The translations under genes and the position numbers were made by a program. The notes under the pieces are model-generated. The model ran no database searches. It was not told the DNA's origin and worked only from the letters and a program-made list of their open reading frames with translations. A DNA stretch of 64,000 bases from Eledone cirrhosa (lineage: Eukaryota): positions 32,860,001 to 32,924,000 of the forward strand of contig OZ024745.1 in the NCBI GenBank assembly GCA_964016885.1. The letters run 5' to 3'. This document shows positions 1 through 64,000 of the stretch, one piece after another (the first letter of the stretch is position 1; the number at the start of each line of letters is the position of its first letter).

Positions 1-18871: not shown

Positions 18872-21682
18872 TCATTCATCAGCATTATCAAACTGGCCAC
18901 TGAATTTTCGGAAGCCAACAAAGTCATAATTGATATTGTCCTTGTGAATGTCAGAAGGCAAGAATATATGATCCCTGCTCAGCTGAGAAGTGGTGGTGGT
19001 CACTCTAGATTGTCTGTAGGAGGAGGAATTGTAGGTAGTAGTCACAGCAGATTGTCTGTAGCAAGAGTTGTAGGTGGTGGTGGTGGTGGTGGTGGTGGTG
19101 GTAGTGGTAGTGGTCGTTGTGTGGCTCCCTCCGGCAACTTTCTCTTCCTCCCAATTTTCTTCCCCTTCCTTGTCCTCCTCTCTGATCTCGTCTCCTTTTC
19201 CCCCCACCCCAGATCCAACAATAGCAGCAACACTTCTCTCTACACTTGTGCTCTGGTCACCATGGCAATGATCTGTGACAGAAGCAGCAGCTGTAGTAAC
19301 ATCATTGTCATCATGGAATTGTGAAAGGGAGGTATCATCTATTTCAGCTCCGTAGCGGTCCCTCTTGTTGCCATCTTCAACACTACCACGAAGGAGAGGG
19401 GTCAGCGTCATGCTCGAAGATTTCAAGGGATTGCAAATAACTCCACTGTATGATGCCACCTCTACCCTCTTATCTTTATCATCAACAACACCGTCGCCAT
19501 GATCATCATCATCAAAGTCCTCAAACTGGCCTGCCAGTGACTGAGTGCGGAAGCGATGACAGGTGGCAGCAGTGTGCTCTTGGTTTGTGTTGTCCAAGAT
19601 GGATGATGACACACTGTCACATTGCTCAAAAGGATTAGAGCCAATATCTAAGTAGGTAAGCCTCTCAAACCGCTCAAGAATCCTTGGTTCTTGCAGAAGG
19701 CAGTTGTTTCGAAGATCGAGGTAGATGAGCTGACGGGATAGGCTCCCAAATGACTCTGGCAGCTCCACCAAGTTGTTGTGGCAAACCTCCAAGTGCTCAA
19801 GAGCTGGCAGGTGTCCCAAGCGCTCAGGCAGGCAACCCAGAGAGTTTTTTGACAGTAGACACAGTTGCAAAGATTTCAGGCGGCAAAAAGAATCTGGCAG
19901 AGACTCGAGACGGTTGTCACAGAGATTCAACATCTTTAAGGCTTGCAAATCTCCAAAATTTTCAGGCAGGTCTTGCAATCGGTTTCCATCAATGCTGAGC
20001 AAGGTGACAGCATGGAGCCAACAGAAGGAGTTTGGCAGTGTTTTCAAAAGATTTCCAACATTCTGATTATCAACAAATGGATTCCTTCCCAAATTTAGAC
20101 AGGTCAATGACTGCAACCCTTCAAAAGCATCAGCTAAAATGTCTAGCCGGTTCTCTGACACATCCAACAGCCTCAACTGTGTAGCAGTTATGCCAAACTC
20201 CTCGAATTCTGGCCACTCAGTCAGCAGGTTCTCCCCAGCCTGGAATTCTCGAATCTCTGACATCTTTGCTATCCATGGTGGAAGCTTTTCAATAGAGTTC
20301 TTTTGGATGTACAACTGTTGTAGACACACTGAGGATTGAAATTGTGATGGTAGGCTTTGCAAACAATTGCTGGACACATCGACAGTCTGAAGGTTTTCTA
20401 GCACAGAAATGCTCGCTGGCAGAGATTTTAACTGGTTGTCATGGACCACAAGCATCCGCAAACTCTTCAATGATCCTATGTTTGCAGGAAGTTCTTTTAA
20501 GTTATTCTGCTCTGCCTGTAGCACTTTCAGGTGCTGAAGATAGCCGATAGACTGTGGGAGCATTGTGATCCGGTTTTCGCTGCATACAAATGCCTCTAAA
20601 TACAATAAGTTACCTATGTCTTCAGGCAGACAGCTCAAATGACAACCTACCAATTTCAAAACCCTCACACTGTTTCTTAGTATTATGTCTTCGAGTTTTC
20701 CCATAGAGGTCAACTGACGAAACAGGTTGAACTGCTGAACCCCTTCTATGTTCTCTACCAATCTCTCTGTATAAGGGGCTTCTCCACCAACATCAACACA
20801 GTTGGTGGTGGTGTTTGGGCAAGATGCACACTTTACTCCTCTGACATTATGACCATCACTCAATCCCTCATAAACTGTGTTGTCACCTAAAACATTGGCA
20901 GGTACTCCTTGATCTCTAACATTACCATTCACAAAGTTAACATTGCTTTTTGCAGGACGAAGTGGGCAAGGACCTGAATTTTTTAAACCAATGCTTGCAT
21001 TCTTCATGGTGCCCTCAGAAAGGTCCCAAATTTTCTTTTTGTTCTTCATGTTACCATTGCCATCAGCTATCAGGGGTGTGTTAGTAAGAGCTGCACCAGA
21101 CTCTGGGGCTTCAGCATCAACATTAACCTTGTTTATTTTACTCATAGAGTTTGAAGTTGTCATTTTCATAATAATATTGCTGTCAGCTATCAGAGGTCTC
21201 TTTGTAAGAGTTGTACTGGTCCCTGAAATATTGACATCAACCCCTTGTGATGAATTCATAGGGTCTGATGATGTTATATTCTTGGTGTCAGGGTATGATG
21301 GCCCAGACACATTATTTAAGGTATTCTTATCATCCAATATTAAAGTTTCACTTTCTAACACTCCAATATTATCCGTGGTATCTTTATGATTCAATGTTAA
21401 AATGTCAGTCCCTAACTCTTCAACATTATCCAAAGTTCCCTTATGATCAGATATTAAGGTTTCAGTCCCAAACACCTTAATATTATTTGAGGTATCTATA
21501 AGACAGTCGGAAGATGCCTCATTGCAGTTGGTGTTTTTATTCATGTGATCACAGTTCTTTGATGAAATCCCTTTAGTATTAGGAGATTTGGGTTTTGTTG
21601 CTGAGCATTTTTTCTTTTTTTTCTTAGTCTTGTGGTCTCGACTTGCAGATACTGTGGCTCCTACCAAGGGTTCCTCCATCAT
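18872..21682 (-). CDS. Leucine-rich repeat protein (936 aa): low-complexity N-terminus, central typical-class LRR array, acidic tail with PRMT5-binding-motif-like sequences; single coding exon
   Basis: Uninterrupted 2.8-kb ORF with roughly 14-15 LxxLxLxxNxLxxLP repeats (e.g. LKMLNLCDNRLESLPDSF). A canonical acceptor (polypyrimidine + CAG, plus 21693-21695) lies 10 nt upstream of the ATG. Confidence 0.92.
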   Translation of the reverse strand: MMEEPLVGATVSASRDHKTKKKKKKCSATKPKSPNTKGISSKNCDHMNKNTNCNEASSDCLIDTSNNIKVFGTETLISDHKGTLDNVEELGTDILTLNHKDTTDNIGVLESETLILDDKNTLNNVSGPSYPDTKNITSSDPMNSSQGVDVNISGTSTTLTKRPLIADSNIIMKMTTSNSMSKINKVNVDAEAPESGAALTNTPLIADGNGNMKNKKKIWDLSEGTMKNASIGLKNSGPCPLRPAKSNVNFVNGNVRDQGVPANVLGDNTVYEGLSDGHNVRGVKCASCPNTTTNCVDVGGEAPYTERLVENIEGVQQFNLFRQLTSMGKLEDIILRNSVRVLKLVGCHLSCLPEDIGNLLYLEAFVCSENRITMLPQSIGYLQHLKVLQAEQNNLKELPANIGSLKSLRMLVVHDNQLKSLPASISVLENLQTVDVSSNCLQSLPSQFQSSVCLQQLYIQKNSIEKLPPWIAKMSEIREFQAGENLLTEWPEFEEFGITATQLRLLDVSENRLDILADAFEGLQSLTCLNLGRNPFVDNQNVGNLLKTLPNSFCWLHAVTLLSIDGNRLQDLPENFGDLQALKMLNLCDNRLESLPDSFCRLKSLQLCLLSKNSLGCLPERLGHLPALEHLEVCHNNLVELPESFGSLSRQLIYLDLRNNCLLQEPRILERFERLTYLDIGSNPFEQCDSVSSSILDNTNQEHTAATCHRFRTQSLAGQFEDFDDDDHGDGVVDDKDKRVEVASYSGVICNPLKSSSMTLTPLLRGSVEDGNKRDRYGAEIDDTSLSQFHDDNDVTTAAASVTDHCHGDQSTSVERSVAAIVGSGVGGKGDEIREEDKEGEENWEEEKVAGGSHTTTTTTTTTTTTTTTTYNSCYRQSAVTTTYNSSSYRQSRVTTTTSQLSRDHIFLPSDIHKDNINYDFVGFRKFSGQFDNADE

Positions 21683-21741
21683 TTAGTCAAACCTGAATTT
21701 AGAAGAAAGAATAAAATAAGCTTAATTAATTTTACACTTTA

Positions 21742-22620
21742 TCTATATATATAAAACTGAGGATGTCTGTCTATGTGTGTGTGAGTTCGAATCCCTAAAA
21801 CTCGAAAACCACCCAACCGACTGTTTTCAAACTTTACACATATAATACTTATGGTTCAGGGAGTGTTCTGAGCAAAAAAAATTTCAAATTTTCTATGCCC
21901 CAGGGACCACATTAGGCGATTTAGTGATCTCGCTCTATAATTCTTAGTCTTTCTCTTTTTAGATAGATACATACTTATAACGCAGCGCCGTTATAATATC
22001 TGTCAGTATGGCTGACTGTCTGCATTACGTCACTTCCTTGAGGATGTGTGTGTGTGTGAGTTTGAATTCCTAAAACTCGAGAAGTACCCAACCGATTTTT
22101 TTCAAACTTTACATGTGTATTACTTATGTTTTGACTTTTTTATCTCCTAGGGCCCGCATTAGGTGAAAAACTGTGTTGTTTAACATTTTTAGGGGTTTTT
22201 TGAGGCGTTACGTCAGACCGATTTCCTTGAAATTGTAACTATGTATTAGTCAGTTTCTTCTTCATACCGTAAGCAAAGAAAATCCAACTTTCTTATGGCC
22301 TAGGACCCGCATTAGGTGAAAAACTTCATTTTTTCAGCTTCTTAGGGCTTTTTGGAGGCGCTATGTCTAGCCGATTTTCCTTAAATTTCAAGGCATATTA
22401 TGCACATGAAAAAAAATCATTTTCTTGATCCCCTAGGGCTCGTATTAGGTGAAAACCTGCATTTTTCCTGCTTCATCGAGGAAAATCTTAAAGATTATCC
22501 AGCCATCAGAGTATTCGGTTTATTTTGTTTACATATTGTCTAGGCATGCAGATTTTAGGTATAGTGGCGGCCCGCGTTCCAAAATACCTTATCCCGTGCA
22601 ACGCCGGGTACCACTGCTAG
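21742..22620 (+). mobile_element. Non-autonomous Helitron
   Basis: 5' TC(TA)nAAA start, subterminal hairpin CCCGTGCAACGCCGGG, 3' CTAG, inserted between A and T, no TSD; internal repeats of taggg...attaggtgaaaa. Confidence 0.85.
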
Positions 22621-22861
22621 TTTACAATATTTCTAATGAAAATCACAGACTATGATTTTCAAATAATTTTGAAGATAATCAAGAATTTTTGAGAAATTTA
22701 GCTAAATAACTTTCTTATTACTAAGATTGTGTTGGCAACATAATTCAACATATGTTTTTACATGAAATTATGATGGAATGTGTTTTAGATAAAGAGAAAC
22801 ACTTTAAAATATACTGATTTGTATTGTACAAGCAGAGATGGTTTCATGTGAAAAGGGTTAA
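22621..22861. mobile_element. Short non-autonomous element ending GGGTTAA (piggyBac-like MITE), homologous to 55423-55713
   Basis: Aligns by eye with the reverse complement of 55423-55713; terminus aaaagggttaa. Confidence 0.5.
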
Positions 22862-23574
22862 TACTTTCATTACCATTTTTCTAATGAAGGATATTGATCC
22901 TTAAATACTTTTTTAAATAATTCAGAATTTGTAGGAATTTATAAATATAATGAACTTTTTCATTAAACTGGGGTTTACAACATACATCAACAAATGGACA
23001 ATTTTGTATGAGGAGCAGTTTCAGATGGGTTGGTATCAAAAGGATTAAGCTAACGTTTGCAGAGATTCTGAATAGCCGCGAGATAAATAAAAACATTTTA
23101 AAACAAAGCGACTTGTACTGTACAACTAGTCTGTGATTTTAACAATTTTGAAATTAACCAAGAACTTGCCCCTATAGTATCGGAGCTGGTAGTTAGAATG
23201 TCTAACGAAAGAATCACTGGACAGATTTTACAGGCAAAACCAACCAGCAGGAGACCCAAGTGTAGGCCCCAAGCAAAATGGTTGGATACCATCCATGAGC
23301 TTAGCTAGTCTTACTTGGGGATCCAGCTAGATCAGTTGAAGATAGTTGCTTCTAACAGGACCCATTGGAAGGAGTGTTTGAGGACTCTGCCCCATGACCC
23401 TAATAATCTACTAGCAGTTTTGCATATTCTACATGTGTACAATGGTTGTGGGAGGACTAATGATTTAAAATAAAAATGAAACTTATTATTTAGACATTTA
23501 ATTATATTTCCTTTTTTTCTTTATGGAAAAATATTTAATTAACTGAGCAAAAATATTCAATTTTTCAATTATTT

Positions 23575-23832
23575 CAATGTGGTCATGTAGGTGTTATGAC
23601 AAAAAGCACCCAGCCTACACTGTAAAGTGGTCGTGTAGGTGTCATGATAAAAAGCATCCAGCACTCACTGTAAATGTAGTTGGTATTAGGATGAGCATCC
23701 AGCTGTAGAAACCAAGCCAGAAACAGTTCTGTATGAGTATGACATGGTCACCTGACCCGACTTGCTTCAAACGGAACAACCCATCTAACCCATGCTAGTG
23801 TGGAAAATGGACGTTAAACAATAATGATGATG
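23575..23832 (+). mobile_element. SINE 3' part with RTE-type tail
   Basis: aaaagcacccag...tgtaaagtgg repeats and aacccatgctagtgtggaaaatggacgttaaa + (gat)n. Confidence 0.7.
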
Positions 23833-24029
23833 CTTCATCTACTTTGTTCTTTGCAAAATACTTGCAATAGTTTCAATCTATTACATCATCATCAATATTT
23901 AAATATTTGTAGCACAGATTTTTGCTAGTTTGACTGCATGTTTGTTTTAAAGCATTGTTTTTGTCAAGTGTTTATACTTCAAAAATGGGCAAAAATCATC
24001 ACATTCTGACATTCAAAGAGTTCAAATAG

Positions 24030-26330
24030 TCTTATACAACACAAGTTATGTAGAGTATAAAATTTCTGTAAAAATGTCCATAATGCTATTAAATACTAAA
24101 CAACTGTCCATAATGCTATTAATAAATAGTAAATTTGTGGTTTGTAATCTGACAAAAAGAGAAGTGGACCACCTAGACCAACTAGAGATGATTGCATCAT
24201 CAAAAACAACACCTCACCTTCTACAAATTCATACCAAAATACTAGTTGCACTGCTTCAAGAGGTACAGATGTTAGCCGTAGGACTGTATCACACAAGCCA
24301 AGATTAACATTGAATATGAAAAAGAAGCACCTAATATATGCTGAAAAAATAAAGATGAACATTAGGCTGGAGGGGAATGGGGTCATGTTATGTTTTCTGA
24401 AGAATCAACACTGTAGTAGCTTACACAAACATCATGTCAAGAGGGCTCTTGGAAAAAAAAGATGAAAAATATGCCATACAGAAAATGAAACACCAACACA
24501 GTCTGTTGATTTCAAAGTCTAGAACCAGCAGTTTATATTTCTTTTGACTCTGGGACAAATATAAATGGTCAAAAGTACCTGAAACTGATGACAGACAAAC
24601 TGGAAATACACATGCATATACATGGAAGCAATATATTTATGCAATAGTGCTCGAATATAGGGTCCAAGGGGCGATTAAGGAAATGAAAAATGGTAAGGCT
24701 GGACCATCGGGGATAGTTACTGAGATGCTGAAGGCAACAGGGGACGTAGGCACTAAACTGGTTGCACGCATCATCTATCAGGCTATATATGGTGGTGTCA
24801 TACCCAAAGACTGGTGCAGCAGTATTCTCATAAATTGCTACAAAGGTAAAGGGGATGCTCTGGAGAGGAGCAATTACAGGGGTATAAAACTGATGGATCA
24901 GATTATGAAAGTGGCAGAAAGGATATTAGCACAACTAATTAGAGAAAGGGTCAAACTAGATGAGATGCAGTTTGGTTTTGTGCCTGGGAAAAGTACAACA
25001 GATGCCCTCTTCTTGGCGAGACAATTACAAAAGAGGTTCTTAGAGAAGAATAAACCACTATACTTAGCCTTTGTTGACCTAGCAAAGACCTTTGATAGGG
25101 TACCCCGATCTGTCATCTGGTGGTCCCTAAGGAAACTAAGTGTTGAGGAATGGCTTGTGAGGACAGTGCAAACTTTGTACAGAGGTGCTGTCAGTAAAGT
25201 CAGGGTAGGAATGGAGTTTAGTGAGGAATTCCAGATACAAGTAGGAGTACATCAAGGTTCGGTCCTCAGCCCACTCTTGTTCATTATAGTCCTCCAAGCT
25301 ATAACAGAGGAGTTTAAGACTGGCTGTCCATGGGAACTTCTCTATGCTGATGATCTGGTTCTTATAGCAGAATCAGTAGAGGAGTTAGAGAATAAATTCT
25401 GGCTATGGAAACAGCAGTTGGAAGCAAGAGGACTGAGAGTGAACCTAGCTAAGACAAAAGTGTTGAGTAGAAAAGAGGACAAAACTCTGATACCGTCAGG
25501 GCAGGGAAATGGCCATGTTCGATATGCAGAAAAGGAACTGGCATAAATTCTATAAAATGCACACAAGAGATATAGTGGGATAGCAGGCAAACTAACAGGT
25601 AGGGAGAAATATGTATGCAGTAGATGTACAGGGAAAATAGACAGGTCGCATTGATAGACATATTTTTCAAATGCAGGTGGGTGCTATAGAAGTGGTGGAT
25701 AGCTTCCGGTACCTAGGAGATCAGATTAGCATGGGAGGGGGGTTCCGAGGCCATAGTATCTAGAATAAGGACGGGTTGGTAGAAGTTTAGGGAACTGCTT
25801 CCTCTGCTTACGAAGAAGGGTTTCTCCCTGCATACGAAAGGCCGGTTATATGATGCCTGTGTGAGGAGCGCGATGCTGCATGGTAGTGAGACATGGGCAG
25901 CAACTGCAGAGGATATGCAATGTCAATGTGCGTGAACGACCCAGGATGGATGTGTTGAAAGAGAAACTTTGTCTGAGAGGGATAGAATGTAGTGTGCAAG
26001 AGAGGAGACAGGTGGTATGGACATGTGATGCGCATGGAGGATGAGCGATGGGTGAAGAAGTGCCAGGAAATGCCTGTTGAAGGAAGACGTTGTAGAGGTA
26101 GACCACGAAAAACATGGGCGGAGGTGGTGAGAACAGACCTCAGATCGCTGAAGCTCACGGTGGAGTTGACGAAGGACCGTGACAAGTGGAGAGATGCTGT
26201 GCTGAATAAGACCCGCCCCACCCTTGCAAGCAGGGAAAAGCGGACATTTGATGATGATGATGATGATGATGCTCCATGTTACAGAGCAAGATTTGCAAAA
26301 ATACCTACTTTCAGTCCAGGGGTTGGTAAC
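24030..26330 (+). mobile_element. Tc1-type DNA transposon relic, split by an RTE insertion
   Basis: W..VMFSEES and INGQKYLKLMTDKLEIHMHIHGSNIFMQ before 24645, resuming as DDAPCYRAR after ~26265 (FMQDxAPCH motif). Confidence 0.65.
24647..26267 (+). mobile_element. RTE-clade LINE, 5'-truncated, with (GAT)n tail; same family as 14597-17103
   Basis: 299-aa RT ORF with YADD, followed by a frameshifted C-terminal part and the tail. Confidence 0.95.
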
Positions 26331-26596
26331 ATGACCCTGAGCTGCTGTAGCTGCACAGGTCATAGAAGTGGAGCCTCTAAAAGACATAAGTACTTCAGCA
26401 GAGTATCATCCAGATGATGAAGATGACAAAGTGAAACACCTTTACCATCCGATGTCATATGGATTAAGCCCTTTTCAGCCATGTCTTGATACTTTTGACA
26501 GTTTTTCAAAAGATAAGTTAAATGTGGTTGAGAAATGGATAGACGCTGGTTAATTTACTCACCTAGCAAATTCTATGCTTTGTTCTGCTCGTTGCA

Positions 26597-26915
26597 ACAT
26601 CATGACCATTTAACATCCATTTTTCCATGCTAGCATGGGTTAGATGGGTTGGCTCATTGAGATAAGCCAGATCAGACGTCTTGCTCATACAGAACCGATT
26701 ATGGCTTGATTTCTACAACTGGATGCCATTCCTAACACTAACCATATTTACAGAATGGTCTGGGTGCTTTTTATCGTGACACCTACACAACCACCCTACA
26801 GTGTGGACAGGGTGCTTTTTGTCACGACACCTACACAACCACTTTACAATATGAGCTGGGTGCTTTTTGTTGCGACACCTACATGACCACTTTACAGGGT
26901 GGACTGGGCGCTTTT
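26597..26915 (-). mobile_element. SINE 3' part with RTE-type tail and internal tandem units
   Basis: ccatgctagcatgggttagatgggtt and repeated gggtgctttt...gacacctacacaaccac. Confidence 0.7.
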
Positions 26916-27469
26916 TAATTTTGCAAATTTGTCAGATAATTGAGCTTATCTATAAACTGGTCGCAAGGCTTTTGTTAAAGGTAGACACAAAATAGAAAAA
27001 TATGGAAAAAGTGAAACTCACAAAAAAACAAAGTAAGATCTTTTCTTTACCAAACTTTGTATGTTCAATGACAGAACTGTCTCAGCAGGTCTTATAACTG
27101 CAAAAAAGAAACAGATGCAGAAAATCAGAGTGACTAATCTTTATTACAAATGTGGTTCTCCATCGGTCATCACGGGTATCAAGGTTTAGGTTCCCCAAGT
27201 AAAAATAAAGGCTATCTTTTTTGCAACTTAAGATTTTTGCCAAAAATGATACATCACTGAATACATTACAAAATACAGCATATCTCATCACTGACATACA
27301 AAATGATCTGATACAGTTCTCTCTCTCTCAGTGTTTCATGAGAAAAATAGTTTTGGTTTACAAACATTTCAGGTGACAAATGGTTTTCAGGAACATATTA
27401 AGTTTGTGAACCAAGGTTCCATTGTATGGAATATAAGAGTGTACTGTAAAACATTTTTTGTATTGTTTG

Positions 27470-28230
27470 ATTTTAAATATGAAATAACAATTATGTACTT
27501 CATCTTGGCTAAGTTTACTTTTAGGCCTTTCAAATCTAGGTTCTTCTTCCATACTTGAAATTTTACCTCTGACTCTCTTATAGATTCAGCTATGAGGACT
27601 AGGTCATCAGTATATAAGAACTCCCATGGAGTGCCAGTTTTAAACTCTTCAGTGATGGCCTGAAAGACAATGATAAACAGGAGTGGACTAAGCCCTGGTG
27701 AATCCCCACCTGCACATCAAATAATTGTTTCTACTTTTGGCACAAGGCCAGCAATTATCCCAGTGTATTACTTCTACTTTATTTTATCGACCCCGTAAGG
27801 ATGAAAGGCAAAGTTAACCTGGGCGGGATTTGAACCCATAACGTAAAGGGCCATAACTCTATGCTGTAAAGCATGGCGTCTGACGCTCTACCGATTCTGC
27901 CAATTCACTGCACATCAAATAATTGTTTCTACTATTGGCACAAGGCCAGCAATTACTCAGTACATTACTGGTACTTTATTTTATCGACCCCGTGAGGATG
28001 AAAGGCAAAGTTAACCTCAGCGGGATTTGAACTCAGATCAAATAATGGTAGTCATTTCCAACTCTCATTCTGCTGGTTGCTCCTCTATACATGGCCTGCA
28101 CAACCCTCACAAGCCTTTCATCTGCACCTAGCTTCCTAAGTGCCCACCAGGTTATAGAGAATGGAACCCTGTCAAAGGCCTTCTCCAGATCTACAAATGA
28201 CACAGTGGCTTACTTTTAGCTAAGTACTTC
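27470..28230 (-). mobile_element. RTE RT fragment interrupted by two family-A SINEs (~27722-27905, ~27920-28038)
   Basis: Minus strand [38 protein letters not shown] around the SINE copies. Confidence 0.8.
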
Positions 28231-29184
28231 TATAGTTGTTTCACCAGAAAGAGGGGGGGGGGCTGTTTTCCAGTGGATTTTATAAAATTTTGTTGAATGG
28301 CAAAATGGCAAGAGACATCACTTCTATTTTCAGCTTAAGCCTGTAGGCCAGAAAAAGAAAATTGGTCAGGGGTATACAGGAAGATCTCCTGTATCAGGAG
28401 GACTGTATATCATCATGTATACTTTATTTTATTTTTTCTCATACAATTTTTATGTAAACCCTCACACTTTATGTAACCTGCCTTTGTCATTCGACACTCT
28501 TGCGTCTTGCCTTTTATCCTTACGGGGTCGATAAAATAAAGTACCAGTAATACACTGAGTATTTGCTGGCCTTGTGCCAAAAGTAGAAACAATTATTCGT
28601 AACACATCAGACAAAATACGTTGCAGTGTTTATTCCAGTTCTTTAAATTCTGAGTTTAAATCAAACCTAAGTCAACTTTGCCTTTCATCCTTCCAGTTAT
28701 GTACTAGAGAGCCTTCCTCAAAACATTGTTGGCCTTCTGCTTAAATTAGAAATCATTATTATTACCATTATTTCTTTGTTTAACTACTGCTATTTCATTA
28801 GTTATTTCTGTAACTCATGGCTTTATAAATAATGCATATTTTAAAATGAAATATTGCAGATACCTTTTTTGATGTGTAAATTACGATTGTATTGATAAAA
28901 TTAAAAAAGAATTCTTCCACAAATCATAGGATAAATTTATATTAACATGAGATTAAAAGCTATAAAATCTGATATTATCCTGATTGATAATATTAACATG
29001 AGATAAAAAGATATGATGAACAACATTTCCCAATTTGTTTAGCCTACTATAAACGCTCATTGAAACATAATTTAATATAAAAGTGGAAACATACACACAA
29101 ATAATATATACAATATTTAACTACATAAATATTTCAAATAAAAATATAGAATCAAAACGAAAGAAAATATTAATTGAACACTAA

Positions 29185-29280
29185 TTGTGTCAATCGGTCA
29201 CACACAAGAGGTGCCGGAGCCTCCCTCCAATACTTTTTCAGGCAAGCCAACACGCTCGCAGCATTACCGCGGCTCTGTTC
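29185..29280 (-). mobile_element. CRE-like retroelement extreme 3' end
   Basis: Shares caatcggtcaca...ccaacacgctcgcagcattaccg with the copies at 30.9 and 32.2 kb (encodes RGNAASVL). Confidence 0.6.
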
Positions 29281-29710
29281 GGGAAATGAATGCATTAACG
29301 AATAGAACTATATACAATAATGAATTAATTTTTATTCACATATTCGTAATCTACATCGTTGAAAATGTATCTGCAAAAGATATGCAGTATTAAGAAAGTT
29401 ATGAGGAAACAAATTCGACGAGGGGCACTACTGTAGTTACTCTAACAGTAATCGTAACGAATCCTATCCCTAAACCTAACCAACTCTATCCCTAATGCTA
29501 ATTGTAAAGATTCCTAACTATCTATAACCATTTCCCTAGCAGCAACGAACCCTAACTCTAAAATTAACCCAAACACTATCCCTAATGTATATATAAGAAG
29601 TGAAACTGAGGAGATATTTTCATTTTCTTATTTCGAGCTCTAATGTCAATAATTCACAAATATGAATGTAGAGAAATAGACAGACAGAGGTACTATGGTG
29701 GTGTTCATAC

Positions 29711-29880
29711 CTTTCTCAAAAGAAGTGTCCAGGGATAGAGGTGCGATATGAGACGGGTAAAGTGTAAGAGTTGTAAACAGAAACACGCGGATGTAGTGCC
29801 GCAAGCGGAAATATAAATTTAAATAGAATTATGGGTAATATGGTACATATGGGGGAGGGGACGGAACGCGCGCGAGAATT
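29711..29880 (-). promoter_or_regulatory. Candidate promoter / non-coding first exon of the LRR gene
   Basis: Minus-strand donor AAG|GTATGA (GT at plus 29709-29710) and a local CpG-rich patch with gcggaa and cgcgcgcg. Inferred only. Confidence 0.35.
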
Positions 29881-30010
29881 TGTTTATGCAAAAAATGTTT
29901 TCTTTTGAAACCTCGTGTGAGTAAATTCCTTATGAGTAGATTTTGTTAGACGGAAACTACACAGGCCCGTCGTATATGTGTATATACCTATATATATATA
30001 TATATATATA

Positions 30011-30212
30011 TAGGTAATTTACTATTTTACGTTCGTAAACTAAACGAATCCCGAATGTCAATAAAAAAATAAACTTTATTAAAATTAATACAAATTACCT
30101 ACTTTTGCAGCATTTTCAATTGTTATCAGTAATTTGTATTAATTTTAATGAAGTTTTTTTTTTTATTGACATTCGGGAATCGTTTAGTTTACGAACGTAA
30201 AATAGTAAATTA

Positions 30213-30216
<4 letters not shown>
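30011..30216. repeat. Fold-back inverted repeat (~88-bp arms) embedded in (TA)n
   Basis: taggtaatttactattttacgttcgtaaac... pairs with ...gtttacgaacgtaaaatagtaaattaccta. Confidence 0.9.
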
Positions 30217-30247
<31 letters not shown>

Positions 30248-30899
30248 CTTCATTGTACTGTGTCGTTTGCGTTGTTATTTCTGATTACTGTTTACATACA
30301 TACATATATAAATAAAGAGTCGGAACCCGAGAGTTCAGCTCTTGCCGTTTCAACAACTAGTTATATATATAAAATAAAACAATAGAATTTACAAACGATA
30401 AAAGAAATATGCGGGAATAATCCAGTCTAATAAAAGATAACACACACCTATCTATTTGACCATTTCCAAAACCTCTGTACTAACAATTTACGTTGAACTG
30501 TAAAATATACTGGTAAGATGACATTACTTTTCCTTATTCAGATGTTACCAATTTTTCACTTCAATATAATTGTAAATATTATTGAATATTGAGGGTATCT
30601 GTATAACATAAGCATTCCGTAATACGTTTGATCTCTATATAATGGATTTTTTTTTTGTTTTTACAAGAACATTTTTATTAAATAATATATATATATACGT
30701 AAATAACATTAAAAATTGCTCACAATTTCATCAGAATAACATTACAAATATAATGTCGTTGATAAACACAAATATAAACGCATATAACAAATACAACCAA
30801 CCGTCGCCAGGAACCTCACAAGAACAACGCACGAAAACCACATGATCAGAGCGAGAGAAAGAAAAAAGGTGGGGGGGGGGGGTCGACGCGACTATTAAT

Positions 30900-31930
30900 T
30901 TACCATCAAGTGCGACAATCGGCCGCATATCATAAGGGTCAGTGGAACACTTTCAAGCAAGCCACAACACTCGCAACATTACCGCGGGTGATGGCGAGGC
31001 TAAGGCGCTAAAACAACCAGGCACCCTCACGAGCATCACCTGACACCTCAGTAAGGCGAGCCGCCAGCAATAACAAGAACTTTGCTGTCAACGGCCCAAC
31101 TTCTCCAAACGTCTCGAACGCCACAGGCTGGGAAAATAATTATTAGATAAATCCAGGTATTTTCCAATTTTATTCCGTTCGGAAGCAGTGACACCCACAT
31201 TTTCCGCAGCATCCGTGATGTGGGAGGGAGCAAAAGCGTCACTGACTGGCGTCCCAGATGACAAACGGTAAGGCCGTCTAGTCTCTTCCCACCACTTCTG
31301 GATAATCTAGCCGCCTTTAGAACTAAGGGGATATTTGCCTGAACCAGGGTCTCTTTAATGATCAGGTTTAGCTCGGTGTGGTGGGAGAAACGACCAGCAT
31401 TCAGGCAGCAGCGTAGGTCTGTGAAATCGAGGGACATCACACAGACATCGGCTCCTACTCGAATTGCAATGGAGATGCGGAGCTCGTCCTAACTAAGAAG
31501 ACCACCAATATTGGCCTCTGGCAGGGCATCAATCCAGTCCCCCGAGAACTTTGCTTGCAGAAAATAAGTGGCACCTAGAAAATTGACCAGAGTGATTAAA
31601 GAGAGAGTTAAAAGTTTCCCTCGAACGCAGATTGTCCCATACTCTCTGCTTCGTCTATCCTCATCAGTAACGGGAACTGATAAACCCAGCACTCTCCACT
31701 GTAGTAAAGCTTTATCCATCTCACTGGTGGAACTAGTCCATGTTGGAAAGAGGAGCAAGCATGAATGAAGGAAAGAAAGCAAGGTGGAGACAAAGATAGG
31801 CATTTGCGCAGACCGAGATCTCTAAACCGTTTGGGCAAGGCAGCTTGGTCGCGGGACTCTGGAGAGAGTCGGACATTGACCAGACCCTCAAGCTCACCGA
31901 AGGTCATCAAAGCGTTGGAGAGACGACAAG
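30900..31930 (-). mobile_element. CRE-like non-LTR retrotransposon relic (C-terminal Zn-knuckle/restriction-like endonuclease region)
   Basis: QAALPKRFRDLGLR, CCLNAGRFSHHTELNLIIK and GKRLDGLT (cf. RPDG) motifs, with frameshifts. Confidence 0.8.
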
Positions 31931-32143
31931 AATTTATAAGAGGGACTAACAGTTATCCGTGTTTATGCTCGGCTTGTACTCAGAAATGTTGTAGAATATA
32001 TTTTTATTAACTTTCATAATGCCTACATAATTCAATCTCAGATAAAAATACATGCATATAATCAATTATTACTAGGGCCCTTATAAATATAATACACAAA
32101 AATATACAATTAAAGCGAAAAAGAAAACAAACATCAATTCAAC

Positions 32144-32600
32144 ACCAAGTGCGTCAATCGGTCACACACCACAAGTGTCAACGGAACTTTTTGAGGCAAA
32201 CCAACACGCTCGCAGCATTACCGTAGGTGATGGCGAGGTTAGGGCGTTGAAACAACCAAATACCCTCACGAGTATCACCTGATACCTCGGTAATGCGAGC
32301 CGCTAATGATGACAAGAACTTCGCTGTCAAGGGCCCAGCTCTACCAGCCGTCTCGAACGCCACATGCTGGAAGAAATGGTTCACCGACTAGTCCCGGTTC
32401 TTCATAATTTTATTCCGTTCGGCTACAGAAGTGGTGACCCTCACATTTACCGCAGCATCCAGGATATGGGAGGGAGCAAAAGAGTCACTGACTGTCGTGT
32501 CCCATATCAGACACCTTCCTCTTACAAAGAGATAAAGGGTAAGACCATCTGGTTTCTTCCCATCAATTCTGGATAATCCATTCGGCTCCAGAACTGAGTA
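32144..32600 (-). mobile_element. CRE-like retroelement 3' relic
   Basis: FQHVAFETAGRAGP...REGIWLFQRPNLAITYGNAASVL. Confidence 0.8.
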
Positions 32601-34136
32601 AATGTTATTGAATATTGAGGGTATTTGTATAACCTCAGCATTCCGTAATACGTTTGATCTCTATAATGCAAGTTGTCTGTGTGTATGCGTGGCTTGAACT
32701 CAGAAATTAAAAAGCGAATACCCCCGATACTATATTTTATTTGTAGGTCACCGAACAGATTGTGCTAACATTTATTTTGATGTCATATCAATTAAATTTC
32801 GATTGTTTGTCTACGTATTCATATTGTAAAATCAGGCGATTTAGTCTTGAAGTAAAAAAAGAAAGAAAAGGGAACGCATATAAAAACAGAGACTAGACAG
32901 ATGTATATTGATTGATCAGATGGTTTTACCTTTTGTCTCTGGGTAAGAGGTAGATGTCTCATTTAACCACTGGGTAGTCCCATCGACCTTTATGGGTCAA
33001 TGTCACCACTTGGGGAGCCTGGCCTAAATTCTTAAAATACTTTATTCAAAAGTTTTCCAACGCAAGGGAGACAACTCATAGTTGTTACATTTACATACGT
33101 GAACCCCAACTATCCAGTAATGTGTTGCATATTGTTTTTAATAAATTCCGTACTTGGAATTTTGAACTTAGCTCACAGACCACCAGGTTGACTTGAATGG
33201 TATTTTCTGGAGAAAAAAAATATAGAGAAATGTAGAATTGTTAGATCAGACGTGTAAATTAGGTATCCATGGCAGTGTGATTAAGGAGTTCGCTAACAAT
33301 CCTGCAGTCCGGTCCAGCCCTTGCATGCCATCCCACCAATAGCCTCTGGCTGACCAATTACTTGAGATTGAAACCTGGCAGAGGGAAACCGCGGAGAGAC
33401 TGTGTGTTTACTCTTTTAGCATTTCAATAAAGAAATATCGATATGAATCACTTACAATAAAATTTCGCCGCAGATAGATTAACAAAATTTAATAAGCGGG
33501 GATGGGGACGATTATTCAAAACCTTAAAGTACATATTGGGCGGTATCTAAGAAAAACCAAAACAGGCTATGAAAGGGAACAGAAAATGAAGAAAAAAAAA
33601 AAAAAAAAAAAGAAAGAAGGATCTGTCAAATTAACAGTTTGTTTTAACATATGTAGAGAAATGTAATCCATTTGTTTGAAACAATAAAAATAAAAGATAC
33701 TTTCTTGAAAAAGTAATGTTTTCATAAAACTAATTTTTTTTACTACATTTCATTTTAGATTTCGTATGATGTTGTTAAATTGTGAGGTAGAAGTAAATTA
33801 TCTTGAAAACTGAAAAATTTGATATCTTGAAGTTTACAATAATCACCAATATATAATTAACGAAGTTTATGAAAATGTTGAGATTCAGTAAAGGAAATGA
33901 AATAGGTACTTCTGAAATTCTTGAGAAAAAGCATTGATTGAGTGGCAATTCTAGTCCAAAGTGCTAATTACCAATAATGGTATCTAATGAAATGATAATT
34001 ATTCCAAAAGAATATAATGAAGTATTAATTAATGAGAAAAAATATAAAAGAAGTGAAAAATAAACCAGCTGATAGTGAATATTGTGAAACACACATTAAT
34101 AACAGAATGTAACTTTTAGGACATTTGGGAACTTTG

Positions 34137-35460
34137 TACAAAGGAAAGTCAAAAATCATCTGCACTTGTATGCTAAAAGGTGGCACTCTTGTGGTTATAT
34201 AACCGAAATTTGACTTAGATTTCTCCAGTTTTCTATCTTGTGTTAGAGAGTAAACATGGCTGCTCTGCTGGCAGTGTGCACAAGAGAGATCAGTGATCTG
34301 ATTTCTCTGGTCTGAAGGTGTGTCAGGGGCTGAAATTCATCACAAGCTTTCAGTACAATATGGGGGAAGCACTCTACCGTGTAGAAGTGTGAATGAGTGA
34401 ATTGAGAAGTTTAAAAATGACTGGACAAGCGTGGAGCAGGACGCCCATCAACTGCCACCATTGAGATGAAGATTCAACAAGCTCAAGAGATGGTTCTGGT
34501 GAACCAGCATGCGATCATCGATGAGAAGGCATATTCTCTGCAAATAAGTCATGGTTCTGCTTACTTAATCATCAATGACAAGCTTCGCTTCCATAAAGTC
34601 TGCAAGATGGGTGCCAAGAGAGCTTACTGAAGTACATAAGTGCAATTGTGTGTGGATCTGTCAATGCTTACTGAGCCACAACAATGACGAGGGTGAAGCG
34701 TTTTTGGAGAGAATAGTCACAGGAGATGAGACTTGGGCCCATCACTTTGAGCCAGAATCTAAAAGGCAGAGTATGGAGTGGAACCACCCAGGATTACCTA
34801 CAAAAAAGAAATTCACGACTCAACCTTCTGCAGAAAAATTATGCTAACCATTTTGGGGGAGACAAAGGGCCTATATTGGAACATCATCAAGCCAAAATCA
34901 GTTCTGTATGAGCAGAACATGAGCCTGACCTGGCATTGCCTACAACATCGTCTAACCCATGCTGGCGTAGAGGAATGGACGTAAAACGGTGATGATGATG
35001 ATACCTGGAAAAGGGGGGTCCACAGTCACCAATGTAGGCTTTAGTGGAATGCTGGCCAACACACCGAAACCAGCAATTCAAACTAAATGCCAAGATCTAT
35101 TGTCAAAGCAAGTGTTATTGTTGCACAACAATACACATCCATGTACAGCTGCCCACACCATTGAAAAGTTCGGTTTTGAGTTGCTGGACTACCCTGCATA
35201 CAGTCCAGATCTTGCTCCTTCTGACCATCGCCTCTTTTGACTGCTCAAACATCATTTACAAGGTCATTGATTTGCTACAGACAAAGAAGTACAAGAAGTG
35301 GTACATAAATGGTTGCATGACCAGCCAAAACCCTTCTCTGATGGAATAAGCAAGCTTGTGGATCACTGGAAGAAGTGCATTGAAAAGCAAGGAGACTATG
35401 TTGAAAAATGATGTAATTGTTCAACACCTGCTTATATTTTAATAAATTACAAAAACAAAT
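34137..35460 (+). mobile_element. mariner transposon relic containing a SINE-tail insertion (~34888-35001); boundaries approximate
   Basis: ARWVPREL, RIVTGDETW, LLLHNN and PAYSPDLAPSD motifs; many stops. Confidence 0.9.
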
Positions 35461-35559
35461 GTATATAATTTTCTTGCATTTATTTAGAAAGTCTCGGTTT
35501 GGATAAATATTGTATTTTACAAGACATAGAACATGCATGTGTTTTATTCACTACTTGCA

Positions 35560-36720
35560 TAAAAAATATTCATGTAGCTACTTATATAAGTTTGCTAGAA
35601 AACACGTTCTATCCTAAGGATATTGGCGTACAGCTAGAGGCAAAGGGCAACCAAGCTACCTTAAAGCTAATATCCTTCGTCTTATTGTAGACCTTTGTAA
35701 CTATCATCTTGCCTTCTATTTCAATAGTGACATCTAAATAATTAACCTTGCTAACATCACATCCATTCCTATTCACCTCTAAACTCTTTGAGTAAATCTT
35801 GTGTACCAAACCCTCAAAATGCCTATAATTAGGAACAAATATATCATTGATACACCCACAACATCCACGCAAATGCCTAATTAGACCTATTCTCTTCTAG
35901 GTAGTCAAACTCACAGGAGGATAAATATAAATCCGCCAGGAGCAAGCTACAATTCCTGCCCATTGGTATGCCTCTTACCTGCCTGAAAACATTACCCACG
36001 AATCTAATGTATCCACTCTTTGTCCAATTAGTAGGAGATGACGAAGGACCGTGACAAGTGGGGAGATGCTGTGCTGAATAGGACCCGTCCAACCCTTGCA
36101 AGCAGGGAAAAGCGGACGTAAAATGATGATGATGATTGTAGCTTACTCTAGACATGAAGTCCTTGCCATTCTTGAAGGAAGCATACTTGAATTTATTACT
36201 GAAAATCAAGTGATTTATACTACCCACTCCTTTTTAAACTAAATCCAGCTCCAAACTAGTATAAAAGGTGGAAAAATCACATACATGCATAGTTATTATC
36301 TAATTTGAAAAATCATTCCACTATTTGCACTACAATATCTATCAAAAGCCTCTTTAACTACTACTACAGCTTTATTAACTAAAATAGCTACTTGTCTATT
36401 TATGCACTTTTGAGCTCTGGCTATAGATCTACACCTAAATGGTGTTTTGTGCAACATGGCTATCTAGAGGACTCTGGGAACATACATATTCTCCTCCTTC
36501 AACTGGCAACCACTCAGATCCTCTACTTCACACATAAGTTTTACTATCAGCTGATTAATATACCCTGGACTCAGCTTGTATGTTCCATTACCACTAGAGT
36601 TATAACATCACATCCTAACAACCTAGCTAAAACCTACAGGTAGTATTTTTTGCACATTATAACAAAATTACCTGCTGCTTTATCCACAGGCACTATGATA
36701 TACATATTGCAAAACCCATT
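35560..36720 (-). mobile_element. Penelope-like RT relic, interrupted by an RTE 3' end (~36035-36136, +)
   Basis: DFSTFYT, FRQVRGIPMG..CS.LLADLYL, IND and YLDVTI...TKVYNK motifs. Confidence 0.8.
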
Positions 36721-36760
36721 AACGTTTCAAAGACTTTTCGGCCCCTATCTTCAGAATCAG
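36716..36760 (-). ncRNA. Hammerhead-like motif at the 5' side of the PLE RT relic; a more degenerate sibling lies at ~38160-38210
   Basis: Minus strand ATT-CTGAAGA-TAGGGGC-CGAAAA-GTCTTT-GAAACGTTA-AAT; both copies share the flank cagaatggtcatac.agtgac. Confidence 0.5.
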
Positions 36761-37399
36761 AATGGTCATACTAGTGACATCTGGTGATGTGCCATACTAC
36801 ACATGACCCACCTTCCATGCACACAGGATGAAACAAACATGGAGAGGATGATAGTTTGAATCAATCTCCTTCGTATACCTTCCACCATCTTAATACTCAT
36901 CGCCACTCCCTCATTATCTAAGTACTTATCACCATAGTACTTCCCATCTTCCCCTCATCTAAATATCTCACCTTAGACTTCCACCATCCCTACCTTGCAC
37001 ACCAACAACTCTCTCAATCATAGAAAGTTAGCTCATCCATCCATAGCCCAGCCCAACCCATATCAACACACAAAAATAGACGTCCACATGCAACCCATGC
37101 CAACATGGACACACCCAACTTGTACCATGATAAAATGCCTAGATGGGGTTGAGAAGGGCAACCAGACCTGGAGGTCATGCCAAAACAAAAATGGAATGTA
37201 TGTACTAGGTATAGTCTCCTATTCAGCCTTGTCTATTTATCTACATATCTGTCTATATATCTATTTATATATATATCTGTCTATCCACCTATCTATTTAT
37301 TTATGTACATATCTGTCGATCTGTCTACCTACCTACTTATTTGTCTATCTGATTGTCTTCCTATCTATCTATAGCACCTGATTCTTTTATTCAAATACC

Positions 37400-37742
37400 A
37401 CTTTGGAAGAAGAATCAGGATGGAGAGAGAGGTGCTGTACCCCAGCAAGTTTTATGAAAGGTGGGTGAAAGTGGCAAGAATGGCCCGAGTGAATGGGCCT
37501 TCTCTCTATATCAGCCTGTAGGTTGAGGAAAAGGAGGAGGAGAGGAAGGGAGTACAAACTCTTCGTACTCCTGGAGATGAGGGTTGCACATTTTTTCGGG
37601 AGTATGTGTGATCCATATGAACTGTCTCCCCCTATTGGGGAAAATCGACTAATTTTTAAATTGCATTTGTGATATTTTACACGTTTTTATTGTATGTAAA
37701 CTTCCTCCTTTGTATTTGTGCCCCTGTGGCTAATAAAGAAAC
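37400..37742 (+). mobile_element. Probable L1/Tx1-like LINE 3' end
   Basis: RIRMEREVL..SKFYERW-like terminal peptide, then a T-rich 3' UTR ending aataaaga. Confidence 0.4.
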
Positions 37743-38624
37743 ATATCTATCTATACCACTTTATGCATATTTACCGATATATCTATCTTCGAACAAGAAC
37801 AACCAAGCACAAATCCCAATAACAGTTCAAATATAGATAGAACAAAGTCATCATAATTTAATGGATATGTTTGGTAATAATTAAAGAAAATTATTGTAAT
37901 TGTTTTAAGTGAATGTTAAATAAAATACAGTGATGGCCAAAATGACAAGATGCAGAAGGCAAATGAAAACTCGGGGATTAAAGCATTTTACATACAATAA
38001 AAAAAAACAAGTAATATGCTAATATATATATATATATACGAAAAATCCTTAATAAAAAAATTATCAAAATGAAGCACAGTCATGTTTATAGTATTACGTA
38101 TTTTCTTATTAGTTATTTATGCTTAATTTGGAACAGTAGCGTCCCTAAATCCTTATGTGTATTAACGCTTCGAAGCCCTTTCGGCTGCATCTTCAAAACC
38201 AGAATGGTCATACAAGTGACGTTTGGTCACGTGTATAGCAATGGACGTAAAGGGTAATGGAAATGGTTGGAGATCGTGGACGCCCGATTTAAATTTTCTC
38301 AATAGTTGAATACACACATGGATTTAACAACGTTACAGCACAAAGAACTAATAAGGAAATACGAAAATCCTTAATAAAAATGATATAACTGAAGCACAGT
38401 TGTGTTTTTAATATAAATTATTGAGGAAAAAAATGGAATAGTGATTGTTGGCAAGTCCATCATAAGTCTACTCATTCGTGAATGACGAGTGCTAAATAGT
38501 AGCTATAGCAGTTGTAAAATGTCTTGTATATATTACAAAATAATTGTATTACGTTTCGATTCGATTTTGAAAACTAAGTTCCATTTCATTTAGGTTATCC
38601 ATTCCGTTATTTGTATGAACAGCT

Positions 38625-38727
38625 CCTACCGGAAGCTGATGGCGAGGCTCACAAATGTTTTGTTTCTTACGAGAATTTGTCCCATTAACTATCGACGACT
38701 AACATTCCTGCCGCTTTCCTTTCCTTT
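38625..38727 (+). promoter_or_regulatory. GTF2E1: Probable promoter-proximal region and non-coding exon 1 of GTF2E1
   Basis: ETS-like CCGGAAG, YY1-like GATGGCG and a strong donor GTAAGT at 38728; acceptor at 40272-40273 lies before the ATG. Confidence 0.55.
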
Positions 38728-38914
38728 GTAAGTTTATTTTGATTGTATTTCACTAACCATTAATCCGCAACAATAACTCTATTCAACCGTTCATTACACA
38801 TCGCAGTTTGTATTCTGTTTCTCTATATATTAATATTCCCTTGCAAACTTAACAAACATCACCAAAGTTTATCATAGCATTCATCCCTTCTCTCTTTCTC
38901 AACACACACACGTG

Positions 38915-38970
<56 letters not shown>

Positions 38971-39211
38971 CACACAGTTGTTTAACGCCAGGTGAAATCT
39001 GACCGTGTAGATTTATGATCAGAGGTGTTCCATTCCTCACTATTCTGGACTACATTATCCAATGTGTTCTTTCATAGTATGATTCGAGGGATATTCAGCT
39101 ACTGTTTCTAGCCATTCAAGCGCCCACGTAAAGTCTTTGTTGATTCATTAAGCCAGAGCCTATTCCTTTCATGAAGTTAATCTAAGCACATGTATTTAAG
39201 TACAAGTTATG

Positions 39212-39246
<35 letters not shown>

Positions 39247-39856
39247 GTACAGATCATTATACTGCGCTGATGCTGGGGCACCATCTTGCAGTGAATCATA
39301 TCAGCTCTGGTACTTATTCTAACTAACTGGGTTTTTTTTGTAGAACTGCTAACACGTATGTGTATGTTTCCGTCTCCAAATTCCTCTGACAAGCCATTTG
39401 CCAACCTTTGGTTATAGTGGAAGACACTTTGCCCAAAGTAAGGCAAAGTAGGACTGAACCTTGAACATCAGAGTTTCGAAACGAACTCCTTAACCCCGCA
39501 GTTATGCCTGCACCTATATATATTTTTTTTAAATGTCTTCTTTAATTGGCAGTCATGAGGATTTTTACCCAGTGTAAGATTGTATTGGTCAGCAGTAACT
39601 TTTATGTGATGCAACTGTGGAGAATATATTTGTGTCACCTGTTTGAACACCACCACCTGATCATTGAGTGCCCTTAGCAATGTCAACTCTGTTGCAAGCA
39701 GTTGAACCAGATCTCTAGATTAAAGAGACCTCCCTCTCTTCACCACCCTCAGAGGCCCTAAACAAAGGGTCACAGATGTTTCTTCCTACCATTCTCAGAA
39801 TCCCTGTTAAAGTATCACAGACATTGTCATTCCTCCTGTGACTTAGATTAACGTAG

Positions 39857-40050
39857 AGTGCCACAATAAAATACACAGTACCCTCTGTAAAGTGCTAGTG
39901 CCACAATAAAATACACACAGTACCCTCTGTAAAGTGCTAGTGCCACAATAAAATACACACAGTACCCTCTGTAAAGTGCTAGTGCCACAATAAAATACAC
40001 ACAGTACAGTCTGTAAAGTGATCAAATGCACCCAGTACCCTCTGTAAAGT
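39857..40050. repeat. 42-bp minisatellite (~4 copies) grown from a SINE internal segment
   Basis: Unit gtgccacaataaaatacacacagtaccctctgtaaagtgcta, running into a SINE body. Confidence 0.85.
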
Positions 40051-40294
40051 GGTTAGCATTAAGAAGGACATCCAGCTATAGAAACCACACCAAAATATGG
40101 AATATTTGAGCAAAATAGTTCTTCAGTCTGTCTAATTTTAGCTCATGACAACTTGTGCAACCCATGCCAGTAGGGAAAACATAAAATGATGATTTAATTT
40201 CTAATTCATTAAAATTATACTTTGATTTTTTAAAAACAATTTAACTAATATTTGTGTTTTGTGTCTTTTCAAGAATTTCAAAATTTGCTGAAAC

Positions 40295-40941
40295 ATGGAA
40301 CCAGAATTATTACATGAGGTCCCAGAATCCTTGAAAAGATTGGTCCGTCTCATAGTCCGTGGTTTCTACAGTATAGAACATGCCATAATTTTAGATCTCT
40401 TAGTGCGGCATCCTTGCATGAAGGAAGACGACATCATAGATTTGTTAAAATTTGAACGTAAACAACTCCGTTCCATGTTGAATACCCTGAAAATGGACAA
40501 AATTGTTAAAGTGCGCATGAGGGTTGAGACTGATTCTGAGGGTCACACCACTCGACATAACTACTATTTCATCAACTATAAGGTTTTTGTCAATGTTGTC
40601 AAATATAAACTGGACCATGTTCGACGAAAGATTGAGGCAGCTGAGCGTCAGAGCACAAGTCGGTCATCTTTCAAGTGTAACAACTGTCTGAAGACCTACA
40701 CTGACCTGGAGGCAGGTCAACTATTTGATTCTTTTACTGGTTTGTTGATGTGTATGATTTGTAATGTGGAGGTGGAGGAAGATGAAAGTGCAATACCCAA
40801 ACAGGATGCACGGACAATGTTAGCAAAATTTAATGAACAGATCCAACCAATATATGATTTGTTGAAAGAATGTGAAGATGTGAGGCTTGCTCCAGAGATT
40901 CTTGAACCAGAGCCTGTGGATATGAAATCTATCACACAAAA
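40295..40941 (+). CDS. GTF2E1: General transcription factor IIE subunit alpha, coding exon 1
   Basis: [37 protein letters not shown], zinc ribbon CNNC...[19 protein letters not shown]; donor GTATGT at 40942 (phase 2). Confidence 0.97.
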
Positions 40942-42269
40942 GTATGTAAATCTCTCTCTCCACTTCTTTTTCCTCTGCCATCATTTAACATCTGTTCTTC
41001 CATTTTGCATGAATCAGATAAATTGTTATAGGGAGGTTGTCAGTACTTAATCAGAGCTACTGTCCTTGACGGGTAGAGAAGCACATTCTGCTTACATACA
41101 TTCTTGTTTTGGCATGGTTTCTATATCAGTTATCACCAACCATTTTATAGCATCAGCATTAGTGATGTCATTTCCTTGGCACAACTGAAGAGTCCTCTTA
41201 ACCTTTTGTTTGGCTAGATATCCTCATTATTGAGTGTATTGGCTGTATTTTATGATGTCATCAGCACTAGGGAGGTTGTCATGTCCTAGACACAGCTGAA
41301 GAGTCCTCTCAATCGCTTGTTTGGCATGCTTTCTATGTTGAAATACCCTTTTTAACACCAAACACTTTCCAATGTGTGCTGGGTGTATTTTTAGATGACA
41401 CAACTGAAAATCCTCTCAACCCTCTTTGTTTGACATGGTTTTTATGGCTAGATACCTTTCTTAACCCCAACCATTTTAAACAGTGAACTGGGTGTATTTT
41501 ACCATAACTATAGTAGAAGACATTTCCCCAAGCTGCCACACAGTGGGACTAAACCTGAAACTATGTAATTGAAATTACATACAACATACCTGTATATATA
41601 TTTCTAGCTATAGTTTATTCTCACTCAGTAGAGTTGTCTTTTTTAGCCTTAAATTAGAGATAATTCTGTTCTGTTGATAAATATCATGGTAGATAATTAT
41701 GGTTTCTGATTTAGGCACACAGCAAACAATTTTGGGGATTAAATCGATCCCATTGCATTACTGGTGCTTTATTTTATTGACCCATGAAGGACAAAAGGCA
41801 AAGTTGACCTCAGTGGGATTTTGAATTCAGAACATAAAGGGCCATAACTATATGCTGCAAATCATATTGTCCAACACTGGTAATCCCTACTTCGGTAGAT
41901 TATAATAATAATTGTTTCTACTTTTGGAACAAGGCCAGCAATTACCCAGTGCATTACTGGTACTTTATTTTATTGAGTTAACCTCGGCGGGATTTGAACT
42001 CAGAATGGCAAGGGCCGTAACTCTATGCATCAAATAGAATAACAATAGTGTGACCTTGTGATACACTTAACCCATTCTTTCACACTCCATGTGTACAATG
42101 ATCTTTGTCAATATAAACATTAACCGTGGCATTTTTTTAAGAGACTCTCTCCACTATTTTTCTGTCATTAATTTTCTTCTTATCACAGCAAAATAAAATA
42201 GGTTTTAACTACAAGACCAATGATAGGAAGATCATTCATTTATTTTAAATGGGTAATTTAAAACTATGG

Positions 42270-42445
42270 GGGAAATGATGGAGAGCTTGAAGGGCTTATA
42301 GGTATGGAATTTGGAATGGATAGGAGTGTAAAAGCTACATTTAAAAGGGGAAAGTTAGTAAAAAGGGAATCAGTCATGCTAGATAGAGACAGAGTAATCT
42401 AAGACCTAGATCAGGAAGGAGTTTACAAGTACCTAGGGGTTAATG
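42270..42445 (+). mobile_element. R4/Dong-like RT fragment (intronic)
   Basis: IGMEFGMDR.VKATFKRGKL...DLDQEGVYKYLGV. Confidence 0.55.
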
Positions 42446-42985
42446 GAGACATGTAGGAGCAGTACTGTAATGTGGTTTAGGATGTCTATGTCACAACAGC
42501 AAAACTGTCCCAGATGTAGGAGCAGCACTGTAGTGTGGTCTAGGGTGTTTGTGTCTACGTAACAACAGCAACACTGTCCCAGATATGTGAGTAGTACTGT
42601 AATGTGTATATATATATATATATTATTTCCGTTTTTTATTACTGACTACCTTTTATTTTCTGTGTCTATACTTGTGATCCTGTCTCTATTTTTTGTACTC
42701 CTGAAGAAGCGCTAAAACCTGACACGTCAAACTTCCTTTCCCCTTTTCCATATAAAGCTTGAAACTAATAAAACTTGTCTCTCTGTATGTCATTTCCTTG
42801 AACTATATATATAAAAACAGTCCTTTATGAGTGAGACATGGTCACCTGACCCAACTTGCCTCAAATGGGACAACCCCATCTAACCCATGCTAGCATGGAA
42901 GATAGACGTTAAATGACGACGATGATGATGATGTATATATATATATGTGTATGTATGTTTATTTATATATATCTGTCACCTACAG

Positions 42986-43184
42986 ATCCCAGAAGTCTGG
43001 CGGCAAGACTGATAAATCAGTGTGGAGTGGTGATGCCACAAAGAACATCAACTTTGGTTATGAGGAAAATACAGTGACAATCACAGTGTCAGATGAAACA
43101 AACCAGAGAGAAACAAAACCTGTGAAGGAACAACCAGTGTGGATGAAGGAGAGCACCATTGAAAAAGTATCAGTTCTCAATAAG
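42986..43184 (+). CDS. GTF2E1: TFIIE-alpha coding exon 2
   Basis: Acceptor tacag, donor GTAAGA, phase-compatible; WSGDATKN and KEQPVWMKEST motifs. Confidence 0.92.
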
Positions 43185-43684
43185 GTAAGAATTAATGAAT
43201 TCTTTGAGCTTTCATTGGCAGATTTGTTCTGACTCTTTACATTCTGAACTCAACTTTGCCTTTCATCCTACTGGGGTTGATAAAGTAAATTACCAGTCAA
43301 ATGCTGGAGTCTCCAGTAGAAACAATTATTATTAATGTTATCTACAACATACTGTCAGCAATGATTAGGTAGAATAGTTAGAGCCAATATTTTGCAATGT
43401 TTAGTTTTTATGCCTGTTTTTCCATGTACAGTCCATCTGACAGGCCTCCATACAGTTTCCACGTGTCTAATTTCACTCATAAGACATAGGTCGATCCAAG
43501 ATTATGGTAAAAGATGCCATACAGTGGGACCAAACCTTGAATCTCATGTAAAGCAAACTTTTTAACGACTTGCTCACTTCTACTAAATTTCACACATCAT
43601 ATATACATTATAAGCAAGATGGGATCTTTCTGACTGTAATGACCTGCATAACCCATGCTAGAATGGAAAGCAGACATAAAATAA

Positions 43685-43715
<31 letters not shown>

Positions 43716-44269
43716 CACACACACACACATATATATGATGAGCTTCTGCAGTTTGCATTTACCAAATTTTACTTACAAGGCATTGGTAATCCTGAAGCTA
43801 TAGGAGAAGACACTAAGATGCCACACAGTAGGACTGAACCTGAAACCTTGTGGTTGTGAAGCGAACTCCTTAACCACATAGCTATGGAAATGAAAAAAAT
43901 TAAATTTACAGCTCTCACCTATGTAGGTCTAGCTGACCTCCTATGAGGTTATTGTTGAAAGTTTCTAGGCTGCTTTAATGATAAGTATCCACCTCTATCA
44001 TTTTGTTGTTACAGCTATCACTTATGTAGGCTGGCCTTCTTTGAGATAAAATCTTCTAAGATGTTTCTCAGGTGTTTAAATGATAGAGGCTTCAGTCCTT
44101 TCATTTTGTATTACAGCTCACATCCATGTAGGTTTGGCTGACCTCCTATGAAGTTACATTTCATAGGAGGTTTCTTGGGTGCTTTAAATGATAGTGTCCC
44201 CACTCCTCTCATAACCACACAGCTATGCTTCCATATTTTGAGTGATTGTGTTCCATGTTTGTTTTTCAG

Positions 44270-57559: not shown

Positions 57560-58599
57560 TAAAAAATATATATATTTCAGATTGTTCTGGAAATGGCAGA
57601 AATAAGATAAACATATAATACAAAAAAATACAAAACACCAGCATCTCGGAAAAATTATAATTTTATTGACTGAATAAAAAAGAAACGAAAATTGATAGTT
57701 TTTATATAAATTAGATGCATATTTAAATTTCAATGGAAAGTTATAACAATAAACCAATAATAGATTTGCAATCACCAATGAATCATATACAACACCGTTG
57801 CCATGGAAATTGATCAGCTTAAAAACGAAATATCCCCAACGATTCTGTCTTGCAATGATATATAGTAGTACACTTAAACCAAATATATGACAGAATAGCC
57901 ACATCTCTGTCGAATATTTGTAGAATTATCATAAGATTCTGCCGAGACACAAAGTATTTTTATGAATGAAAAGTTCATAGTCAATTCTATCTACTACAGC
58001 GTATGTAGTTTTTGGAGTTGTCACCCTTGCCTTTGTATAGCATTACTCAACAACATTTACCTCTCCTCGGCATGGGTAAAGTCTTGAAGGCGGCGGTTGG
58101 TTGGCAGAATCGTTAGAGCGTCAAACAAAAGCACTTTGATATAAATATCTCGGTGCTTTGAGTTCATCATTCCAGAATTGGTAAATAATGCAACTGGAAG
58201 GTCAAACTATTCTTTTCCCTCTTCTTCACTCTCTCAAAATCGGCTACGCTGCCCAAATCTCCAGCCAATGGAGGAGAATCCAACGACAAGTGAAATAGTG
58301 AAATGCCACATTGGTTCAAAGTATTAAGGTTTGATCCATGAGTTTGGCTGGTCTCGCTTGGGGATCCAGCCGGATCAGTAGGAGATGAATTCTTCTGACA
58401 GGACCCGTTGGAAGGAGTGTTTGAGGACTTTGCCCCTACGACCATCCCAGGAAGAAGAAGAAGAAGAAGAAGAAAGAGCAGCCACATTGGTTGGAGTACA
58501 TTGTCGACACATTAATGAAATGAGCAGAAGATGCACTAAAGCTCTCTAAACGCTAGGAAAGAAAGGGATAATAGTGTGTGTGTGTGTGTGTGTGTTAGA

Positions 58600-58872
58600 C
58601 CTCTGTCGGTACCAACGGTCAACAGAACAGCCTGCTCGTGAAATTAACGTGCAAGTGGTTGGGAATTTCACAGATACGTTTCCCTTTAACGCAGTTCTCA
58701 GAAAGATTCAGCGTGACACGATGTGTGACAAGATTGGCCCTTTGAACTTACAGGCACAACTCATTTTTTTGCCACCTGAGTGAACTGGAGCAACGGAAAA
58801 TAAAGTGTCTTACTCAAGAACACAACGCGTCACTGAGAATCGAAGTCACAACCACTAAGTCATACGCCTTCA
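58600..58872 (-). mobile_element. tRNA-derived SINE, family C (also ~51690-51900, ~61875-62050)
   Basis: Shared aacagcctgctcgtgaaattaacgtgcaagtgg...cagcgtgacac segment. Confidence 0.65.
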
Positions 58873-59004
58873 CAATACATATAACTATATGCTCAACATC
58901 GTTTTTCTTATATATATATATATATATATATAAGTTATTCCGGGTTGAATCGGAAGTAACCACAGTAAGTAAGGTACTCAATACATAGTAGAGTATAAAT
59001 GTTG

Positions 59005-59120
59005 TAATATAGAAGAGCTTCTGCAGGACTAGAACTGTTTCATTCGTGAGAAATCATCAGGAAGCTCCTGATGATTTCTCACGAATGAAACAGTTCTAGT
59101 CCTCTAGAAGCTCTTCTATA

Positions 59121-59123
<3 letters not shown>
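59005..59123. repeat. Near-perfect fold-back carrying a hammerhead-like core on each arm
   Basis: Arms meet at tcagga-agc-tcctga; each reads CTGATGA-tttctcacgaat-GAAAC-agttcta-GTC; (TA)n nearby on both sides. Confidence 0.8.
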
Positions 59124-59191
<68 letters not shown>

Positions 59192-59267
59192 CGAAGGAAG
59201 TGTGGTAAGGAACCAGGTAGACCATAACGCACCAGAGTACTCGATACTTTGGGTAGTAGAGTGGGTA

Positions 59268-59400
59268 ATAGGAAAAGAGTCAGGACTCCGACGGCAGAGC
59301 TCAAGCCGTTTCGACGGCTATTTCTGGACACAGAAATAGTCCAGAAATAGCCGTCGAAACGGCTTGAGCTCTGCCGTCGGGGTCCTGACTATTTTCCTAT
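59268..59400. repeat. Fold-back inverted repeat next to (TA)n
   Basis: cgacggcagagctcaagccgtttcgacggctatttctggac pairs with gtccagaaatagccgtcgaaacggcttgagctctgccgtcg. Confidence 0.85.
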
Positions 59401-59498
59401 ATATATATATATATATACTCCTTTTCTTTACATTCGCCTCTCTCCTTTATCTTTCAAAGGCGGTCGTTGAACCGTTGGAGCTACTGGGAAAACAGTCC

Positions 59499-59530
<32 letters not shown>

Positions 59531-59869
59531 TATTATAGTGAAGTACAGAGGAAAAAATATTTCAGTATTTTAACACCCCTTGTGTGTGTGTGTGTTGTGT
59601 GTGTGTGTGTGTGTGTGCATACATACATACAGTGTGTGTATATTCCCTTTTATTAACCAATCACGTACACACCTAAAATGAAAACTTTTCTTTTTTTGTT
59701 TGATATTTCTGTTCCAATGTTTTTCCCCGTTCATTGATCTGTCCTACCAGAATTTTTCGAATCCAAACTCTTCTGCGCTTTCACATTGTATTTTATCACA
59801 TAACCATAATACGTCATTATTTGACTTCGTTCGATTGCATAAAGCCAGGTTGGTATTTTATAAAATAAA

Positions 59870-60105
59870 AGGTGATGGTGGTAGTGGTGATGGTGAAATA
59901 ATGAGGATAAAGATGATGACAGCGACAAGGGTAGTGATGGTGGCAGTTGTGGTGGTGGTTTTGGTGGTGGCGGTGGTGGTGATGATAGCGGTGGTGACGG
60001 TGGTGGTGGCGGTTGTGGCGGCGGTGGTGGTGGTGGTGATGGTGATTGTGGTGGTGATGGTGGTGATGGTGATGGCGGTGGTGATGGTGGTGATTGTGAT
60101 GGAAG
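59870..60105. repeat. (GGT/GAT)n trinucleotide low-complexity repeat
   Basis: Directly visible. Confidence 0.9.
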
Positions 60106-61249
60106 AAAGGTGATTATGGAAATTATTGTAGTGGTATTGTAATGACGGTAGTCATGAGTAGCAGTATATATCAGCGTTACAATTATAGCTGGTATCATGA
60201 TAAAAAGCTCCGATTGATGATTTGAATAATACAATAAACAAACAAACAAGTAATAAATAAATAAATAACAAAACAGCCTTCATCATCATCATCATCATCA
60301 TCACCGTTTTACGACGATGATGATGATGGTTAAAAATGTTTTACATCCTTGGGACTGAAACAATAGGAAGAGTTTCCTGTTAAAATAAAATTTAAAAAAA
60401 CACACAAATAAACTAACAATAATAACAATCATAACATTGAAAAAAAAAATGAAATTCACAGTTGCCACCTATATTGGTTTAACTTGCCTCATACAAGGTT
60501 GCATCTCATAGGAAGTTTCTTGGGTATTTTAATGATAGTGGCCCTAGTCTTATCATGAAAAGCAGCATGAAATAAAACGGTTTGCTCAAGAAGACAATGA
60601 GCTACCCGGCCCAGGAATCGAACTTACGACTTTATGATCGTGAATCACTAAACATAATATTCTATATTTTCACTGTTGGTTGGATAAAAACTCATTTCCA
60701 CCATCTCCATTTTGCAGGTAAAAATGTGGTCATGTGACTGGAATTTCAACCTTTATATATTAATTCTGTTATAGGTAATGTATAGGTGAGTGTTTCGTCT
60801 TTATTCTGAAAGACAGTTGAGTTCGATAACAAAAATACCTTCTCTATATATGACAAACATATTTGTTTTCATTTCAGTAATGAACGACAGTAGAACCTCT
60901 CTCAATGATGATAGCATAAAGATGAATGTATGGGTCCATAACTCCTGGCATTAATATAGTCGAGTTCTTCTGGATAAAGAGAGGGAGTGAGAAGATATAG
61001 AGGAAGAATTGACTCCAGTACTGAACTGGTATTTATTTTTTATCGACCTCGAAAAGATGAAAGACAAAGTTGACCTCTCGTCAGGAATTGAACTCAGAGA
61101 GACGGAACAAATCCCGGAAAGCATTCTATCCGACGTTCTAACAGCTTTGCCACTCCGCCACCTCGATAGCATAAAGAAAAAGATGTCAAAATAACAAAAC
61201 AAACATAGCAAAGCTAATGACATAGACAACAACTACAGCATAGACAAAT

Positions 61250-61475
61250 ATGAGAGGAAGATGACTAAATAGCAGTCACTGGGCTAACCGTTTCCTTTTT
61301 TTGTACCAGTAGCCATTGAGAGCTCCGGTGTCCTCGGTCCCCGGACTATCGTTTTCCACTACAAAATCAAAACGAAGACATCATGCCTGAAGAAAGGGCC
61401 TCGTGAGGTAGAATGGCTGATGCAGCATGTATCCTTGGCTGTTCTCTGCGGTAATACTTTCGCCATCTTGTCCAC
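61250..61475 (+). mobile_element. CRE-like retroelement 3' relic
   Basis: ERKMTK...FVPVAIESSGVLGP...PREVEWLMQHVSLAVLCGNTFAIL. Confidence 0.7.
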
Positions 61476-62227
61476 CATTTTATTTTCCATTTTATTACTT
61501 CTTGTTGCTTTTGTGTTTTTTTAAAAATAAGGATACTGACAGTGAAACAGTTTATTTTATTTATTCATTTTTTTTTGGGGGGGGGGGGGGGGCAATTTCT
61601 GTTACTGATTAAATACAAGTCTTTCTTTTTTTCACTATTAATAAAAACATTGTCCATCTTTTCGGCTGACGGTTGTTTAGTTAAAGACTTAAAGACTGGT
61701 AAAACAATTGAATAAGACATTTTACAACTTTGGATTGGTTAACTTTAAAATATTCCCATTCCACTGACAGTTTTGTTTGTTTGTAGTGTTGTAATTTTCA
61801 TCGACTGATTGCCGAATGTAATATAGGAAAATTTCCTTCATTTTTTTGTCAGCTACTTGTTAGATAAGGAATGTAAAGGAATGGATCTCCGCCGGTTTCA
61901 ACGATGAGCGTTCCAGTTGTTCGATCAACGAAACAACCTGCTCGTGAAATTAACGTGAAAGTGGCTAAGCATTTCATAGATACTTGTACCCTTAATTCTC
62001 AGGGAGATTTAGCGTGACACAATATGAGACAAAGCTGTCTCTTTGAATTTCATCCAACAGGCTTCCAAATTGCTTTCATTCACAAGTTTCATTCACAAGG
62101 CTTGGGTCAACCCGAGGTTATGATAAATTGTACTTACCCAGAATACCACAAAGTTCAATGGAACACGGTAGGTTATGATTGTGAAATGAGCTTCGCCCAT
62201 GATAAGAAATTATAATTCAAAAATAGT

Positions 62228-62622
62228 TTTCAGCTGATTGTTAAATAACAAAATATTTTTTTAATATTTCGGCTGATTGTTAAATAACGAAATATAATTT
62301 TAAAATATTTCGGCTGATTGTTAAATAACAAAATATTTTAAAATGTTTCGGCTGATTGTTAAGTAACAAAATATAATTTTAAAATATATTTCGGCTGATT
62401 GTTAAGTAACAAAATATTTTTAAATGTTTCGGCTGATTGTTAAATAACAAAATATAATTTTAAAACATATTTCGGCTGATTGTTAAATAACAGGCTATAA
62501 TTTAGAAATATATTTCGGTTGATTGTTAGATACTAAGTTTTTCTTTAATGTTATGTTTTCGGATGATTATTAAATAAGAAATTTTCCATAAAAAATATGT
62601 TTCGACTGATTGTTAAATAAGG
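62228..62622. repeat. ~33-38-bp minisatellite, about 10 copies
   Basis: Unit tttcggctgattgttaaataacaaaatata. Confidence 0.9.
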
Positions 62623-64000
62623 GACATTTTTTCTCCTGTCGGCATTTGATGACAGAATCATTGGTGCCACTTTAGTGTGCGGTCTACATACACTTTTACA
62701 GTTTAGTGTGTTATCTTACCTCAACTACAAAAACTAATCCTAACCTGGTCAGGTCATAACACAGCGTGGACGATGAATACTGCAGTAGACCTCACGCTAT
62801 AGTGGCACCGAATCATTTCTGATTATTTGACTTGAAGTTGAGTGACGGAAAATTATTATATTTGACTGATAGTTAAATGGATTTTTTTTTTTTCTTATAA
62901 AACGAATTGATATATTTATTTACCTTTGATTAGATTTAATACCCCCTTCCCACCTCAAAAACTTGTTGATCCCAGATAAAAATATCACTTTGTAGATTGT
63001 TGGTAAGTATGTGGCATGTCTAAAACATTCAATAATATTCTTCATACGAAATTTAATTCCTTATAAGTAAAATCTGGTTCTTCTCAAAATAAGTTATATT
63101 ATTTAGCCTCTATCACTATTTTGAAACATTTTTTCAAAGCTATCGCGTATTTTTCACATTTTCAAAATTAACAGATGTGGCAGGAAGAGGTATTTGATCC
63201 AATGGTGGAAGCGATATAAACGAACGCAGCCTTGAACTACTAATCAAATATATGGAAAACTTAGATACGTAATCATGCGCAGTAGGTTATAAAAAAAAAC
63301 AATATTAGAAAAAAGTAATTTTAAGATTTAAAAAAAAAAACGTAAAAAAACAACACCAACTGCAAAAGCAACATTTCATCATCCTTTTGCTAACGTTGTG
63401 ATCTGTTTTGAGACAGCTCTAAGAAAATGAAAAGCAGAGAGTATGTCGCAAATGACACTGCCTCCTTGCCTGACAACTTTATCTAGGAAAGAGCGAGGGA
63501 AAAGACGACATAGCTTTTTTTTTTTTATTTTTAAACGAGGTGGCCTCCATATTCCCTCGGAGAACGAGTTATAAGATGTCTTGGCCATTGTGCGACAGGG
63601 CATGTGTTCCATCGACTGGGTAATAGTATATAGAAGTATGTGGAAACACATTCCTGATTTATTTATAAGACCGATGGCAACAAATAGAGTTAATGGTCTA
63701 CACGGCTGCCTGCAGCATATGGATCTCAGAAACTAGAATTACAGCATATGTGACATGCAACAATTCCACTTGGAGCTAGACCTCATTGAGGGAGGGAAGA
63801 CAAGATCAATAAGACTGGTGTTTAAAAACAGAAGTCGCAGTTACTACACGTGTGATAGTAAACGCCACTCGCGGTCTTCTGTCTCCAGAAGAAGAGGTAA
63901 GAAGAAAAAGAAGCGTGATGGATGGCAGTAGCCACAATAAACAGCAACTTCCAAAATGTGAAGAACTTGATTACTTCTACCGCTGTTTCCAGAGCATCAC

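Follow-up and report, generated by a model that had tools for sequence, protein, structure and literature searches.

An LRR protein of the octopus Eledone cirrhosa with a COPR5-like tail: a likely overlooked PRMT5 adaptor

The 64,000-nucleotide stretch of the octopus Eledone cirrhosa genome analyzed in this work (contig OZ024745.1, positions 32,860,001-32,924,000; hereafter the window) carries a gene for an LRR protein that likely serves as a PRMT5 adaptor so far overlooked and likely represents the full-length form that was truncated to give COPR5. Based on profile comparisons and motif conservation, we consider it probable that this protein is the octopus member of an ancient LRR family with a COPR5-homologous tail, that it docks to the PRMT5 groove through its GQF motif, and that it acts as a substrate adaptor. 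At the level of abstracts, and with most subscription journals outside the coverage, the literature contained no link of COPR5 or of the motif to an LRR protein.

The LRR gene is transcribed and spliced (Table 1). A contig of run X1, whose kind is not recorded, follows the genome as far as 21692 and picks up again at 27022, and a contig of run X3 runs unspliced across the junction at 21692/21693; because X1 joins these two positions and X3 reads through, the coding sequence is a single exon behind a non-coding exon. An in-frame TAA lies directly upstream of the ATG. The 3.0 Gb genome contains one copy of the gene (runner-up match: 68 bits), and the nearest named relatives of its product are Octopus proteins with 60% identity. 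LRR families are the sole Pfam matches over the cut-off, with no PDZ domain, and the LRR array holds a family-typical insert ending in GN near residues 535-545. The first-pass annotation had reported a terminal GQFDNADE, an internal GQFEDFD, and an ENWEEE, and all three are found in the ORF translation at the positions where it had read them. Its caution that neither motif is perfect also holds: the strict consensus GQF[D/E]DA[D/E] is not matched by GQFDNAD or GQFEDFD, while Gly, Gln, Phe, and the following acidic residues are kept in both. A poly-Thr run derived from a trinucleotide repeat (19042-19124, minus strand) is located between ENWEEE and FLPSDIH; this pure run is not present in other Octopus proteins.

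Table 1. Features of the LRR gene, with positions in the window
Feature	Residues	Position	Strand	Basis or remark
Coding sequence, single exon	936 aa	21682-18872	minus	ORF translation; layout from N to C: basic low-complexity N-terminus, LRR solenoid, acidic linker, COPR5-type tail
5' UTR intron, 5329 nt, GT(GAGT)..AG		21693-27021	minus	run X1 contig
Upstream non-coding exon		27022-27134	minus	far end estimated from a 113-nt loose contig end
KKKKKK, basic cluster	20-25	21608-21625	minus	NLS-like
About 15 LRRs	~338-690	19613-20671	minus	Pfam and alignment
Internal GQFEDFD	718-724	19511-19531	minus	second motif, cephalopod clade
ENWEEE	842-847	19142-19159	minus	E[DN]W[DE]xE element of the LRR family
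FLPSDIH	907-913	18944-18964	minus	FxPxDxH element of the LRR family
Terminal GQFDNADE, PRMT5-binding-motif-like	929-936	18875-18898	minus	stop codon at 18874-18872

Reverse-transcriptase retroelement fragments are found at 3927-6161, 11716-12674, 14870-17009, and 24548-26417 of the window, one of them inside the 5' UTR intron of the LRR gene; going by motifs, we take them to be RTE-like. Long AT microsatellites also flank the gene. The C-terminal part of a minus-strand ORF at 552-1466 presumably resembles the GIY-YIG nuclease of Penelope-like elements. A plus-strand exon at 40292-41047, assigned to the gene of the TFIIE alpha subunit (PF02002, E 1.5e-27), is divergent from the LRR gene and approximately 13 kb from its 5' exon.

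The first-pass annotation had read an LRR solenoid fused to a COPR5-like tail and considered this an adaptor architecture that did not seem to have been described. The architecture itself stands. It is not a one-off fusion, however: judged by its sequences, this is an ancient animal family with members in cnidarians, molluscs, a brachiopod, chelicerates, an ostracod, locusts, and echinoderms. Named homologues come from sea anemone, jellyfish, chiton, periwinkle, scallop, Lingula, horseshoe crab, spider, ostracod, sea urchins, brittle star, sea star, and sea cucumber, and other bivalves and a locust were added by the tail-profile search described below. In databases, family members are labelled SHOC2-like or LRRC1-like, and LRRD1 is also among their labels. 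SHOC2, LRRC1/SCRIB, and LRRD1 have intracellular LRRs of about 23 residues, as does the LRR family, but match the window protein in partial stretches only. In a comparison that left out SHOC2 itself, an LRR-core profile built without cephalopods gave 332 bits for the window protein in one stretch, compared with 182 for the best non-member; the SCRIB, LRRC40, MFHAS1, and PHLPP proteins tested remained below 125 bits on this profile and lack the tail. In a quick tree with LRR outgroups, likewise without SHOC2, a long branch (1.15) unites the window protein, Octopus, and two further proteins; the tree has long-branch joins and did not resolve the LRR family as one clade. In the ESM Atlas, a sea urchin family protein retrieved generic LRR clusters only, and a family tail gave no usable match.

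Conservation of the tail was examined among 33 homologues (12 from the first search and 21 from a profile search), a set that retains some dependence on the tail because the profile used for the latter 21 contained tail columns. GQF is located within the last 25 residues in 25 of these 33 homologues and the exact GQF[DE]DA[DE] is present in 13, whereas SQF or DQF replaces GQF in two and the whole tail is missing in six, since these sequences stop in or just after the LRRs. Three conserved parts make up the tail of the family, namely, EDWD, FxPxDxH (overlooked in the first-pass annotation), and GQFDDAD. In an alignment of 41 members, Gln and Phe of the terminal motif are invariant, and position 5, which is Asn in the octopus in place of the consensus Asp, is D in 34 and N in seven. 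Modal conservation in this alignment is 0.72 for ENWEEE, 0.65 for FLPSDIH, and 0.85 for the terminal motif, compared with 0.16-0.27 in the linkers. The terminal motif is near the C-terminus, outside Pfam domains, and better conserved than its flanks (0.85 versus 0.27 in the spacer), and its retention in orthologues against divergent flanks agrees with what the earlier reading had expected.

The second GQF motif is present as first described, and it is confined to the cephalopod clade: GQFED occurs in 7/7 cephalopod-clade proteins within otherwise unalignable flanks, occupies the place where most other family members carry NWRG[RK], and is, by these alignments, cephalopod-specific. Non-cephalopod members have conserved NWRG[RK]xRxD and GxSxWRxH segments just after the LRRs. 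The former, at the site where GQFED stands in cephalopods, resembles the RG motif of PRMT5 substrates. A basic run within the first 60 residues was found in five of five other cephalopod-clade proteins checked and in none of eight other members checked. The KKKKKK cluster of the window protein appears to resemble a nuclear localisation signal, and the basic N-terminus thus suggests a nuclear location for the cephalopod LRR protein.

The terminal motif of the LRR protein is more than chance. A back-translated DNA pattern for GQF[DE][DN]A[DE] had two matches in the 3.0 Gb genome, and its reversed control had none. One match is the LRR gene. The other is an exon with a terminal GQFDDADI (followed by a stop codon) approximately 4 kb downstream of pICln (PF03517) exons, pICln being a gene separate from the LRR gene in the octopus genome. 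The pattern missed RIOK1, so this search is not exhaustive. In addition, GQF was absent from the last 20 residues of all 122 unrelated long LRR proteins examined (369,377 residues).

In the accessible portions of the published work, the PRMT5-binding motif is described as unique to three human proteins, all of which are adaptors (bioRxiv 10.1101/2020.08.22.256347). The TIM-barrel groove to which it binds is made up of N239, K240, K241, F243, K248, Y283, and Y286, and Gln and Phe of the motif are reported as indispensable (bioRxiv 10.1101/2020.08.22.256347; PMC8252068); Gly counts with them among the hot spots (PMC8252068). The second Asp of the motif forms a salt bridge with PRMT5 Lys248, and replacing this Asp by Ala raised the IC50 16-fold, from 6 to 97 uM (PMC8252068, accessible text). 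We read the octopus PRMT5 groove from genome exons and from an alignment of human PRMT5 with an Octopus protein of 97% identity. N239, K240, K241, Y283, and Y286 are kept; the two changes, F243Y and K248R, are each common in the 32 PRMT5 proteins that were checked. G, Q, F, and the K248-contacting Asp are all retained in the internal GQFED. In the octopus terminal motif, Asn replaces the Asp that bridges to K248, and weaker binding is therefore possible. Like the LRR protein, pICln (CLNS1A) and RIOK1 have, close to one end and apart from the folded domains, a short GQF motif joined to a client-binding domain (in the LRR protein a putative one). They differ in having a PH-like or kinase domain rather than LRRs, and no homology extends beyond the motif.

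A protein that binds this groove may not be an adaptor. We regard it as unlikely that the LRR protein works instead as a competitor, an anchor, or a substrate, in which case it would block pICln and RIOK1, localise PRMT5, or be methylated on the non-cephalopod NWRG[RK] segment. Such roles would be consistent with the competition of motif peptides for one PRMT5 site (PMC11847536; PMC8252068, accessible portions), with the preference of PRMT5 for GRG motifs (PMC11847536), and with the WRG[RK] segment found after the LRRs in 10 of the 15 non-cephalopod members checked. However, the octopus protein lacks the WRG segment, the adaptor role of all three characterised motif proteins points the other way, and a conserved solenoid of 15-19 repeats on an acidic tether fits client binding.

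The change at position 5 raises a further alternative, which we rate as somewhat less probable still, namely, that members of the family are PRMT5 adaptors and that in the octopus the terminal motif has undergone decay (Asp to Asn), such that the octopus protein binds through the internal motif only, or hardly at all. The 16-fold contribution of this Asp (PMC8252068), the long branch of the cephalopod clade, and the poor scores of the octopus tail in both masked tests (see below) are in line with decay. Yet GQFDNA is kept in 4/4 octopus-clade proteins despite divergent flanks, Asn is also found in three non-cephalopod members including the clam Ruditapes (among the 7/41 in total), and G, Q, and F of the octopus terminal motif are intact.

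The preferred reading, an LRR adaptor with a COPR5-homologous tail, draws on a comparison with COPR5/COPRS (PF15340), the histone H4 adaptor of PRMT5, in which the C-terminal ~70 residues are alike. EDWxxE, PY[D], [FY]xPxxxH, and a terminal GQF[DE]DA[DE] occur in the same order in COPR5 and the LRR family, and both have an acidic region ahead of the tail. ENWEEE aligns with EDWxxE of vertebrate COPR5, as the first-pass annotation had suggested, and FLPSDIH aligns with YxPSxxH. The COPR5-type protein of a golden mole has EDW at position 116, PxxxH at 157, and GQF at 179. COPR5 proteins have 149-235 residues and no LRRs, whereas members of the LRR family have about 620-940 residues and 15-19 LRRs. 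The other likeness to COPR5 proposed initially, between WDLSEGT (residues 219-225; 21028-21008) and WELSEGT, did not hold up and is attributed to chance, since WDLSEGT is N-terminal of the LRRs and lacks conservation (0.15), other Octopus proteins included.

A profile built from the tails of 15 invertebrate proteins, with no vertebrate sequence included (8000 candidates scored, E up to 10), had 67 matches, consisting of 28 LRR proteins, 31 vertebrate COPR5-type proteins, six short tick or tick-like proteins, and two unnamed short proteins; none of the 67 is labelled pICln or RIOK1. The vertebrate matches are from sharks and rays (best E 3.1e-8, shark), frogs, birds, and a golden mole, and include a cluster that contains lungfish COPR5. 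PF15340 was found in 26 of these 31 proteins. With the motif cut from both the profile and the targets, 27 of the 31 vertebrate proteins, a set first picked with the whole tail, outscored all 9300 shuffles, which reached at most 14.5 bits (best real score, 33.5). When the masked test was run in the opposite direction, the best of 8200 shuffles (10.3 bits) was exceeded by 13 of the 41 family members, and the 231 control LRR proteins, which include P0038, a family member whose C-terminus looks mispredicted, did not exceed 1.0 bit. An hhalign comparison of the LRR-family tail with COPR5, motif included, gave a probability of 98.7 and E 3e-16 over 67 columns. The tail profile had no match in the PDB. 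At the family level, these profiles show homology between the tail and COPR5 that extends past the motif, in both masked directions, which upholds the COPR5-like tail of the first-pass annotation; for the window protein alone the relationship is weak. Its score on the masked invertebrate profile, 13.3 bits, does not reach that of the best shuffle, and on the masked COPR5 profile it scored -5.8. The link to COPR5 therefore runs through its orthologues.

The search with the COPR5 family HMM suggested in the first-pass annotation had a divided outcome, with no PF15340 match in the window protein and sub-cut-off matches in orthologues. Such matches were found in five of the 15 invertebrate tails (best tail E 0.0013), and the family proteins of horseshoe crab and sea urchin scored 14-17 bits (cut-off 27) on the C-terminal half of the model. 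A PF15340 search of the octopus genome had no match, and neither had its control. Neither score nor architecture makes the window protein a PF15340 member, and it also differs from COPR5 in the Asn at motif position 5 and in the second motif.

Besides UTP6 and SUZ12, RHOT1 is presumably another neighbour of human COPRS. In the octopus genome, UTP6, SUZ12, Miro, and the LRR gene are located on C4, C1, C19, and C5, respectively, and the markers are mutually unlinked too. The human order of COPRS with UTP6 and SUZ12 is from the accessible part of PMC5370280. That the LRR family and COPR5 gained the motif independently, with the upstream likeness due to acidic composition, is very improbable: the motif does occur in the unrelated pICln and RIOK1 (bioRxiv 10.1101/2020.08.22.256347, accessible part), the region in common is only ~70 low-complexity, acidic residues, and homology gains no support from the synteny test, but the three elements have the same order and similar spacing in both groups, the motif-masked signal exceeds composition-matched shuffles in both directions, and the tail profile retrieves neither pICln nor RIOK1.

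The tail profile retrieves COPR5 even when motif-masked, and COPR5 is therefore likely an LRR-less remnant of the family. The form with LRRs and tail is found in cnidarians, protostomes, and echinoderms and is thus ancestral by parsimony. The LRR part was probably lost at least twice, once in jawed vertebrates (giving COPR5) and once in hard ticks. In Amblyomma, Dermacentor, and Rhipicephalus (P0375, P0385, P0386, and P0399/P0442), the proteins have the same tail but no LRRs and are 178-268 residues long, whereas spiders and horseshoe crab, also chelicerates, retain the LRRs; the tick short forms are apparently an independent COPR5-like truncation. The accessible portion of one preprint limits COPR5 homologues to tetrapods (bioRxiv 10.1101/2020.08.22.256347). 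COPR5-type proteins are present in sharks, rays, and lungfish (P0372, P0376-P0384, P0396, and P0438), and COPR5 is therefore not limited to tetrapods. Among the named matches of searches that were length-limited and crowded by long LRR proteins, there was no intermediate from amphioxus, tunicate, lamprey, or teleost and no named chordate with the LRR-bearing form; the vertebrate LRR gene may have been split. An unnamed 152-residue protein (P0402) has two GQF[DE]D motifs, neither of them terminal. For the wider history, we lean slightly towards a third lineage of PRMT5 adaptors that has existed since the cnidarian-bilaterian ancestor, in which an LRR solenoid on a COPR5 tail would select the methylation client, with COPR5 as its truncated tail and not an invention of tetrapods, a truncation repeated in ticks, and a two-motif version in cephalopods that would bridge two grooves of the PRMT5 octamer.

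In the proposed mechanism, the terminal GQFD[DN]AD would enter the PRMT5 groove in the same way as the peptides of pICln, RIOK1, and COPR5, and the long acidic linker would serve as a flexible tether between the LRRs and the tail; the accessible text of PMC11847536 describes adaptors as flexible tethers. The LRR solenoid would hold a putative client, and an Arg-Gly segment of this client would then be symmetrically dimethylated. In COPR5, residues 1-140 are reported to bind histones and residues 141-184 to bind PRMT5 (PMC5513536, accessible portion). Because the counterpart of the EDW element lies in the stretch of COPR5 that binds histones, this element may touch basic, histone-like tails. 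With the second GQFED motif, the cephalopod proteins may bind the four-groove PRMT5-MEP50 octamer at two points, and this motif could compensate for the Asn in the terminal one.

PRMT5 is a drug target, and its substrate choice rests on three known adaptors. The LRR family would add natural variants of the docking motif, and a widespread gene family would lose its incorrect labels of SHOC2-like and LRRC1-like. If the proposed relationship is true, COPR5 would gain an origin and a lost client-binding domain, and the EDW and FxPxDxH elements would be defined targets for mutation in human COPR5. The sea anemone, sea urchin, locust, and octopus would each hold an unstudied adaptor, and the client of its LRRs would point to a new PRMT5 pathway.
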